From: Methanobacteriota archaeon
GTDB taxonomy: Archaea; Thermoplasmatota; E2; DHVEG-1
Direction of reading: 5' to 3'
Length of the DNA stretch: 64,000 nucleotides
Assembly (NCBI GenBank): GCA_963769885.1
Contig: CAVYNH010000006.1
Location: 544,001-608,000 of the forward strand
Under the pieces are notes generated by a model, which saw only the letters and a program-made list of their open reading frames with translations, did not search any database and was not told where the DNA came from. Below are positions 1 to 64,000 of this stretch, piece by piece (position 1 is the first letter of the stretch; each line of letters begins with the position of its first letter). The position numbers and the translations under genes were made by a program.

Positions 1-109
1 GTTGAGGATGGCTTCTTCCTGGTTTGTGAGATACATACCTGGTTTCTCCTGATGGGCAGGGTTATAACCTGGGTGATTATTTTAGTTTTCCCACCCCAAA
101 GGATCTCGT

Positions 110-1276
110 ATGAAGCTGAAGCAGCGGCCACAGGACTTCATCGTCGAGGAGACCTCGAGTCTGACGTGGTCATCTCAGAAGGCGGCGCACGCGGTCTATG
201 CGATGGAGAAGACGGAGGTCGATACGTTCACGGCCGTCCGCGCGCTCGCCCGCCGTCTGCGTCTGCCCCCTGGGGAGGTCGGGTACGCGGGGCTGAAGGA
301 CAAGCACGCGATCGCACGGCAGTACATCTCGCTCCCAGTGCACTGCAACATCGAGACGATGCGCCTGCCGGGCATCGAGATCAAACGAGTCGGGTACCTT
401 CCCAACAAGATCCAGATCGGAGACCTCCAAGGCAATACGTTCACGATCGTCGTCAGAGACCTTTGTGATTCAGAACTGGACCATTTTATGGACCGAATCG
501 ACCACCTTCGCACCGACGGCGTCCCAAACTACTTCGACAGCCAGCGCTTCGGGAGTGTCATCAACCACGTCTTCATCGCCAAACTCCTCATCCAAGGCAA
601 GGACGAAGCGGCCGTGAGACAGTACCTAACCGCGTACCAGAAATCCGAGCCCAAGACCGTCAAAGACGAGAAGCGCAGACTCGCAGCCGAGTGGGCTCAC
701 CTCGCAGACATCCACGCCCGTGATCGGACAATCGCCCGCGTCATCGAGGAATACCGGACGACACAGAGCTGGCTCCAAGCCTACCAACACGTCCCCTCGC
801 AGCTTCGAGAGATCCACGCCAACGCCTACCAAAGCTACCTCTGGAACGAGATCCTCAAAGAACTCCTCCACACCATCGTCGACCGCAGACGGCTGTTCAC
901 GGTCGAGTACGCCGTCGGCTCACTCTTCTTCTACAAAGACCTGACAGCTGACGAACACCAGGCCATCCCCCCAGAGTTCTACACCCCTAGCGAGACCGCG
1001 CTGTATTCAGGCAAAGAGCTCACCGCAGTCAAAAAAATCCTCGCGCGAGAAGGCATCAGCCAACAGGACCTCGCCAGACTCCATGCTGCAGGCTACATCC
1101 TCAAAGCCCGACCACGCCCCACCATCCTCACACCCACAGACCTCTCCGCTACCGCGCCCCAGCCGGACGAACTCAACACCAAACCACGGGAACCACGCAG
1201 CAAAATCAAGCTCACCTTCACCCTCCCCAAGGGAGCCTACGCGACCATCGTCACCAAACAACTCTTCGGCCACTAA
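110..1276 (+). CDS. truD: tRNA pseudouridine(13) synthase TruD
   Basis: N-terminal KQRPQDFIVEE, catalytic motif GYAGLKDKHA, GNTFTI, PNYFDSQRFG and C-terminal FTLPKGAYAT. Confidence 0.95.
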   Translation: MKLKQRPQDFIVEETSSLTWSSQKAAHAVYAMEKTEVDTFTAVRALARRLRLPPGEVGYAGLKDKHAIARQYISLPVHCNIETMRLPGIEIKRVGYLPNKIQIGDLQGNTFTIVVRDLCDSELDHFMDRIDHLRTDGVPNYFDSQRFGSVINHVFIAKLLIQGKDEAAVRQYLTAYQKSEPKTVKDEKRRLAAEWAHLADIHARDRTIARVIEEYRTTQSWLQAYQHVPSQLREIHANAYQSYLWNEILKELLHTIVDRRRLFTVEYAVGSLFFYKDLTADEHQAIPPEFYTPSETALYSGKELTAVKKILAREGISQQDLARLHAAGYILKARPRPTILTPTDLSATAPQPDELNTKPREPRSKIKLTFTLPKGAYATIVTKQLFGH

Positions 1277-1590
1277 AGGTTGGGGATAAAGGCACGGCAA
1301 TTCCGCACCAACACCTCGATCTCTTCCTTCGTCGCCCCATCGATGTGGATACCGCCGACCGCGACGGCCGTCACATGATACCTCTCACACGCCGCCTTAG
1401 CGATGATCTCGAGAACCACGGTGTCGTAATGCCCCTGCCGCGAAAGCACTAGAGGCTTCTTCCCTGGCTCGCAAAGTACCACGCCGCCGACATGCGGCCG
1501 CTCACCGCCACCTAAAATATAGACGAGGTCCGAGCCCACCTGATGCTTCTCCAACCAGACCCGATACTTCCCGCTACCGGAGGTAATCAT
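1273..1590 (-). CDS. LpdD-like prenylated-flavin chaperone (small UbiD-associated protein)
   Basis: 105 aa with GGGERPHVGGVV, GHYD and GGIHIDGATKEEI motifs recalled for the LpdD family; overlaps the end of ubiD. Confidence 0.7.
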   Translation of the reverse strand: MITSGSGKYRVWLEKHQVGSDLVYILGGGERPHVGGVVLCEPGKKPLVLSRQGHYDTVVLEIIAKAACERYHVTAVAVGGIHIDGATKEEIEVLVRNCRAFIPNL

Positions 1591-2884
1591 CCAGCCTCAC
1601 AGGCTTGTACTTGACGACCTCGTACTTACTCTTGTCGACGCCCGCCGGGATCGTCGCATCGACGCCGACCTTGTCGGTCAGCGCCTTCTTGCCTTCCTCC
1701 TGCCTCGCAGTCGGGTCAAGAGAGCTTCCCGGCTGGTCGCACTTCACGACCAGATCCCTGCCGCCCTGGAACCGTGTCGCGATCGCCCACTCCACCGCCG
1801 TCGGGTTATAGATGTCCACGTCGCTGTCAATGATCACGACATGCTTCATGCTCTTATGGCCAAGGAACGCGGCCTCGATTGCCTTCTTCCCATCCTCCGG
1901 CGACTTCTTCTCAATCTGCACGATGCCATGCAGCCAGCTACCGCCACCCAACGTGATTAGCACGTTCTTGCAGGTCGCCACCTTGCTGACCTCATCGTAG
2001 ATCGTCGGCTCCTTCGGCATCCCCATCAGGTTCTTATGTTCAAGCCGCCCGGGGATGAGTGCTTGGTACATCGCGTCCTTGCGATGCGTGATGCAGTCGA
2101 CGGCGAACACGGGCTCCTTGCGCTCAAAGTCGCGGGTCTCGGTCAAATCCAGGAAAGGCCCTTCCTTGTCAGTCTGCTTCGTGAGACGACCTTCAATCAC
2201 AAACTCTGACTCTGAGGGGACCTCAAGGTCGTTGGTGACGCATTTCACCATCGTCATTGGATCCAGCGTATTCGCAATGGAAAACTCGTCCACACCAGAG
2301 GGCGGGCTGAGGCTCGCCGCGACCATCACGGGAACCGAGCTGCCGATACAGACAGCAAACGGCGTATCACCACTATTTTTATCATACGTCGTGCGCGTCT
2401 GCCTGCCCTTGATCAATCGCGCCGTGAAATGGTTCTTATCCCGCTTCATGAGCCGATGGTACGAGGCGTTGCGCCCGGTCTGCGGGTCTTTCACCGTCGC
2501 GACCGTCGCCGTGGCATAGTACCCCCCGTCACCAGGCAGATGGAACAACAATGGAAGCTCATCGAGGTTCGGAGTCTTCTCCACGACCTCCTGGCACGGA
2601 GCAGAGGTGACGATCTTTGGAACCGTTGGATGCCGCAGGGCGTTCACCAGCACCGGCAGGAGCTGCTCCTTCATCGTGCCGAACGCCTCCGCGATGATGT
2701 CCCGGTTCGACGTGATCCCGCCGAACACCGGGTACTTCGAGCCGGCGACATGGTCGAAGATCACCGGCTGCTCGCCGAGGGTGTTCATGATGTTGGCGAT
2801 CTCGTACTGTGTCGAAACCTCCTTTTTGATTTTGACGAGTTTCTTCTCTTGTTCCAGCTGTTTGAGAAACGGACGGAGTTGCAT
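1574..2884 (-). CDS. UbiD-family prFMN-dependent decarboxylase, probably anhydromevalonate-phosphate decarboxylase
   Basis: Likely start MQLRPFL at 2884; the ORF-track extension overlaps mvk. Motifs RNASYHRL, EGPFLD, VEWAIATRFQ, SSLDP, KVGVDAT. Lies directly downstream of mevalonate kinase. Confidence 0.85.
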   Translation of the reverse strand: MQLRPFLKQLEQEKKLVKIKKEVSTQYEIANIMNTLGEQPVIFDHVAGSKYPVFGGITSNRDIIAEAFGTMKEQLLPVLVNALRHPTVPKIVTSAPCQEVVEKTPNLDELPLLFHLPGDGGYYATATVATVKDPQTGRNASYHRLMKRDKNHFTARLIKGRQTRTTYDKNSGDTPFAVCIGSSVPVMVAASLSPPSGVDEFSIANTLDPMTMVKCVTNDLEVPSESEFVIEGRLTKQTDKEGPFLDLTETRDFERKEPVFAVDCITHRKDAMYQALIPGRLEHKNLMGMPKEPTIYDEVSKVATCKNVLITLGGGSWLHGIVQIEKKSPEDGKKAIEAAFLGHKSMKHVVIIDSDVDIYNPTAVEWAIATRFQGGRDLVVKCDQPGSSLDPTARQEEGKKALTDKVGVDATIPAGVDKSKYEVVKYKPVRLDDYLR

Positions 2885-2886
2885 AG

Positions 2887-3837
2887 TCACTCGACCTCGG
2901 TACGGGACATCCCGATAATCGTCTTGATGGTCTGGAAGCCTTCCTTCTCGATAGCGTTGGCAACGCGGTCCTGGACGGCTTTGCCGGGGGTGAGAGCGAT
3001 GATGTTGCCACCGAGCCCGCCGCCGGTGAGCTTGGCGCCGAGCGCCCCGCATTTCACCGCGACCTGGACGAGGAAGTCGAGCTCCCGGCTGCTGACCTCG
3101 ATCTGCTGCAGGAGCCGATGGTTCTCGTTCATCAGCTTACCGACGGCCTTATAATCGCCTTCCTCCAACGCCCGTTTGGCGAGGTAGGTGATGTTCTCAG
3201 CACGATCGAAGATTTCCTCGTACTTCTTGGGGTTCTTCTCCTTGCGTTCCTTGACGCCGGCGACCGCCGCCTGGGTGTTGGCCACCTTGCCGGTGTTCCC
3301 GATGACGATCTCCACGGGGGTGGAGACCGAGATTTTTTCGATGACGTTGTGGTCCGCTTTCTGGAACCAGATGAGGCCGCCGTAGGTCGAGGCGGTGTTG
3401 TCGACGCCGGAGGGCGTCCCATGGTAGCCTTTTTCGCCTTCGAAGGCGACGGCGTTGATCTCCTCATCGGAGAGATTGAGGGTGTAGTAGTCGGAGAGGG
3501 CGCGGGCGGCGGCGACGCAGGAGGCGGCGCTGGCGCCGATGCCGCTGGAGGCGACGAGGTTGCCGTCCAGGATGATCCGGATGCCCTTCGTTGAGAGGTC
3601 GATGTTCATTTTCTGCAGGATCCGGTTGAGGGAGTCGATCTGCTGGTCTTTCTTGTCTTCCTTGTAGTGGGGCGTTGCGGGCCGTAGGTCCTGCAGCTCA
3701 TACTGGGGCTTGTTTAGCGGTTCTATACGGGCTCTGGTGTACTGGCCAATGGCCGAGACGATGGAGGGGATGCCATAGACCACGAAATGTTCGTTGAAGA
3801 GGATTGCTTTTCCGAAACCGATGCCTTGTCCTTTCAT
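2887..3837 (-). CDS. mvk: mevalonate kinase (GHMP family)
   Basis: GKAILFNEHFVVYG, ATP loop SSGIGASAA, HGTPSGVD, GAKLTGGGLGG. Confidence 0.9.
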   Translation of the reverse strand: MKGQGIGFGKAILFNEHFVVYGIPSIVSAIGQYTRARIEPLNKPQYELQDLRPATPHYKEDKKDQQIDSLNRILQKMNIDLSTKGIRIILDGNLVASSGIGASAASCVAAARALSDYYTLNLSDEEINAVAFEGEKGYHGTPSGVDNTASTYGGLIWFQKADHNVIEKISVSTPVEIVIGNTGKVANTQAAVAGVKERKEKNPKKYEEIFDRAENITYLAKRALEEGDYKAVGKLMNENHRLLQQIEVSSRELDFLVQVAVKCGALGAKLTGGGLGGNIIALTPGKAVQDRVANAIEKEGFQTIKTIIGMSRTEVE

Positions 3838-3907
3838 TCGTATCACTCAGGAATTATCCTGGTTTTCTGCTGAATACTGATGAGAGTTTATTATGTTTAT
3901 GGGCAAA

Positions 3908-4444
3908 CTATGCCTGGTTTTCTCCGAGAGGTGTGCCGCAGGCATGCCGCAGGGAGCAGTGTTGGCAGCGGCGGGGGTCGTCGTGATTCAGGATTACCCG
4001 GCCGGTGGTCAGTGTCTGCCGCATCCGCCGCATGGTCTCCTCCAAGGAATACCGCAGCTGGGGGTCGAAGGGGATCTTGGTCGGCTGGTCGCCCAGGACG
4101 AGGATGCCGTAGGGGACGAACTCCCCGGTGGTGTCCTCGAGGAGTTGGCAATAGGCGGCCAGCTGCAGGACGTGGCTGGGCTGCGGATGGGTATGGTGTC
4201 CGGTCTTGACCTCGATGGGAACGAGATGGTCATCCTGGCGCAGGATGTAGTCAGGTTTGCCCGTCAACTGGAGACGTCGTGAGAACAGAGGAGCGGCGGG
4301 GATGGAGAGATCCTGATACACTAAGGTGCCGTCAGGGATTCCGTGTTGTGTCTTCTGGGCCTGGGTTCGGCGACGCATGGTCAGGGCGGAGACGATGAGG
4401 AGGCTGGCGATGAGCAGGAGGATGAGGGGCAGCAGGATGCTCAC
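3908..4444 (-). CDS. Cas4-like PD-(D/E)XK nuclease, C-terminal part, with N-terminal transmembrane helix
   Basis: Hydrophobic residues 2-21, then GKPDY, IEVKT, QLAAY and C-terminal CxxCxxxxxC (CQHCSLRHAC). Lacks the N-terminal Cys motif. Confidence 0.85.
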   Translation of the reverse strand: MSILLPLILLLIASLLIVSALTMRRRTQAQKTQHGIPDGTLVYQDLSIPAAPLFSRRLQLTGKPDYILRQDDHLVPIEVKTGHHTHPQPSHVLQLAAYCQLLEDTTGEFVPYGILVLGDQPTKIPFDPQLRYSLEETMRRMRQTLTTGRVILNHDDPRRCQHCSLRHACGTPLGENQA

Positions 4445-4710
4445 AGGACCACCCCGAGGAAGAGAGCCAGGAGAGAGAGGAGGAGCAGGAGGAGGCCGAG
4501 GGCAAGGGCGCGGGAGGCATGGCGCTGGCGGCGCTGGATGCTCTCCAGGCTGTAGCCGAGGTCTGTGTGGCGGTCAGTGCCCGTGTTGAGTCCGGGTGAT
4601 TCTGGCTGGTGGCCTTGGCGGCGGAGGTACCAGGCGTTGGAGCAGTAGGTGTATTGGCCGATCTCGGAGGCGCTGAGGACGCGTGAAGCCTGGGGCGGGC
4701 GGGTTCCCAT
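4441..4710 (-). CDS. Cas4-like N-terminal module with C-terminal transmembrane helix (89 aa)
   Basis: ATG at 4710. LSASEIGQYTYCSNAWYL...G...H matches the Cas4 N-terminus carrying the first Fe-S Cys. Ends in LALGLLLLLLSLLALFLGVVL. GTGA stop/start overlap with the next gene. Confidence 0.75.
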   Translation of the reverse strand: MGTRPPQASRVLSASEIGQYTYCSNAWYLRRQGHQPESPGLNTGTDRHTDLGYSLESIQRRQRHASRALALGLLLLLLSLLALFLGVVL

Positions 4711-4963
4711 CAAGAGGAGGAGAGGGGGGTGGTCGTATATAAGGGCGGTGTGGGGGTCGGCGAAAGTACCCAGAGGCTTTGTCTCAAAAGTATTCAGTCG
4801 TCCCCCGAGATCGTTTTTCTCGTCTTGAAGTGGCTTCAGGAGGAACCTTTGAGTTTTGAGACAACGCCGTACCCAGAATCCGGTGGGGGGGGGTTTGGTG
4901 TTTCCCAAACGATTTCCGACACTATATAAGGTTTCATGGATATAGCGGTGAATGTGATTCCCC

Positions 4964-6946
4964 ATGTCTGAAAAAAAAGTGAAAGTCCAGGCCATCCTCT
5001 TGGTCGGCGTGCTCGTCTGCGCGAGCATCGCGATCCTAGGGGTGTTCAGCTCCCTGCCGACGGCGGGGAAATATACCTACGCCTTGAACCATTTCCAGTC
5101 CTACGACGAGCTGCTCGAGTTCCTCAAGCAGCGGGCGAGTAGCTACGGATCGACTTATCTGGCGAACGCGCTGAAGGATTCGACGGCCGGCCGCGGGTCG
5201 AGCGAGCTCGGGCCCGTAAGTCCGCAGGCGCCGGTGCCGCATTCCTCGACGAACGTCCAAGTCGCCGGCGTGGACGAGCCGGATACGGTCAAGACCGACG
5301 GCACTTACATTTACACGATATCTAACAACACCCTCTTCATCGCCCTCGCCTACCCGGCCTCTGAGATGCATATCGTCGCGAAGATCTCGTTTGACATGAA
5401 CAACTCCGTGCAGTCGTTCTTCATCAACGGCGACCGGCTCGTCGCCTTCTGCTCCGGCTACGCGTACCCGATTCTCTACTATGGCGGTGGCGTCCGCGTC
5501 ATGGAAGACCTCATCTACCCTGGCTGGTACAGCACCCAGATGCAGATCCGCGTCTACGACATCAGCGACCGCAGCAGCCCCAGCCTCGTCAAATCCCTCA
5601 AGATGGACGGCTACTTCCTCGACGCCCGCATGATCGGCTCCTACGTCTACGTCGTCAGCAGCACCCCCACCTATAGCATCTACACCACCGTTGACGGCAA
5701 CGAGACCCTCCGCGTCCCCACCATCACCATCGATAACGAGACGAAGAACATCAGCGCCGACAACATCTACTACGTCGACGTCCCGGAGCTCGCGGACAGC
5801 ATGACCAACGTCCTCAGCCTCAACATCGACACCAACGACGTCAACGAGAAAAGCTTCATGCTCGGCAGCTCACAAACCATGTACGTCTCCCAGGACAACA
5901 TCTACCTCGCCACCAACCACTACCCCACCGGCATCCTCGCCGAAGAGACCAACGGCACCCCCGCCACCGAGACCACGATTATCCACAAGATCGCCATCAG
6001 CCAGGACAGCATCGACTACGTCGCCCAAGGCGAAGTCCCCGGCCACATCCTCAACCAGTTCGCCATGGACGAACACGACGGCTACTTCCGCATCGCCACC
6101 ACCACCGACTACTACAACGGCGAAGAGTACCAGACCACCAACAACGTCTACGTCCTCACCAGCGACCTCAAGCGCGCCGGCACCCTGGAGAACCTCGCAC
6201 CCGGCGAAAGCATCTACGCTGTCCGATTCCTCGGCGACCGCGCCTACCTCGTCACCTTCGTCCAAGTCGACCCGCTCTTCGTCCTCGACCTCTCCGACCC
6301 CACCAACCCCACAGTCCTCGGCGAACTCAAGATCCCCGGCTACTCCACCTACCTGCACCCCTACGACGCCACCCACATCATCGGCATCGGCCGCGAAGTC
6401 GACCGCAGCATCGACGCCGACAAGGTCCACACCCCCGGCGCCGTCTACTACACCGCCATCCAAGGCCTTAAGTTCGCCTTGTTCGACGTCACCGACGTCG
6501 CCAACCCCGTCGAACTCTACACCATCGCCCTCGGCGACCGCGGCACCGACAGCCCCGCCCTCTACGACCACCACGCCTTCCTCTTCGACCACGACACAGG
6601 CCTCCTCGTCATCCCCGTCAGCCTCTGGGAGATTCCCCAGACGACCCTCGACACCCTCAACGACAGCAACGCCACTGAGATCGCCTGGGACTGGGGCCAG
6701 TACACCTTCCAGGGCGCCTACGTCTACCGCCTCACCATCGACGACGGCTTCCAGCTCCAAGGGCGCATCACCCACCGCGACACCAACGATCCAGTAGACT
6801 CATGGTCCTACGGCGTCAGCACCGACATCACCCGCAGCCTCTACATCGGCGACACCCTCTACACCATCTCCACCAGCAAAATCAAGGCCAACAGCCTCGC
6901 CGCAGGCGACAACCTGCAGGAGCTCGCAAGCATCACGCTCGCCTAA
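4964..6946 (+). CDS. membrane-anchored/secreted beta-propeller domain protein (COG4880-like)
   Basis: N-terminal hydrophobic segment; STNVQVAGVDEPDTVKTDG, LNQFAMDE, GESIYAVRF, VTFVQVDPLFVLDL, GELKIPGYSTYLHP. Confidence 0.85.
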   Translation: MSEKKVKVQAILLVGVLVCASIAILGVFSSLPTAGKYTYALNHFQSYDELLEFLKQRASSYGSTYLANALKDSTAGRGSSELGPVSPQAPVPHSSTNVQVAGVDEPDTVKTDGTYIYTISNNTLFIALAYPASEMHIVAKISFDMNNSVQSFFINGDRLVAFCSGYAYPILYYGGGVRVMEDLIYPGWYSTQMQIRVYDISDRSSPSLVKSLKMDGYFLDARMIGSYVYVVSSTPTYSIYTTVDGNETLRVPTITIDNETKNISADNIYYVDVPELADSMTNVLSLNIDTNDVNEKSFMLGSSQTMYVSQDNIYLATNHYPTGILAEETNGTPATETTIIHKIAISQDSIDYVAQGEVPGHILNQFAMDEHDGYFRIATTTDYYNGEEYQTTNNVYVLTSDLKRAGTLENLAPGESIYAVRFLGDRAYLVTFVQVDPLFVLDLSDPTNPTVLGELKIPGYSTYLHPYDATHIIGIGREVDRSIDADKVHTPGAVYYTAIQGLKFALFDVTDVANPVELYTIALGDRGTDSPALYDHHAFLFDHDTGLLVIPVSLWEIPQTTLDTLNDSNATEIAWDWGQYTFQGAYVYRLTIDDGFQLQGRITHRDTNDPVDSWSYGVSTDITRSLYIGDTLYTISTSKIKANSLAAGDNLQELASITLA

Positions 6947-7138
6947 ATAACAGGCGGATTCTTCCCCGCATAGAAACCCCGTGAGAGAGGGCCTCCAATC
7001 CTCGTTCTTCCTCCTTTCCTCGTCCCCCTCTCTCACCCCTCCTTTTTTCTCCCTAAAATACCGATACCGTTTTATAAGGCAAAAGGATAACCATCCAGCG
7101 GGTCCCTAACCACGGCCCATTCTCGGAGGTAAATATCC

Positions 7139-8446
7139 ATGCCGATTCGACCCACAGAAGTCCACCAGGTGCTCTCAAAATACATGCTCGCGGACGGCTT
7201 CGACCTCGTCCTCGACCTCCAAAAAAGCCACGGCTGCCAACTCTACGACTCCAAACACGGGAAAACCTACCTGGACTGCTTCTCTTTCTTCGGCACCGCG
7301 CCCCTCGGCTGCAACCACCCCCGCATGACCGACCCCGACTTCATCAAAAAGATCGGGGGCATCGCGATCAACAACCCCTCCAACTCCGACGTCTACACCA
7401 TCGAGATGGCCGAGTTCGTCCACGCCTTCTCCACCATCGCCATGCCCAAGCACTTCCAGCATCTCTTCTTCATCAGCGGCGGCGCCCTCGCCGTCGAAAA
7501 CGGCCTCAAAGTCGCCTTCGACTGGAAAGTCCGCAAGAATATCGCCGCCGGCAAAGGCGAAAAAGGCTCCCAGATTATCCACTTCAAGGACGCCTTCCAT
7601 GGACGCACCGGGTACACCGTCTCCATGACTAACACCTTCAACATCAACAAGACCAAGTACTTCGCCAAATTCGCCTGGCCCCGTATCGACAACCCTAAGA
7701 TCGTGTTCCCTCTCAACGCCAAGAACCTCGACGATGTCAAGCGGCGGGAAGCCGCCGCCCTCACCCAGATCCAAGACGCCATTGACAAAAATCCCGACGA
7801 CATCGCCGGACTCATCATCGAACCAATCCAGTCGGAAGGCGGAGACAACCATTTCCGATCTGAATTCTTCCATGCCCTCCGCCGGGTCTGCGACGAGAAC
7901 GACATCATGTTCATCCTCGACGAGGTCCAGACCGGAGTCGGCATCACCGGCAAGATGTGGGCGTACCAGCACTTCGGCTTCGAACCCGACATCATCGCCT
8001 TCGGCAAGAAGACCCAGGTCTGCGGCATCATGGTTAGCGACCGCGTCAACGAAGCCAAGGACAATGTCTTCCAGGTCCCCAGCCGGATCAACTCCACCTG
8101 GGGCGGTAGCCTCGTCGACATGGTACGATCCCAAAAATACTTCGAGATTATCAAAGAAGAGCGGCTCGTCGAGAAGGCCGCGACAAACGGCGTCTACCTG
8201 CTCAAAGAACTGCAGGAAATCCAGGGGAACCACCCCAAGATGGTTTCCAACGTCCGCGGCCGTGGCCTTCTGTGCGCCTTCGACCTGCCGACGACGGAGC
8301 AGCGCGACGCCCTGAAGCAGAAACTGTATGAGAACGGCCTCGTCATCCTAGGCTGCGGTAGCAAATCCATCCGCTTCCGGCCGCCCCTTACGATAACGAA
8401 AGAAGAATTAGGCAGCTCGCTGGCGATGATCGACCACGCGCTGTAG
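7139..8446 (+). CDS. lat: L-lysine 6-transaminase (class III PLP aminotransferase)
   Basis: MLADGFDLVLDL, SGGALAVENGLKVAFDWK, FHGRTGY, EPIQSEGGDNH, DEVQTG, FGKKTQVCG, RINSTWGG. Confidence 0.88.
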   Translation: MPIRPTEVHQVLSKYMLADGFDLVLDLQKSHGCQLYDSKHGKTYLDCFSFFGTAPLGCNHPRMTDPDFIKKIGGIAINNPSNSDVYTIEMAEFVHAFSTIAMPKHFQHLFFISGGALAVENGLKVAFDWKVRKNIAAGKGEKGSQIIHFKDAFHGRTGYTVSMTNTFNINKTKYFAKFAWPRIDNPKIVFPLNAKNLDDVKRREAAALTQIQDAIDKNPDDIAGLIIEPIQSEGGDNHFRSEFFHALRRVCDENDIMFILDEVQTGVGITGKMWAYQHFGFEPDIIAFGKKTQVCGIMVSDRVNEAKDNVFQVPSRINSTWGGSLVDMVRSQKYFEIIKEERLVEKAATNGVYLLKELQEIQGNHPKMVSNVRGRGLLCAFDLPTTEQRDALKQKLYENGLVILGCGSKSIRFRPPLTITKEELGSSLAMIDHAL

Positions 8447-8484
8447 GCTACATTCGCTCGTGTATCTCGGTAGGGGTGCTGCGC

Positions 8485-8949
8485 TTATCGGATTTTTATG
8501 TTACAACCGATAATTGTCGCGTTCACTGTTTTCGTGATATCGGGAAGGTTCAAGGCTCGGGCGACAACCGTGATGGTGATTTTCCCTAGTCCATGGACTT
8601 TAGTGATATAGAAACTGGCTGTGCCGTTACCGGCCAGGGTGATGAGACCCCAGGCCTGGCTTTTATTTACCATGCCGAGGAGTCCTCCAGTCACGATCAT
8701 CTTAATGAATAGGTCGTTCGCGGCTATGGTTCCGTTATTGTGCAAGATGGCGCTGATAGTACCGCGCCTGTTGCCGGTGATGTTCTGGATGATGACGACA
8801 GCATCATCAGTCGTAGCTTGTGGAGTTTTCGCATGTCCAGTCGAGGTTATGGTTGGCGTTTGAGCTTGTGCTGCGGTCGTGACGATAGCCAGCAAGAAAA
8901 TCGCGAGGAGAACACCAGCCTTTCTTTTCCCATTCTTTTTGAATTCCAT
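8485..8949 (-). CDS. secreted protein made of a signal peptide plus the shared ~100-aa C-terminal domain
   Basis: Basic/hydrophobic N-terminus ending AAQA; NNGTIAA, TGGLLG and GLGKITIT motifs shared with four other proteins in the window. Confidence 0.7.
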   Translation of the reverse strand: MEFKKNGKRKAGVLLAIFLLAIVTTAAQAQTPTITSTGHAKTPQATTDDAVVIIQNITGNRRGTISAILHNNGTIAANDLFIKMIVTGGLLGMVNKSQAWGLITLAGNGTASFYITKVHGLGKITITVVARALNLPDITKTVNATIIGCNIKIR

Positions 8950-9060
8950 ATGCTTCCCCCTAAGAAATAGTGCATAGCCTTAGTGTATTTAATAATAATC
9001 TAATAAAATTTAAATACCTTAATTTTTTCCCGCTCAAAATAGAAAAGAGGTCGTGTTAGG

Positions 9061-10719
9061 TTATTTGTATGTGCAGGAGACTTGTTTTTTGATTTGCTCT
9101 ATAACGGCTTTGATTGGGGTGCGTTGCTGCTCCGTGGTGTCGCGGCTGCGGATGGTCACCTTGTGGTCGGTGAGGGAGTCGTGGTCGATGGTGACGCATA
9201 AGGGGGTGCCGACCTCGTCCATCCGGGCGTAGCGTCGGCCGATGGTCCCGGTGGTGTCGAAGTAGGTGTAGATGCAGGCGGCTCTGAGGTCGTCATTGAT
9301 TCGTTGGGCGAGGGCGACGAGTCGGTTGTCGTCGGTGAGGGGGAAGACCCCGGCGGTGATCGGGGCGATGCCCGGCGGGAAGGAGAGGATGGTGTATTCC
9401 TCGTCTTTTTTGGAGATCTCCTTGTAGTTGTGTTCGATGAGGAAGTAGAGGATGCGGTCGATACCGAAGGAGGGCTCGATGACGTTGGGGACGAATTTTT
9501 CTCCAATGGTCTTTTCTTCGACTTCGGTGACGTCATAGGCATCCTTGGGGATGGTGATGATTTTCCCGTCGAGGGTGACGTTGACTGGTCCTTTGGTTGG
9601 TGCTTCCATGGTTTCGAGGAGTGCTTTGATTTTGCCCGCGTCTTTTTTGAAGAGGGGGCCGAAGATGTCCATTTTTGGGATGATTTTTCGGTGTTTTTCG
9701 ATCTTGGGTTCTGGGTATTTGCGGACGGCGTACATGTCGACGCCGCTGGCTTGGAGGTGGGCGTTGAGGTCGTAGGCGCTGCGGTCTGCGATGCCGACGC
9801 ATTCGATCCAGCCGAAGCGGTCGCTGTAGAGCTCGGCGTCCCAGCATTCGCAGGCGTAGTGGGCGAGTTCGTCGCTGGCGTGTTTGCGGAACCGGAATTT
9901 TTTTGGGTCGATGCCGGCGGCGAGGAGGAACGAACTGGTGAGATGCATGTAGTAGGCGAGGGCTTGGCTGTTGATGATGCCTTGGTTGACGGCGTGGCCG
10001 ACGGTAACGTGGTGTTCGATGACGTTGTCGTTGAGGACGAGGGGTTCGTTGATGATGTCGTGGAATCGGGGGTGGGTTTTGGTGGTGGGGTCGATGAAGA
10101 TTTCGGCTTCGGCCATACTGAATTCGCGTTGGCGCAGGGTGCCTTGTCTTGGGCTGATTTCGTTGCGGTAGCCTTTGCCGATTTGGACGACGCCGAGGGG
10201 GAGTCGTTCGCGGTTGTATCGGTAGAGGAGGTGGAAGTTGGTGAAGATGCCTTGGGCGGTTTCTGGTCGGAGGAAGGCTGGTCTGCCGTCGCCGGCGCCG
10301 ATGGTGGTGCTGAACATGAGGTTGACGGGATGTGGGTTGGTTAAAACGGTGCCGCAGCCGAGGCATTTGATTTTCTTTTCCGCCAGGGCTTGTTCAACTG
10401 GGGTGGTGCCGATGATGTCTTCGACTTTGAAGCTTTTCTTGCATTTTGGGCAGTCGACGGTGAGGTCGGTGAATTCTTCGACGTGTCCGCTGGCTTTGAG
10501 TACTTCGTAGAGGGTGATGTCGGGGGTGGTGATTTCGATGCAGTTGTCTTTGAGGACGAAGAAGCGGCGCCAGAGGTTTTCGATGTTGTTTTTGAGTTGG
10601 GCGCCGAGGGGTCCGTAGTCGTAGAAGCCGGCGATGCCGCCGTAGATTTCGAACGACGGGTAGATGAATCCGCGTCGTTTGGCCATCGTGATGATTTTAT
10701 CGTAGATGTCTTGCGGCAT
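9061..10719 (-). CDS. glyS: glycine--tRNA ligase (archaeal/eukaryotic type)
   Basis: KRRGF..PSFEIYGG, LRPETAQGIF, RNEISPRQG, ELAHYA, VIEPSFGIDR, IGRRYARMDEVGTP. Confidence 0.97.
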   Translation of the reverse strand: MPQDIYDKIITMAKRRGFIYPSFEIYGGIAGFYDYGPLGAQLKNNIENLWRRFFVLKDNCIEITTPDITLYEVLKASGHVEEFTDLTVDCPKCKKSFKVEDIIGTTPVEQALAEKKIKCLGCGTVLTNPHPVNLMFSTTIGAGDGRPAFLRPETAQGIFTNFHLLYRYNRERLPLGVVQIGKGYRNEISPRQGTLRQREFSMAEAEIFIDPTTKTHPRFHDIINEPLVLNDNVIEHHVTVGHAVNQGIINSQALAYYMHLTSSFLLAAGIDPKKFRFRKHASDELAHYACECWDAELYSDRFGWIECVGIADRSAYDLNAHLQASGVDMYAVRKYPEPKIEKHRKIIPKMDIFGPLFKKDAGKIKALLETMEAPTKGPVNVTLDGKIITIPKDAYDVTEVEEKTIGEKFVPNVIEPSFGIDRILYFLIEHNYKEISKKDEEYTILSFPPGIAPITAGVFPLTDDNRLVALAQRINDDLRAACIYTYFDTTGTIGRRYARMDEVGTPLCVTIDHDSLTDHKVTIRSRDTTEQQRTPIKAVIEQIKKQVSCTYK

Positions 10720-10733
10720 CAGAGTTGTCCTGG

Positions 10734-11585
10734 TTATTTGCCTTTTTTGAACATGCAGCTGATGAGGTCGATGTCGGTGACCATGCCGATGAGTTTGTTG
10801 TCGGGGTCGACGACGGGGACGTGGCTGATTTTGTTGCGGTACATCTTGCGGGCGATCTCGCTGATGGGGTCGTTTTTGTATGCTTTGATGACGTTGCTGA
10901 TCATGACTTCTTTGACGGGTACTGGTGGGAGGTCGACTTTGGTGGTGCTGTAGTAGAGGCGGATGGTGTCGCGGATGCCTTCCCAGGTCCAGGCGTCTTC
11001 GTCGTCTGCCATGCCCATGTTGGTCTGGGACATTGATTCGCGGATGTGGCTGAGTTTGAAGAGGTCGCCTTCGCTGACGATGCCGGCGAGTTCGAGTTCT
11101 TTGTTGAGGACGGGGAGGGCGGTCTCGTTGGTGACGTTGATGACTTCCATGATGAAGGTGATGGGGTTGTCTTGGTAGACGGGGACGAGGTTGCGGGTGA
11201 AGTAGTGGTCGACGATGTCGTCGTACTCGTCCGGCAGCGCCTTGAGGATGTCGGTGGGCGAGATGATGCCGACGAGGTTTTTGCGTTTGTCGACGACGGG
11301 GATGCCGTGGATTCGGTTTTCGTAGAGGATTTTGGCGGCGTTGACGAGCTGGTCGTCTTTCTGGATGGTGTGTGGGTCGGTGGACATGATGAGGGCGATT
11401 TGTTCCTCGTCTGGGTTTTTGAAGATGTCGGAGCGGGTGAGGACGCCGACGACGCGTTTGGTGTCTTTCTTCAAAATGGGCATGCCGCTGACGTTGTGTT
11501 TGGCTAGGGTTTTGAGTGCCTCTCGGATGGTGCCGGGGACGTATCCGACGATGAGGTCTTTGGACATCGCGTCTTCGACTATCAT
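10734..11585 (-). CDS. CBS-domain protein (two CBS pairs)
   Basis: Repeated CBS cores (GMPI..VGVLT, GIPVVD..VGIIS, HVPVVD..IGMVTDID) with the WTWEG insert of an archaeal CBS family. Confidence 0.9.
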   Translation of the reverse strand: MIVEDAMSKDLIVGYVPGTIREALKTLAKHNVSGMPILKKDTKRVVGVLTRSDIFKNPDEEQIALIMSTDPHTIQKDDQLVNAAKILYENRIHGIPVVDKRKNLVGIISPTDILKALPDEYDDIVDHYFTRNLVPVYQDNPITFIMEVINVTNETALPVLNKELELAGIVSEGDLFKLSHIRESMSQTNMGMADDEDAWTWEGIRDTIRLYYSTTKVDLPPVPVKEVMISNVIKAYKNDPISEIARKMYRNKISHVPVVDPDNKLIGMVTDIDLISCMFKKGK

Positions 11586-11591
11586 GCGTTT

Positions 11592-12614
11592 TCAGACTCC
11601 AGGGGTTTGCCTTGGGGATAGGAACAATGGATTTAAAGTTTGCTTCTGTAAAACAACGATGTGATCCATTGGGTTGAGACCCTGAATAAGGGTCGGTATT
11701 TTTAACACTTTCCTTGGAGTGGTGGAGACCATTTCCAGGAGGGATTCGGTCGAGAAGACGCCGGTGGGTTGGAGGGCTCTGGCGTCGTCCAGAACGTTGG
11801 GTGATTGCAGCATGGCGTTGTCCGAGCCGAGCATCAGCCGCAGCCCGCTCTCTTTAAATGCTTTGTAGTCGACTTTTAGGCCGAAGAACTGGTAGGAGCG
11901 CGGGCAGAGGACGACCGGGATATCGGCGTCGCTGACCTTCTTGAGGTCGCTTGGGGTGGCGGCGGTGCAGTGGACGAGGAAATCCGGCTCCAATGAGAGG
12001 ACCTTTTCGATGTCTTCGCGGCTGGCTTCACTGGCGTGCAGGGCGAAAAGCATCTTTTTCTTCTTGACATAAGAGGCAAGGTTGTCGAGGTCGCCTGCTG
12101 GCCAGTCAGCGATGCCGCTGACGCCGATGCCGTGAGAGTGCTCGAGGAGTTGAGCGACTTCCCGGCGTTTATATGAGAGTCCGCGGGGCCGCGAAAGGAT
12201 GAGTGGATGGACCGTGCTTGTGTCGGTCGCGGTTTTGAGTTGTTGGATGCCGGGGAGTCCGCATTCGCGGAAGTCGATGAAGACGCTGGTGCCGCAGGCC
12301 TGCATCGTGCCGAGGGCGCGGCGCATGCTACCGATGATCTCTTCAGGGGACGTGGTGCGTAGGAGCCGGTGTTTGAGGCCGTCGGGTGGGCCGACCAATG
12401 CTTTGACGTCCCGGGGGAGTTCGATGCCGCGGTGGCGGATGAAGGCGTCCCCGAGGTGGGTGTGGGCGTTAACCATGCCGGTGAGGATGTAGCCGGTGGC
12501 GTCGGTGACATGCGGTGAGAGTCCTTCGTGGATTACGGCGTGTTTGTCCGTGATCTCTAGGTAGGCCTGGATGGGGCCGACGTCGGTGATGAGGTCTCCT
12601 TGAATGTATCGCAT
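11592..12614 (-). CDS. metal-dependent amidohydrolase family protein
   Basis: NAHTHLGD, DFREcG, LHASE, LVHCT, LCPRS, LGSDN. Confidence 0.88.
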   Translation of the reverse strand: MRYIQGDLITDVGPIQAYLEITDKHAVIHEGLSPHVTDATGYILTGMVNAHTHLGDAFIRHRGIELPRDVKALVGPPDGLKHRLLRTTSPEEIIGSMRRALGTMQACGTSVFIDFRECGLPGIQQLKTATDTSTVHPLILSRPRGLSYKRREVAQLLEHSHGIGVSGIADWPAGDLDNLASYVKKKKMLFALHASEASREDIEKVLSLEPDFLVHCTAATPSDLKKVSDADIPVVLCPRSYQFFGLKVDYKAFKESGLRLMLGSDNAMLQSPNVLDDARALQPTGVFSTESLLEMVSTTPRKVLKIPTLIQGLNPMDHIVVLQKQTLNPLFLSPRQTPGV

Positions 12615-12787
12615 CCGATTCACTTGAAGGGTAAGTCCAGGGTGTCTTTTATAGTCTCGTTCCCGTCATAGAAATATTTTTGAATCTGCCGGGTGTTCTG
12701 TTAGTTCCCACCTGAGGCTCGAGCTCCAAGGCTTTCTAGAGCATAGGAGAGGGAATCCGGCGGCATGGTGGGGATGAGGTGTGATGG

Positions 12788-13852
12788 ATGATGGAGAGTG
12801 TTGATTCTCGCATGCAATATGATAAATCCGGGATGCTTGAGGTGATTTCCCGGTTTCCGGACCAGATCAAGGAGTCCGTGGCGTTGGCTGGGACGGTGGA
12901 GCGGCTCCCGTTCTTAAAAATAGATAATGTCATCATCTCCGGGATGGGCGGCTCCGCGATCTCCGGGGACCTCGTCGAGGCGTTGTTCCGCGACAAGCTG
13001 GACGTCCCATTGGTGGTGAACCGTGAGCCGGATCTGCCGAAGTGGGCGAACAAGGACACCCTGGCTATTTGTCTGAGTTACTCGGGGAACACGGAAGAGA
13101 CAATCGGCGCGTTTAAGGCCGCGAGCCAGCGGAAATGCAAGATCATCAGCATCTCGACTGGTGGGAAGCTTGAGGAGCTGTCCTCGAAACGGGATGTGGT
13201 GTTTTTGAAGATCCCGTCGGGGATGCAGCCACGGGCGGCGACGCCGTTTCTGTTGTTCCCGACGATTGTGCTGCTGCATAAGGCCGGGCTGGTGAAGGCG
13301 AACATCGAGCCTGACATCGAGGAGACCGTCGCGGTGACGCGGGAGTTCGTCGCGGCGAACGGCCCGAAGATCCCGGAGGCGTCGAACCCGGCGAAGCAAT
13401 TGGCCAGACGGCTGTACGGAGCGATCCCGCAGATCTACGGGTGGGGGCCGTACGCGCCGGTAGCGACGCGCTGGCGGCAGCAGTTCAACGAGAACAGCAA
13501 GATCATCGCCCGGATGGACGTCGTCTCGGAGTCGAACCACAATGACTTGGTCGGCTGGTCTCAAAGCCCTGAGTTCACGAAACAGTTCATGTACATCCTG
13601 TTCCGCGACCGGGAGAACGAGTCGATCTCGCTGGGGACGCGGCTGGATTTCATGAAGAGCCTGGGGCAGAACGTGGCCAAGGACGTCATCGAGGTGTCGC
13701 CGAAGGGGAAGAGCCGGCTGGCGCGCATGATGCACCTGATGTGCCAGGGGGATTTCGCGAGTAACTACCTGGCGTTGCTGCGTGGCGTGGACCCAAGCCC
13801 TGTGGACATCGTGACGGAGTTGAAGCGCCGTTTGGCGGAGAAGCTCGGGTGA
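12788..13852 (+). CDS. bifunctional phosphoglucose/phosphomannose isomerase
   Basis: GMGGSAISGD, SYSGNTEET, STGGKL, QPRAA, QFNENSK, ESNHN, DPSPVDIV..LK. Confidence 0.93.
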   Translation: MMESVDSRMQYDKSGMLEVISRFPDQIKESVALAGTVERLPFLKIDNVIISGMGGSAISGDLVEALFRDKLDVPLVVNREPDLPKWANKDTLAICLSYSGNTEETIGAFKAASQRKCKIISISTGGKLEELSSKRDVVFLKIPSGMQPRAATPFLLFPTIVLLHKAGLVKANIEPDIEETVAVTREFVAANGPKIPEASNPAKQLARRLYGAIPQIYGWGPYAPVATRWRQQFNENSKIIARMDVVSESNHNDLVGWSQSPEFTKQFMYILFRDRENESISLGTRLDFMKSLGQNVAKDVIEVSPKGKSRLARMMHLMCQGDFASNYLALLRGVDPSPVDIVTELKRRLAEKLG

Positions 13853-13899
13853 ATAAAACATAAATAGGCTGTCTCCGTTTCCTTCCTTTAAGTAGGTGG

Positions 13900-15003
13900 A
13901 TGAGAAGCACGCATAGTTCCCGGATATTCTCCAGTGTGTTATGTACGGTGCTCGCTAGCGTCCTGCTAATGGTTCCTTTTATTTTGTGTGGCGCTGCCCA
14001 GGATGAGCAGTTGTCGATCGAGGTCTTGGACCTGGAGCAGTCGGGCGACAACGTGATGTACGAGGGCTCGACCTATACGGTCGGGATCGGGGTCAGCGGC
14101 GGGCTGCCGGTCCTGTCCGGGGTGACGGTCTCGGTTCCCTGGGCGACGTACGTGACGACGAACGAGACGCCGATCATCGAGTTCACCGCTCCCTTGTACA
14201 CGGATCATCCGAGTTTCACCATGACCGCGGAGAAACCTGGGTATCTCTCCGCGAACATTACGTTTTCGGTGCTGCGCGGGGCGCTGCATATCTCCACGCC
14301 GTCGACGAGCGTGCGTGAGCAGGCGTCCATGGGGCTCACGGTCACGGACCAACATGGGTTCCCCATCGAGGATGCCACGATTCAGCTGCGCGGCGTGAAC
14401 ATCACGACGACGGACGCGGCGGGGAAGGCGACCGTGACCGCCCCTGAGGTCAACCAGGACCAGGAGGTCGTCGTCTCCGTGATGAAGGACGGCTACGTCT
14501 CCGGTACCCGGACGGTTGTCGTCAGCAACGTCCACAGCCAGCTGTTCACGGTCGATTTGTCGCAGATCCTGCCAATCATCATCGCCGGTGTCGTGGTGAT
14601 CTTCGCGATTGGGGTGGTCCGCTGGCGGCAGACGCATCGCCCACGGCACGTCCATCATCATGAGGTCTCGGAGCCGTCGACGATCCAGCTCGCCCATAAG
14701 CCGTCGATGGAGTCGTCAAAGGTCGAGGAAATCCGGATCCCGCTTGTCGAGAAGAAGAAACAGACCACGTTCATCCCCCGGGAGAAACCTGAGCATCATC
14801 CGGACGCGAAGCCCGTAGGAACGGCGGACTGGTTCCAGGGGACGGATTACGCGAAGTTCAAGCTTGACGAGATGACCGGGAAGATCGACGGGAAGAAGGA
14901 GGGGAAGTGGTTCGTCGGCGAGGACGACATCGAGTCCAAGGTCGACGAAACCCTCAAGAAGAAGGCGTCGCCGAAACGGGAAAGTCATAAACACTCCAAG
15001 TGA
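13900..15003 (+). CDS. membrane protein: signal peptide, Ig/carboxypeptidase-regulatory-like repeats, TM helix, charged cytoplasmic tail
   Basis: N-terminal hydrophobic stretch, AEKPGY/MKDGY and TTDAAGKAT motifs, TM ILPIIIAGVVVIFAIGVV followed by RWRQ. Confidence 0.65.
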   Translation: MRSTHSSRIFSSVLCTVLASVLLMVPFILCGAAQDEQLSIEVLDLEQSGDNVMYEGSTYTVGIGVSGGLPVLSGVTVSVPWATYVTTNETPIIEFTAPLYTDHPSFTMTAEKPGYLSANITFSVLRGALHISTPSTSVREQASMGLTVTDQHGFPIEDATIQLRGVNITTTDAAGKATVTAPEVNQDQEVVVSVMKDGYVSGTRTVVVSNVHSQLFTVDLSQILPIIIAGVVVIFAIGVVRWRQTHRPRHVHHHEVSEPSTIQLAHKPSMESSKVEEIRIPLVEKKKQTTFIPREKPEHHPDAKPVGTADWFQGTDYAKFKLDEMTGKIDGKKEGKWFVGEDDIESKVDETLKKKASPKRESHKHSK

Positions 15004-15050
15004 CCGTGAATTTTTTAAGGAAACGCCCCATCAATCCCCCTGTTGCATCT

Positions 15051-16058
15051 ATGAATCTCCTCTTTGAGCTGTCGAAAGGCCTGAAGGACCTGCCCGCGGA
15101 CGAGGCCGTCGCATGCCTTGAGTCGGAGCAGATACGCCCTACAGTAATTATTACTAATGAGGATGTTGTCGTTGCTGCCGCCGACGTCTCACACTCCCAG
15201 ATTCAGGTCCTCGCCCGGCGGCTCGCCTGGACGGCGGTCCTCGATGAACTTCTGTTCACCTGCCCCGTTGATGAATTAGAGAATCAGGCCCAGAAGTATC
15301 ACCTCACCACGCCGGGTTCGCTGGCCGTCCGCATCAAGAACCGCTCGACTTCGCACAAATCCGAAGATATCCTGGACGTCCTTGCAGACGTGTACTCCTC
15401 GACTCACCCCATCAACCTCAGACAGCCTGCCCATGAGGTCCGCGCGGTAGTCACCGATGACATCATCTACGTTGGACGAAAGCTGGCGGAGGTCGATACT
15501 TCGGGGTTCGAGCAGCGGAAATCCCAGTACCGCCCGTTTTTCACCGGCATCACCATGCACCCGCGCCTCGCCCACGCACTCGTCAATCTCTCCAGAGTCC
15601 GGGCTGGCGAACTGTTTTGCGACCCGTTCTGCGGCTCCGGCGGTATCCTCCTTGAAGCAGGGCTCATGGGAATAACAGTGATCGGCGGGGACATCGAACC
15701 GAAGATGACGACAGGCTGCACCAAGTCCCTCGAACACTACGGCATCAACAAATTCCAGCTCTTCCCCACCGACATCGGCACACTCCCCGACTATGTCCCC
15801 GACGTGGACGGGATCGCCACCGACTTCCCCTACGGCCGCTCAACCACGACTAAAGGCGAAGACCGCGCAAAGCTCTACAACCGCGCCTTCCAAGCCATTG
15901 CAAAGATCCTCAAACCAGGGCGGTACGCGGTCTGCGGACTCTCAGAAAAAAACCTGATCCCCATCGGAGAACGATACCTCAGCCTTCAAAAAGTCTACGA
16001 CATCCGAGCCCACCGCAGCCTCACTCGCTCCTTTGCCGTCTTCAAAAAAACACCCTAA
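15051..16058 (+). CDS. THUMP-domain tRNA (guanine-10-N2) methyltransferase, Trm11/TrmG10-like
   Basis: RPFF..TMHPRLA.ALVNL, DPFCGSGGILLEA, TDFPYGRS, HRSLTR. ATG at 15051 preferred. Confidence 0.88.
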   Translation: MNLLFELSKGLKDLPADEAVACLESEQIRPTVIITNEDVVVAAADVSHSQIQVLARRLAWTAVLDELLFTCPVDELENQAQKYHLTTPGSLAVRIKNRSTSHKSEDILDVLADVYSSTHPINLRQPAHEVRAVVTDDIIYVGRKLAEVDTSGFEQRKSQYRPFFTGITMHPRLAHALVNLSRVRAGELFCDPFCGSGGILLEAGLMGITVIGGDIEPKMTTGCTKSLEHYGINKFQLFPTDIGTLPDYVPDVDGIATDFPYGRSTTTKGEDRAKLYNRAFQAIAKILKPGRYAVCGLSEKNLIPIGERYLSLQKVYDIRAHRSLTRSFAVFKKTP

Positions 16059-16107
16059 ATCTCGGCTCCCAAAAGCTTTTCATCCCAAGCTCCGATGCCC
16101 ACCGCCT

Positions 16108-17025
16108 ATGACGCAGCTGCGCATCCTCTTCCTCGGCACGAGCGGCAGCTGGCCGACCATCCAGCGCAATGTCGCCTCCACCGCCATTCATCGCGGCAGC
16201 GAAGTCCTCCTTTTCGACTGCGGCGAAGGCACCCAACGCCAATTCCAACGCACCACCCTCTCCTACATGCAGATCACCAGCATCTTCATCACCCATTTCC
16301 ACGGCGACCATTTCCTCGGCCTCCCCGGCCTCATCCAGACCATGCAGCTCAACGACCGCACAACCCCCCTCAACCTCTACGGACCCCCAGGGATGAACAA
16401 GCTCACCGCCCAACTCCTTTCTCTCGGCTACTTCCGCCCTGTCTACGAGATTGTCTCCCATGAGATCGATGACGGCGAAACCCTCCACTTCGACGGCTAC
16501 GACATTAAAACCCTCGCCACCAAACACAACGTCCCTTCCCTCGCCTACAGCCTGGAGGAAGACATGAGGCCAGGGAAGTTCAACAAACCCAAGGCCCTCC
16601 ACCTCGGCATCCCCGAAGGCCCCCTCTTCAGCAAACTCCAGCACGGTCAGACCATCACCCTCAAGAACGGCACCACCATCACCCCGGGCATGGTCCTCGG
16701 GCCACCACGCAAAGGAAGGAAGATCGTCATCACCGGCGACACCACCTACGACGAAGACCTCATTCAGTTCGCCAAGGACGCGGACGTCCTCATCCACGAC
16801 GCCACCTTCGACTCTACCTTCGTCGAATCCGCAGAGTACGGCCACTCCACCGCCGCCCAAGCAGCAATGATAGCGAAACAAGCGGACGTCGACGCCCTCT
16901 TCCTCACCCACCTCAGCCCCCGCTACCTCGACCCCAAGGTCATCGAGGACGACGCCCGAAAGATCTTCCCCCGCTCCTTCGCCGCCAAAGACCTCCAAGA
17001 AATCGAAGTCAAACTCAAACCATAA
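16108..17025 (+). CDS. rnz: ribonuclease Z
   Basis: FLGTSG, FDCGEGTQRQ, THFHGDH, exosite GIPEGP, GDT, HDATF, HST, THLSPRY. Confidence 0.96.
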   Translation: MTQLRILFLGTSGSWPTIQRNVASTAIHRGSEVLLFDCGEGTQRQFQRTTLSYMQITSIFITHFHGDHFLGLPGLIQTMQLNDRTTPLNLYGPPGMNKLTAQLLSLGYFRPVYEIVSHEIDDGETLHFDGYDIKTLATKHNVPSLAYSLEEDMRPGKFNKPKALHLGIPEGPLFSKLQHGQTITLKNGTTITPGMVLGPPRKGRKIVITGDTTYDEDLIQFAKDADVLIHDATFDSTFVESAEYGHSTAAQAAMIAKQADVDALFLTHLSPRYLDPKVIEDDARKIFPRSFAAKDLQEIEVKLKP

Positions 17026-17054
17026 AAAAGAAAAAAACACCAGAGGCGGGAAGG

Positions 17055-18143
17055 CTATTTCTTCGACCGCGGCGCCGGCTTCTCCTCGAACCGCTCACAC
17101 GGATCCCCGAAGAACACTCGCCCCAAATTAAACAATTCCATGTCCACAGTCTTCAGCTTCTCTACGCCCTCACTGATGTCCACGGGCACGATCTTGTAGC
17201 CCCGGAACGCTACCATCTTCCCCCAGTTCTTCGCCGCGACCTGATCCACCGCCGCGATGCCGAACCGCGTTGCCAACAGACGGTCGTACGCGGTCGGCGT
17301 CCCGCCGCGCTGCACATGACCAAGCACCGTCACCCGCGTCTCCACCCCCAGCCGCTTCTCGATCTCTTTACTGATCAACTGCCCGATGCCGCCGAGCCGC
17401 ACATGACCGAACTCATCCAACTCTTTCGAAATCGTCGCAAAATCCGCCATGCTCTTCGGCTTCGCACCCTCCGCGACCACCACGATACTGAACCCCTTCC
17501 CGCTCTTCATCCGACACTCCAGGTTCTTGCAGATCGTATCCAACTCGAACGGCACCTCAGGGACCAGGATCTCATCCGCCCCGCCCGCAATCCCGGACAC
17601 GGTCGCAATCCACCCGGTATGCCGCCCCATCACCTCTAAGACCATGATTCGGTGATGCGACTCCGCCGTCGTATGCAGCCGATCGATCGCCTCCGTCACA
17701 ATCTGCGTCGCCGTATCAAACCCAAACGTCGTATCCGTCCCACAGATATCATTGTCAATGGTCTTCGGCACCCCGATCACATGCACACCCATCTTAGACA
17801 GCTTCAACGCCACACCCAAGGTATCCTCCCCGCCGACCACGATCAACGCATCAATCTGCAGCTTCTTCAGATTCTGCACGATCTTCTCCGCATCCCCAGG
17901 GTTCTTGAACGGATTCGTCCGCGACGTCCCCAGAATCGTCCCACCACGCGGCAAAATCCCGGACACCTCACGCTCCGTCAACGGCATCGTATTCCCATCA
18001 ATCACACCCTTCCACCCATTCAAGAAACCGGTCACCCGCCAGCCGTGCTTCAACGACTTCCTGACAACCGCACGGATCACCGCATTCAACCCAGGGCAGT
18101 CACCGCCCCCCGTCAAAATCCCAACATTCAACGTCTGACCCAT
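17055..18143 (-). CDS. PfkA-family 6-phosphofructokinase, probably PPi-dependent
   Basis: TGGGDCPGLN, GGTILGTSR, GGEDT, PKTIDND, EVMGR, LGHVQRGG. Confidence 0.92.
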   Translation of the reverse strand: MGQTLNVGILTGGGDCPGLNAVIRAVVRKSLKHGWRVTGFLNGWKGVIDGNTMPLTEREVSGILPRGGTILGTSRTNPFKNPGDAEKIVQNLKKLQIDALIVVGGEDTLGVALKLSKMGVHVIGVPKTIDNDICGTDTTFGFDTATQIVTEAIDRLHTTAESHHRIMVLEVMGRHTGWIATVSGIAGGADEILVPEVPFELDTICKNLECRMKSGKGFSIVVVAEGAKPKSMADFATISKELDEFGHVRLGGIGQLISKEIEKRLGVETRVTVLGHVQRGGTPTAYDRLLATRFGIAAVDQVAAKNWGKMVAFRGYKIVPVDISEGVEKLKTVDMELFNLGRVFFGDPCERFEEKPAPRSKK

Positions 18144-18270
18144 ACGAATATTCCTCTTCCCGCCCCGGGTAACCACTCACTCCGATTAAAGCTTATCGAA
18201 ACCCCCCATAGAACCACATGAAAACCAAGAAATACGCAAAACCAGTTTCCTTCACCCAAGGCTAGACACC

Positions 18271-20977
18271 ATGGCACCCACACCAGAACCAGACCAGTAC
18301 TACACCAAGACCACCGACAACCTCCTCAAAACCCTCCAAACCACCACCAACGGCCTCACCCCAACACAGGCAGAGGCCCTCCTACGCACCTACGGGCCAA
18401 ACGAACTCGCCAAGAAAAAACGCAAATCCCTCATTGTCAAAATCTTCGAGGCCATGAGCGAAGCCATGATGGTCATCCTCATCATCGCCGCCCTCCTCTC
18501 CTTCTTCATCATCCAAGACCTCCTCGAAGCACTCGCCATCCTCGGCGTCGTCGTCATCAACACCGTCATCAGCCTCTACCAAGAAGGCAAAGCCGAAAAA
18601 GCAGCTGAAGAACTCCAAAAAATCCTCTCGCCACAATGCAAAGTCATCCGCGACGGCAACATCGGAGTCATCGCCTCCAAATACCTCGTCCCCGGCGACC
18701 TCATCCTCTTCGAATCCGGTGACATCATTCCCGCCGACGCCCGCACCATCCAGGCCGTCACCCTCCTTGTCGACGAAGCCCACCTCACCGGAGAAAGCGA
18801 ACCTATCCGAAAGGAAGACAAACCACTCCTAGCCGCCGACCTCAAACTCTACGAACAAACCAATATGGTCTTCGCGGGCAGCAAAGTCCTCACCGGCCAC
18901 GGCAGGGCCATCGTCACCAAGACCGGTTCCCAAACCGAGATAGGGAAGATCGCCAAGAACATCGAAGAAACCGAAGACGAACAGACGCCACTCCAAAAGA
19001 AGATGAACCGCGAGGTGAAAGCACTCGTCGCCCTCGCGATCGCCTCCCTCGTCCTCGTCATCGTCATCAACATCGCCCACAGCCAAGACATCGGCCAGAC
19101 CGTCCTCCTCGGCATCAGCATCCTCGTCGCCGTCTTCCCCGAAGGCCTCCCCGCCTCCATGACTATCGCCCTCTCATTGGCCATGGAACGGCTCGCCCGA
19201 AACTCTGTCATCGTTAAACGCCTATCCAGCGTCGAGACGCTCGGCAACGTCGACTACATTTGCACAGACAAAACCGGAACCATCACCAAACACGACATGA
19301 CCGTCAAGGAATTCTTCATCGGTGACCACTTCCACGTCATGGCCGACATCTTCAAGATGATCGCCGACGGCCAAGTCGCTGTCCTCCATGACCTCTTCCT
19401 CACCAGCATCAAAGGCTCCACCGCATCCGTCGAAGAAGAAGACGGCACATTCATCAAAGAGGTCGGGGACCCAACAGAAATCGCGCTCATCAAAGCGGCA
19501 TATCTGAACGGCTTCAAGCCCCAGGACTTCGCGGGAAATCAGACGTTGGATTCTCTCCCGTTCTCCTCCGAGACCATGTACTCAGCGCTTCTCGCACAGG
19601 ACCCCCGGGGGAAACGCGAAGTCTACCTCAAAGGCGCCCCTGAAAAAATCCTCGCTCACTGCACCTCCTACTACATACAAGGCCGGGTAGAATCGCTCAC
19701 GGATCACCACCGGCAGCGAATCCTTTCAGAATTGACTTTTCGCTCCGAGAAAGGCTTTAGGTTGATTGGGTTCGCCAAGAAGGAGAATGTGGTAAAGGAG
19801 AAGCTAACTGAAGTGCCTCTTGACGGCTGCATCTTCCTGGCGACCGCGGTCTTGTATGATCCTCCCAAGGATGAAGTCAAGAACATGATCCAGGAGACTC
19901 GAGACGCGCATATCAGTGTCGTCATGATCACGGGGGATAGCAAGAAGACCGGGTTTTCCGTCGCTGAGAGCGTCGGCATCGCCGAATCCATCGATCAAGC
20001 TGTCGAAGGCCGTGACCTCGAGGCGATGAGCGAGGAGGAATTCGGCCAAAAAGTTGAGTCCCTACGCGTGTATAGCCGGGTTGCTCCCCTGGATAAGCTA
20101 CGGATCGTGGACAAGCTGGAGGAGAAGGACCACATCGTGGCCATGACGGGGGATGGTGTCAACGACGCGCCCGCTCTGAAGAAGGCGGATGTCGGCATCG
20201 CCATGGGCCGGGCTGGGACTCAGGTGGCCCAGGAGGCCGCGGATATCATTTTGACCGACGATAATTTTTCGACTATCGTTCGTGGCGTTGAGGAGGGCCG
20301 CCGGGTATACCAGAACCTGAAGCGGCTCATTCAGTATCTGTTGACGAATAATCTTGGGAAAGTCGTAGGCGTGCTGGCGACGCCGCTGCTTGGGTTCCCG
20401 GCGCCGTTGCTGCCGTTGCAGTTGTTATGGTCTAATGTGGTGATGGAGAGTTTTCCGAGCGTTGGTGTGAGGACCTGATACGGCGGATCCTGATCAGATG
20501 AAACGCCGACCGGCGAAGATCTCGGAGCCTATCGTCTCACGGAGGCAGCGGATGCGCATGATCCTGGATGGGGTCCTGTTCGGCATCTGCATCATGCTTG
20601 GGTATATCGTGGCCTGGGAGTATCTCACGCTGGTGTTGGGGATGGAGCCGTTCTCCAAGACTGTCGTGGCGTTGTCCGGGACGGTGGCGTTTGCGATTAC
20701 TCTGGTGTCTCCGCAGGTGTACATCTTCTCGTTGCGAGCTGGCACTATTCGGGAGAAGTTTACGCGCAAGAACCTGTTGTTGAAGGCGTTCTTCGTCATC
20801 ACGATTCTGATGGTGATTGCGATTATTTATGTGCCCTCGTTGAATGTGATTTTTGGGACGCTCCCGTTGACTAATCTAGTGCTGATCGGGATTGTGGTGG
20901 TGCTCTCCTTGGTGACGACAATTGTGCGGTTGCTACTCGGCAATAAAGAATTTAATGAGGAGCCGGTGGCGCAATGA
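18271..20977 (+). pseudogene. P2-type cation-transporting ATPase interrupted by one +1 frameshift near 20473-20476 (pseudogene or sequence error)
   Basis: TGES, PEGL, DKTGT, KGAPE, TGD, GDGVND. The first ORF stops at 20478 just after M6. Removing one base gives ...VRTDTADPDQMKRRP and joins ORF 20498-20977 (about 901 aa total). Confidence 0.85.
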
Positions 20978-21020
20978 TTTTTATATGGTGAAGAGGATGT
21001 CTGAGTTTGGAGTGAGGGTT

Positions 21021-21467
21021 ATGGAAACGCGTCCGTCGTATGATGAGTATTTTATGGAAATGGCGCATGTGGTCTCCAAGAGGAGTACGTGTTTGCGGCG
21101 TCGGGTGGGCGCAATCCTGGTCAAGGAGAAGCATATCCTGAGCACTGGGTATAACGGGGCGCCGAAGGGGATGGCACACTGTGAGGAGGTAGGGTGTCTT
21201 CGGGAGAATTTGAAGATCCCATCGGGGGAGCGCCATGAGTTGTGCCGGGGTCTGCATGCGGAGCAGAACGCGATTATTCAGGCCGCGGTTTTTGGAACCT
21301 CGATAAAGGGCTCCGTGTTGTATTGCACCAATGTCCCCTGCGTCGTGTGTGTGAAAATGTTGATTAATGCGGGGGTGACGGAGATTATCTACTCTGGGGA
21401 GTATCCGGATGAGCTTGCGAAGCGGATGTTGGAAGAGAGCCGGCTAAAAATAAAAAGATTTAAATAA
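21021..21467 (+). CDS. dCMP deaminase (ComEB-like)
   Basis: [36 protein letters not shown]. Confidence 0.92.
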
Positions 21468-21547
21468 TAACGGTGCTTATAAAAATTTCGTGAAAAATTG
21501 GAAAAATATATATACATCAGAATTGATTTATTTTGCGAGGAGAACGT

Positions 21548-21934
21548 ATGAAACGGAAGAAATCGTTTGTGTTGGACGATAAAGACTACAAAGCAGTCCA
21601 ACTCTTCACGGAGCTTGGGATGCCAAAGAACCTTGCAAAGACCCTGTTATATATATCCCAGGTTGACGAATGCCGGTCCGCGGACGTCGAACAAGGAGCA
21701 GATCTCCGACAGCCTGAGGTAAGCGTCGCGATGCAGGAGCTGCGGCGGCGCGGCTGGGCGAAGAAGCGGGACGTCAAGAAAAAAGGAAAGGGCCGCCCGG
21801 TACACCTGTATAAGCTGACGGCCGACCTCCCCACGATCCTGAAGAGCTTCGAAAGAGAGAAGATGAAGCAAGTGGAGAACATCCGTCAGGACCTTGATCA
21901 GCTTCACACGCTTATCACCAACATGGAAAAGTAG
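21548..21934 (+). CDS. archaeal winged-helix transcriptional regulator
   Basis: LRQPEVSVAM helix-turn-helix and KGKGRP wing. Confidence 0.8.
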   Translation: MKRKKSFVLDDKDYKAVQLFTELGMPKNLAKTLLYISQVDECRSADVEQGADLRQPEVSVAMQELRRRGWAKKRDVKKKGKGRPVHLYKLTADLPTILKSFEREKMKQVENIRQDLDQLHTLITNMEK

Positions 21935-22009
21935 GGGGCCACCACACCCCTATTTTTCTGTGTTCCCTCCTGCTTTTCCTCTCGCTTGTTTGTTCGTTTA
22001 GGTGACGGA

Positions 22010-23101
22010 ATGGCGAATCTCCGTGTGCGGAAGGTGTTTTCGCAGGTGTCATCGCCGGTGGACGCGGTGCTGGTGAAGAATGGGACTGCACCGTTCATAG
22101 ACGATAATTTCTTCTACCTGACGGGTCTGGTGAGTGGGGTCTTTGAGGGCTGTCTGGCCATCGTGTTTCCTGATGGGCGAGTCGAGGCGGTCATCTCGGA
22201 GCTGGAAGCGGAGAGCGCCCGGCGATCGACGGCGACCATCCAAGTGTACCGCACCAAGAAGGAGTTCAACGAGATTTTCGCCCGGCTCCTCGGCAGCGCC
22301 GAGAAAATTGGGTTCAACGCGGAAGGTATCACCGTTCATGACCAGAAGGCGTTGGCAGGGTTGTTGCCAAAGGCCGGGTTCGTGGACGTGTCCGGGGCGT
22401 TCGCCGCGGCGCGGCTGGTCAAGGATGAGGACGAGCTTGCGCGGATCCGAAAAGCCTGTGCAGTCGCGGACCGAGTGGCTGAGTCACTCGGCGAGGTCAT
22501 CGAAGCAGGGATGACGGAGAACAACCTGGCGGCGGAGATCGATTACGCTCTCGTGAAGGAGGGGGCGGATCGGCCGTCGTTCGATACGATCTCGTCGTGT
22601 GGGGCGAACACGGCGGAGCCGCACTATAGTCATGGGAATGTGCCGCTGAAGCGGGGGGAGTTCGTGCTCTGTGACTTCGGCGCGTTGTACCAGCGGTACG
22701 CCAGTGATTTGACGCGGACGTTGGTGCTCGGCCAGGGTTCGGTCCAGCAGCGGAAGATGTATGAGACCGTCTTTGAGGCGCAGGAGACGGCGATTGCGGC
22801 AATCAAAGCCGGTGTTACGGCTAGTAGTGTGGATAAGGCTGCCAGGGACTGTATCGACCATTCCGAGTTCAAGGATCGGTTCATTCATTCGACGGGGCAT
22901 AGTCTGGGGCTGGCGGTCCATGATGGGCAGCGTTTCAGCAGCGAGGCGTCGTTTACGCTTCAGGAGAACATGGTGTTCACGGTGGAGCCGGGGGTGTACA
23001 TCCCAGGGCTCGGTGGGGTGCGGATCGAGGATGATATCCGAGTAACCTCAAAGGGTTGCGAGGTGTTGACGCATGCTGGGAAGGCGTACACGGAACTCTA
23101 G
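22010..23101 (+). CDS. Xaa-Pro peptidase (M24B, prolidase-like)
   Basis: [37 protein letters not shown]. Confidence 0.93.
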
Positions 23102-23169
23102 GGAAAAAAAGGAGCAGGGGTGCTCGTTGTTCGACCCCCTACATTTTTTCTTGGAGGAATTGAACGAGG

Positions 23170-23409
23170 TTACTCTTTTGCTCGTTTGTAGGTCCAGTTG
23201 ATTTCCTGGTTGATTTTGCGGTAGAGGTCGGCGCCGCGTTCCAGGGTCCTTTTTTCTTCGAGGACTTCGAAGGCTTCGTCCGCAAGGATTTTGAGAACTT
23301 CGCGGAATTCCTTGCGGTTGGTTTTGAGTAGGTCGATGCCGACGTGGATGAGTTCGTCGACGATCTCTGAGACATTTTCCCCTTCGATGCTGATATTGAT
23401 TTTCACCAT
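23170..23409 (-). CDS. small hypothetical protein (79 aa)
   Basis: Clean ATG ORF with protein-like charged helical composition, filling the gap between the peptidase and the CDF gene; family not recognised. Confidence 0.6.
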   Translation of the reverse strand: MVKINISIEGENVSEIVDELIHVGIDLLKTNRKEFREVLKILADEAFEVLEEKRTLERGADLYRKINQEINWTYKRAKE

Positions 23410-23519
23410 TGCTGTGTCCCTCTATGGAAGGTCGAGCCCGGCCATTGGGTCCGCCTCATATAAAGTTTTGTGTTCGAAACGTATTTAAAATCCTTGATTT
23501 TTGTGTGTCACCTGTAGGT

Positions 23520-24422
23520 ATGGAGTATTCGACTCGACTGATGGAGTGGCTGACTGCCGGTACCACGATCGTGCTGATGGGATTTGGGATTGCTCAGATC
23601 ATGATCGGGCAGTTTGTTTCTTTTAGCGTTGTGTTGGTCGCTAACGGGATTGACTGTATGGGGGACGGGTTCGTCTCCGGGATCGTGTGGGTTGGGCTGC
23701 GGTTTGTGAAGAAGCCGGCGAACAAGAAGTTCAGCTTCGGGTATTACAAGTTTGAGAACCTGGCGTCGCTGGCCGCGGCGATCGTGATGTTCATCTTGGC
23801 GACCTACATTATTGTGCGGTCGTATTATGCGCTGGTGTCGCCGCAGCCGGTGCAGGTGCCGCTGCTAGGGGCGGTGATTGCAGGGGTCTCGGCGGTCGTC
23901 GCGTTGTCGTTGGGTTTTGTGAAGATGCGGTCGAGTAAGCGCAGTCTACTGGGGTCGGCGCGGCTGGATGCGGTGAACACGATCAAGGATGGGACGACGT
24001 CAACGTTAACGGTGCTTACCTTGTATTTGGAGTCGGTTGGGTATAATTTTGATCCTTACGTGGGTTTTATTCTCGCCGGGATCATCTATTTCGTCGGGAT
24101 CGCGGCAATCAAGGAATCCGGACTTGTGTTATTGGATGCCTGTGATGGGGAGTGTCTGGACCTTGGCATGGTTCTACGCAGAATTGCCTTGAACATCCCG
24201 GGAGTAAAAGAGGCGCATGTGGTTCGGTTGCGGCGGACGGGTCCGGTGTTTTTCGGTGAGGTCGAGGTATCGGTGCCGCGGTCGATGACGGTCGAGGAGT
24301 TCGAAGCGATTCGGACGCAGATCACGGAGCAGGCGAAGGAGAAGATGCCGGAGATCGAGCATCTCGCAATCGAGTCAAAGCCGGTGGCTGACGGGCCGGG
24401 GCCGCTGCCTCCTTCGGGTTGA
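23520..24422 (+). CDS. cation diffusion facilitator family transporter
   Basis: Six hydrophobic segments, KPANKKFSFGYYKFENL, C-terminal dimerisation domain with RLRRTGP. Confidence 0.88.
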   Translation: MEYSTRLMEWLTAGTTIVLMGFGIAQIMIGQFVSFSVVLVANGIDCMGDGFVSGIVWVGLRFVKKPANKKFSFGYYKFENLASLAAAIVMFILATYIIVRSYYALVSPQPVQVPLLGAVIAGVSAVVALSLGFVKMRSSKRSLLGSARLDAVNTIKDGTTSTLTVLTLYLESVGYNFDPYVGFILAGIIYFVGIAAIKESGLVLLDACDGECLDLGMVLRRIALNIPGVKEAHVVRLRRTGPVFFGEVEVSVPRSMTVEEFEAIRTQITEQAKEKMPEIEHLAIESKPVADGPGPLPPSG

Positions 24423-24433
24423 ATTTCGTTTTT

Positions 24434-24856
24434 TTAGAGGTCGTGGAGTCGCTGGTGGAGTTTGACGACGGCTTCGACGACGGCTTTGGCACGGTCGATG
24501 CGGTCCTGGGCTTGGAGTCTGGTCATGCCGGGGCCGGAGATGCCGAGGCCGACGGGTTTGTTGTAGTCGACGGCGAGGTCCGCGATTTTCCTGGCGGTGT
24601 TTTGGATGACGATTTGGTCGTGGTCGGTCTCGCCTTCGATGACGGCGCCGAGGGTGATGACGCCGTCGATGTCTTTGCGTTCGAGGAGTTTCTTGACGGC
24701 GAGTCCCATGTCGAAGGTGCCGGGGACTTGGATGACTTTGGTGATCTGTGCGCCGAGGAATGCGGCGTGGTCTTTGGCTTGTTGGAGCATCATCATGGCG
24801 ATGTCGTAGTTGAATTCGGAGACGACGGCTCCGATGCGGATGGGGTTTTTGGGCAT
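24434..24856 (-). CDS. ribH: 6,7-dimethyl-8-ribityllumazine synthase
   Basis: [46 protein letters not shown]. Confidence 0.95.
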
Positions 24857-24885
24857 GGTTCCTTTCCTTCCTGTCTTGGTTTTTT

Positions 24886-25794
<909 letters not shown>

Positions 25795-25807
<13 letters not shown>

Positions 25808-26499
25808 ATGTTCCAGGCCTCGATGATCTCCCTGCCTTCGAGGTAGGTGAGGTGGTGGTCTTTGGCGTATTGTTGTGCTTGGAGTCTTTGGAGGGCTTTG
25901 CCGGAGTCTCCCATCATCTCGCAGCCGGTGCCGATGGGGGTGAGGCCGGCCATGGTGAGGAGGGCGACGGTGAGTTCGGTGTGGCCTTGGCGGGTGGCGA
26001 CGAGGCCGGGGGTGGCGGCGCAGATGGGGACGTGGCCGGGTGAGCGGAAGAGGCTGCCGAAGCGGGTCTGGGCGGCTTGGGGGCTGAGGCGTTGGACTTG
26101 TGCGGCGAGCTCGGCGAAGGATTTGATGGTGAGGCTGCGGTCGTTGTCGGTGATGCCGGTGAAGGTCTTGCGGTGGTTGATGGATAGTGAGAAGGAGGAT
26201 TTGGTGTCGTAGGGGATGTCGTTGGGGACGAGGGCTTTGAGGACGGGGTGTTCTTGTTGTGCGGTGGTGTAGAGGTCGGTGAGGAAGGGGAGTCCGAGGT
26301 GAGAGGCGATGTTGGGGGCGACCATGAGGATGATGAGGCCGCCGCCGTCTTTGCGCATCTGGCGGATGGCGTCTGGGGTGGCGTACTGGGCGGCCATGAC
26401 GAGGTCGGTTTCGCCTTCGCGGCTGGCGCTGTCGAAGATTTGGATGAAGCGGCCGTTGCGGAGGTCCTCTGCGGCTTGTTGGAGGGTTGTGGTGAGAAT
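25795..26499 (-). CDS. ribB: 3,4-dihydroxy-2-butanone-4-phosphate synthase; probable ATT (or ATC) start
   Basis: Conserved AAEDLRNGRFIQIFDSASREGETDLV lies upstream of the first ATG (26397). No ATG/GTG/TTG in frame back to the stop at 26551. Also SSFSLSINHR, TGITDNDR, FRSPGHV, RQGHTE, CEMM. Confidence 0.9.
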
Positions 26500-26550
26500 G
26501 ATGTGCCACCCAGGGTGTGGAAATACCGGGGGAAAATAAAAGTTGGGGTG

Positions 26551-26769
26551 CTACTCAGAAATGGGTGGGCTGGTTATGTGTTTGTTGTGGGAGACGACGT
26601 AGCGGGTGGCGTAGCCGGCGATGCGGTTGCGCAGGAGGTTGGTGCTGCCGGTGGTGAGTTCGGCGACTTTATGTTTATTGTTCTGGAAGTCGGTGGTGAA
26701 CTGTTCCGGATATCTCTTGACGAGTTCGATGGCGACGTTCTTGATGTGGGACGATCTGATGTTTCCCAG
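26551..26769 (-). CDS. rps17e: 30S ribosomal protein S17e (eS17); CTG start, absent from the ORF track
   Basis: Manual translation: (M)GNIRSSHIKNVAIELVKRYPEQFTTDFQNNKHKVAELTTGSTNLLRNRIAGYATRY... containing the eS17 signature RNRIAGY. GGGTGA SD-like motif 4 nt before CTG. Confidence 0.93.
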   Translation of the reverse strand: MGNIRSSHIKNVAIELVKRYPEQFTTDFQNNKHKVAELTTGSTNLLRNRIAGYATRYVVSHNKHITSPPISE

Positions 26770-26806
26770 GCTATCACCCTGTAAGGAGACGTGTATATCC
26801 TGATGT

Positions 26807-26814
26807 TATTTAAA
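26807..26814 (-). promoter_or_regulatory. TATA box of the rps17e-rib operon
   Basis: TTTAAATA on the minus strand about 40 nt upstream of the CTG start. Confidence 0.6.
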
Positions 26815-26963
26815 TCTATCCGGACTATCTCTGTAATATTCTTTTTGATGCGGTAGCCGGAAATATTGTACGTTGTGAAAAGCCGTTAAAACTCGTAGAA
26901 AAGAGATCGTTTTTTTTTAGTACACATGTTTTAAGTGAATCTGTCAGAAAATTTATATTCTAA

Positions 26964-29900
26964 ATGTTCTTCTTTGAGATAAAAGGGAAAGGCGAAAGTA
27001 CGAAGAAGATTGCAATTTCCATTGTTTTTTTTATCGTTTTATTTGGAGATTGTTCATTTCTACTGCATGCCCAACCTATTAGTCAATCTTTTTTTAAGTA
27101 TAGCATTCCCAAAGACATATCCATTCCCAGGTTGAAAAATGAAAAAATTGAACAGTGTGTCGAAGAATTGTTAGTCCAGCATAATACTGATGATACTCAC
27201 CATTTCAAGTCTTTAAGTAGTTTCGATTTTGTCAATGGGAAAGTTCGACTTGAGGTCCTCCTTGCGAATGAAGACCAATTGAGTTCTTTGGCAGACTTTA
27301 ACCATGATATCGTGATTGAGAATCATTATAAGTCGTTGGCTCAAATCTTAATTCCTCCTACTCAAATTCAAAATTTATCTGAAGAAAAATATGTGCAATT
27401 TATTCGCAGACCCGTGCAAGCAATCCCTGATGTCATTAGCGAAGGGGTTAATGTAATCGGAGCAAATTTAGTACAAAATGCAGGATATTATGGTGCTGGG
27501 GTAAAAGTAGCGATTATTGACCTTGGTTTCAAAGGCTATTCCACAGATCTAGATTTGCCCTCATCGCGAATCAAAGAAGTCAAGTCGTTTCGTGCCGACC
27601 ACGATATCGAAGCAGGTGAAGTGCACGGGACTGCTTGTGCTGAAATCGTGCTTGATGTGGCACCGCAAGCCGATCTTTATCTCTATAATTTCGACACAAT
27701 ATCTGATTTAAATAGCGCTGTTTCCTATACGATATCAGTTGGTGTAAAAATCATTAGTTTTTCTATTGGATATGTTGGTATCAATGATTATGATGGAGTT
27801 GGATATTCTTCGATCGGCGACGTCTGTGGCATTGTGAATAATGCTCGTTCGCAAGGTATCTTATTTGTGGCATCTGCAGGAAATGAAGCTCAGAGCCATT
27901 ATGAGGGAACATTCATAGATAATAATAGTAATAACTGGCATGATTTTGGACCTGGAGATGAAGAGCTATCTCTTGGTTATTTATCTGTTGGGAATGTAGT
28001 TCATTTGATTCTTAGTTGGAATAATTGGCCTACCTCTAATCAAGATTATGATTTGTATTTAATGGACAGTAGTTCGAATATTATTGCATCGTCGGAAAAT
28101 CCGCAAACTGGTTCACAGCCCCCTGTTGAATATATAGCTGTATATGTACCATATAGGGATGTTTATTATGTCGCTATCAAAAAAAGTTCTGCAACTCAAA
28201 ATGTTCATTTTGAACTATATAGTTTTTATAACGATTTTATTACATACGACTATCCTGAAAGTAGCCTTACTTGTCCAGCTGATACCACAGGTGCAATGAC
28301 AGCTGGCGCAACCTACTGGCGGAATGATACCCTTGAGAGTTACAGCTCAAGAGGTCCGACAAATGACGGCAGGATAAAACCCGATGTCACAGCTCCAGAC
28401 GGCGTATCAACACACACGTATGGAAGTGGTAATTTCTATGGTACATCTGCGTCAGCTCCGCATACTGCTGGAGCCGCAGCGTTGCTCTTAAGTGTCGGTC
28501 CTCAATGCACCGTTGATAATCTACAGAACTTACTTGAAACAAAAGCGGTCGATTACGGATCACCTGGAAAAGACAACCTCTATGGATCTGGCAGAATCGA
28601 CGTATGGGCTGCCTTTAACTATATGATTCCCAAGGCGAACTTCACCTATTCGCCGCAAAACCCAAAGACGTCCGATACAATCCAATTCACTGACAACTCT
28701 ACGGATCTCGATGGAACCATTGTCTCTTGGGATTGGATCTTTGGTGATGGAAATATCTCTACAACGCAGAATCCTCGTCATTCCTTTTCAAATGACATCA
28801 CCTACAATGTCACCTTGAAAGTGACAGACAATGATGGAGCGAACAGCACTCTAACAAAGCAGGTTGTCACAAGGATCGTCTACACCAATGTAACTCTAGA
28901 TGGAAATGAGACTACTGTGGATTTCCAAAATGAAACCGGCGCTATTATCATTATCACAACGATGAATTCGACGAATATCACCCTGTCGAAATATTCTGGG
29001 AATCCAACGGGAGAGAATATCCTCGGGAACATTACCAGTGTTGACAATTATATCGACATTACAGTTGGAAATGAAAGTCTGGTTGAATGGCCTGTTACCA
29101 TCAAGATGTTCTACACCAAAAATGACTTGAACAACTCCCATCTCAACGAGAGTCAATTACTAGGTATCTATTTCTGGAATACTACCGTCATTGAATGGCA
29201 GCTGTATAACAAGACTGGCGTGAATACAAGCTACAATCAAAACGAGTATGAGGGGTATTGTTGGGCTTATGTATGGCATCTAACCCCACTTGTTCTCGGA
29301 GGAGATGCAGAACCGCCATCAAAAGTCGGAGGATTGACCGTTACCAATGCACATGACGGAAAATTGAATCTCGTTTGGAATCCTTCGACAGATAATATCG
29401 CTGTTCATAACTATAGAATCTATAGAAATGGAAATTTTATTATCAATAGAACTTCAACTTCATATCTGGATAGTGGTCTCAACAATGGTCAGACATACAG
29501 TTACGAGATTTCTGCCGTTGATGCTGTAGGAAACGAAGGAGCAAAATCTAATCCAAAAAGTGGGATTCCAACTGCTAACAATCCACCCACTTTGACTAAC
29601 TCGAGTCCCACGAATGGATCGAGAGGCGTGTCTATTAGTATTTCAACTGTGAGCATAATGATTCGTGACCTGGAGGGGGATCATTTCAACTGGACAATTA
29701 CCACATCACCAAACATAGGTAGCAACTCGGGAGTCTCAGCAATCAATGGAACAAAGACTTGTAGCATTTCTGGACTAGCAGATTCTACAACTTACAAATG
29801 GACTGTACGAGCATTTGATGGCAAGCTTTGGGCAAATCAAACCTTTACATTTACAACTGCTTCAGCCGGTGGAGGCGGCGGTGGTGGAGGCGGAGGCGGT

Positions 29901-30530
29901 GGTAATGAAAATCTCCCACCAATAGCTAATGCATCTGGAGGTAGGCACTATTGGGGATATGTAAACGAATCACTAACTTTTGACGGATCGTCGAGTTATG
30001 ATCCTGATGGAAACATCACCTCATGGTTCTGGACTTTCGGTGATGGTACTAATGGATCGGGAGAAGTTATCAAGCATATGTACAAGAAAGTGGGTAACTG
30101 GACTGTTACTTTAGAGGTTACGGATGATAGCGGAGGCGCAGACATTGATATAACGTATGTGATTATCACAGAAAAGCCAAACGTACCCCCTATTGCTAAT
30201 TTCTCGTATCTTCCACTTCATCCCACGACGAATGATACCCTACAGTTCACTGATTCATCGACAGACAGTGATGGAACTATCGTCTCTAGGTATTGGGACT
30301 TTGGCGATGGCACATATTCCACTGAAAAAGATCCAGCACACCAGTACGTTCAAAAAGGAATATATCGGATCGTCTTGAATGTCACCGATAATGATGGCGC
30401 TCTTAACTCGACATACAGATGGATAGTTGTCGATAGTGTAATTGCTACTGGGACGCGTGGAACACCTGGTTTTGAATTGTTGATTGCATTGCTCGCGATG
30501 GCGCTAATCTTGGTCTTGAAACGAAAATGA
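26964..30530 (+). CDS. secreted S8 subtilase with PKD and FN3 domains and a PGF-CTERM sorting signal (start may be ACG at 27000)
   Basis: Triad VAIIDLG / HGTACA / GTSASAPH, oxyanion SAGN, three PKD W.FGDG repeats, 12-Gly linker (29868-29903), C-terminal TPGFELLIALLAMALILVLKRK. Confidence 0.92.
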   Translation: MFFFEIKGKGESTKKIAISIVFFIVLFGDCSFLLHAQPISQSFFKYSIPKDISIPRLKNEKIEQCVEELLVQHNTDDTHHFKSLSSFDFVNGKVRLEVLLANEDQLSSLADFNHDIVIENHYKSLAQILIPPTQIQNLSEEKYVQFIRRPVQAIPDVISEGVNVIGANLVQNAGYYGAGVKVAIIDLGFKGYSTDLDLPSSRIKEVKSFRADHDIEAGEVHGTACAEIVLDVAPQADLYLYNFDTISDLNSAVSYTISVGVKIISFSIGYVGINDYDGVGYSSIGDVCGIVNNARSQGILFVASAGNEAQSHYEGTFIDNNSNNWHDFGPGDEELSLGYLSVGNVVHLILSWNNWPTSNQDYDLYLMDSSSNIIASSENPQTGSQPPVEYIAVYVPYRDVYYVAIKKSSATQNVHFELYSFYNDFITYDYPESSLTCPADTTGAMTAGATYWRNDTLESYSSRGPTNDGRIKPDVTAPDGVSTHTYGSGNFYGTSASAPHTAGAAALLLSVGPQCTVDNLQNLLETKAVDYGSPGKDNLYGSGRIDVWAAFNYMIPKANFTYSPQNPKTSDTIQFTDNSTDLDGTIVSWDWIFGDGNISTTQNPRHSFSNDITYNVTLKVTDNDGANSTLTKQVVTRIVYTNVTLDGNETTVDFQNETGAIIIITTMNSTNITLSKYSGNPTGENILGNITSVDNYIDITVGNESLVEWPVTIKMFYTKNDLNNSHLNESQLLGIYFWNTTVIEWQLYNKTGVNTSYNQNEYEGYCWAYVWHLTPLVLGGDAEPPSKVGGLTVTNAHDGKLNLVWNPSTDNIAVHNYRIYRNGNFIINRTSTSYLDSGLNNGQTYSYEISAVDAVGNEGAKSNPKSGIPTANNPPTLTNSSPTNGSRGVSISISTVSIMIRDLEGDHFNWTITTSPNIGSNSGVSAINGTKTCSISGLADSTTYKWTVRAFDGKLWANQTFTFTTASAGGGGGGGGGGGGNENLPPIANASGGRHYWGYVNESLTFDGSSSYDPDGNITSWFWTFGDGTNGSGEVIKHMYKKVGNWTVTLEVTDDSGGADIDITYVIITEKPNVPPIANFSYLPLHPTTNDTLQFTDSSTDSDGTIVSRYWDFGDGTYSTEKDPAHQYVQKGIYRIVLNVTDNDGALNSTYRWIVVDSVIATGTRGTPGFELLIALLAMALILVLKRK

Positions 30531-30597
30531 AGTCAAAGCTGCATCCCTAGTTCATAATGAAGTGAGGCAGACAGGTCGGTTTGGTTAGTTGTGTTGT

Positions 30598-31863
30598 TTA
30601 TACTCCTGATGCGCCGTAGTAGGCTTTGCGGTCGAACTCCGCCACTGAGCCGAGCGTCATCTCTTCCTTGATGACCTCCCCGAGCCGCTTGATGCCCTCG
30701 CGGATTACGTCATCGTCGGAGTACGAGAAGTTCAGCCGCATGCTGTTGTAGTTGCTCGCATCCGGGTAGAACGTGTCGCCGATCACGTACGCGACCTTCT
30801 TCGCCAGGGCGCGCTTGAACATATGCCGGGTGTTGACGGTCTTGGGCAGCGTCACCCATAGGAACATCCCGCCGTGGGGCACCGTCCAGTGTGCCTCCTT
30901 CGGGAAGTACTGCTGCAGCGCCTCGATCATCACGTCCCGCTTACGCTTGTACATGGCGCGGATCGTCTCGACCTGCTTGTCCAGGTACCCGCCCTTGATG
31001 TACTCATACGCGATGTACTGCGTGAACACGTTGCTGCACAGATCCGTGCACTGCTTCGTCTGCGCGAACTTCGTGATGATATCCTCGCTGGCGACGACCC
31101 AGGCGAGCCGGAACCCCGGCGCCAGGATCTTCGAAAACGTGCTAATGTATATGACCCGGCCCTTTGTATCAAACGACTTGATTGGCGGGATCGGCTCCCC
31201 GTCGAAGATCAAGTCCCCGTAGGGGTCGTCCTCGATGATGATGAAGTCGTACTCGGACGCCAGCTCCAACAGCTCCTTGCGCTCCTCCACCGGGATCGAC
31301 TCCCCGGACGGGTTCTGGCACGTCGCCACCGTATACAGGAACTTGGGGATGATGCCGGTCCGGTTCAGCCGCTTCAGGTTGCGCCGCAGGCTGTCGATGT
31401 TGATGCCCGTGTGATTAATCGGGATGGACTCGCAGTTCGCCCCGTACGCCTGAAACGCCTGCAACGCACCTAGATACGTCGGCGCGCTCGTGATGAACGT
31501 GTCCCCCATGTCAAGGAAGTTGAACGCCACGAAATTCAACGCCTGCTGCGCCCCGCTCGTAATCAATAAATCGTAGGGCGTGCAGTCGATCTTCTTCTCC
31601 TTGCGCATCCGGTCCGCCAAGGCGCTCCGTAACAGGGGCAGTCCTTCAGTGGTTCCGTACTGCAGGGCATTGTGGATGTTGTTCTTGAACACCTTCTCGA
31701 TGCACTCGTGGATGATCTCGACCGGGAACGCCTGGGGGTTCGGCAGCCCACCGGCCAGCGAAATGAAATCACCGCTCTGGGTGAGTTTCAGCAATTCTCT
31801 GATTTCTGAGGACTTCAGTAGTTTTGACCGTTTAGAAAACAGTCGGTCATAATTAACGACCAT
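30598..31863 (-). CDS. class I PLP aminotransferase (LysN/aromatic aminotransferase-like)
   Basis: SEIRELLK, ISLAGGLP, LQYGTTEG, QNPSG, EDDPYG, STFSKILAPGFRL, MRLNFS. Confidence 0.9.
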   Translation of the reverse strand: MVVNYDRLFSKRSKLLKSSEIRELLKLTQSGDFISLAGGLPNPQAFPVEIIHECIEKVFKNNIHNALQYGTTEGLPLLRSALADRMRKEKKIDCTPYDLLITSGAQQALNFVAFNFLDMGDTFITSAPTYLGALQAFQAYGANCESIPINHTGINIDSLRRNLKRLNRTGIIPKFLYTVATCQNPSGESIPVEERKELLELASEYDFIIIEDDPYGDLIFDGEPIPPIKSFDTKGRVIYISTFSKILAPGFRLAWVVASEDIITKFAQTKQCTDLCSNVFTQYIAYEYIKGGYLDKQVETIRAMYKRKRDVMIEALQQYFPKEAHWTVPHGGMFLWVTLPKTVNTRHMFKRALAKKVAYVIGDTFYPDASNYNSMRLNFSYSDDDVIREGIKRLGEVIKEEMTLGSVAEFDRKAYYGASGV

Positions 31864-32046
31864 TCAATTGCCCCAGGCCTGTAATTCAAGAGGTAGTATT
31901 ATATTCTTTGGCTCTCGCTTCCCTGTCAGCTCCTTTAAATGATCAGGCGGCGACGAGCTATCACCCGCCTCTCAACCAACGTTTATGAAAAACCGTACCC
32001 ACTACCTTTATGACCCACCCGCCGGATAATCCATCTGGACCTTCAA

Positions 32047-33099
32047 ATGACGACCACGGACGAGATCACCATCCAAGGCGCCGGGCCCGCCGGGCTCTCC
32101 GCCGCCATCACGCTCGCATCGCGCGGCAGGCGCGTCACCGTCTATGAGAAAAACCCGGACTGCGGCATGCGCTTCCGCGGCGACTTCCAAGGCTTCGAAA
32201 ACTGGTCCTCCCCCACCGACATCTTCGACACCCTCCACGGCATCGGCATCGCCACCGACTTCTGGCACACCCCCGTCCTCCAGGCCCAGATCTTCGACTA
32301 CAAACGCAACGCCCGCACCATCCACTTCGAACGCCCCGCCCTCTACCTCATCAAACGCGGCGCCATCCCCGGCAGCCTCGACCAAAGCCTCAAACAACAG
32401 GCCACGAACAAGGGCGTCACCCTCGTCTTCAACACCAAGGTCACCGACACCGAGGCCGACATCATCGCCAGCGGGCCCACCCGCGCCGACGGCATCGTCC
32501 GCGGCATCACCTTCCAGACCACCTTCGCCCACGAGCCCACCCTGATCCTCGACGATACCCTCGCCCCGAAAGCCTTCGCCTACCTGCTCGTTGCCGACGG
32601 CCGCGGCTGCCTCGGCACCGGAATGACGAAGCACTACAACCGCGCTGACGAGTACCTCGACCGGACCATCCAGGCCTTCACCGACATCTACCACCTCGAC
32701 ATCCAGAACCCAAAACGATTCACCGGCTACGGCAACTTCTCGCTACGGACACGATACTACGAAGACGGCAAATACTACGTTGGCGAGCGGGCAGGTCTGC
32801 AGGACTTCCTCTTCGCCTTCGGCCTGCGGCAGGCCATCCTCTCCGGCCACCTCGCCGCGACCAGCATCCTCGACAACAAAGACTACGACAGCCTCATGCA
32901 AGAGACCCTGGTGCCTCAACTACGGGTCTCCCTGGTGAACCGCTTCCTCTTCAGCCTGCTGGGCAACCGCGGCTACAGCCAGGCCCTCGAACGCGGCAAG
33001 AAAATCACCAAACCCCTGGCACGAGCGAACAGGATCTACAACAGCCACCTCCTGCCCAAGGTCCTCCTTCCGATCTCACGGCTCGCCTACAAGAAATAG
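32047..33099 (+). CDS. FAD-dependent oxidoreductase (geranylgeranyl-reductase-like)
   Basis: GAGPAGLSAA Rossmann motif, VYEK, VGERAGLQD..FGLRQAILSG. Confidence 0.8.
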   Translation: MTTTDEITIQGAGPAGLSAAITLASRGRRVTVYEKNPDCGMRFRGDFQGFENWSSPTDIFDTLHGIGIATDFWHTPVLQAQIFDYKRNARTIHFERPALYLIKRGAIPGSLDQSLKQQATNKGVTLVFNTKVTDTEADIIASGPTRADGIVRGITFQTTFAHEPTLILDDTLAPKAFAYLLVADGRGCLGTGMTKHYNRADEYLDRTIQAFTDIYHLDIQNPKRFTGYGNFSLRTRYYEDGKYYVGERAGLQDFLFAFGLRQAILSGHLAATSILDNKDYDSLMQETLVPQLRVSLVNRFLFSLLGNRGYSQALERGKKITKPLARANRIYNSHLLPKVLLPISRLAYKK

Positions 33100-33203
33100 C
33101 CGTGATGAATTCTCCCCTCTTATTTGATATAATATAAATTGAATAAGAAGTTTAAAATAACAGAGAGCCGTATTCAGAAGGAGACACGTCGAGGGAAGGA
33201 AAA

Positions 33204-34793
33204 ATGAAACGAACATACACTTTCTGCATACTCTGCATTCTATCGATCGCCCTCACCCTCATGATGATCCCCGAAGCCATCGCGGCCGTACACACCAGCG
33301 GGACCTCAGATCCGATGCCCCTTAACAGAGGCAGCGTCCTCTATGTCGGCGGCAGCGGACCCGGGAACTACACCAGCATCCAGGACGCCATCGACAACGC
33401 CACCACCGGCGATACCGTCTACGTCTACGACGACTCCTCACCCTACCTCGAAAGACTCACCATCAACACTACCCTCTCCCTCATCGGGGAGAACCAAACC
33501 ACGACCGTCATCAACTTGACCGGCAATAACTACAAGACCAGGGTGACCATCAACGCCAACGACGTCCGCCTCAGCGGCTTCACCATCATCGTCTACGGCG
33601 ACCCCGCAGTCAAGGTCCTCGCCAACCACACCATGATCAGCAACCTGACCATCCACCCCGGCTTTGACGGATGGAGCGGCTACGGAATTCAACTCTACAA
33701 AGTTCATGACGCCACCATCACTGATACTCTCATCAGATACACCTTCACCGCCGTCGAACTCATCGACGCGACGAACGTAACCGTCTCCCACAATATCATC
33801 ATCGAGCCCTACGATAGTGGCATCACCGTATTTTCCTCCGACGACACCGTCTCCGAGAACTCTATCATGATCAATTACGACCAATATGTCAAACCGCTGG
33901 GCATCCATCTGGAAGGCGCTCACAACCGCATCTCCAATAACCATATCAAGGCCATGGTCGGGAACGCGACCGGCGGCATCTATGTGTGGAAATCAACCGA
34001 CAACGTCATCGAAGGAAACACCCTCTCCAACACAGGCTTCGAATGTTACAAATCAGAAGCGAACACCTACCTCAACAACACCGTCAACTCTCGACCATTT
34101 GTGTTCCTCGTCGGCCACTCCGACCAGGTCATCGACGACGCCGGACAGGTGATCCTTGTCAACTGCACGCACATGACTATCAAAAACCTCACGCTCTCCA
34201 ACGCACGCTATGGAATCTACCTCGACGGGACCACGGACTCCGTGATCCAGAACTGCCACATCTCCTCATGCTGGTACGGCATCAACCTCGAGGCATCACA
34301 AGGGAACACCATCAGAAACACAACCATCACCGACAGCGCGTACGGCATTGATATCAACCGAGGCCGCACGAACCACATCGAGAACACCACCATCGCTCAC
34401 TGCATGTACAACGGGATGTTGATCAGCTCACGCAACACCCTCGTGTCGCATACCCAGATCAGCCGTAGCGCCGTCGGAATCGTGGTCTGTGGATTCCTCC
34501 ACTGCACCGTACAAACGAACACGATTCAGAACTGCACGTGGGGCCTCTACCTCGAGTTCACCTTCGCCAACACCGTCGCCGAAAACAACTTCATCAACAA
34601 CACCCTCAACGCCGCCTTCTACACCTCCCTCATCAATCACTGGAAAGGCAATTACTGGGGCCGACCCCTGCTCCATCCCAAAATCATCCCCGGCGCGATT
34701 CTGCTCTTCGAATCATCGTTCCCCTACTACTTCCCGACCATCATCATCCCCTGGCTCAACGTCGACTGGCACCCAGCCGCACACCCGTACTAA
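33204..34793 (+). CDS. secreted NosD/CASH right-handed beta-helix protein
   Basis: Signal peptide, LYVGGSGPGNYTSIQDAIDNA, repeated N.I..N/GI.L units, C-terminal GNYWGRP...DWHPA..PY. Confidence 0.85.
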   Translation: MKRTYTFCILCILSIALTLMMIPEAIAAVHTSGTSDPMPLNRGSVLYVGGSGPGNYTSIQDAIDNATTGDTVYVYDDSSPYLERLTINTTLSLIGENQTTTVINLTGNNYKTRVTINANDVRLSGFTIIVYGDPAVKVLANHTMISNLTIHPGFDGWSGYGIQLYKVHDATITDTLIRYTFTAVELIDATNVTVSHNIIIEPYDSGITVFSSDDTVSENSIMINYDQYVKPLGIHLEGAHNRISNNHIKAMVGNATGGIYVWKSTDNVIEGNTLSNTGFECYKSEANTYLNNTVNSRPFVFLVGHSDQVIDDAGQVILVNCTHMTIKNLTLSNARYGIYLDGTTDSVIQNCHISSCWYGINLEASQGNTIRNTTITDSAYGIDINRGRTNHIENTTIAHCMYNGMLISSRNTLVSHTQISRSAVGIVVCGFLHCTVQTNTIQNCTWGLYLEFTFANTVAENNFINNTLNAAFYTSLINHWKGNYWGRPLLHPKIIPGAILLFESSFPYYFPTIIIPWLNVDWHPAAHPY

Positions 34794-34997
34794 AACCCAC
34801 TCACACCCACGGAAAAAACCACCCGGTTCCTCAAAAATCGGAACGTCCTTCCCCTGACCTATGAGGCGCCTCGTTTTCACAGTCAGAGCCAACAGCAAGA
34901 ACGTATTATCCGACAAAAAAATCGGTTGCTTCTCTTAGAAACCATCGATACGTATATGAGCGGCCACACCCTACCAAACCTCCGAGGGGAACGCCAC

Positions 34998-35447
34998 ATG
35001 GGAAAACACGCCGCACCATCACGAACCGTCAGCCCACTCGAACTCGTCACCAGCGAAATCGTCGGACCCAGCAGCTCCCACACCGCCGGCGTCATGCGCA
35101 TCGGCCGCGCCATCGCCATAAAAACAAAGCCCATCGGCACCATCAAAATCCTCCTCTATAACAGCCTCGCCGACACCGGCGACGCCCACATGACCAAAAG
35201 CGCCCTCGTCGCGGGCCTCCTCGGCTGGCAAGACGACGACCCCCGCATCCCCTTCTCCTTCCGCTACGCCGAAGACCAAGGCCTCACCATCAAATGGAGC
35301 CACAAACGAGACGAAACCACCCACCCCAACACCCTCACCATCACCCTCATCGACAACCACGGCATCCCACAAACCTACAAAGGCATCAGCCTCGGCGGCG
35401 GCCGATACAAAATCACCCACCTCCACCACCCAGAGGCCACCCCATGA
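34998..35447 (+). CDS. sdaAB: Fe-S L-serine dehydratase beta subunit (no ACT domain)
   Basis: GPSSSHTAG, LYNSLA.TG..H.T..ALVAGLLG, HPNT, GISLGGG; ATGA overlap with the alpha subunit. Confidence 0.85.
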   Translation: MGKHAAPSRTVSPLELVTSEIVGPSSSHTAGVMRIGRAIAIKTKPIGTIKILLYNSLADTGDAHMTKSALVAGLLGWQDDDPRIPFSFRYAEDQGLTIKWSHKRDETTHPNTLTITLIDNHGIPQTYKGISLGGGRYKITHLHHPEATP

Positions 35448-36415
35448 CCGACTACATCCTCCGCACCTTCACCACCACCGCAAAACAACACAAAAAAACC
35501 CTCGGCGACATCATCCTCGACTACGAAGAAACCTACTTCCACCGAAAAAAAACAGACATCCTCAAACGCCTCCAACACTCCTTCACCATCTTCCAAAACG
35601 CAATCGACAAAGGCCTCAGCGCCGACTACACCTTCACCAACCTCATGTTCACCCAAGACAGCAAAAAACTCCAGGCCACCCACCACCGCATCCTCGGCGG
35701 CCCCCTCCACACCGCCTGCGTCTACGCCCTCGCCATCACCGAAAACAACCTCAACATGGGCCAGGTCATCGCCTGCCCCACCGCCGGCTCCTCCGGCATC
35801 GTCCCCGCCTGCATCTTCGCCATCGCCGAAGACTACGGCAGCACCGACCTCGAAAAATACAAAGCGCTCCTCGCCGCCGCAGCCGTCGAACTCTCCATCG
35901 TCAAAAACGCCTCCATCTCCGGCGCCGTCCACGGCTGCCAGGCAGAATGCGGATCCGCCTCCGCCATGGCCGCCGCCGCCATCGTCCAACTCCTCAACCC
36001 CCATCCCTTCACCAACCCGGACATGATCGACAACGCCGCCGCCCTCGCCCTGAAGAACTCACTTGGCCTCGTCTGCGACCCCGTCGCCGGCGTCGTCTCC
36101 GTCCCCTGCCGCAAACGCAACGCGACCGCCGTCGGCACCGCCTTCATCTCCGCCCAGCTCGCCCTCGCTGGCATCACCTCCTACATCCCCTTCGACGAAG
36201 TCGCCAGCGCCATGCACGACGTCGGCGACCGCATGGACACCCGGCTCAAAGAGACCGCCCGCGGCGGCCTCGCCCGCACGAAGACCGGTCGGGAGTGGGA
36301 AGCAGTGAAGGACGCCCTCATCCACGAGGCCATCAAGAAAAAGAAGAGCTACGCCGACATCCTCCTTGAAAAAACAAAGGAGAATCTGGGACCCAGACGC
36401 CGTCCCCGAATCTAG
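35444..36415 (+). CDS. sdaAA: Fe-S L-serine dehydratase alpha subunit
   Basis: ACPTAGSSG, SISGAVHGCQAECG, LGLVCDPVAG..VPC..RN, IPFDEV, LKETARGGLA. Confidence 0.92.
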   Translation: MTDYILRTFTTTAKQHKKTLGDIILDYEETYFHRKKTDILKRLQHSFTIFQNAIDKGLSADYTFTNLMFTQDSKKLQATHHRILGGPLHTACVYALAITENNLNMGQVIACPTAGSSGIVPACIFAIAEDYGSTDLEKYKALLAAAAVELSIVKNASISGAVHGCQAECGSASAMAAAAIVQLLNPHPFTNPDMIDNAAALALKNSLGLVCDPVAGVVSVPCRKRNATAVGTAFISAQLALAGITSYIPFDEVASAMHDVGDRMDTRLKETARGGLARTKTGREWEAVKDALIHEAIKKKKSYADILLEKTKENLGPRRRPRI

Positions 36416-36420
36416 TGTTT

Positions 36421-37455
36421 TTATGGCTGGAAATTGGTGGCGAGCAGTTCCATGTCGACGCCTTTCAGGAACGGGAGTGACTCGTTGAACGAGCCCTTCA
36501 TCCGGACATAATAGCCAGCATCCGGCGCATAGTAGACCCTCCCGCCGCCGGCCACGGTCGTGATGTTGTACACGGTGTACGTCCCTGCAGGCACTGTCAA
36601 CAGCTCGGTGTTGTTGCAGATGAGGACTGGGGGGATCTCCGGGATGGCGATCGTATTGCCATTGAGGTAGGTGTTCATGACATGGGCGATGTCTACCGTC
36701 GGCAGAATATCGTCGAGAATATCCGAGACATTCTGCAGGTTCTCCTTGGAAGTATTCAGGATGTTGGCGATCGGCCCGATGAGGTGAAACCCGCGCACGA
36801 TCCGGTTGATGAAGTTGACGAACCTGAACCAGGGGGAGTCGATGGTGCCTGACAGGGTCACATTGTTCGCTGGGATGCCCCAGTTGGCACCGACCTCGAG
36901 GGGGAAGGCGATGAGGCCGTACGGCGCGTCGAATACGAACTGGCTGTCGATGACCGCGGAGAAGGTGTACGTCCGCGAGAGGGGTTCGAAGTACGGCTGA
37001 TCGTGAACCTCTATCGTCATCTTGCCGTTGATGGTCAGGTTAATGCTTTTCATGCCGAGGCTAGCCTTTGAGACCTGGAGGATGCCTTCAAGGGTGATTT
37101 CTTTGAGATCCCCAGTGATGTTGATCGGTCCGTCGCCGAAGTCAGCGTAGACCGCGTAATCGCCGGTGATGGTGGTGGGCTTGATGTGGACGATGTACGC
37201 GTCCGGGGTCTCGTTGTCGACTACGAGGGTGAGGTTGGTGACGGCCGCATGGATACTGAGCATGAAATCTGTTTCGTTGATGTCGACGCTGAGGTCGTTG
37301 ATGCGATAGGTCCAGGTGTTCCCCACGGACCAGACCGGGACGTCCACGCTGGTCGATGCCGTCGCATTCGGATGCGTCTTCGGGATGCTTTGAGCGAGGC
37401 TCAGCGGCGCAAGGAGTAGCGTACAGAGAAGCAGTATCGTTAGTTGTTTCTTCAT
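36421..37455 (-). CDS. secreted hypothetical protein (P.W..G..WTY / VPAGT family)
   Basis: MKK signal peptide; VPVWSVGNTWTY, FPLEVGANW, TVPAGTY, YYAP motifs. Confidence 0.75.
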   Translation of the reverse strand: MKKQLTILLLCTLLLAPLSLAQSIPKTHPNATASTSVDVPVWSVGNTWTYRINDLSVDINETDFMLSIHAAVTNLTLVVDNETPDAYIVHIKPTTITGDYAVYADFGDGPINITGDLKEITLEGILQVSKASLGMKSINLTINGKMTIEVHDQPYFEPLSRTYTFSAVIDSQFVFDAPYGLIAFPLEVGANWGIPANNVTLSGTIDSPWFRFVNFINRIVRGFHLIGPIANILNTSKENLQNVSDILDDILPTVDIAHVMNTYLNGNTIAIPEIPPVLICNNTELLTVPAGTYTVYNITTVAGGGRVYYAPDAGYYVRMKGSFNESLPFLKGVDMELLATNFQP

Positions 37456-37624
37456 TTATTATTCCTCCAGTAAAATCAAGGCATATAGAGGGGCCCTGGC
37501 TTTAAATAATTAACCCTGCCCCGGAGCCTCCCTCCTCCTAAGACTGTCAACAGGCGTCTATTATTTGTCTCCAAACATTTAAAAGCGGCAGGGTCGTTGA
37601 CTATCTATTGGAGGATAACGGTCT

Positions 37625-39100
37625 ATGAAATATATCACCTTCTTCAGCCTATGCTGTATCTTCGTCTGCTGTTCCTCTAGTATCGCGGTCGATGTCCCAG
37701 CTCCGGGCCATCAGCAAGCAGTCTTGGATGCTGCGTCTATTCCCACGTGGTATCCCGGCGATATGTGGACCTACCGCGTCGACCCCTTCTCCTTCAGCAG
37801 CGTCAACGCATCCTTCACGGGAGTCATCACTAACCTTCAGGAAACCGTCACAGGTGTGTATGATGACACGTATAATTTGAGTATCACGGGGCAGATTAGT
37901 GGGGCCTTAATTTACAGTGGCATCGTCGGCGACCTTACCGGGGTCATCACCGGGTCCTCAAGCATGAGGCGCTCCGACCTCGCCCAGGGACCGACGCATA
38001 TCGCCTCCTCGGGATCAATTCTTGTTATTGTCGTCCCGGTACCGTATTCGGCAGATATTCAGTATGGCTCAATCCCGCTATTGGAAGCCTTTGATTTCCC
38101 CCTCGCAGTCGGTGACCAGTGGCGCCTCCAGGGTCTCACGACGACGACAGGGTACGTGTCCATTGAGGGGATCATGAACCAGTCAATGAACAGCGTGCAA
38201 GTTGTTGATGGCGAAGTCACGTGCCCGCAGCAGTCGACGATCACGTGCCCAGCAGGGAGCTTCACTGCCTACGAGGTTGGCCGAGAAGGGTCCGACGCGT
38301 GGTATGCCCCCATAGTCGACAACCTCGTGAAATCCACCATCGACCAGGTAGGCACGAACGGTACGATTCATGCGGTGACAATCCTGCAGTCCTTTTCCCG
38401 TGCAACGCAGCCGTTGTCGGTCAGCGAGCATCTTTCGCCTGACGTCGCCTTCCCCGGCGACCCCATCGTCGTGTCCGGGCAGGTCCTCAATTCTCAAACG
38501 CATGCCCCAGTGGCCGATGGGGCTGTGACCGTGCGGATTCCTGCAACGGGGGATTCTTGGACGACGACGACGAACAGCACCGGCGGCTATAGCGTCTCCT
38601 TCCCTGCGCCGATAATGGTGGACGATAGCCCGGTAGTCCATGAGACCGGCTCAGGGGGTGTTGTCGTCAGTTGTAGCAAGGATGGCCAGGAGGGTTATCA
38701 GGTATGTACCTTGACGACCCTAGTCAACAATCCGCCGGCGGCGCCACGGATCACCGGCCCTGCTCAGGGGAAGCCTCGCGTCGAGCACAACTACGTCGTC
38801 TGCAGCGTCGACTCTGATAATGACACGGTGTCGTATTTCGTGGACTGGGGGGATAATACCACGAGTGACTGGGTGGGCCCAAGCGCGTCTGGGGTGGATG
38901 TCACGCTTACCCATAAATATGCGAAGAGGGGAACGTACGTGATCCGGGCGAAGGCGAAGGATACCTGGGGTTCGGCGGAGAGTGAATGGGGGACGATGCA
39001 GGTGAAGATGCCGTATGTGTTCCATCCCCTGCAGTGGCTCTTCGGGCGGTTCCCGCATGCCTTCCCACTGCTTCGCTTGCTTCTCGTGATATTGAAATAA
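37625..39100 (+). CDS. secreted protein of the same family, plus PKD-like domain and amphipathic C-terminal tail
   Basis: IPTWYPGDMWTY, FPLAVGDQW, TCPAGSF, WYAP; YFVDWGD PKD-like domain; tail HPLQWLFGRFPHAFPLLRLLL. Confidence 0.78.
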   Translation: MKYITFFSLCCIFVCCSSSIAVDVPAPGHQQAVLDAASIPTWYPGDMWTYRVDPFSFSSVNASFTGVITNLQETVTGVYDDTYNLSITGQISGALIYSGIVGDLTGVITGSSSMRRSDLAQGPTHIASSGSILVIVVPVPYSADIQYGSIPLLEAFDFPLAVGDQWRLQGLTTTTGYVSIEGIMNQSMNSVQVVDGEVTCPQQSTITCPAGSFTAYEVGREGSDAWYAPIVDNLVKSTIDQVGTNGTIHAVTILQSFSRATQPLSVSEHLSPDVAFPGDPIVVSGQVLNSQTHAPVADGAVTVRIPATGDSWTTTTNSTGGYSVSFPAPIMVDDSPVVHETGSGGVVVSCSKDGQEGYQVCTLTTLVNNPPAAPRITGPAQGKPRVEHNYVVCSVDSDNDTVSYFVDWGDNTTSDWVGPSASGVDVTLTHKYAKRGTYVIRAKAKDTWGSAESEWGTMQVKMPYVFHPLQWLFGRFPHAFPLLRLLLVILK

Positions 39101-39323
39101 AGCGACCTTGGTCCGTTGGAAACTAGGGGGCCGGCCGTGGAGCGGGCCGCTGTGCCGGGGTCGACTCAGCAGCGAGCCGTCGAGCGCGAGGGATGGCGTT
39201 CGCGGGTTGAGGGGATTCTCTGGTGAAACATCACGGGTTTCGTTCGCAAGCCCGCCTCCTTTTATTAAATTTAATAGATAGATTTAAATTGTATATCGGT
39301 AATTATTCTTCTCAGGAGGAAGC

Positions 39324-40844
39324 ATGGTTATGGTAAAAACATGTGCGTTTGGAAAGGCTGTTGTCGTGGAAATTGTTGTCATGGTTCTTGCGAGCATTCT
39401 CGCCGCTGGCGGGTGCCTCGGGGCGACGGCGGACACCAGAGGATCGGCGTCGCCGCTTTCAGGCCGTGATGATGTCCTCATGATCCCGGATTGGACCGCG
39501 GACCGCGTGTGCGCGTTCGACCCCTACAACGGATCGTACGTGGGCGATATCGTCCCGACGAGCTCGTATCTGCAGAGTCCAAAGTGCGCGCTGATCAGCC
39601 CACGTAGCACGATCTTCGTCTCCGATCAGGTTTCGGACGGGGTGTTCGAGTACAGCTCGAGCGGGGCTTACATCGCGACGATCACGAGCCTGGCGACGAG
39701 CGGCATCGACAACGTCCGAGGCATCAGGATATATAATGATTTGTTGTACGTGACGGTCTACCAGGGGACCTATGCGAATACGGTGCAGCGGTTCGACTGC
39801 AACGGCGCCGGCCAGATGACGTGGGCGTCGGCGAACAACCCCTTCGACCTAATCTTCCGCAGCGGCGATGCGCTGGTGACCAGCTTCGGTTCGCACAAGG
39901 TGGAGCGGTACAGTCTCACCGGCACCTATCTGGGGACGCTGATCAGCGGCATCAATTATCCCCAGCAGATCTTTGAGCGGGCGAACGGGAACCTATACGT
40001 CGCCGGCACAATCACGAATCAGGGGATCTATGAATACACAGATACCGGGACGCAGCTGAATTACTATCCCATCAGTCAGGGGACGCTTCGGGGCGTCTAC
40101 GAGCTTGGGAACGGGAAGCTGCTCGTCTCCACCAGCGACTCGGTCGGGACCTACGACACATCCACGTACCAGTTCCAGGTCGTGTACAGCGGCGGCAACT
40201 TCCAGTTCATCAATCTCTTTGGCGCGGGTGCCAACTCGCCTCCCTATGAGCCTTCGGACCCTGATCCAGCGGATGGGGCGGTGAACATTACCGTGGACAG
40301 CTCGCTGTCCTGGGTCGGCGGGGATCCTGACGGAGACCCGGTCACCTACGATGTCTACCTCGGGACCACGAGCCCGCCGGGCAAGGTCGCAAGCAACGTC
40401 ACCAACACCACGTACCAGCCCGCATCGCTGGCGTATGACACCACGTACTACTGGAAGATCGTGGCCTGGGACAACCACTATGCGTCCACGGCCGGCCCCA
40501 TCTGGCAGTTCACGACGGTGGAGGAGCTCGCCCCCGTCCTGGAAGTCTCGTTCATCCCCGGCTCGGTCGGCGTCACCGTCCAGGTGAAGAATAACGGGAC
40601 GGCAGCGGCTACCAACGTCTCCGTAGCGTTCACGGTCGACGGCGGCCTCATCATCATCCCCGGCGGCGGGCATAAACAGGTGGAAGTAGGGTCCCTCGAG
40701 CAAGGGAAGACCGGGACGGCGAAGCTGCTGTTGGTCGGCCTGGGGAAACCTACGATAACGGCGCAGGCCAGCTGCTCGGAAGGTGCGACGGCGGAGGCAT
40801 CGCACACTGTGCGATTCCTGTTCCTGATCTTCGTCATCTACTAA
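39324..40844 (+). CDS. secreted beta-propeller protein with FN3/Ig-like module and shared C-terminal domain
   Basis: Hydrophobic N-terminus, repeated Y...G.Y blades, DPDGDPVTYDVY.G...TYYWKIVA module, CTD NNGTAAA/GGLII/GLGKPTIT. Confidence 0.78.
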   Translation: MVMVKTCAFGKAVVVEIVVMVLASILAAGGCLGATADTRGSASPLSGRDDVLMIPDWTADRVCAFDPYNGSYVGDIVPTSSYLQSPKCALISPRSTIFVSDQVSDGVFEYSSSGAYIATITSLATSGIDNVRGIRIYNDLLYVTVYQGTYANTVQRFDCNGAGQMTWASANNPFDLIFRSGDALVTSFGSHKVERYSLTGTYLGTLISGINYPQQIFERANGNLYVAGTITNQGIYEYTDTGTQLNYYPISQGTLRGVYELGNGKLLVSTSDSVGTYDTSTYQFQVVYSGGNFQFINLFGAGANSPPYEPSDPDPADGAVNITVDSSLSWVGGDPDGDPVTYDVYLGTTSPPGKVASNVTNTTYQPASLAYDTTYYWKIVAWDNHYASTAGPIWQFTTVEELAPVLEVSFIPGSVGVTVQVKNNGTAAATNVSVAFTVDGGLIIIPGGGHKQVEVGSLEQGKTGTAKLLLVGLGKPTITAQASCSEGATAEASHTVRFLFLIFVIY

Positions 40845-41019
40845 AGAAGTCTAGTCTCTGACAACGAAAGCGAGATGGGCAGCGCTCCGCCCCTTTCGGC
40901 CGTTTGCCCCTTCTTTTTTTCCTTTTTTCACTTGTCCACTTAATAACCTGGTAGAACGATGGTGTTAGGTAAATTTAAATATAAATTGCCACATGTATTT
41001 TAATCAGAGGGCTAATATT

Positions 41020-43740
41020 ATGAAGAAAACAAATAATTTAGTAATGGGGATAGTAGTCCTGGCAATGTTATTTGCCACATTCTCAAGTGCAAACGGAATA
41101 ATGACAAAGAAAGGCTCTGAGACGCTCAACGAACGGTACATCAGCGTCTCGGACTCAACGATTTTGCTCAAATTATGGGACGTAAAAACCGGCGCGGAAG
41201 TCGTGCCCTATTACGCCATCAGCCTTAATGATGGAGCCACGTACGTCAGAACCGTCCAGGCGTCGTACGAGCTGGGGCTGCGGTATGCGCATTTCGATCC
41301 CTTGGTCAGCACCCCAACCGTTCGATCCATGCTGTCGTCCGGCCCGGATACTCATCTCTACATCGTGCAATTCGTGTGCCAGCCTCTAGAGAACTTCAAG
41401 AGCGCGATCGAGTCCCTTGGCGGGCATGTCCGGCAGTATATCGCCCAATACGCCTACCTGGTTGACATGAGCCAGACCGTGAAGACTCAGGTCCAGTCCT
41501 TGCCCTATGTGAGATGGATCGGCCCGTACCAGCCCGCGTATAAGCTTGACGAGTTCATGCTGCAGAACCTCGACAACGCACAGACCGCGTACCCGTCACA
41601 AAGCTACAACATCCAAGTTCATTCTCTCGAGATGAAAGAAGTGGTTGCCGACAAGATCGCCGCGCTCGGCGGCACGCAGGTCTGGGCAGATGCCGGCAAA
41701 GTACTCGTCCAGGCGACGCTCACTCCGGAGCAGCTGTTCCAAGTCGCCCGCTACGATGAAGTGAACTTCATCGACCGCTGGAGCCCCTACGAGCAGGATA
41801 TGGATATCACCCGCGTCATCAGCGGCGCAAACTACATCGAGACTGCCGGCGGCTTCAACGGCACAGGCGTCCGCGGAGAGGTCTTCGACGGGGGCGTCAA
41901 CCGCAACCACGTCGACTTCCAACTCCATCCCTTGATCGTGCACGGGCCCTCCTGCGGCAGCGACTCCCATGGGTCAGCGACCACGGGCATCTGCTTTGGG
42001 ACGGGAACAGGCGACCCCAAGGGTCGCGGGCTGTGCCCCGACGGCCAGGGGATTGTGGCTGATTACAATGTGATTGGTCTGTCAGGCGCTAGCCGGTACG
42101 CTCATGATCTCGAGATGGCGCAGGATCCCTGGGACTGCGTCTTCCAATCCTCAAGCGTCGGGGACGCTCAAGTGACCCAATACACGACCATCTCCGCGGA
42201 CACGGATGCCGCGATCTTCGATTCCGATGTTGTTCACTGCCAGTCCCAAAGCAATATGGGAACTCAGTATTCCCGTCCGCAGGCCTGGGCGAAAAACATG
42301 ATCTCCGTCGGCGCAGTTTACCATTATGACACGCTAACCCGGACTGACGATATGTGGAACGGCGGGGCGAGCATCGGTCCCGCAAGCGACAATAGGATCA
42401 AGCCGGACCTGTTGTTCTTCTATGACATGATTTACACCGTCGGCTACCCAGGCAACACTGCTTACACCGCGTCGTTTGGCGGAACTAGCGGCGCGACGCC
42501 GCAGACCGCCGGCTGCGTGGGCCTGTTCTTCCAGATGTGGTCCCAAGGGATCTTCGGCAACCCCGTGACCCCGGGCGCGACCGTCTTCCAGAACAAGTGC
42601 CATTTTACGACCGCCAAGGCGATGATGATTGACACTGCCTACCAGTACCCCTTCAACGGGACGAGCGGCGACAAGATCCGCTGTCACCAGGGATGGGGCA
42701 TGCCGAACCTGACGACCATGTATGACCGACGCAATCAGTTCTATACGGTCGATGAGACCGACATCCTCGCTCCGTTCCAGACCGGCACCCACACGGTCTG
42801 CGTCGCCGCTGGGCAGCCGGAGCTGAAGGTCGTCATGACCTACGCGGACGTACCCGGGAACCCCTCGGTCCAGACCCAGCACCGCATCAACGATCTGACG
42901 CTGAAGGTCACTTCGCCGTCTAGCACGGTCTACTGGGGGAACGGCGGTCTCTATGAGCATATCTATTCCACGCCTGGCGGCAGCGCCGACACGAAGAACA
43001 CCGTGGAGTGCGTGTTCGTCCAGAACCCTGAGCCCGGGGTATGGACGCTTCAGGTCTCTGCCGATGAGATTCTCGCGGACACCCATGTAGAGACCCCCGC
43101 GATGGATGCTGATTATGCCTTGGTCGCCAGCCCCGTGATGGGAGGACCTCAGCCGCCGACCATCAATGGGTCATCAGAAGCCTACGTCGGAATTCCCGCG
43201 AACTACACGGTTGTCTCCAGCGACCCCCTCGGAGGGGACCTCTACTATCGGATCGATTGGGGCGATGGGAATATGACGGACTGGTTCGGACCTTTCGCAT
43301 CAGGCGTCCCGGCTCCTGCCTCCCATACCTGGATGATGGCGGGCGACTACTCGATCATCGCGAAGGTCAAGACCGCGACCGCTGAGAGCGGCAACTCCAC
43401 TCCCTTCCCTGTGACGGTCTACGGTCCCGTCCTCTCCCTGAGCACGATGACGGGCGGGCTGTTTTTTGTAAAGACGAAGATAACGAACATCGGTGAGTTA
43501 GAGGCTCGGAACGTGAGCTGGAGCATCGATCTCGACGGCAAACTCGTCCTCCTCGGAAGGCACTCCAATGGGACCGCCGGCAACATCCCGGTGGGCGGCA
43601 ACGTGACCGTCAAGTCGAAGTTCATCCTCGGCTTTGGGTCGAGCCATTTCACCGCTACCGCAGTCGAATACTACGGGTATACTGCCTCGAGGAAACAGTC
43701 GGGAATGCTCTTGGGCTTCTTCATCAAGGTGAACCCGTAG
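41020..43740 (+). CDS. secreted S8 subtilase with PKD-like domain and shared C-terminal domain
   Basis: MKK signal peptide; D (EVFDGG), H (SHGSATTG), S (GGTSGATP); GPASDNRIKPD; YRIDWGDG; CTD. Confidence 0.88.
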   Translation: MKKTNNLVMGIVVLAMLFATFSSANGIMTKKGSETLNERYISVSDSTILLKLWDVKTGAEVVPYYAISLNDGATYVRTVQASYELGLRYAHFDPLVSTPTVRSMLSSGPDTHLYIVQFVCQPLENFKSAIESLGGHVRQYIAQYAYLVDMSQTVKTQVQSLPYVRWIGPYQPAYKLDEFMLQNLDNAQTAYPSQSYNIQVHSLEMKEVVADKIAALGGTQVWADAGKVLVQATLTPEQLFQVARYDEVNFIDRWSPYEQDMDITRVISGANYIETAGGFNGTGVRGEVFDGGVNRNHVDFQLHPLIVHGPSCGSDSHGSATTGICFGTGTGDPKGRGLCPDGQGIVADYNVIGLSGASRYAHDLEMAQDPWDCVFQSSSVGDAQVTQYTTISADTDAAIFDSDVVHCQSQSNMGTQYSRPQAWAKNMISVGAVYHYDTLTRTDDMWNGGASIGPASDNRIKPDLLFFYDMIYTVGYPGNTAYTASFGGTSGATPQTAGCVGLFFQMWSQGIFGNPVTPGATVFQNKCHFTTAKAMMIDTAYQYPFNGTSGDKIRCHQGWGMPNLTTMYDRRNQFYTVDETDILAPFQTGTHTVCVAAGQPELKVVMTYADVPGNPSVQTQHRINDLTLKVTSPSSTVYWGNGGLYEHIYSTPGGSADTKNTVECVFVQNPEPGVWTLQVSADEILADTHVETPAMDADYALVASPVMGGPQPPTINGSSEAYVGIPANYTVVSSDPLGGDLYYRIDWGDGNMTDWFGPFASGVPAPASHTWMMAGDYSIIAKVKTATAESGNSTPFPVTVYGPVLSLSTMTGGLFFVKTKITNIGELEARNVSWSIDLDGKLVLLGRHSNGTAGNIPVGGNVTVKSKFILGFGSSHFTATAVEYYGYTASRKQSGMLLGFFIKVNP

Positions 43741-43744
43741 GGAA

Positions 43745-43780
43745 GGCTAAAGGGCTCTTTAGCCCCTCTCCTCTTTTTTT
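43745..43780 (+). terminator. hairpin plus T-tract terminator
   Basis: GGCTAAAG-ggct-CTTTAGCC perfect 8-bp stem directly after the stop codon, followed by TTTTTTT. Confidence 0.6.
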
Positions 43781-44039
43781 CTTTCTTCTGCCTGAGCCAC
43801 AAGCAGTTTCAAAGAAACAATTTTTTTTTTAAAAAAACTAACGGCCAGAGTAGGATAGTGCTAGGCCAATAGGAGGAATCTGAAGGGATAGAACGCACTA
43901 ATTAGCATGCCGGTTCCTGGAGCTGATGAGATTTGACTTTTTCGCTCCTTAAGTATTTACTTTAAAATCATCAGGAAATTAATATAAATACGAAATTAGA
44001 TGATAAAGCATATTTAGTTCAAGGGAGGAATACAAGAAT

Positions 44040-46028
44040 ATGAGAAGGTTATCTGTTGTCTTAATAGTAAGTCTGCTGATGATAAGCTGGGTACCAATCC
44101 TAAGTGCCCAATGGACTTCCAATCCCGCTGAAAACACGGCAATTACCATGATGGGTGGCGAACAGGCGCTGCCGAAGATCGCTGTTGATAGCGCCGGGTA
44201 TGCATACATCTCATGGTTTTCAATAGAAGGGGGGAATTATAATGTGCGGATGCAGCGTCTGGATCGTGATGGCAATGCGCTGTGGGGCGCAAATGGTGTG
44301 TTGGTCAGCGGCCAGCCTCAAGCGAGCTCGCTGACCGACTACGACCTGACCGTTGATTCGGCTGGGTATTCGGTTGTCACCTTTTCCGACATACGCACAG
44401 GTCAACTGAATCCTGTCGGGTATCGAGTTGCTCCGAACGGTACCATGATGTGGGGTCCGACCGGCGTCCTGCTTACAAACGACACCAACTATGACCCGAG
44501 CCCAAAAGTGTGCACCACGCCCGCTGGAAACAGCGTTTTTGCATGGCAAAGCTGTCCGGATACCGGCAACTATCAAGTCCGTCTGCAAAAAGTCTCGCCG
44601 GCCGGACAGAAGTTATGGGGGAACAGCATCATCATGACGCAATCTGGTGTTGATTATGTTTCCCCGTACTTGCAGCCGGCGGAGAACGACAGCGTGTACG
44701 TGATCTGGCATAAGGCGACCGGCTCGCACCTCTATCCCAATCGTGGGCTCTATGTGCAGAAGCTCGATGCGAACGGGAATTTCATGTGGGCATCGGCCCT
44801 GGAAATCTACGCCCCGGTCCCAGAGGGTCCGGTGGTGAATCTCCAGATGTGCAGGGACGATGTCGGAGGAATTATCTTCACTTGGTATCTTTCTACCGAC
44901 ATTAGCCACTTTTACTGTTATGTGCAGCGGATGGATGCCAATGGTACGATCAGCATGCCTGCCAATGGCGTGCTCGCGTCGACGTCGACGGCACGGATTC
45001 ACATGTATCCAACGCCGGCCTTTTTGAGCCAGACCCGTCAGATCGTCCTCTTCTTCAGCGAGCAGGATTTAAACCAGATTATGCGCGGCATGTATGCTCA
45101 GAAATTCGACCTTCAGGGCAACCGACTGTGGGGTGACGAAGGGAAAGAGTTGATTGGGCTTTCGAATAATGATTACTTCCTCCTGTTTGCTGGTGGGAAT
45201 GACAACAAGGCGATTTGCACCTATCAGGCTGCTGAACCTGGAAGTAGTCCCTATACCAAAATCCAGGCCGTGATGCTCGACGATTCGGGGAATTTCACGT
45301 GGCCGGGGCATTTCGTTGATCTGTGCACTGTTCTAAGCTCGAAGCTGCACAACGTGATGAGCCAGTATTATATGGGGCAATGGGTCGCGGTGTGGGAAGA
45401 CCTACGCAACGATGACGGGGATATCTATGCCCAGAACATCCAGCCAGACGGCACCCTTGGTCCTGTGGTGAACCAGCCTCCTGTCGCTGATTTCACCTGG
45501 ACGCCGTCCGACCCCTCGCCTGGCGAGGCCGTGCAGTTCACCGACCTTTCGCATGATCCCGTCGGGGATATCGTGAATTGGTCGTGGGATTTCGGCGATG
45601 GCAACACGAGTTTCGCTCAGAATCCGACGCATCTATACACACTGCCGGGGATGTACACGGTCAGCCTGATGGTGACCGATAACGATGGCGCCAATGGCAG
45701 CGTCTCGAAGAACCTTACCGTGATCAATCCGTACCTCAACATCACCATCAAACCCGGTGTCGGTCTTGGCATCACAGTGATTTTCAACAACAGCGGGCCA
45801 ACCGCCGTGCTCAAGGAGCCCTATGAGATCACGGTGAAAGGGGGAGTCCTCGGGCGTATCAACAAGCGTGTGAATGATACCGTCGATATCCCCGCTGGTG
45901 GGTCGACACCCGTCAAGACAGGGATGCTGTTCGGGTTCGGGGCGCTCAAGATCACCGCGAAGCTCGCTGACAAAGAACAGACCGCAACCGGAACGCAGAT
46001 CATCATCTTGACACTGGTGAAGAAATAG
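44040..46028 (+). CDS. secreted repeat (beta-propeller-like) protein with PKD domain and shared C-terminal domain
   Basis: Signal peptide, repeated QRLD.NG..LWG..G units, WSWDFGDG PKD, CTD NNSG/GGVLG/FGFG. Confidence 0.8.
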   Translation: MRRLSVVLIVSLLMISWVPILSAQWTSNPAENTAITMMGGEQALPKIAVDSAGYAYISWFSIEGGNYNVRMQRLDRDGNALWGANGVLVSGQPQASSLTDYDLTVDSAGYSVVTFSDIRTGQLNPVGYRVAPNGTMMWGPTGVLLTNDTNYDPSPKVCTTPAGNSVFAWQSCPDTGNYQVRLQKVSPAGQKLWGNSIIMTQSGVDYVSPYLQPAENDSVYVIWHKATGSHLYPNRGLYVQKLDANGNFMWASALEIYAPVPEGPVVNLQMCRDDVGGIIFTWYLSTDISHFYCYVQRMDANGTISMPANGVLASTSTARIHMYPTPAFLSQTRQIVLFFSEQDLNQIMRGMYAQKFDLQGNRLWGDEGKELIGLSNNDYFLLFAGGNDNKAICTYQAAEPGSSPYTKIQAVMLDDSGNFTWPGHFVDLCTVLSSKLHNVMSQYYMGQWVAVWEDLRNDDGDIYAQNIQPDGTLGPVVNQPPVADFTWTPSDPSPGEAVQFTDLSHDPVGDIVNWSWDFGDGNTSFAQNPTHLYTLPGMYTVSLMVTDNDGANGSVSKNLTVINPYLNITIKPGVGLGITVIFNNSGPTAVLKEPYEITVKGGVLGRINKRVNDTVDIPAGGSTPVKTGMLFGFGALKITAKLADKEQTATGTQIIILTLVKK

Positions 46029-46064
46029 GGAAGACGACTTCCCTTTCTCCCTTCTTTTCTTTTT
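46028..46064 (+). terminator. hairpin plus pyrimidine/T-tract terminator
   Basis: GGGAAG-acga-CTTCCC followed by a T-rich tract. Confidence 0.55.
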
Positions 46065-46106
46065 AAATTTCTTACGATAGCCTAGCTTCTTTTCCTGTTG
46101 CAGGAA

Positions 46107-46146
46107 TGGGCCCGGCATGGTCCGGTTCCCGTCAACAGGAGAAAAT
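46107..46146 (-). repeat. degenerate copy of tRNA-Ile2 3' end (att-like)
   Basis: TGGGCCCGGCA is identical to 55796-55806; the following GTCAACAGGAGAAAAT also occurs at 54447-54462. Confidence 0.65.
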
Positions 46147-46414
46147 CGGATCGACAAACCCCTGTTTTTGGCCAGTGTCGATTTGCCAACCTTGGTATCA
46201 ATCTACCCTCTTTTTTTCTTTTTATGTACTTTTCAAAGCGCTTGATATTCCGCAGGGTAATGAGCCAAAATCAAATTCCCATACTGGTTAATAGTCGGGG
46301 GTGGGAGTAATAGAAAAAACCGTCTTCTCCAGTAGAAGGAATTTAATTTCTTCCAAACATTTAAATGAATTAACAGACATTATATCCGTAATGAATAAGG
46401 GCGGGAAAGACCAC

Positions 46415-48730
46415 ATGAGAACTACTCTCTGGACCAAAATAGTTGTTATAAGCATCATCCTCTTTCTCGGCACAGGTGTTGTCCCGGCAATCAACGGAAA
46501 CATCGAGCATAATGTGCAAGGTAGTCAATCAATAAAAACGATGCAACTTTCATCGTCCGCACTTACCTTTGACCAGACCTCTATTGCGTCACTTGCAAAC
46601 CCAGACGAACTGCCAATTGAAAAAATCGTCTCTAACAACGTCTACGTACAATCACCAAATCATCGACCGATTCTCGAATCGAATAACACCATGATTACCC
46701 AACCCTTAGACAACGATATCTATCGCACAGGGGATCTTATCGACATCGAAGGAACCGCAGACGGCGCAAATTTCCAATACTACACCGTCGACTGGGGGAT
46801 TGGCGAAAACCCCAGCCAATGGAACACTACCGGCATCACTCTCACCAACGACGGCCAAGAACCTATCGCCAACAACACCCTCGCCACCTGGAACACCAAC
46901 TTCGCCACCACCGCCAACTACTACACCCTCAGACTCACCGTCAATTACACCACCTCCCAAGACACCGCCCTCATCATCGACATCTACATCGACCCTGCCC
47001 TCAAACAAGGATGGCCACAACACATCCCCTTCGAATGGACCCCAGACGGCTTAACCTATTACTGGGCCGGATTACTTGAACCTGCCGTCGCTGACATCAA
47101 CAACGACGGCTACTCTGAAATCATCGCCTACAAAGGCGGAAACCCACCGAAACTGGATTGCTTCAGCCAAGACGGCACACTCCTCTGGGAAGCCCCCGTC
47201 GGAAACACAGATTCACCTGGTGGGAACCTCAACTACCCCGTCATCGGAGACGTCAATAACGACGGCTACGATGAAATCGTCGTCTTCCATTTCCTGCACT
47301 TCGACTTCGACCATTCACAAGTCTACGTCTTCGGCCACAACGGAGCAGTCCTACTCGGCTGGCCTGTCACACTCCCCAAAGAATTTCACGCGACAATCAT
47401 CATCGCCGATGTTAATAACGACGGATACCGGGATATCATTTTCAAAGGAAACGACGCCAAAAACCGAATGCTCATCGTCCTCGACCACACAGGATCAATA
47501 ATCACCCAATTTCCACTTTACCACGTAAATTGGGGAAGCTTCATCGAACCCTGCCCAACCGTCGGAAACTTCGACAGCGACCCAGAACTTGAAATTGTCA
47601 CCGCCGATCCTAGTGAATACGCCGGCTACAACTCGACCTCAGGACAATGGAACAACACCGGCGTCATTCACGTCTACAACCTCGACGGCACCGAAGTACC
47701 CGGATGGCCAGTTTACACCCCTGGTGTCATCTTCTCCTCGCCAGTTACTGCAGACATCAACAACGACGGCTACCCCGAAATCATCGTCGGACTCGAATTC
47801 GCCGGCGACGCACCCAACCCAGACTATGGCGGCCTCTACGTCTATGACCACAACGGCTATGTCCTCCCCGGCTTCCCCTTCGAAAAAGGCTGGAACTTCG
47901 CCTCCACACCCGCCGTCGCAGACTTCGACAACGACGGCTACCTCGAAATCACCGCCAGCCGACTCGGATTCTACACCTACGTCATCCACCACGACGGAAC
48001 ACTCGCAGCCGGATGGCCACAAACCACAATCTGGAACGACTACTACTCTACTATAGCCGGAGATGTCGACGGCGATCATATTCCCGACATCGTAACCACT
48101 GCTGGCAATGGATTCTGCCCCATCTACCAACCCGGCGGCGTCTATGCCTGGAAATACGACGGCACACCCATCCCCGGATTCCCCAAAGTCACTGAAGGCG
48201 ACGCACAAGCACCAGCCACTATCGCCGACATCGACAACGACGGCAAAGTCGAAATCATCGCCAGCTCCGACTGGGATATGGACTTCCAGACAGCCTCCTT
48301 CAAAGAACGAGGAACACTCTACGTTTGGGACATCAACACCACCTACAATCAAACCACGATGCTCTGGCCAACCTTCCACCTCAACACAGAACGCACCGGC
48401 ATGATCCCAACATCACCCATGCCATACCTCATAATTGGAAACATCACCGGAGGATTCTTTAAAATCAAATCAACCATCAACAATATAGGCACCGCACCAG
48501 CAACCACTATCCAATGGAACATCACGCTAACAGGCGGACTCATCCTCATAGGACGAAAAACAACCAGAACCATCTCAACGCTCAATCCCAGCATGGAACA
48601 AATCATTATGTCGAAAGCCATTATTGGTTTCGGAAAAACAGTGATCACCATCACGGCCGCCATACCAAGGATGACCGTGACAAAGCAACAGAACGCAACC
48701 GTGAGGTTGTTTTTCATTCACACGAACTAA
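46415..48730 (+). CDS. secreted FG-GAP/VCBS repeat protein with shared C-terminal domain
   Basis: Signal peptide MRTTLWTKIVVISIILFLG; repeated P.VADINNDGY.EII and GWP motifs; CTD NNIGTAPA/GGLIL/GFGKTVIT. Confidence 0.85.
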   Translation: MRTTLWTKIVVISIILFLGTGVVPAINGNIEHNVQGSQSIKTMQLSSSALTFDQTSIASLANPDELPIEKIVSNNVYVQSPNHRPILESNNTMITQPLDNDIYRTGDLIDIEGTADGANFQYYTVDWGIGENPSQWNTTGITLTNDGQEPIANNTLATWNTNFATTANYYTLRLTVNYTTSQDTALIIDIYIDPALKQGWPQHIPFEWTPDGLTYYWAGLLEPAVADINNDGYSEIIAYKGGNPPKLDCFSQDGTLLWEAPVGNTDSPGGNLNYPVIGDVNNDGYDEIVVFHFLHFDFDHSQVYVFGHNGAVLLGWPVTLPKEFHATIIIADVNNDGYRDIIFKGNDAKNRMLIVLDHTGSIITQFPLYHVNWGSFIEPCPTVGNFDSDPELEIVTADPSEYAGYNSTSGQWNNTGVIHVYNLDGTEVPGWPVYTPGVIFSSPVTADINNDGYPEIIVGLEFAGDAPNPDYGGLYVYDHNGYVLPGFPFEKGWNFASTPAVADFDNDGYLEITASRLGFYTYVIHHDGTLAAGWPQTTIWNDYYSTIAGDVDGDHIPDIVTTAGNGFCPIYQPGGVYAWKYDGTPIPGFPKVTEGDAQAPATIADIDNDGKVEIIASSDWDMDFQTASFKERGTLYVWDINTTYNQTTMLWPTFHLNTERTGMIPTSPMPYLIIGNITGGFFKIKSTINNIGTAPATTIQWNITLTGGLILIGRKTTRTISTLNPSMEQIIMSKAIIGFGKTVITITAAIPRMTVTKQQNATVRLFFIHTN

Positions 48731-48737
48731 ACCAAAC

Positions 48738-48778
48738 CCGAGCAACAAAAGAGATGCGGTCGGCAGGAAGCAGACAGG
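48738..48778 (-). repeat. degenerate att-like repeat at the left edge of the AT-rich operon
   Basis: CCGAG..AAAA.AGATGcGgtCGGCAGGAAGC.GAC.AGG aligns with 54410-54447; CGGCAGGAAGC is identical. Confidence 0.55.
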
Positions 48779-48919
48779 CGACCGAGAGTAAGAGGAGGTG
48801 AAATATTCTGCTGCGTTGTGTGTTCTACTGCGTTTTTAAACCAATCAGGTTAAATATCACCGGAGGATTATAGATGTTTTACCCTTCAAGTTTTCTAGAA
48901 AATAAGGGAGGTAATATCA

Positions 48920-50189
48920 TTGTCCCTTGAAAGTCGACAGAGATTATTAATCGATAAAAAGCGGGTTGATGAAGTCAATGCTTTTTTTATGGATCCATCG
49001 AATAAGCTCATTCAAGATCTACTGGTGCTAGTAGAAAAATATGGAGGACCTGAGGAGATCAATCGAAAAGCACGGGAGAATGGCTCCATTGAATCGCTTC
49101 TGTCCCGTCTTCAAACGAAACACTCGCCGTATGTCAAGGATTTAGAATGGCTTTATAAACAGCGGGAAAAGCAGTCGTTCATTAGCGTGGATGAATACCG
49201 ACGGAGAATCCTCGGAGATCGAGTGAAGAAAATAACTGTTGATGAAGACTATGCAGTTACCCTTGAAATAAGCGCGTGTCAATATTTCCCTTTTTTTATG
49301 GTGGAAGCACGACAAGCACTTGAAAAAGAACAGTTGTTGCCAGGTCGTTTCATCCGTGTGCGTCGCATGAAGGAACAGGAACAAGACGACGACCTGCTCG
49401 CGATAAATGCTGCGATGCAGATTATTGGGGCGAGCTGGTGCGATACCTTGGATACGCGTGGAACTGATGGATCAAATGTTCATCTCGGAGGCCCAGAGAC
49501 CATTACAGGGTATTTTGGGGGTGTTGGGCAGCCAAATGACCATGCGATCCGCTGGGTAAATGAACTCCTCTACTACTACACCAACTATGGTGTACGTCAG
49601 GGTACTGAATGTCAATTCAGGGACGATTCTGTTGGGATATCTGCTCCATAAGCTCGGCATTGATATCGAGTTTAAGATTTCTGTCTTCATGGGGAATGAT
49701 AACCCGTATGCCGTGTTCTGGACGCTGATGGCTGCTCGGCTGTTTTCCCGGGATGACGGTTCCACCTCGTTAATCGGGTTCAACTTTTCAAACTCCGTGG
49801 ATAATCTCAGTATTGAGATGAGTGCTGACATCCGACGGTCTCTTGGGCTGGAGAGATACGTTCGATTTGAGCATCATATTCTGGAGACTTGGAAAAGCAT
49901 CGTCGTGCAACCGTATGATCGTCGGGAGGAGCTGTTAGATCTCGCCACAAAGGTGAAGAACATCAGCGCCAAGCATGAGGGTGGGGAACTCGTGGTGGAA
50001 CAACAACGGGCCCATCCCTCCGATATCCTTGACTATTTCCTTTCTAAGGAGGAAATCAACGAGAAAGGATTGATGTCCGATCTCCTCCAAAATTATCTGG
50101 ATAAACATGAGGCGATTAACAATACCGCGAAGGCGTTGACTGAAAAAGGTCTAGCATTTATTGCTGCATCAAAACTGCATCACAGGTAA
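48920..50189 (+). pseudogene. conserved-looking hypothetical protein (about 422 aa) with one +1 frameshift at GGG 49600-49602
   Basis: TTG start after GGAGGT. Deleting one G joins ...NYGVRQ to VLNVNSGTILLGY... Enzyme-like motifs TLEISACQYFP, LDTRGTDGSNVHLGG, GYFGGVGQPN, ISAKHEGG. Confidence 0.75.
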
Positions 50190-50199
50190 GGGATAATAC

Positions 50200-51243
50200 A
50201 TGCATTTCAAATTAGCGTTTATTGGCTTTGGAACCGTTGGACAAGGACTGGCTGAGATATTAGTAGAAAAAAAAGAGATGCTCTCGAAAAAATATGATTT
50301 CCAGTATACGGTTGTAGCCATTTCTGATATCATGAAAGGCTCTGTCTATGAGAAAGATGGTCTTGATTTGAAAAAGATCCTCGAACTCGTGAAAAAAGGG
50401 AAAAAGTTGGATGAGTACCCCGCCGGTAAGAAAGGTATGGATGGTCTCACGACAATCAAGGAAACGAATGCTGATACCATTATCGAGGTGACGTACACTG
50501 ATATAAAAACAGGTGAACCAGCGACGACGCACATCAAGACAGCTCTGAACGCTGGGAAGAATGTTGTCTCCACAAACAAAGGTCCGGTTGTTCGAGAGGC
50601 GAACGCTCTGTTAGATTTAGCTAGAAAGAAGGAGGTTCACTATGGTTTTGAGGGAGTTGTCCTCGCTGGAACACCTGCGTTAAATCTAGTCAAATACACT
50701 CTTGCAGGTACTAACATTAGGGGGTTCAAAGGGATATTGAATGGTACAACCAACTACATTTTAACCCGCATGGGCGAAGGCATGTCCTATGAAGATGCTT
50801 TGAAAAAAGCCCAAGCCCTTGGGTATGCTGAGGCCGATCCAACAGCAGATGTGGAAGGTATTGACGCAATGGGCAAAGTCGTTATTTTGACAAACGTCGT
50901 GTTAGAAAAAAATATTACAGTGAACGATGTACAAAGGAAAGGTATTACTGAAGTTACACAAAAGGATATCAAGGATGCAGCATCTGAAGGGAAATGCTGG
51001 AAATTAATTGGTAGTGCAGAGGTGCAAGCAAATGGCTCAGTGAAGGCAAGAGTCTGGCCTGAGAAACTGCCTTTGAGCGATCCGCTTGCAGGTGTGAGAG
51101 GTGCGACAAATGCGCTGACCTATTCCACTGATGAACTCGGTCCGGTCACGATTGTCGGACCCGGTGCTGGTCGCCGTGAGACAGGGTTTGCGTTGCTAAT
51201 CGATCTCTTAAACCTCAATCGCGAAATGCAAAAAACCCCTTGA
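50200..51243 (+). CDS. hom: homoserine dehydrogenase (no ACT domain)
   Basis: GFGTVG, TNKGP, GILNGTTNYIL, GYAEADPTADVEG.D, GPGAG. Confidence 0.92.
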   Translation: MHFKLAFIGFGTVGQGLAEILVEKKEMLSKKYDFQYTVVAISDIMKGSVYEKDGLDLKKILELVKKGKKLDEYPAGKKGMDGLTTIKETNADTIIEVTYTDIKTGEPATTHIKTALNAGKNVVSTNKGPVVREANALLDLARKKEVHYGFEGVVLAGTPALNLVKYTLAGTNIRGFKGILNGTTNYILTRMGEGMSYEDALKKAQALGYAEADPTADVEGIDAMGKVVILTNVVLEKNITVNDVQRKGITEVTQKDIKDAASEGKCWKLIGSAEVQANGSVKARVWPEKLPLSDPLAGVRGATNALTYSTDELGPVTIVGPGAGRRETGFALLIDLLNLNREMQKTP

Positions 51244-51295
51244 GAGAAAAAAGAATTCGCCCTTGGAGGATAGATAGAATGGACGGGGAAACTAC

Positions 51296-53131
51296 ATGAC
51301 CGGCGGATACACTGGGACAACCCTTATCGTTGATCTCTCGACACAACAAACCAGAAGAGAAAGCACAAGGATAGATGATGCCAAACTGTTCATTGGTGCA
51401 AAAGGCCTTGGTGCAAAACTGCTCATCGATCGCCTTCCTAAGGGTACCGATCCTTTCTCCCCGGTGAACCTCCTGATGTTTGGAACCGGGCCATTAACAG
51501 GGACGTCAGCACAAACGTCTGGCCGAGGAACAGTGATCACCAAATCACCACAGACTGGATTGTTTGTGGATTCCCATTTCGGTGGCGCGTTTGCCATGGA
51601 GATGAAACGATGCGGCTATGATATGATCGTGTTCTCTGGCAAATCGAAAACCCCGACCTATATCACCATAGCAGATGACCATATCGAATTCAAAGACGCC
51701 GCACACCTCTGGGGAATGGAGTGCCTGAAAACCCACGAATGGCTGCAACAAAATGAAGGGCGCGTGAAAACCGCGGTGATTGGTCCAGCAGGGGAACATC
51801 TCGTAAAGTTTTCTGCGATTACCTTTGATGGTCACCGTCATGCGGGTCGCTGTGGCACTGGGGCAGTGATGGGGTCGAAACTCTTGAAAGCCGTGACTAC
51901 GCAGGGGACGTACAACATACCACTGCATGACCCTCAGCAGTTTCAAGAGCTCTCAAAAAGAGTTCTACAAAAAATCCAAGAACATCCATTTGTCCCTATC
52001 CGAAGGGAATATGGGACGCCATTCTGGGTGAAACCAATCAATGACGGGGGGCTGCTCCCCACACAGAATTTTCAGGAAGGCGTATTTGATCATGCACAGG
52101 GGATTACCGCAGAAACCATGCAAGATCGTGTTGTCGACAAGGGTGGCGCCTGTTGGAACTGCGTGATTGCCTGTTGGAACAGATCCAGCGTGAAATCAGG
52201 GCCGTTCAAAGGAACCTCGCTGGTGGGCCCAGAGTATGAGACCTTGGCGTTGATGGGATCAAATTGCGGCGTCGCAAGTGTTGAAGAAGTCGCGTATTTG
52301 AATGAACGATGTAATGAGCTTGGGATGGATACGATCTCCCTAGGTAATGTGCTTGCGTTCACCATTGAATGCGTTGAAAAAGGTATTCTTTCAACAAAGG
52401 ATCTGTTAGGCATCAATATCGGCTGGGGGAAAACAAGAGAACTCGCTCAGCTGATAGAGGCAATTGCCTATCGGAAAAATGCCGCCTGTGATGCCCTAGC
52501 GGATGGTGTCTATATAGCGTCTCGTCGGTTCGGAAAAAAGGCTGAGCGTATCGCGGTGCATGTGAAAGGCCTTGAGGTACCAGGATATGATCCTCGAGGG
52601 AGCGTTGGCATGGGTCTTGCGTATGCCACCTCTGATCGCGGTGCCTGTCATCAGCGCGCGTGGACGGTGACCACCGAGATGAATAATCCAGAGTATCAGC
52701 GATTTTCTTTTACAAAGAAAGCGGAGTTGGTGAAACGGATTCAGGATGAACGTGCCGCTTTTTTTTCTTTGGTATTCTGTGATTTTGCACCTATTTCTGA
52801 GGAGGATTGCGTTGGATTGTGGAATCATGCAGCAGGTTTTAATCACACCGTTGAGAGCTATCTATTAGCGGGTGAGAGGATTTGGAATCTCATTCGACTG
52901 TTTAACCTCCGGGAGGGGATGAACCCAGGAACTGATCGATTACCACCGCGTTTTCATAAAGACGCTTTCACGAAAGGCCCTGCAAAAGACAGAGTCCTCA
53001 ATGAAAATGAGTTCAACAAAAGTCTTCAAGAATATTACGCGCTTCGTGGATGGAATGAAAAAGGGATTCCCACCAAAGAAAAACTCAATCAATTAGGGTT
53101 GACATCGTATGCGAAGTCCATTGGTCTGTAA
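51296..53131 (+). CDS. tungsten aldehyde:ferredoxin oxidoreductase family protein
   Basis: TKSPQTG, IGPAGE, AGRCGTGAVMGSK, CWNCVIAC, GPEYET, GMDTIS, YDPRG, DRGACH, YY.LRGW. Confidence 0.93.
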   Translation: MTGGYTGTTLIVDLSTQQTRRESTRIDDAKLFIGAKGLGAKLLIDRLPKGTDPFSPVNLLMFGTGPLTGTSAQTSGRGTVITKSPQTGLFVDSHFGGAFAMEMKRCGYDMIVFSGKSKTPTYITIADDHIEFKDAAHLWGMECLKTHEWLQQNEGRVKTAVIGPAGEHLVKFSAITFDGHRHAGRCGTGAVMGSKLLKAVTTQGTYNIPLHDPQQFQELSKRVLQKIQEHPFVPIRREYGTPFWVKPINDGGLLPTQNFQEGVFDHAQGITAETMQDRVVDKGGACWNCVIACWNRSSVKSGPFKGTSLVGPEYETLALMGSNCGVASVEEVAYLNERCNELGMDTISLGNVLAFTIECVEKGILSTKDLLGINIGWGKTRELAQLIEAIAYRKNAACDALADGVYIASRRFGKKAERIAVHVKGLEVPGYDPRGSVGMGLAYATSDRGACHQRAWTVTTEMNNPEYQRFSFTKKAELVKRIQDERAAFFSLVFCDFAPISEEDCVGLWNHAAGFNHTVESYLLAGERIWNLIRLFNLREGMNPGTDRLPPRFHKDAFTKGPAKDRVLNENEFNKSLQEYYALRGWNEKGIPTKEKLNQLGLTSYAKSIGL

Positions 53132-53150
53132 CACAGGTCTCTGAGGAGTA

Positions 53151-54320
53151 GTGCGAAACATGGTGAGCGTAAGCGAGGGAGCGAAACGGATTTATGGTGA
53201 GGCTGCCTTCGAAGTCCTTGCCAGGGCTCAAGAACTCGAGCGACAAGGGAGGCACGTGCTTCATTTTGAAATCGGCGAGCCGGACATGGAAACTCCTCGA
53301 AACATCGTCCAGGCGGGAATCAAGGCGATTCGTCAGAGAAAAACCCATTACACTCCCTCCGTCGGCATTGCGGAGCTTCGAAAGGCTGTGCAAGATGAGG
53401 TGGAAAAAACACGGAGGTTTCGCCCTGATTTCGATCAGGTCGTGATTACTCCTGGGTTGAAACCAGGTATCTTTTTTTCCATGCTCGCGCTTGTGAACCC
53501 TGGAGATGAAGTGATCTTTCAGGATCCAGGGTATCCCACCTACGGCTCTGTCACCGAGTTTCTTGGAGCAACAAGCGTTCGTATTCCACTGCTAGAAGAA
53601 AATGAGTTCCGTATGAACCCTGACGATGTTCAACAGCGGATTACACACAAAACAAAAGGAATCATCGTCAACTCTCCACAGAACCCCACAGGATCGGTCA
53701 TGACCCAGAAGGAACTCGAGGAGATTGCAGAGATTGCTGAAGAACATGATCTGTTTATCATTTCAGATGAAATCTATTCGAAGATGATTTATGATATGGA
53801 CCATTATTCTCCTGCTGTGAGAGATGAAGCAAAAGAACGTTCTGTGTTATTAGAGGGATTTTCCAAGTATTACGCGATGACTGGGTGGCGCCTTGGATAC
53901 GTGATAGCACCAGTGGAGGTGGCCCATCGATTAGCGGATTTTTTAGTCAGTGCAGTCTCGTGCACCGCTTCGTTTACCCAGTGGGCAGGTATTGAAGCTT
54001 TGACCGGTGATCAAGCCTTTATTTCTCAGATGATGACCCGCTTTAGAAAAAAACGTGATCGTATCGTCAAAGGGTTGAACTCCATTCAAGGCTTTCACTG
54101 CCTCACTCCTCAGGGTGCATTTTACGCGTTTCCAAATATCACAAAAACAGGGCTACATTCAAAGGAGTGTGCCGAAAAAATTTTGTCTGAGGCTGGGGTC
54201 GCCTGTCTTCCTGGGACGGCGTTTGGTCCTTATGGCGAAGGATATCTTCGATTTTCCTATGCGACTTCATTAAAAACCATTGATGAGGGGATTAGGAGAA
54301 TCAAAGAATTGTTTGAATAG
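53151..54320 (+). CDS. class I PLP aminotransferase (aspartate aminotransferase-like)
   Basis: IGEPD, THYTPSVG, NSPQNPTG, SDEIY, GFSKYYAMTGWRLG, GAFY, YLRFSY. Confidence 0.92.
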   Translation: MRNMVSVSEGAKRIYGEAAFEVLARAQELERQGRHVLHFEIGEPDMETPRNIVQAGIKAIRQRKTHYTPSVGIAELRKAVQDEVEKTRRFRPDFDQVVITPGLKPGIFFSMLALVNPGDEVIFQDPGYPTYGSVTEFLGATSVRIPLLEENEFRMNPDDVQQRITHKTKGIIVNSPQNPTGSVMTQKELEEIAEIAEEHDLFIISDEIYSKMIYDMDHYSPAVRDEAKERSVLLEGFSKYYAMTGWRLGYVIAPVEVAHRLADFLVSAVSCTASFTQWAGIEALTGDQAFISQMMTRFRKKRDRIVKGLNSIQGFHCLTPQGAFYAFPNITKTGLHSKECAEKILSEAGVACLPGTAFGPYGEGYLRFSYATSLKTIDEGIRRIKELFE

Positions 54321-54409
54321 AAGATAGAGGCCCTCCAGAAAATAAACATGGCGACATACGGGAATCTGAAGATTGTTTGGTGGAAAATCGTCAATCTTCT
54401 ATATTTTCT

Positions 54410-54462
54410 CCGAGAAAAATAGATGGGCCCGGCAGGAAGCGACGAGGTCAACAGGAGAAAAT
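54410..54462 (-). repeat. copy of tRNA-Ile2 3' end and trailer (att-like)
   Basis: TGGGCCCGGCAGGA (54424-54437) is identical to 55796-55809; preceding CCGAGAAAAATAGA resembles CCGAGAGAAAAAGG next to the tRNA. Confidence 0.75.
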
Positions 54463-54766
54463 TTTTTAGATTGTTTGCCGATTTTCGCTCAATCTAAATT
54501 TTGAAGAATGGTTCTTTTTTCACTAAAACATACTCTATTTTTTCTTCCCTTTTTCTAAATTTTTGATGCTTCTATTGGGAAAACCTACTAATTGTAAAAT
54601 GCTCCTAGGTTGAAGGATTTTTCACCAATTGCTAGACTGTTCTCCGAGGAAGTTGTTCGCTAAATCTTCAAGGCTTAGCTACCGAAGGCCGCAGGAGGGG
54701 AGAGATAGATCTACTGTGAAATCTCTGCATACAAATTATTGCCGTAAACAAGTATTTTTTCTATGC

Positions 54767-55210
54767 TTATACCAATCGATAATCCTCTTTAACCACCTCT
54801 AACACCACATGTGTGTTTGTTCTTTCTACGTACGGTATGGAAAGAACAGTCTTTGTAAATTCACTGAGTGTTTTTCTGTTCTTGAACTTCGCAATTGCAA
54901 CTGCATCAAATTCTCCTGTGACATCATACATTGCACACACATTGGAAATCTTGGCAATTTCATTTTCGACTTCAAGTAATTTTCCTTTTGATACGATGAT
55001 TTCCGTGATAGCGGTCAGTTCGTAACCAAGCTTCTCGTAATCTGTTATCGCCGAATATCTGCGTATGATTCCAGCGTTTTCCATTTTCTTTATTTTCATA
55101 ATAACAGTTCCGACTGAGACTTTCACTTTTTTAGCTATTTTCCTGTTTGAGACTCTCGCATTTTCAAGAAGATTTTTTAGTATATTGACGTCTGTCTTAT
55201 CCAAATCCAT
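54767..55210 (-). CDS. Lrp/AsnC family transcriptional regulator
   Basis: MDLDKTDVNIL..L..NAR.S...IA HTH, DYEKLGY, YDVTGEFD RAM domain. Confidence 0.93.
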   Translation of the reverse strand: MDLDKTDVNILKNLLENARVSNRKIAKKVKVSVGTVIMKIKKMENAGIIRRYSAITDYEKLGYELTAITEIIVSKGKLLEVENEIAKISNVCAMYDVTGEFDAVAIAKFKNRKTLSEFTKTVLSIPYVERTNTHVVLEVVKEDYRLV

Positions 55211-55255
55211 AATGAACCTCTGCCATTATACATATTTCCAATATTTATTAAATTT

Positions 55256-55271
55256 TTGGACAATTGTTCAA
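55256..55271. promoter_or_regulatory. near-palindromic operator candidate between lrp and the divergent gene
   Basis: TTGGACAATTGTTCAA, palindromic except for one pair, in an AT-rich divergent promoter region. Confidence 0.45.
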
Positions 55272-55356
55272 TATTTTTAAAAATAGCTTTATATGTATTC
55301 ATATTTATTAATGCTTTCAAAATTATTAACAAGAATCAAGGAGAGGTGAAACATCT

Positions 55357-55731
55357 ATGAAAACCATCGGGTATTTAGAAGGAACAGATCCGGAGTTCTT
55401 AACGACGCTTGTATGTAAGGGCTATCGAACGTTACCAATTGGGAACGATACCGATAACCATGGAAAAAACATCGCATTCATATCAATCGCAGATAAAATC
55501 GATCTCATCGTCGGATATCTCCACAAGGTATCCCCACTCCCAGGAATGACCAAATCCCTCAGCGAGTTCCTCACACCAGGGATTCTCCATCAAATACCAA
55601 TTCTCTTACTCGCCCCCAAAGACCTGTTCCCTGAAGCAAAGAAGATAGTATCAAAAGCGACCATGAGTAAAAATATCAAAGTGGTTGATCCAAAAAATCT
55701 TAGGACCGAAGCATTAAAAATCCTCCGTTAA
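55357..55731 (+). CDS. hypothetical protein (124 aa, flavodoxin/receiver-like alpha/beta pattern)
   Basis: Strong SD GGAGAGGTGA; motifs IGYLEGTDP, TLPIGN..DNHGK, DLIVGYLHK. Confidence 0.75.
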   Translation: MKTIGYLEGTDPEFLTTLVCKGYRTLPIGNDTDNHGKNIAFISIADKIDLIVGYLHKVSPLPGMTKSLSEFLTPGILHQIPILLLAPKDLFPEAKKIVSKATMSKNIKVVDPKNLRTEALKILR

Positions 55732-55795
55732 AACTATTCTATATGTAATTCAAAAAAGAATAGCAATCTATCACGTTTTTTCCGAGAGAAAAAGG

Positions 55796-55869
55796 TGGGC
55801 CCGGCAGGATTTGAACCTGCGACCAACTGGTTATGAGCCAGTCGCTCCACCGGTCTAAGCTACGAGCCC
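55796..55869 (-). tRNA. tRNA-Ile2 (anticodon CAU), intronless
   Basis: Minus strand reads GGGCTCGTAGCTTAGACCGGTGGAGCGACTGGCTCATAACCAGTTGGTCGCAGGTTCAAATCCTGCCGGGCCCA, a full cloverleaf. The GGGC acceptor stem favours archaeal Ile2 over initiator or elongator Met. Confidence 0.9.
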
Positions 55870-55931
55870 CAAGGAAAATTTCAGACCTAATCACACTGCT
55901 ACTACTTAAAATTTCTAAAGACAAACCACCC

Positions 55932-56582
55932 TCATAACCAGGAGACGACCCGTCGCGGATCCGGTCGCCGCACCGCCGCCGGCGTCTCACCCGCGTACCC
56001 CAGCAGACACCCATCCAACACATGCCCACCCATGGGAAGACCCAGCAGCCGACAGAACTCAGCGTCATCCGTCATCCTCTGCGTCGCCGTCACCAGCTGA
56101 AACCCCAGCCCCAGCGCCGTCGCCTCCAGCCACATGTTCTGCAGACAATGCGCCAGCGAACAATGCTCCACATGCGGGATCCCCCGCTGCTCACCCACCA
56201 CCAGATAATACGGTGCCTTCGCCAACAGCGGCACCTCCTCCCGGGCCGCCATCTGCAGCACCCGCAGGTACGCCTGGCCGCCCGCCTTCACCGCAGGGTC
56301 GCGCGCCATCTCCGCCTCCAGCTGCTGCCGCGACGCCACGATGCCGCGACGCAGCAGCGCCGTCGCCTCCGCCATCGCCGGGCTCTCCCGAGGAATGACG
56401 ATTATTCGGCGGAACTCCTCGCCGGAGACGCCGAGCCCCGAATACGGCGCAAGCAACCCCGCACGCACGACACGTTCCACCAGTTCCCGGGCCGGCGCCT
56501 GCGCGGTAAACCGCCGGACCGTCCGACGAGCCGCGATGATCTCCTCCAACACCGTCGCTTTATCATTCACCATAGCAGCCAT
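55932..56582 (-). CDS. nitroreductase family protein
   Basis: IAARRTVRRF, AGLLAP, LQNMWLEATALGLG, LLGY. Confidence 0.9.
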   Translation of the reverse strand: MAAMVNDKATVLEEIIAARRTVRRFTAQAPARELVERVVRAGLLAPYSGLGVSGEEFRRIIVIPRESPAMAEATALLRRGIVASRQQLEAEMARDPAVKAGGQAYLRVLQMAAREEVPLLAKAPYYLVVGEQRGIPHVEHCSLAHCLQNMWLEATALGLGFQLVTATQRMTDDAEFCRLLGLPMGGHVLDGCLLGYAGETPAAVRRPDPRRVVSWL

Positions 56583-56724
56583 ATCCAGAACTCACCTCAC
56601 GAATACCACGATTCACAAGACCTACGCCCTACTTATGCTTTATCCCGATAGAGAAATAGAAAAGAAGAGAAAGGAAAGGAGATGGGGTGGAAGGCCGTCG
56701 GCCCACCTCCTCTTCCCAAACGGT

Positions 56725-58596
56725 TTATCCGTACTGATGGAACAGATGCTCAAGCCAGGGGAAGTGGGTCAGCAGCCAGTCCCAGAACGGGTGCGATACG
56801 CCCTGGTTCACCGGGGTCTTCAGGGAGATCGGGATGAGGACGTAGTCGCTGCCGTTCTCCTCATTCACAACTTTCACATTACCCGTGAACGTCTGGTATT
56901 TCTGGGTTGGGGCAACGACCGAAACCTGGATGGTCTTCGATCCATCCTCAGGCTTGAGGTTATCGCCTCTTAACGGTGTGAACGTCCAGTTCCCCCAATC
57001 ATGAGGATAATCAGCGACTTTCCAATCCAACCGGGAGGTCGGATCGCCGATGTTTCTGATTGTGAAGTTGCCCGTGACCGTACCGCCGACATGCACATCC
57101 GTCCACGTCAGGCTGCTCTGACTGTCCAGGTTCGGATTAAGATTATGCAGCGGGCAGACAATCACTGCGGATTCCACGACCGTGTAGTTCGCCGTCACCG
57201 GGTACCCTTGAATGTACCACGTGCAGTGGATCCCTGGATCCGGTGAGCCGATAACAACATTGTACTGATCGTGCGAGACGTTCTTCGTGTCGTTATGATC
57301 CGTTACCCCAGGCGTATTCACGTTGAAGTCCGGGTCCGAGAACGCGATCTTCAGGTTCTGCGTGTCGACCCCGGCGCAGGTCACGAAATGCCCCGCGCCC
57401 TTTTCCACGATCGGGTTGTAGTACAGGGTCTTGAACGTCCAGTCGAACCACGTCGGCCCCGGGACCCCGTCCTTCCAGCCCATCCCAGGCGGATACGGGT
57501 CCCCGGTCGCCTGCACGTAGAACCACTCGTAGTAGTTCACATCAGGGCTGGGGACTTCTCGGACATCGAAGTAGTAGGTGCTGCCAGCAGTGAGGGGGAC
57601 TGCCGGGAATGGGAATCGGACCCAGGTTGCCGCTGCGAAGTAGCCGGGGTTAAGAGTTGAGGTTGCGATGGGCACCGCAGGCGAGGGCGCGTTGTAGAGG
57701 CTTACCCGGACGTCACAGGTGGCATGCGCTCCATTGTTATTCACGAGGCAAACGTCAATGGCGTCGAGACGGTTGACGCTGGGCACGAAGCTTTGGTAGT
57801 CCCACCAGTTCATCGGCTGCAGGTTGTCATTGCTCGACTGCACCACCGGCATTTGTTGGTCGATGAGGAGGTTCCCGAGGTTTCGGGTGTAGTCGCTGAG
57901 GAGCAGGATGACGTCCTGGCAGGCAGTAATATTCGCCGCGACGCTAGCGAAGGTCAGATTGCCGTAGGTGTGCTCGGAGAACATGCTGGTCAGGCCGGTG
58001 GTCGTAAACCAGTTCGTCAATGCGGTCTGCATGTCGCTGACGTAGGTGGTGCCTTTGCTGGTGGTCTGCATCGCACGGGCGAGGGACTCGATGAGGAGCG
58101 GGACGTTGGCCTTGGCGTGATCGTCGCCGGCGCCGTAGTTCTTCACGAGGTCGAACTCGTTCAGACCGTCGCCTGGCGTGCCGTTCGGATCCTCGAACCG
58201 AGAATCAAGCCACCACAGGCAGTTGGCGACCGCGACGGGACCGCAGAAGCACCATGCAGCGACGTCGTCGCCCGCCACCACGCTGTCAAGGTGGGCGTTC
58301 GGTCCGGGGGCGATGCAGTTCTCCGCGACGTTGAGGATGTCGTCCCCCGCGACCACGGAGTTGAGAACGCCGTTGGGACCAGCCGTGATCTTCTTCCAGG
58401 CATCCTGTTTCTGATCGAAGTCCGGCATCCCGCCCGGGGTGTGCGGCGCGTAGTTGGGGTACGGCGGCTTCCAGTACCAGCCCCGTGCCATGTCTTTAGG
58501 TCCAACGCTGAGTGCGATCGGCATCCCCGAAACGAGGAGGACGCTGATAAGCAGCATGCTAACAACTATCTTTTTCTGTGTCTGATGGTAGACCAT
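56725..58596 (-). CDS. secreted protein with putative papain-like/C39-like cysteine peptidase core and amphipathic C-terminal tail
   Basis: Signal peptide; PDFDQKQ, FCGPVAVANCLWW (Cys), GHFVTCAG (His), SDPD; Ig-like domain; tail HPFWDWLLTHFPWLEHLF. Confidence 0.7.
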   Translation of the reverse strand: MVYHQTQKKIVVSMLLISVLLVSGMPIALSVGPKDMARGWYWKPPYPNYAPHTPGGMPDFDQKQDAWKKITAGPNGVLNSVVAGDDILNVAENCIAPGPNAHLDSVVAGDDVAAWCFCGPVAVANCLWWLDSRFEDPNGTPGDGLNEFDLVKNYGAGDDHAKANVPLLIESLARAMQTTSKGTTYVSDMQTALTNWFTTTGLTSMFSEHTYGNLTFASVAANITACQDVILLLSDYTRNLGNLLIDQQMPVVQSSNDNLQPMNWWDYQSFVPSVNRLDAIDVCLVNNNGAHATCDVRVSLYNAPSPAVPIATSTLNPGYFAAATWVRFPFPAVPLTAGSTYYFDVREVPSPDVNYYEWFYVQATGDPYPPGMGWKDGVPGPTWFDWTFKTLYYNPIVEKGAGHFVTCAGVDTQNLKIAFSDPDFNVNTPGVTDHNDTKNVSHDQYNVVIGSPDPGIHCTWYIQGYPVTANYTVVESAVIVCPLHNLNPNLDSQSSLTWTDVHVGGTVTGNFTIRNIGDPTSRLDWKVADYPHDWGNWTFTPLRGDNLKPEDGSKTIQVSVVAPTQKYQTFTGNVKVVNEENGSDYVLIPISLKTPVNQGVSHPFWDWLLTHFPWLEHLFHQYG

Positions 58597-58855
58597 CTTA
58601 ATTGCCTCCCTATACAATACCTTTTACTAATACGCTTATAATATAATAAACTTTTCACCCGCCTTCGTCAGGCGCCGAAAAAACGCCCTGAAAACGCAAC
58701 GTCCTGTGACAAGCGACGAAAAAATCTCCCTGTGACGTCCTCCGAGCAGATATTTAAACCAGAACCTCCCCCATCCAGGAAGCCACCCCCGCCGCGGGAG
58801 CCGGCAGAAAGAAAGATTAATACCCGCCCGCGCACTGCCACCCACACGGACCATC

Positions 58856-59884
58856 ATGCGGGAGCTGCCGACCCTTGCGAAATACCCCTTCCTCTCTGAG
58901 ACACGCCAGTACATCAAAGACCACGGCCCTGCCATCCCCGACCTCCTCCACAACCTGCCCTACGAACGCGCCCGCCTCACCAGCATCGAACGCCTCGACA
59001 ACGCCCTCAAAGACAGTGACGTCGGCGAACGCAGCCTCGCCACCGACGCCGACTGCATCATGGAGATCCTCAGCTACCCCCTCGCCCGCATGATCACCGC
59101 GTGCATCAACGACCCCTATTTCAAACGCCGCTACGCCCTCGGCGAAGCCTACCACACCTACAAATACCTCCTCACCGAGCCCACCTCCTTCCTCGCCGCC
59201 ATCGCCATCGAACTTGGCCTCCACGTCCACTACACCCCCGAGACCCGCCTCCAACTCCATTTCAAAGACTACCTCAGGTACGCCCCCACCACCTACAAAG
59301 AATGGAAGATGGTCAACCGCGAACTCACCAAAGGCTATGTCGCCCTCTCACACAAAGACCTCACCAGAGTCGTCCAAGAGACTCTCCGAGCCCGCATCAA
59401 CACCGAGCTCGCCGACCGCCCCTGCGACGACGACGTCACCCGCGCCTTCGCCGACGACATCCGTCGCCTCCAAGCCGTCCTGCAGCAACGCCACCAGCGC
59501 CAGGACGCCGCCCCCGTCGGCACACTCCAACCTTCCTGCCTCCCCCCCTGCATGACCGACCTCCTCGTCGCCACCCAAGCCGGCGAGAACGTCCCCCACA
59601 TGGGCCGCTTCGCCCTCGTCGCCTTCTTCAACAGCCTCAAACTCAGCCCCGCCGACATCCAACGCCTCTTCAGCACCGCCCCCGACTTCGAAGAAGAAAA
59701 AACCCGCTACCAGATTGACCACATCACCGGCGCAACCAGCAGCACCTCGTACAAATGCCCCGGCTGCGACAAGATGCGGACCTACGGCATCTGCCCCATC
59801 GACAAGATGGACGGCCTCTGCCGTCGAATCCGCCACCCCCTCAACTACTACACCGCCAAATGGCGCCAGGAGCAGCATAAATGA
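58856..59884 (+). CDS. priL: DNA primase large subunit
   Basis: AKYPFL, SYPLARM, WKMVNR, PPCM, H.GRF, FEEEKTRYQIDHI, Y.CPGC..MRTYGIC, HPLNYY. Confidence 0.95.
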   Translation: MRELPTLAKYPFLSETRQYIKDHGPAIPDLLHNLPYERARLTSIERLDNALKDSDVGERSLATDADCIMEILSYPLARMITACINDPYFKRRYALGEAYHTYKYLLTEPTSFLAAIAIELGLHVHYTPETRLQLHFKDYLRYAPTTYKEWKMVNRELTKGYVALSHKDLTRVVQETLRARINTELADRPCDDDVTRAFADDIRRLQAVLQQRHQRQDAAPVGTLQPSCLPPCMTDLLVATQAGENVPHMGRFALVAFFNSLKLSPADIQRLFSTAPDFEEEKTRYQIDHITGATSSTSYKCPGCDKMRTYGICPIDKMDGLCRRIRHPLNYYTAKWRQEQHK

Positions 59885-60480
59885 GCCTTTTCATCACCTT
59901 CGAAGGAATTGACGGCTCCGGGAAATCAACCATCAGCCGCCGTGTACACCAATTGCTCTGGGACCGCGGCATTACCAGCATCCTGACCGTTGAGCCCACC
60001 AAGACCCAGATAGGCGAGTTCGTCAACACCTGCATCCGCACCGACGCCGACCCCTCGCTCACCGCGTTTGCCTTCATCGCCGATCGCATCCAGCACTGCG
60101 CCCAAATCAAAGGCTGGCTCGCCGACGGCGCCGTCGTCCTCTGCGATCGCTACGCCGAATCCACCTACGCCTACCAAGGCGCCCAGCTCCAGGGCACCAT
60201 GCGCCGCCCGATCCATTGGCTGCAGGACCTCTCCAAAGGCCGCATCCTGACCCCTGATCGGACCTTCCTCTTCGTCATCCGCCCCGCGGCGGCGCTCACC
60301 CGCATCCAGCAGCGCCCTGAGCTCATCCCCTTCGAACGCCAGGCGTTCCTTGAACGCGTGCACCGCAACTACCTGCGTCTCTGCACCGGGCCCCGGTTCA
60401 CCCGCCTGGATGCCACCCAACCCGTCGAGCCACTCGCCGACGCCTGCGTCGATGCGATCCTCGCAGAAACACACCAATGA
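59881..60480 (+). CDS. tmk: thymidylate kinase
   Basis: FITFEGIDGSGKST, EPT, ADR..H, CDRY..ST.AYQG; ATGA overlap with priL. Confidence 0.95.
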   Translation: MSLFITFEGIDGSGKSTISRRVHQLLWDRGITSILTVEPTKTQIGEFVNTCIRTDADPSLTAFAFIADRIQHCAQIKGWLADGAVVLCDRYAESTYAYQGAQLQGTMRRPIHWLQDLSKGRILTPDRTFLFVIRPAAALTRIQQRPELIPFERQAFLERVHRNYLRLCTGPRFTRLDATQPVEPLADACVDAILAETHQ

Positions 60481-60514
60481 AAAATAACATATTTGATATG
60501 AAAATTAGACTCAC

Positions 60515-60538
60515 GTTTATATCACATTTGATATAAAC
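60515..60538. promoter_or_regulatory. perfect inverted repeat (operator candidate) upstream of the HAD gene
   Basis: GTTTATATCA-catt-TGATATAAAC, 10-bp arms. Confidence 0.55.
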
Positions 60539-60555
60539 TATGATGGAGCCCCGCT

Positions 60556-61227
60556 ATGACCTATCCCTACAAACTCATCATCTTTGACATGGACGGCACG
60601 CTGCTGCAAGACCATTTTATCTATGCTTACGCCGCCCAATGCGGCTTCCGCCCCCGGCTGATGGAGCTCATGACCCGCACTCGGGCCGAGCCGTACCAAA
60701 CCAGCCTTGACGTCGCCCGACTCCTCACCGGCCGGGACAGCAAGGAGATGCTCTCCGTCTTTGAGACAATCCCCACCCAGGCGCACCTCCTGCTTCTCCT
60801 CGATGCCATTTCCCACGCAGGCATGAAGACCGCGATCGTCAGCGCCAGCTACCACTTTATCATCGAACGTCTCCGAGCCAAACTTAATCTGACGTATGGC
60901 TTTTCCAACACCCTCATCCTCGACAACGACATCGCGACCGGCGAGCTGCAGATTCATAACCAAGAAAAGATCCCGTACCGCGGCCGAGTCTATTCCATCA
61001 ACAAGGGTGAAATCCTTGCCGATTTATGCCGCAGGATGAACATCCAGCCTGCGGAAGTCATCGCGATTGGCGACGGTCCAATTGATCGCAGCATGATCGA
61101 AGCCGCCGGCCTCGGTGTCGCCTACAACGCTAGACCCGAAGTACAACAAGTCGCAAGTCTCAGTACAACAGACTTGCGCGAGATAATTCCCTATATTTTG
61201 GGTCAAAAACAGGGTGGGACCGTCTAG
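60556..61227 (+). CDS. HAD-superfamily phosphatase (phosphoserine phosphatase-like)
   Basis: FDMDGTL, IVSAS, NKG, IGDGPID..M...GLGVAYNA. Confidence 0.88.
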   Translation: MTYPYKLIIFDMDGTLLQDHFIYAYAAQCGFRPRLMELMTRTRAEPYQTSLDVARLLTGRDSKEMLSVFETIPTQAHLLLLLDAISHAGMKTAIVSASYHFIIERLRAKLNLTYGFSNTLILDNDIATGELQIHNQEKIPYRGRVYSINKGEILADLCRRMNIQPAEVIAIGDGPIDRSMIEAAGLGVAYNARPEVQQVASLSTTDLREIIPYILGQKQGGTV

Positions 61228-61457
61228 TCTTCTTTATTCTTTCTCGCCAGGGATCGTGCATGCTGGCCGACGATAAACAACCGCGCGATAAACGTGATTT
61301 CATTCGCTTCCTCCTGACTTGAGGCCTGGCCGACGATCATCATCGACACCAAGGTTATCCTCAAGTATTAAAGCGTTTGTTGTACATCCCATACCAAGAT
61401 ATAAGTAAAGAAAAGAACCGAGAATGTAACTCTACCATCTTTGATATAAAAGAATGG

Positions 61458-64000
61458 CTACATCCATGAATCAAGTCCTTTCTGTTCGGTCGCCACCAAG
61501 TTCGAAAGCCCAAAGGCTCCTTGGATGTAGTTCTCAATCATTTTCTTGTACCACTCGAGGTCGATCTCACTGCGGTCCTTCAGCAAATCCACTGGATACA
61601 TGTAATCAATGGGCTTGACTCCGCTTTTCGATGGTTTCGGGATGCCGGGCAACGGTTTTTTTGTGACGACGAACCGCAATTTCATGCGCCCTCGAATTCG
61701 CTGTTTGAGAAGCTTCTCCAACGCCTCCGAGCGAACGCTGAACGCACTGCTTGAGCCGTTCTTCGTGGGCTTATATTGTCGCTCCGGCTGCACCGACTGA
61801 ATCAATGTCAGGTCATTGAGGTCGACTTTGCTGAGGTCTAGGCAGGCGATGGTCTCCTTCGTCGCTGACTTGATGCTGTTCTTGACTGCTGCGCGTGCCG
61901 TCTCCTCTTCGTCCCATTCGGGGTTCTCCAGCAGGACCCGGCGCATGATGTCCTCTAGGGCGATCCGTGCGATGTTCGCTTTGTCTGACCCCTTGAAATT
62001 GTTGCCCTTGGTCACCATCTCGACCTGGTTCTTGTACACATCAAAGATGAGGTAGTTCTTATGCTTCACGAAGATCATCGCGTCGTGGGTTTCGGCCTCT
62101 AACTCGAATTCCGGGTACTGCAGGAGACCTTGCCATTTCGTATTACAGTCTTTGATTGCCTGATACGCAGTCTGAGGTTTCGTAATCCATTTGCTTTCCT
62201 CAGGCTTCATGTCAAGGCCGAGGGCTGTGACGAACTCGGGGAGGTTACCTGCCGATTTCGAACAGCCAAGGTAGATGCCGTCAGTATCGCCGTAGACTAC
62301 CCGGATGCCCTGGGCATTGAGGGTGTGAAGGGTGTCGGCGAGGATCATCTGCCCACGGGTCGTGATCGCGGCAGCACCCCAGAGGTTGAACTGCCGGCCA
62401 CTGACCAACGGCGCGGCAAGGATCCCATGGGTCCCGGCGTTGCGTGCGCCTTTCATTGCTTGGTACATCATCTGGAGGCGGCTGAGGTCTGTGGTCTTGC
62501 CCTTGCTTTGGGCGGTTTTTAACTCGCGTTTGATGCCCTTAATCATGTTCATGATGCCAGTCATGGAGCGGTTGACGACGCCCGGGGCGCTGTCAATGCA
62601 GATGCCGATCATGACGCCGGTGTCCGCGTACGGGTCCTCGGGGCCGATGGGCCGCCAGAGGACGTCTGTGGTCTCCAGGAAGTTTTGGGGGATTTTTTTC
62701 AGCCAGACCCAGGCATCCGGCTTGTCGTCTCTCTTGGCGAGTTTGACGGTGTCGGCGCCGATGTTCATGGCTTTGAGGATGGTGGGGTACATGGCGCCGA
62801 CGTCGGCCACCACGACGTTGTACCAAGGGATAAAGTGGGATTTTGCCTCGGTGTCGGGTTTGAGAGTCATGCCGCCGGGCATATGGTAGTTGACCGATTC
62901 CTCGTCGTCATCAGAGGTGTGTTCCTTGTAGATGACGTGGGGGTATTGGACCCAGTCTGGCATCTCGTCGCCGTACTTGAGGACGCGGATGAAGTCTTTG
63001 CTGAGCTGGTCGCGTTTCTTGCGGGCTTCGCGGTCGATGTCTGTTTTGGTTCGGCATCCGGGGAGCTGGTGGACGAGGGTCTGGGCGATGGATTTGACGC
63101 GGCAGATGGGGGGCATGATTTTTTTGAGGTAGGCGCCGCGGAGCATCGCCATGTGGTCCCAGAGGTTGACAGCGCCGGCGGGCAGGACCATGTCGAAGGG
63201 CAGGCCGGTGGTGAAGGCCAACGGCAGACTTTGTTCGAGGAGGTTGATGGTGACGCCGAGTTGTTCTAGGATGTCGTGGCGGTTGTAGGCGAGCGTGCGG
63301 TCGTCGAGTTTGATTTCGTTGGGGGTGAGGTAGATGCGGTCTTTGATGGTGATGCCGAGGAAGGGGGCGAGGGCTTTGAGGCGGTAGTCGTCGAGGAAGG
63401 GGTAGAATTTGCGGGCGGCGACGTAGGTGTCGAAGCAGCTGGGGTAGAATTGGATGAGGTCGTTGCGCATGACGCCGTAGTGGAAGCTGCGGTCGGCGCG
63501 GCAGTGGGCGGTGGTGAAGGTGGTGAAGACTTGTTGTTCTTGTGTGGTGAGCTGGTCGGCGCAGTGTTGGAGGAGCCAGGTGATGCGGCCGTAGAGGTGG
63601 ACGTTGTCGAAGCTGAGGATGTTGTGGCCGGAGAGGATGTCGCAGGTTTGGAGTTGTGTGCAGAAGTCGTGGAGGTGGTGGATTTCTTCGTCGACCGTGG
63701 TGGCCATGGTCTGGGTGATGGGGATGTCGTTCCAGTATGGTGGGGGGGTCGGGATGTCGAACTGGAAGTCTTCGGCTTCGAGGTCGTGGTGGGAGGTGAT
63801 GGTGAGGGTGAAGGGGGCGTAGCCGATGATGTCGATGGGGACGTCGGTGCGTCCTTCTTGGTAGTTGATGGTTTCGATGTCGTAAACCATGATTTTGAGT
63901 GTTTTTTTCTGGGCGTGGGTGTCGAGGATCCAGGCTTTGTTTTGGGCGGCGAGGTCGAGGAGGGCGCGTTGTTGGTAGGGGATGTCGTGTTCGGCGGTGT
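61458..64000 (-). CDS. polB: family B DNA polymerase, divergent; 5' end lies beyond the window
   Basis: Frame is open to 64000 (EHDIPYQQR). ExoI YDIET, ExoII GHNILSFD, ExoIII YNRHD, motif A DVGAMYP, motif C YGDTDG, KHKNY, DLEWY. Confidence 0.9.
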   Translation of the reverse strand, partial: TAEHDIPYQQRALLDLAAQNKAWILDTHAQKKTLKIMVYDIETINYQEGRTDVPIDIIGYAPFTLTITSHHDLEAEDFQFDIPTPPPYWNDIPITQTMATTVDEEIHHLHDFCTQLQTCDILSGHNILSFDNVHLYGRITWLLQHCADQLTTQEQQVFTTFTTAHCRADRSFHYGVMRNDLIQFYPSCFDTYVAARKFYPFLDDYRLKALAPFLGITIKDRIYLTPNEIKLDDRTLAYNRHDILEQLGVTINLLEQSLPLAFTTGLPFDMVLPAGAVNLWDHMAMLRGAYLKKIMPPICRVKSIAQTLVHQLPGCRTKTDIDREARKKRDQLSKDFIRVLKYGDEMPDWVQYPHVIYKEHTSDDDEESVNYHMPGGMTLKPDTEAKSHFIPWYNVVVADVGAMYPTILKAMNIGADTVKLAKRDDKPDAWVWLKKIPQNFLETTDVLWRPIGPEDPYADTGVMIGICIDSAPGVVNRSMTGIMNMIKGIKRELKTAQSKGKTTDLSRLQMMYQAMKGARNAGTHGILAAPLVSGRQFNLWGAAAITTRGQMILADTLHTLNAQGIRVVYGDTDGIYLGCSKSAGNLPEFVTALGLDMKPEESKWITKPQTAYQAIKDCNTKWQGLLQYPEFELEAETHDAMIFVKHKNYLIFDVYKNQVEMVTKGNNFKGSDKANIARIALEDIMRRVLLENPEWDEEETARAAVKNSIKSATKETIACLDLSKVDLNDLTLIQSVQPERQYKPTKNGSSSAFSVRSEALEKLLKQRIRGRMKLRFVVTKKPLPGIPKPSKSGVKPIDYMYPVDLLKDRSEIDLEWYKKMIENYIQGAFGLSNLVATEQKGLDSWM

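Follow-up and report, generated by a model that had tools for sequence, protein, structure and literature searches.

Two overlapping genes of a Thermoplasmatota archaeon probably encode the two chains of one membrane-anchored Cas4-family nuclease

Cas4-family nucleases are familiar as soluble enzymes that act in CRISPR adaptation and in DNA repair. The ligands of the [4Fe-4S] cluster in Cas4 are one N-terminal and three C-terminal cysteines. In the Cas4 proteins of CRISPR adaptation modules, represented by the structures 8D3L (type I-C), 7MI4 (Cas4-Cas1), 4IC1 (SSO0001) and 4R5Q (Pcal_0546), this arrangement, with its C-terminal C..C.....C spacing, is combined with an N-terminal His helix and with a PD-(D/E)XK core that carries D...E.K and a Q..Y helix; the metal ligands of SSO0001 are His62, Asp99, Glu113 and Lys115 (PMC13621843). 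Solo-Cas4 proteins, the products of chromosomal Cas4-family genes without cas neighbours, are described as soluble single chains (Hudaiberdiev et al. 2017, PMC5704561; M. mazei, PMC12501428), and the text of these two papers contains neither the word 'transmembrane' nor any membrane or split form. The nuclease fold is also shared by the iron-staple domains of AddB, AdnAB, Dna2, Exo5 and MGME1, several of which have a cluster of 1+3 cysteines that clamps the ends of the domain; these domains are soluble and mostly fused to helicases. To our knowledge none of them is inserted into a membrane or split at the staple, and the literature on Cas4 in a membrane, nuclease or Thermoplasmatota context yielded no description of a membrane-inserted or split Cas4. 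A membrane tether can nevertheless aim a nuclease at entering DNA, as in the case of E. coli SNIPE, a GIY-YIG nuclease bound to the membrane, which cuts phage DNA while it is being injected (PMC13190303).

The two genes described here share with CRISPR-associated Cas4 the PD-(D/E)XK core, the Q..Y helix, the N-terminal His helix and the one-plus-three cysteines, and they resemble solo-Cas4 in being chromosomal and without cas neighbours. Unlike the genomes of CRISPR-associated Cas4, the genome that carries them lacks cas1, cas2 and CRISPR; in its assembly (2.09 Mb, 92% complete) neither Cas1 nor a second Cas4 match was found. Whereas soluble Cas4 is a single polypeptide, here there are two chains with one transmembrane (TM) helix each, and the relatives of the pair carry 2–8 inserted TM helices, which interrupt the fold between the N-terminal helices and the first core strand. 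A further difference is a family-specific conserved stretch, GIP.G.I.YSDL..PA.PLFS, after the second TM helix (alignment A1). Both genes lie on the minus strand of the window, by which we mean the whole 64,000-nucleotide stretch of DNA analysed, with the following features.

4441..4710, minus strand: small subunit gene, 89 aa; Cas4 N-terminal helices and a predicted C-terminal tail-anchor TM helix
4642-4644, minus strand: Cys23 of the small chain, the Cas4 N-terminal Cys
4567-4569, minus strand: His48 of the small chain, in the Cas4 N-terminal His helix
about 4444-4509, minus strand: TM helix of the small chain, C-terminal, running to the last residue
3908..4444, minus strand: large subunit gene, 178 aa; N-terminal TM helix, RRR stretch and Cas4 PD-(D/E)XK core
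about 4379-4441, minus strand: TM helix of the large chain, N-terminal
4250-4252, minus strand: D65 of the large chain, PD-(D/E)XK core
4211-4213, minus strand: E78 of the large chain, PD-(D/E)XK core
4205-4207, minus strand: K80 of the large chain, PD-(D/E)XK core
4151-4165, minus strand: Q94/Y98 of the large chain, Q..Y helix
within 3938-3967, minus strand: C160, C163 and C169 of the large chain, the three C-terminal Cys
4441..4444, minus strand: stop-start overlap GTGA; the GTG of the large gene opens one base before the TGA of the small gene
4448..4455, minus strand: Shine-Dalgarno-like GGGGTGGT, in the last codons of the small gene, 3 nt before the start of the large gene

The small ORF contains, in order, the motif SASEIGQYTYC..AWYL, a G...H helix, the basic stretch RRQRHASR and a hydrophobic helix that ends at the last residue, while the large ORF presents in order a TM helix, MRRR, GKPD, EVK, QLAAYC and CQHCSLRHAC. 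An earlier note on this DNA had assigned the Cas4 N-terminal motif, RRQRHASR and a C-terminal TM helix to ORF 4441-4710, and a TM helix, an arginine stretch, PD...EVK, QLAAY and CxxCxxxxxC to ORF 3908-4444, with a GTGA overlap between the two; a second reading of the sequence agrees with each of these assignments. Its statement that the window holds no CRISPR array also stands, no CRISPR-like array having been detected there. The profile comparison that it had proposed for each ORF places the relation to Cas4 far outside chance: the large ORF scores above the curated cut-offs of both TIGR00372 cas4 (2e-19; 70.1 bits, cut-off 65; model positions 60-180 of 180) and Pfam Cas_Cas4, PF01930 (1.3e-8; 35.5 bits, cut-off 22.7), with matches limited to model positions of about 55-180. 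On its own the small ORF reaches PDDEXK_1 only below threshold (E 0.07, 13.5 bits against 22), at model positions 2-45 of 247; its match covers the N-terminal part of the model that is absent from the large ORF, so that the matches of the two ORFs are complementary. Cas4, PDDEXK and DruK were the only Pfam and PADLOC models matched.

This complementarity extends to single residues. D65, E78, K80, Q94, Y98, C160, C163 and C169 of the large chain are invariant in alignment A1 (21 homologues), as are A14, S15, C23, W27, G33, G44 and H48 of the small chain in alignment A2 (31 homologues). All four cysteines of a Cas4-type cluster are present, but across two chains, with C23 in the small one and C160, C163 and C169 in the large one; that they bind a cluster is our inference. 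The invariant H48, which is located in the modelled interface of the two chains (below), is probably a ligand of the catalytic metal and the equivalent of His62 in SSO0001, an assignment that rests on the order of motifs and on the published description (PMC13621843) and not on a superposition. The earlier note had overlooked this probable contribution of the small chain to the active site.

The division into two genes is real, old and conserved, and not an artefact. Relatives of the large ORF number 304 by a word-index search, nearly all of them 145-200 aa long with the same N-terminal TM helix, and 1165 by an exhaustive HMMER search. Those at 42-65% identity have an ORF of 85-92 aa with the same motif directly upstream, despite differing surrounding genes, and 29 of 29 loci fetched from the taxonomic family of the window (L010-L038) have the small ORF immediately before the large one. 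With the small ORF as sole query, 222 of 185,579 species genomes were matched, and among the best 80 of these loci the large ORF follows immediately downstream in 78, is fused in one and lies at 215 nt in one. The hosts are Thermoplasmatota, Methanothrix/Methanotrichaceae, Dehalococcoidales, Chloroflexia and one Syntrophobacterales bin; two Anaerolineae-type Chloroflexi species have one unrelated gene between the small and the large ORF. The −1 relative frame of the two ORFs, together with the existence of single-chain relatives with two TM helices, would be expected if a sequencing or assembly frameshift had produced the split, or if the locus were a recent pseudogene of a single-chain gene. 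Yet 94 distinct loci, drawn from many species, assemblies and studies, have the two-ORF form, neither ORF is interrupted and their functional residues are invariant, and an independent 8.5-kb contig of a 96%-identical strain, which spans both ORFs, differs between 3908 and 4710 by 35 substitutions and no indels. We give an artefact or pseudogene practically no credence. Among the findings that the earlier note had itself named as fatal to its reading of a split gene are single-chain homologues without TM helices together with an indel at this place, and a small ORF not conserved beside the nuclease. The strain contig has no such indel, the single-chain relatives carry 2, 4 or 8 TM helices, and the survey of family loci and of the best small-ORF matches gives the opposite of a small ORF that is not conserved. 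The same contig does have two 1-nt indels, at 4713 and 4735, outside both ORFs. Because these fall just upstream of the ATG at 4710, a 195-aa reading of the small ORF, with a start at 5028, was judged unlikely; the relatives begin at the MGTRP methionine.

A wider view of the family comes from these single-chain relatives. A search of the phylum returned matches in 213 of 301 genomes. Of the window's own family 33 of 35 genomes have the gene, and of another family 42 of 42, in single copy. Open frames are about 180-230 aa long in the window's family and 280-730 aa in most other families, the longer loci being single chains that have the N-terminal Cas4 motif, 2, 4 or 8 TM helices and the same core. 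About 100 of the best 150 cluster representatives are split-type, and the fused ones again have 2, 4 or 8 TM helices, counts of 3 or 7 being threshold misses. An even number of TM helices keeps both soluble parts on one side of the membrane. P0146, a fused protein with two TM helices, gives one PDDEXK_1 match over residues 12-257 (model positions 2-246 of 247), and in its AlphaFold model (pLDDT 89.7) a long helical hairpin projects from a Cas4 core. The best PDB match of this model is the type I-C Cas4 8d3l_I (E 4e-8, target-normalised TM-score (TMt) 0.69), followed in order by Dna2, Cas4-Cas1, SSO0001, ACE1, AdnAB, MGME1 and Exo5. The catalytic D...E.K, the Q..Y and the other residues that are invariant in both chains of the split pair are also invariant in the single-chain forms with two TM helices. 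The anatomy of the fused relatives identifies the window's pair as a two-chain version of a membrane-embedded Cas4-like family, cut at the outer turn of the hairpin, and the earlier note had missed that the pair is one form of this much larger family. The fused forms were recovered by the genome search and the exhaustive HMMER search; a word-index search with the large ORF among proteins of 313-2000 aa found none. In a FastTree tree of the core domain, split and fused two-TM forms are interleaved. The tree is poorly resolved (9 of 140 branches starred) and some 'fused' labels are mis-called N-termini; the interleaving suggests that the split or fused state has changed more than once, without fixing the number of changes.

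The fused relatives also bear on whether the small ORF belongs to the enzyme at all. The large ORF alone might be a working, truncated and singly anchored Cas4 in which Cys99 replaces the missing fourth cluster ligand, with the small ORF as an unrelated membrane peptide, and C99 (in QLAAYC) is indeed invariant across the 21 split-type sequences of A1. At the same position, however, many fused members have Met or Leu (L040, L041, L045, L047), and Cys99 was rejected as a fourth ligand because it is not conserved in the fused forms. The small ORF moreover bears the canonical Cas4 N-terminal motif with its Cys and His invariant, accompanies the large ORF in all of the best 80 loci of the small-ORF search, and is covalently joined to it in the fused relatives, which leaves a self-sufficient large ORF very improbable in our estimate.

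With both ORFs retained as parts of one enzyme, the charges that flank their TM helices bear on the orientation of the chains. The 15 residues before the helix of the small chain contain on average 3.9 K/R and those after it 0.1; in the large chain the means are 0.2 before the helix and 4.5 after it, and only about 2 residues of these chains extend beyond the membrane. This pattern fits the positive-inside rule and places both soluble parts, by inference, in the cytoplasm, in agreement with the topology proposed in the earlier note. The cytoplasm is the expected site for an Fe-S enzyme.

A model of the two chains in complex, another of the proposed checks, passes its controls. The best of three controls reached an ipSAE of 0.00, whereas the pair gave 0.80, 0.81 and 0.80; 58 of 80 solved complexes attain the mark that was applied, as do 2 of 110 mismatched pairs. 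Contacts agree between runs to at least 95%, the partner pLDDT is 76-77, and the modelled contacts join residues 10-31 and 47-56 of the small chain with residues 59-66, 88-98, 134-154 and 163-171 of the large chain; the two TM helices are also in contact. The model was built from our own alignments and with a riding 4Fe-4S ligand, both of which depart from the calibration of the tool, and since each chain is half of a fold with known structures, some of the score may stem from the model's memory of Cas4 structures. We take the model to indicate likeness to Cas4, not binding.

These observations suggest how such an enzyme could be put together. The small chain would be a tail-anchored protein and would bring helices one and two of the Cas4 fold, together with C23 as first [4Fe-4S] cysteine and H48 as probable metal ligand. 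The large chain, held by a predicted N-out/C-in anchor helix, would contribute the core residues D65, E78 and K80, the Q..Y helix and the remaining three cysteines of the cluster. The break between them would correspond to the outer turn of the TM hairpin that the single-chain relatives have, a position from which we infer that the two TM helices pair in the membrane and that the docked soluble parts complete both the cluster and the active site. Judged by the order of motifs, neither chain would be complete alone, the small one supplying one cluster ligand and one metal ligand. That the two genes are two chains of one membrane-anchored, cytoplasm-facing Cas4-family nuclease is a conclusion we hold with good confidence, in the absence of any biochemical or expression evidence. 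Conservation, complementary motifs, fused relatives and the build of the junction are observed, while assembly, topology, Fe-S content, coupled initiation and nuclease activity are all inferred; membership of the Cas4 family would predict metal-dependent 5′-3′ exonuclease or endonuclease activity on ssDNA. The central claim of the earlier note, that two membrane proteins must pair to form one Cas4-type nuclease, accordingly finds support in the conservation of the pair, the distribution of invariant residues over both chains, the relatives with even numbers of TM helices, the flanking charges and the complex model.

The junction of the two genes has a recurrent anatomy. In at least 80 of the 94 distinct split loci (87 by another count), the large frame is at −1 relative to the small one, and in these loci a codon NTR, mostly ATA, starts exactly one base before the stop of the small ORF. 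The overlap motifs of the 80 Thermoplasmatota-type loci are ATAG (47), ATAA (10), CTAA (7), TTAA (4) and TTGA (4), with ATGA (3), CTGA (3), GTAA (1) and GTGA (1) as rarer variants, the single GTGA being that of the window. In 28 of 87 loci the large frame has no ATG, GTG or TTG between its opening and at least codon +8, and the overlapped codon is ATA in 28 of 28 of these; with a canonical start the protein would lose its conserved TM helix. At its C-terminus the small protein has a conserved E-V-I-L, and the codons for it, GAG GTG ATy yTA, include GGAGGTGAT, which is complementary to the conserved 3′ end of 16S rRNA and stands at normal Shine-Dalgarno-to-start spacing from the overlapped codon; at least 6 of 8 matches to GGAGGTGA occur 3-17 nt upstream in 56 of 80 related loci. 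Methanothrix has ordinary ATG starts 4-7 codons upstream of the small-ORF stop. In the window itself, the GTGA overlap and the Shine-Dalgarno-like GGGGTGGT inside the small gene are the anatomy of a translationally coupled pair, from which coupling is inferred.

A programmed −1 ribosomal frameshift at the junction, which would make both ORFs one gene for one polypeptide with two TM helices, could draw on much of the same evidence, namely the common −1 frame, the loci without any canonical start in the large frame, and the strong Shine-Dalgarno-like sequence upstream, as such elements stimulate frameshifting. But no slippery heptamer is conserved, the bases before the stop vary (ATTTTATAG, ATCCTATAG, GTCTTATAA, GTCCTGTGA), and most of these sequences do not permit tRNA re-pairing in the −1 frame. 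What is invariant is the NTR codon one base before the stop at the spacing of a Shine-Dalgarno element from its start, i.e. the anatomy of coupled initiation, and the Methanothrix versions start at their ordinary ATG codons upstream of the stop. We regard frameshifting as improbable. The junction points to coupled initiation or reinitiation at a mostly non-canonical start, although this is not shown. An overlapping stop and start behind a Shine-Dalgarno element would couple translation of the two chains, which would be made together, in equal amounts and at one place.

The true start codon of the large subunit is apparently ATA or CTG, both non-canonical, in overlap with the stop, and this explains inconsistencies among database entries. 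In the sister strain the GTG at 4444 is CTG, and the protein has been called from Met23 without the helix (P0004, 156 aa), while many entries of 191-201 aa have an upstream start in the wrong frame (P0017). In public gene calls the large subunit often begins too late, with loss of the TM helix, or too early, with translation of the wrong frame. We report this junction anatomy as new; the lack of a canonical start for the large ORF in most Thermoplasmatota, where ATA is the first codon behind a strong Shine-Dalgarno sequence, points to obligatory coupled translation.

The pair is unlinked to CRISPR, and neither cas genes nor defence islands or mobile elements were found in the neighbourhoods examined. 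In the window the pair is followed by a mevalonate kinase gene and a UbiD-like gene; neighbours elsewhere are an eRF1/Pelota-like gene, ABCE1, alanine dehydrogenase, Trm5 and prolyl- or histidyl-tRNA synthetase. Near-universal presence in several families, in single copy, together with such neighbours, is the pattern of a housekeeping gene rather than of a typical defence gene. By analogy with the enzymes Cas4, Dna2 and Exo5, the pair may trim or degrade free ends of single-stranded nucleic acid, most likely DNA, at the inner face of the membrane, as a housekeeping function unconnected with CRISPR; we offer this only as a tentative assignment.

Defence against viruses or plasmids is a different reading of the same topology, in which the nuclease, tethered away from the chromosome, would cut DNA as it enters, much as SNIPE does. 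The likeness to SNIPE concerns the mode of action only: a predicted N-out single-pass anchor, a cytoplasmic nuclease, and a tether that could restrict access to the chromosome. The closest sequence models, Cas4 and DruK, both come from defence systems, and a probable secreted SNase-like gene comes next in the Methanothrix operon. SNIPE, however, has an unrelated fold (GIY-YIG, DUF4041), neither domain of which occurs in the pair, and is a single chain encoded by a patchily distributed defence gene, whereas the pair belongs to a family that is a core gene of its phylum, with the single-copy distribution given above and with housekeeping neighbours (mevalonate kinase, eRF1/Pelota-like, ABCE1, tRNA synthetases, Trm5) in place of defence islands or mobile elements. 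A defence role is in our view unlikely, though it keeps some weight.

Three further leads, which are also newly reported here, come from associated genes and domains. One lineage of four genomes has one or two TRAM domains fused to the C-terminus. In three Chloroflexi lineages the start of the small ORF is overlapped by a TRAX/translin-like gene that matches A. fulgidus TRAX (3zc1) at 1.7e-24. Downstream of the large ORF in 13 Methanothrix loci, and sharing 1 nt with it, lies a gene for a signal-peptide protein that is probably SNase-like, on weak evidence (a sub-threshold Pfam E of 0.062 and an Atlas look-alike of 0.92); for this downstream protein, P0289, no PDB sequence match was found and the AlphaFold model has a pLDDT of 37. 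TRAX was rejected as a general partner: of five further genomes checked, four have TRAX, never adjoining the pair, and the window's genome has it elsewhere, not next to the pair.

The TRAM fusions and the TRAX-like partner would fit RNA as well as DNA, and the enzyme might accordingly serve RNA turnover or processing near the membrane, a reading to which the recurrence of translation-related neighbours adds. Against it, the structural relatives (Cas4, Dna2, AdnAB, MGME1, Exo5) are all DNA nucleases, TRAX does not adjoin the pair in the other genomes that have it, TRAM is a general nucleic-acid-binding OB fold, and translation genes are common chance neighbours in small genomes; we consider an RNA substrate doubtful. 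The TRAM, TRAX and SNase-like leads fit a nuclease that acts on single-stranded nucleic acid, without deciding between DNA and RNA or settling housekeeping versus surveillance of entry. The cellular role of the pair and of its family is not established.

A more speculative reading, to which we assign only a small chance, sees in the family an unrecognised core machine of Thermoplasmatota, found also in Methanothrix and some Chloroflexi. Soluble Cas4 forms toroids; here, Cas4-like domains held under the membrane on 2-8 TM helices would oligomerise round a conduit and process nucleic acid that crosses the membrane or docks at it, with the split large subunit made only by termination-coupled initiation at AUA. 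If this is true, the family would be part of a new system of DNA uptake, export or entry surveillance, and its systematic AUA start would be a rare case of non-canonical start use in archaea.

In this family an Fe-S fold known from soluble enzymes, those of CRISPR adaptation and DNA repair, is integrated into the membrane, and it is conserved in single copy across an archaeal phylum that includes abundant marine and sediment archaea, outside CRISPR. A Cas4-like family with these properties points to an unstudied nucleic-acid step linked to the membrane. The split pair, if it assembles as inferred, is a natural two-chain protein with a composite Fe-S cluster and active site, and would offer a clean system for testing how an 'iron staple' holds such nucleases together.

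The window's large ORF (3908-4444, minus strand) carries a highly conserved, family-specific stretch, GIP.G.I.YSDL..PA.PLFS, at residues 36-56 in an alignment of 21 large-ORF homologues. It follows the second TM helix and precedes the first strand of the core. Canonical Cas4 models contain no counterpart of this stretch. Among the fused single-chain relatives, the form with eight TM helices has a single or double TRAM domain at its C-terminus (Pfam TRAM, E-values from 5e-7 to 8e-18) in one lineage, comprising four genomes, at the following positions:
L047:1182-1511, minus strand
L132:3085-3384, plus strand
L133:967-1434, minus strand
L134:2106-2405, plus strand

The pair is followed directly downstream by a same-strand gene cluster (1273-3846, minus strand) that is kept in relatives and probably belongs to an archaeal mevalonate pathway variant. 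A gene transcribed divergently from the pair keeps this arrangement in 14 related loci. The genes flanking the pair are:
1273-1590, minus strand, LpdD-like small protein
1574-3052 as listed, minus strand, UbiD-family decarboxylase (436 aa in relatives)
2887-3846, minus strand, mevalonate kinase
4964-6946, plus strand, divergent gene for a 660-aa protein (N-terminal anchor; Pfam Beta_propel domain)

In three Chloroflexi lineages, the start of the small ORF is overlapped by a TRAX/translin-like gene (L004:3509-4174, L007:3079-3729 and L140:3-617) that matches AfTRAX (PDB 3zc1, 1.7e-24). This gene is not adjacent to the pair in four other genomes checked, and in the window's own genome a Translin match lies ~390 kb from the pair (contig C6, 157325-157615). 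In Methanothrix, the gene directly 3′ of the large ORF, which it overlaps by 1 nt, encodes a conserved 216-aa signal-peptide protein (L099:3797-4447 and 12 other loci). This protein is probably thermonuclease (SNase)-like, but the only support is a Pfam match below threshold (E 0.062) together with a look-alike in the ESM Atlas (0.92); its AlphaFold model is poor (pLDDT 37).

Public annotations of the N-termini of the family are unreliable. The GTG that starts the large ORF at window position 4444 is replaced by CTG in a 96%-identical strain, whose database protein (P0004, 156 aa) is called from Met23 and lacks the TM helix, and other database entries of 191-201 aa (e.g. P0017) begin upstream in the wrong frame. 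At most Thermoplasmatota split loci (junctions of L010-L131), the large ORF lacks a start at ATG, GTG or TTG, and the codon overlapping the small-ORF stop is ATA, as ATAG or ATAA. The overlapping ATA codon is preceded by GGAGGTGAT, which lies within the codons for the conserved C-terminal EVIL of the small protein; the corresponding junction region of the window is 4441-4455. Taken together, the ATA overlapping the stop, the preceding GGAGGTGAT and the missing canonical start suggest, from sequence alone, that initiation of the large ORF in most Thermoplasmatota split loci is systematically non-canonical and coupled to termination of the small ORF.

What the first reader, a model, noticed from the sequence alone, without database searches (positions are those of the whole stretch)
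48920..54320. Unknown protein + homoserine dehydrogenase + W-AOR + aspartate aminotransferase-like operon: candidate kinase-free homoserine/aspartate route
Seen: four closely spaced co-oriented genes with no aspartate kinase, asd, thrB/thrC or met genes beside hom, and Hom lacks an ACT domain. Known: Hom interconverts homoserine and aspartate semialdehyde; AOR interconverts aldehydes and acids with ferredoxin; AspAT links aspartate and oxaloacetate. Inference: the set could run homoserine -> aspartate semialdehyde -> aspartate -> oxaloacetate, yielding NAD(P)H and reduced ferredoxin, or run in reverse to bypass Ask/Asd. The ~422-aa unknown protein would be the entry enzyme producing homoserine or an analogue from an unidentified substrate.
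Basis: inference. Interest (0 to 1): 0.7.

Follow-up and report, generated by a model that had tools for sequence, protein, structure and literature searches.

The report
Orphan enzyme–Hom–AOR–aminotransferase catabolic cassette
A mobile four-gene operon in an uncultured archaeon pairs a very widespread, very conserved enzyme of unknown family with homoserine dehydrogenase, an aldehyde oxidoreductase and an aminotransferase, and most likely burns a four-carbon amino acid down to aspartate by a route not yet described.

Summary
The four co-oriented genes are real and sit at the stated coordinates. As assembled, the first gene is broken by one extra G at 49597-49599; a 98.6%-identical relative has it intact.

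- **The unknown protein:** it belongs to a huge orphan family of about 424 aa, with at least 8000 clusters at 90% identity. It matches no Pfam, NCBIfam or PDB sequence. The predicted fold is a TIM barrel, closest to metal-dependent class II aldolases.
- **Conserved linkage:** in the window's archaeal family, homoserine dehydrogenase (Hom) occurs only in genomes that carry the orphan gene (13 of 13, against 0 of 21).
- **Genome background:** the genome has no detectable aspartate kinase (Ask), aspartate-semialdehyde dehydrogenase (Asd), threonine synthase (ThrC), PanB or Fae.
- **Other lineages:**
  - The orphan sits with a PanB paralog, or with a DapA-like::Fae fusion that lacks the aspartate-semialdehyde (ASA)-binding arginine.
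  - The aldehyde:ferredoxin oxidoreductase (AOR) is replaced by an NAD-type aldehyde dehydrogenase (ALDH).
  - The aminotransferase is replaced by other aminotransferases or by amino-acid dehydrogenases.
- **Distant homologue:** a 312-aa relative lies between PanB2 and an amino-acid dehydrogenase in ectoine-utilisation-like clusters of anaerobic Bacillota.

Best reading (inferred): a 4-substituted 2-aminobutyrate is converted to its 2-oxoacid. The orphan turns that into 4-hydroxy-2-oxobutanoate, which goes on to homoserine, aspartate semialdehyde and aspartate.

The scan had flagged the same operon on other DNA, unresolved.

The parts
48747..48771 (.). Left att-like repeat, a degenerate copy of the 3' end of the tRNA(CAT) at 55794-55869. 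It marks the left boundary of the operon cassette.
   Evidence: Direct-repeat families D5/D7. The pattern search found 2 matches against 0.22 expected. The junction with relative L104 falls here.
48920..49599 (+). Orphan TIM-barrel enzyme, N-terminal part. It has a TTG start with GGAGG 9 nt upstream; the frame stays open to 49651.
   Evidence: It is 99% identical to intact P0121 and 57-78% identical to about 424-aa homologues.
49597..49599 (+). Frameshift site: GGG where close relatives have GG (+1 insertion).
   Evidence: Alignment of the window with L104 and L001. Homologues read through this point.
49600..50189 (+). Orphan TIM-barrel enzyme, C-terminal part, in the next frame (ORF 49560-50189).
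   Evidence: The own-genome search finds the two halves as separate matches covering profile positions 4-227 and 227-422.
50200..51243 (+). Homoserine dehydrogenase without an ACT domain. It is the only Hom in the genome.
   Evidence: PF00742 at 5e-59; NCBIfam PRK06270 at 433 bits, over the cut-off of 373. Single genome match. The best solved relative is 3do5.
51296..53131 (+). Tungsten-type aldehyde:ferredoxin oxidoreductase (AOR family).
   Evidence: AFOR_N plus AFOR_C, both full length. It is closest to the solved AORs 9mqx and 1aor (484 and 439 bits), ahead of FOR 1b25 (343 bits).
53151..54320 (+). Class I (AspAT/aromatic-type) PLP aminotransferase.
   Evidence: PF00155 at 9e-68. The best NCBIfam model is archaeal AspAT at 345 bits, below its cut-off of 550. 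The best solved relatives are 1dju and 1gd9. Orthologues at 50-90% identity sit next to the orphan in other archaea.
54392..54440 (.). Right att-like repeat (copy of the tRNA 3' end plus flank). It marks the right boundary of the operon cassette.
   Evidence: D5 is 80% identical to 55764-55809, and D7 is 84% identical to 48747-48771. Exact pattern match.
54767..55210 (-). AsnC/Lrp-type regulator in the next cassette. The same protein cluster sits next to the orphan gene in six other loci (cluster 15: seven loci counting the window).
   Evidence: It falls by BLAST into cluster 15, whose representative is AsnC_trans_reg plus HTH_24.
55794..55869 (-). tRNA with CAT anticodon. Its 3' end is the repeated core.
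   Evidence: ARAGORN; repeats.

Best explanation
The operon is a self-contained, horizontally mobile catabolic module. It funnels a four-carbon amino-acid skeleton to aspartate while yielding NAD(P)H and reduced ferredoxin.

**Proposed order**
1. The aminotransferase converts a 4-substituted 2-aminobutyrate to its 2-oxoacid. The candidate substrate is L-2,4-diaminobutyrate; the alternative is methionine or homocysteine.
2. The orphan TIM-barrel enzyme uses enolate or Schiff-base chemistry, with a metal and/or the invariant Lys in the FK(I/V)SV motif. It expels the 4-substituent and adds water, giving 4-hydroxy-2-oxobutanoate (HOB).
3. The aminotransferase makes homoserine from HOB.
4. Hom oxidises homoserine to aspartate 4-semialdehyde.
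5. AOR oxidises the semialdehyde to aspartate.

In bacteria and Asgard/Bathyarchaeia the same orphan enzyme instead feeds HOB to a PanB paralog or to a DapA-like::Fae fusion. These would split HOB into pyruvate plus methylene-tetrahydrofolate or methylene-tetrahydromethanopterin.

**Shown:** gene content, conservation, phyletic coupling, absence of the canonical aspartate pathway, the non-orthologous replacements, and the fold class.

**Inferred:** every substrate and the chemistry of the orphan enzyme.
For: 1. **The operon behaves as a unit.**
   - The orphan-Hom-AOR-aminotransferase order recurs in Thermoplasmatota loci.
   - In the window's family the orphan is in 14 of 35 genomes and Hom in 13 of 35, and these are the same genomes. 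None of the 21 orphan-negative genomes has Hom, and the same-genus genome lacks both.
   - The operon lies between tRNA-3'-end repeats and has lower G+C than its flanks.
2. **Hom is not biosynthetic here.**
   - The own genome has no Asd, Ask, ThrC, PF01053 enzyme or DUF39.
   - Six other operon-bearing genomes have no Asd, including a complete chromosome.
   - 54 of 61 family genomes have no PF02774 hit.
3. **Direction.** An Aldedh-family enzyme replaces AOR in the same position in L021 and L022, and aldehyde dehydrogenases accompany the orphan in other loci.
4. **An amino acid/2-oxoacid step is always present but is filled by non-orthologous enzymes.** These are an AspAT-like aminotransferase in archaea, a MocR/MppQ-like aminotransferase in bacteria (25-27% identical), and ELFV dehydrogenases.
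5. **A C1-transfer or aldol step on a 2-oxoacid is the alternative partner.**
   - A PanB gene sits next to the orphan in 18 of 80 loci. It is a second copy in 12 of the 17 such genomes checked and forms its own groups on the tree.
   - A DapA-like::Fae fusion is present in 9 of 80 loci. Its ASA-binding Arg138 position is Cys in 6 of 7 sequences and Thr in one.
   - Both fit HOB <-> pyruvate + C1.
6. **A probable distant homologue points to diaminobutyrate.**
   - A 312-aa protein matches the orphan's barrel (hhalign 61.5% probability, E 8e-5, 225 columns, motifs in register).
   - It occupies the same slot between PanB2 and an ELFV dehydrogenase.
   - Its clusters also hold DoeA/EutD-like, DoeB2-like, EutB-like and TRAP-transporter genes, but no DoeD or DoeC.
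7. **Fold.** Both forms are predicted as TIM barrels. The nearest solved families by Foldseek are class II metal-dependent aldolases: YdjI and FBA-II at E 1e-8 for the short form, and FBA-II and UxaE at about 1e-4 for the long form.
Against: - No activity has been measured for any of the four proteins.
- The orphan gene is frameshifted in this assembly, so the module may be inactive in this strain.
- The long family is not linked to ectoine genes. No DoeA, DoeB2 or TRAP homologue lies near it in 88 loci or in the own genome. Only 2 of 50 genomes with the long form have a DoeA-like gene. Diaminobutyrate as the substrate of the window's enzyme is therefore an extrapolation from a 25%-identical relative.
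- The homology between the long and short forms rests on 61.5% hhalign probability plus shared gene context.
- The aminotransferase would have to act on two or three substrates.
- The structural matches are generic TIM-barrel hits (VIA Z 10-15, flat lists).
- Five genomes with the PanB-orphan pair have only that one PanB copy, so a link to pantoate chemistry is not excluded.
Confidence: 0.4

Rival explanations
1. Reverse, biosynthetic use. AOR would reduce aspartate to aspartate semialdehyde with reduced ferredoxin, and Hom would make homoserine. This bypasses aspartate kinase and Asd. The orphan enzyme would then use homoserine or HOB for a product such as homocysteine/methionine or a C1 unit.
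For: - The genome and its family lack Ask and Asd but keep Hom.
- Many Asgard/Bathyarchaeia carriers of the orphan also lack a strong Asd hit.
- A homocysteine S-methyltransferase gene lies beside the orphan in three loci.
- In some bacteria the orphan lies among housekeeping genes such as Maf, CysS, GlnA and SerS.
Against: - An NAD-type aldehyde dehydrogenase, which does not reduce free acids, replaces AOR in L021/L022.
- The operon is accessory: 14 of 35 genomes in the family carry it, and the same-genus genome does not.
- The own genome has no ThrC, PF01053 enzyme or DUF39 to use homoserine or ASA.
Confidence: 0.12
2. The orphan enzyme is itself a class II-type aldolase that joins pyruvate and formaldehyde into 4-hydroxy-2-oxobutanoate. 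The four genes would then fix or detoxify formaldehyde as aspartate (HOB to homoserine to ASA to aspartate), each gene being used once.
For: - The fold is nearest to class II aldolases.
- The four genes give exactly four steps.
- The partner genes elsewhere, PanB2 and DapA-like::Fae, handle formaldehyde-level C1 units.
Against: - In bacteria and Asgard archaea the orphan sits right beside an enzyme that would already do this C-C step, which makes it redundant there.
- The short homologue lies after an amino-acid dehydrogenase in a catabolic, transporter-linked cluster.
- No formaldehyde source is evident in a peptide-degrading archaeon without Fae.
Confidence: 0.15
3. The skeleton is the 3,3-dimethyl one (ketopantoate/pantoate) rather than HOB/homoserine. 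The module would degrade or salvage pantoate or pantothenate. PanB2 would run ketopantoate <-> 2-oxoisovalerate + C1, and the aminotransferase or ELFV dehydrogenase would act on valine. Hom and AOR would mirror the known pantoate to aldopantoate to dimethylmalate oxidation (that pathway is cited from my own knowledge).
For: - PanB2 still passes the PanB equivalog cut-off (307-318 bits against 208).
- Five genomes have only the orphan-adjacent PanB copy.
- ELFV dehydrogenases include valine dehydrogenases.
Against: - The operon's Hom passes the homoserine dehydrogenase equivalog cut-off.
- The DapA-like aldolase family works on pyruvate and keeps its Schiff-base Lys motif.
- The short form lies in ectoine-utilisation-like, not pantothenate-like, clusters.
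- The Thermoplasmatota carriers have no PanB at all.
Confidence: 0.08
4. Same route as the best explanation, but the entry substrate is methionine (or homocysteine). The aminotransferase would make 4-methylthio-2-oxobutanoate, and the orphan would release methanethiol and form HOB.
For: - Methionine is the only protein amino acid with the homoserine skeleton.
- The window's genome and 13 Thermoplasmatota/Methanobacteriota-labelled carriers have no PF01053 enzyme, so no methionine gamma-lyase.
- The best solved relatives of the aminotransferase are broad aromatic/Asp aminotransferases.
- A homocysteine S-methyltransferase neighbours the orphan in three loci.
- AsnC/Lrp regulators usually sense amino acids.
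Against: - No sulfur-handling gene is conserved in the operon.
- Bacterial carriers mostly do have PF01053 enzymes, so the phyletic patterns are not complementary.
- The only homologue with an informative context points to diaminobutyrate.
Confidence: 0.1

Closest known systems
Lower ectoine pathway DoeD/DoeC (Atf/Ssd) with an AsnC regulator: diaminobutyrate to aspartate semialdehyde to aspartate (review PMC5924519)
   Same: Both end with oxidation of aspartate semialdehyde to aspartate, and both have an AsnC/Lrp-type regulator beside the genes. The short homologue of the orphan lies in clusters with DoeA/EutD-like, DoeB2-like, EutB-like and TRAP genes.
   Different: - There is no class III (omega) transaminase and no DoeC-type dehydrogenase.
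- The window has a class I aminotransferase, Hom, a tungsten-type AOR and the orphan enzyme instead.
- The own genome has no DoeA or DoeB2 homologue.
- The review states that known ectoine consumers are restricted to Proteobacteria, whereas these clusters are in anaerobic Bacillota and archaea.
Canonical aspartate pathway (aspartate kinase, Asd, Hom)
   Same: Hom of the archaeal PRK06270 type, with homoserine and aspartate semialdehyde as intermediates.
   Different: Ask and Asd are not found in the genome or in related carriers. The aldehyde-to-acid step is taken by AOR or ALDH. The likely direction is oxidative. The operon is accessory and mobile.
Synthetic 'homoserine cycle' for formaldehyde assimilation (HOB aldolase plus HOB aminotransferase). 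My own knowledge; papers holding these terms are listed but were not read.
   Same: The proposed intermediates are the same: pyruvate + C1 <-> 4-hydroxy-2-oxobutanoate <-> homoserine.
   Different: That cycle is an engineered route using promiscuous E. coli aldolases. Here the C-C step would fall to dedicated natural enzymes (a PanB paralog, or a DapA-like::Fae fusion) acting with folate or methanopterin, probably in the cleavage direction.
Class II (metal-dependent) aldolases: YdjI, FBA-II, tagatose-bisphosphate aldolase, UxaE
   Same: They are the best Foldseek matches for both forms of the orphan. All are TIM barrels that stabilise an enolate next to a carbonyl.
   Different: There is no sequence match to PF01116 or any other Pfam model, and TM-scores are only 0.31-0.57. 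No sugar-phosphate genes lie nearby. The long form has an extra N-terminal helical domain of about 85 aa.
AOR in archaeal peptide fermentation (oxidation of amino-acid-derived aldehydes; my own knowledge)
   Same: The same enzyme family, closest to the solved AORs proper, in a peptide-degrading archaeon.
   Different: The aldehyde would here come from an alcohol dehydrogenase step (Hom), not from 2-oxoacid decarboxylation. The AOR gene is tied to a specific operon.

Membership tests
Homoserine dehydrogenase (gene 2) | Homoserine_dh catalytic domain plus NAD-binding domain, scoring over a curated equivalog cut-off | tested here: met
   PF00742 at 199 bits and PF03447. NCBIfam PRK06270 at 432.9 bits against a cut-off of 373.
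Homoserine dehydrogenase (gene 2) | Activity on homoserine/aspartate semialdehyde; catalytic Lys/Asp residues | not tested
Canonical aspartate-family pathway | Aspartate kinase and aspartate-semialdehyde dehydrogenase present together with Hom | tested here: not met
   The own genome (92% complete) has no PF02774 hit, and TIGR00657 scores only 21.5 bits. Six related operon carriers have none.
Aldehyde:ferredoxin oxidoreductase family (gene 3) | AFOR_N plus AFOR_C domains over their full length | tested here: met
   243 and 443 bits, covering the whole models. 484 bits to the solved AOR 9mqx.
Aldehyde:ferredoxin oxidoreductase family (gene 3) | Tungstopterin and 4Fe-4S ligands; substrate is aspartate semialdehyde | not tested
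   The ligand residues were not mapped, and the substrate cannot be tested with these tools.
Archaeal aspartate aminotransferase equivalog (gene 4) | Score over the NCBIfam NF041091 cut-off | tested here: not met
   345 bits against a cut-off of 550. It is a class I aminotransferase (PF00155, 230 bits), but its specificity is unassigned.
Class II aldolase (F_bP_aldolase-type) for the orphan enzyme | Sequence match to the family model | tested here: not met
   No Pfam or NCBIfam family matches four full-length members, even at E 10. No PDB sequence hit with a single protein or with a profile.
Class II aldolase (F_bP_aldolase-type) for the orphan enzyme | Shared fold and metal-binding active site | tested here: inconclusive
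   Foldseek E is about 1e-4 for the long form and 1e-8 for the short form, with TM 0.31-0.57. The VIA lists are flat, with Z 10-15. Metal ligands were not mapped.
Peptidase U32 family for the orphan enzyme | PF01136 match; conserved Cys ligands of the Fe-S forms | tested here: inconclusive
   There is no Pfam hit. The best ESM Atlas fold match is TM 0.57/0.72, and one short-form member is named 'Peptidase U32' by its source. No Cys is invariant in A1.
B12-dependent mutase large subunit (KamD/GlmE-like) for the orphan enzyme | Adjacent B12-binding small subunit | tested here: not met
   No conserved small ORF or B12-binding gene appears beside the orphan in 88 loci. Structural matches are weak.
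4-hydroxy-tetrahydrodipicolinate synthase (DapA) for the Fae-fused partner in other lineages | Arg138 (PGRTG), which binds aspartate semialdehyde | tested here: not met
   The motif reads YNIP.C(T/A)G in 6 of 7 sequences and has Thr in one. The Schiff-base Lys motif is kept. TIGR00674 is passed at 237 > 206 bits.
Ectoine Doe/Eut catabolic cluster (for the window's operon) | DoeA/EutD hydrolase and DoeB/EutE deacetylase present | tested here: not met
   tblastn finds no DoeA or M20/DoeB2 homologue in the own genome or near the long-form genes. Only 2 of 50 carrier genomes have a DoeA-like gene.
tRNA-anchored integrative cassette | Direct repeats of the tRNA 3' end flanking the insert; variation in content between close strains | tested here: met
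   Repeats lie at about 46104-46120, 48753-48771, 54422-54440 and in the tRNA itself. Relative L104 lacks 46118-48760. I did not look for an integrase.

The most novel reading that the evidence does not exclude
The orphan protein and its 312-aa relative define an unrecognised, very abundant enzyme superfamily. It would carry out a PLP-independent gamma-elimination/hydration on 4-substituted 2-oxobutanoates to give 4-hydroxy-2-oxobutanoate.

Together with a dedicated PanB paralog, or a DapA-like::Fae fusion, this would make a natural pathway that splits a C4 amino acid into pyruvate plus a folate- or methanopterin-bound C1 unit. Together with Hom and AOR it would instead yield aspartate. The pathway would include a so far undescribed anaerobic route for diaminobutyrate/ectoine in Bacillota.
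Probability: 0.3. Interest if true: 0.85.

Novelty: new variant of a known kind. Interest (0 to 1): 0.72.

Why it matters
- **Abundance of an unnamed protein.**
  - The orphan is one of the more abundant proteins still without a name or a family. It has at least 8000 clusters at 90% identity and occurs in at least 591 species-level genomes.
  - It is spread across Thermoplasmatota, Asgard archaea, Bathyarchaeia, Chloroflexota, Desulfobacterota, Bipolaricaulota, Thermotogota and Clostridia, at about 60% identity between the two domains.
- **A role for an unexplained gene.** If the model holds, it explains Hom in archaea that have no aspartate pathway.
- **Carbon cycling.** It would add a route by which sediment microbes turn a C4 amino acid into aspartate, or into pyruvate plus a C1 unit.
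- **Use in engineering.** It would supply natural enzymes for 4-hydroxy-2-oxobutanoate chemistry, which synthetic C1-assimilation projects currently borrow from promiscuous aldolases.
- **Ectoine use in anaerobes.** It points to ectoine/diaminobutyrate use outside the Proteobacteria.
- **Testability.** Cultured carriers exist, so the idea can be tested directly (Anoxynatronum sibiricum, Alkaliphilus peptidifermentans, Desulfitibacter alkalitolerans, Moorella glycerini).

Tried and rejected
- **Programmed frameshift:** rejected. Truncated homologues end at different places, and the 98.6%-identical relative lacks the extra G.
- **Sequence-based family assignment of the orphan:** Pfam, NCBIfam, PDB phmmer, a PDB profile search and ESM Atlas features (best 0.87, below the useful range) all gave nothing. 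An exhaustive profile search of 1.84 billion representatives found only the family itself, about three full-length representatives plus fragments, and no distant relatives.
- **B12-dependent mutase large subunit:** rejected for lack of any partner gene.
- **Housekeeping PanB:** rejected for most genomes, which have two copies forming separate tree groups. Five genomes have only the one copy.
- **True DapA in the Fae fusion:** rejected, because the Arg138 position is changed.
- **Complementary phyletic pattern with methionine gamma-lyase/transsulfuration enzymes:** seen in Thermoplasmatota but not in bacteria.
- **Ectoine genes near the long family:** none found.
- **Candidate fusion proteins P0255 and P0247:** no informative extra domain.
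- **Neighbourhood of the cultured carrier's long-form gene (L062):** uninformative.
- **Literature:** searches for the operon, for a DapA-Fae fusion, and for PanB acting on 4-hydroxy-2-oxobutanoate returned no paper.

Full report
**1. What is in the window**

Between 48920 and 54320 on the + strand lie four closely spaced ORFs.
- Gene 2 (50200-51243) is a 347-aa homoserine dehydrogenase (Hom). It matches PF00742 and passes the NCBIfam PRK06270 equivalog cut-off (433 > 373 bits). It has no ACT domain.
- Gene 3 (51296-53131) is a full-length aldehyde:ferredoxin oxidoreductase (AOR). It is closer to the solved AORs 9mqx and 1aor than to FOR, WOR5 or BamB.
- Gene 4 (53151-54320) is a class I aminotransferase. 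It resembles Pyrococcus aromatic/aspartate aminotransferases most closely, but scores below every NCBIfam equivalog cut-off.
- Gene 1 is not intact as assembled. It reads as two overlapping ORFs in different frames (48920-49651 and 49560-50189).

Homologues run straight through the junction. A 98.6%-identical contig (L104) has GG where the window has GGG at 49597-49599. This is a +1 insertion. It is not a conserved or programmed shift. Whether it is an assembly error or a real mutation could not be checked.

**2. The orphan family**

The N-terminal half alone recovers more than 1294 partial proteins and at least 8000 full-length proteins of about 424 aa. All are 'hypothetical' and none carries a Pfam domain. 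At least 591 species-level genomes carry the gene. They include Thermoplasmatota, Asgard archaea, Bathyarchaeia, Anaerolineae, Desulfobacterota, Bipolaricaulota, Thermotogae, Caldiserica and Spirochaetales, plus the cultured Anoxynatronum sibiricum.

A profile search of 1.84 billion 50%-identity representatives finds essentially one full-length cluster and fragments, with no distant relatives. Identity between archaeal and bacterial members is 57-66%. No Pfam, NCBIfam or PDB sequence match exists.

**3. Linkage**

I called and clustered ORFs in 88 loci.
- Hom lies within about 10 kb of the orphan in 22 of 80 species-level loci. The full orphan-Hom-AOR-aminotransferase order recurs in at least 9 Thermoplasmatota loci and in metagenome contigs.
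- A phylum sample of 301 genomes holds the orphan in 29. In the window's own family it is in 14 of 35 genomes and Hom is in 13 of 35, and these are the same genomes. The one exception has only a fragment of the orphan at a contig end.
- None of the 21 orphan-negative genomes in that family has Hom, and the same-genus genome has neither gene.

In this lineage, then, Hom exists only as part of the operon, and the operon is gained and lost as a unit.

**4. Genome background**

The window's genome is 2.09 Mb in 7 contigs and 92% complete.
- It has one Hom, no Asd and no aspartate kinase (best score 21 bits).
- It has no ThrC over cut-off, no PanB, no Fae, no real Cys/Met-metabolism PLP enzyme and no DUF39.
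- It has one short MetE-like gene.
- Six other operon-bearing genomes, one of them a complete chromosome, have no Asd, PanB or PF01053 enzyme.
- In 61 genomes of the family only 7 have any PF02774 hit, and all of those are weak.

The Hom of this operon is therefore not part of the textbook aspartate pathway.

**5. Variation elsewhere shows which steps are constant**

- **Aldehyde to acid.** AOR is replaced in the same position by an Aldedh-family enzyme in L021 and L022. Aldehyde dehydrogenases also accompany the orphan in L006 and L027. That enzyme type works only towards the acid, which sets the direction as homoserine to semialdehyde to aspartate.
- **Amino acid to 2-oxoacid.** Three non-orthologous enzymes fill this step. 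Archaea use an AspAT-like aminotransferase, with orthologues 50-90% identical. Deltaproteobacteria and Spirochaetales use a MocR/MppQ-like aminotransferase that is only 25-27% identical. Others use ELFV dehydrogenases, some with CBS domains.
- **C1 transfer or aldol step on a 2-oxoacid.**
  - In 18 of 80 loci a PanB gene directly precedes the orphan, often with an AsnC-type regulator.
  - It is a second copy in 12 of the 17 such genomes checked, and it scores lower than the canonical copy.
  - It falls into its own groups on a tree, and these groups are nearly identical across phyla.
  - In 9 of 80 loci (Asgard, Bathyarchaeia, some Anaerolineae) the neighbour is a DapA-like::Fae fusion.
  - That fusion keeps the Schiff-base lysine motif. 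The arginine that binds aspartate semialdehyde in DapA is Cys in 6 of 7 sequences and Thr in one. It is therefore a pyruvate aldolase for another aldehyde, and the fused Fae points to formaldehyde.

Both partners fit the reaction 4-hydroxy-2-oxobutanoate (HOB) <-> pyruvate + C1. HOB is the transamination partner of homoserine. The C4 skeleton HOB/homoserine/semialdehyde is thus the common thread, and the orphan is the one component present in every version.

**6. A distant homologue with an informative context**

In Anoxynatronum the second PanB copy lies in a run of DctP-DctQ, an M20 amidohydrolase, IclR, an ELFV dehydrogenase, a 312-aa protein without a Pfam match, and PanB2. A DoeA-like gene sits just upstream.

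The 312-aa protein aligns to the orphan's barrel. A profile-profile comparison gives 61.5% probability and E 8e-5 over 225 columns. The FK(I/V)SV, GY..G and (T/S)(K/R)G.D motifs align in register. I treat this as probable, not proven, homology.

The short family has at least 449 clusters at 90% identity, in Bacillota. In Desulfitibacter-, Metallumcola- and Moorella-type contigs it lies next to an ELFV dehydrogenase, and next to PanB2 in two of the three contigs. The same clusters hold:
- DoeA/EutD-like genes (487-521 bits, the best family by far, but under the 613 cut-off);
- DoeB2-like M20 amidohydrolases;
- an EutB-like gene (400 bits against a cut-off of 413);
- Asp/Glu-racemase-like genes and TRAP-transporter genes.

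No DoeD- or DoeC-type genes are present.

The known route is diaminobutyrate to semialdehyde (DoeD) to aspartate (DoeC). An asnC gene is present in 494 of 539 known clusters, and known consumers were described as restricted to Proteobacteria (PMC5924519).

The simplest reading of the Bacillota clusters has three steps. Diaminobutyrate is deaminated at the alpha position. The short enzyme turns 4-amino-2-oxobutanoate into HOB plus ammonia. PanB2 then gives pyruvate plus methylene-tetrahydrofolate.

**7. Structure**

- The long form is predicted (pLDDT 80, pTM 0.84) as an N-terminal helical domain of about 85 residues plus a TIM barrel. The most conserved loop (TLDTKGTDGSN.HLGG) has low confidence.
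- The short form is the barrel alone (pLDDT 87).
- Foldseek ranks class II metal-dependent aldolases first. For the short form these are YdjI, FBA-II and tagatose-bisphosphate aldolase at E 1e-8, followed by PanB and methylisocitrate lyase. For the long form they are UxaE, KamD and FBA-II at about 1e-4.
- The exhaustive structural lists are flat, generic TIM-barrel lists.
- Invariant residues at strand ends include Glu, two Arg, Asp, several Asn, His and the Lys of FK(I/V)SV. No Cys is invariant.

This fits enolate or Schiff-base chemistry on a carbonyl acid. It does not identify the reaction.

**8. Model and its status**

Shown:
- the genes and their conservation;
- the phyletic coupling;
- the missing canonical pathway;
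- the three sets of non-orthologous replacements;
- the fold class.

Inferred:
- the orphan converts a 4-substituted 2-oxobutanoate into HOB;
- the aminotransferase serves both the entry step and HOB to homoserine;
- Hom and AOR then give aspartate.

The substrate of the window's long-form enzyme is open. Diaminobutyrate is suggested only by the short homologue, and the long family shows no link to ectoine genes. Methionine or homocysteine is the other candidate. I put the general model at about 0.4. Any single named substrate rates lower.

**9. Rivals**

Four alternatives are set out with their evidence in the rival list:
- reverse biosynthetic use;
- the orphan as a pyruvate-formaldehyde aldolase;
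- a ketopantoate/pantoate skeleton;
- a methionine entry.

**10. Mobility**

The region from 46 to 56 kb has 40-50% G+C, against 57-60% in the flanks. Degenerate copies of the 3' end of the tRNA(CAT) at 55794-55869 lie at about 46104-46120, 48753-48771 and 54422-54440. The operon is therefore exactly one cassette.

The close relative L104 lacks the neighbouring FG-GAP cassette (46118-48760). This agrees with an earlier first-stage note on this stretch. It supports the view that the four genes work as a self-sufficient unit.

**11. Prior knowledge**

Full-text searches found no paper on this operon, on the fusion or on a PanB acting on HOB. The scan had flagged the same operon or the same orphan in several other genomes, without resolving it.

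Noticed in passing
window 46093-55869: An array of cassettes is separated by degenerate copies of the tRNA(CAT) 3' end, with cores at about 46104-46120, 48753-48771, 54422-54440 and 55794-55809. The region has low G+C (0.40-0.50 against 0.57-0.60 in the flanks). The FG-GAP gene cassette (46118-48760) is absent from a 96-99%-identical relative (L104).
   Followed up: partly
L110 (Anoxynatronum sibiricum), L111, L112, L113: A 312-aa Bacillota protein family without a Pfam match is probably a distant homologue of the orphan. It lies next to an ELFV dehydrogenase (and, in three of the four loci, PanB2) inside ectoine-utilisation-like clusters with DoeA/EutD-like, DoeB2-like, EutB-like, racemase-like, TRAP and IclR genes. 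These clusters lack DoeD and DoeC. This is a candidate anaerobic ectoine/diaminobutyrate route.
   Followed up: partly
L027, L036, L038, L057, L060, L063, L074, L083: A DapA-like::Fae fusion protein of about 500 aa lies beside the orphan. The aspartate-semialdehyde-binding Arg of DapA is replaced by Cys (Thr in one sequence), although the protein passes the dapA equivalog cut-off. L036 has two tandem copies.
   Followed up: partly
L006, L033, L037, L048, L049, L051, L052, L056, L058, L061, L065-L068, L073, L077, L081, L085, L087: A second PanB copy directly precedes the orphan. These copies are nearly identical across Deltaproteobacteria, Spirochaetales, Thermotogae and Bipolaricaulota, which suggests joint horizontal transfer with the orphan.
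   Followed up: partly
L004, L005, L011-L014, L016, L017, L020: A four-subunit 2-oxoacid:ferredoxin oxidoreductase and a small Thiamine_BP protein lie divergently just upstream of the operon in many Thermoplasmatota. A GHMP kinase and CoaBC lie about 7 kb upstream. Whether these are functionally linked is unknown.
   Followed up: no
L020, L021, L022: A malic enzyme gene lies next to the operon (upstream in L021/L022, downstream in L020). It could take the C4 product on to pyruvate.
   Followed up: no
window 44040-48730: Large secreted-type proteins lie just upstream: a 662-aa PKD-domain protein and an 809-aa FG-GAP repeat protein. In L104 a Peptidase_S8 gene sits there too. This is consistent with a peptide-degrading lifestyle.
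   Followed up: no
L067, L077, L082: A stand-alone homocysteine S-methyltransferase (PF02574, 292 aa) lies next to the orphan in Bipolaricaulota and Anaerolineae.
   Followed up: no
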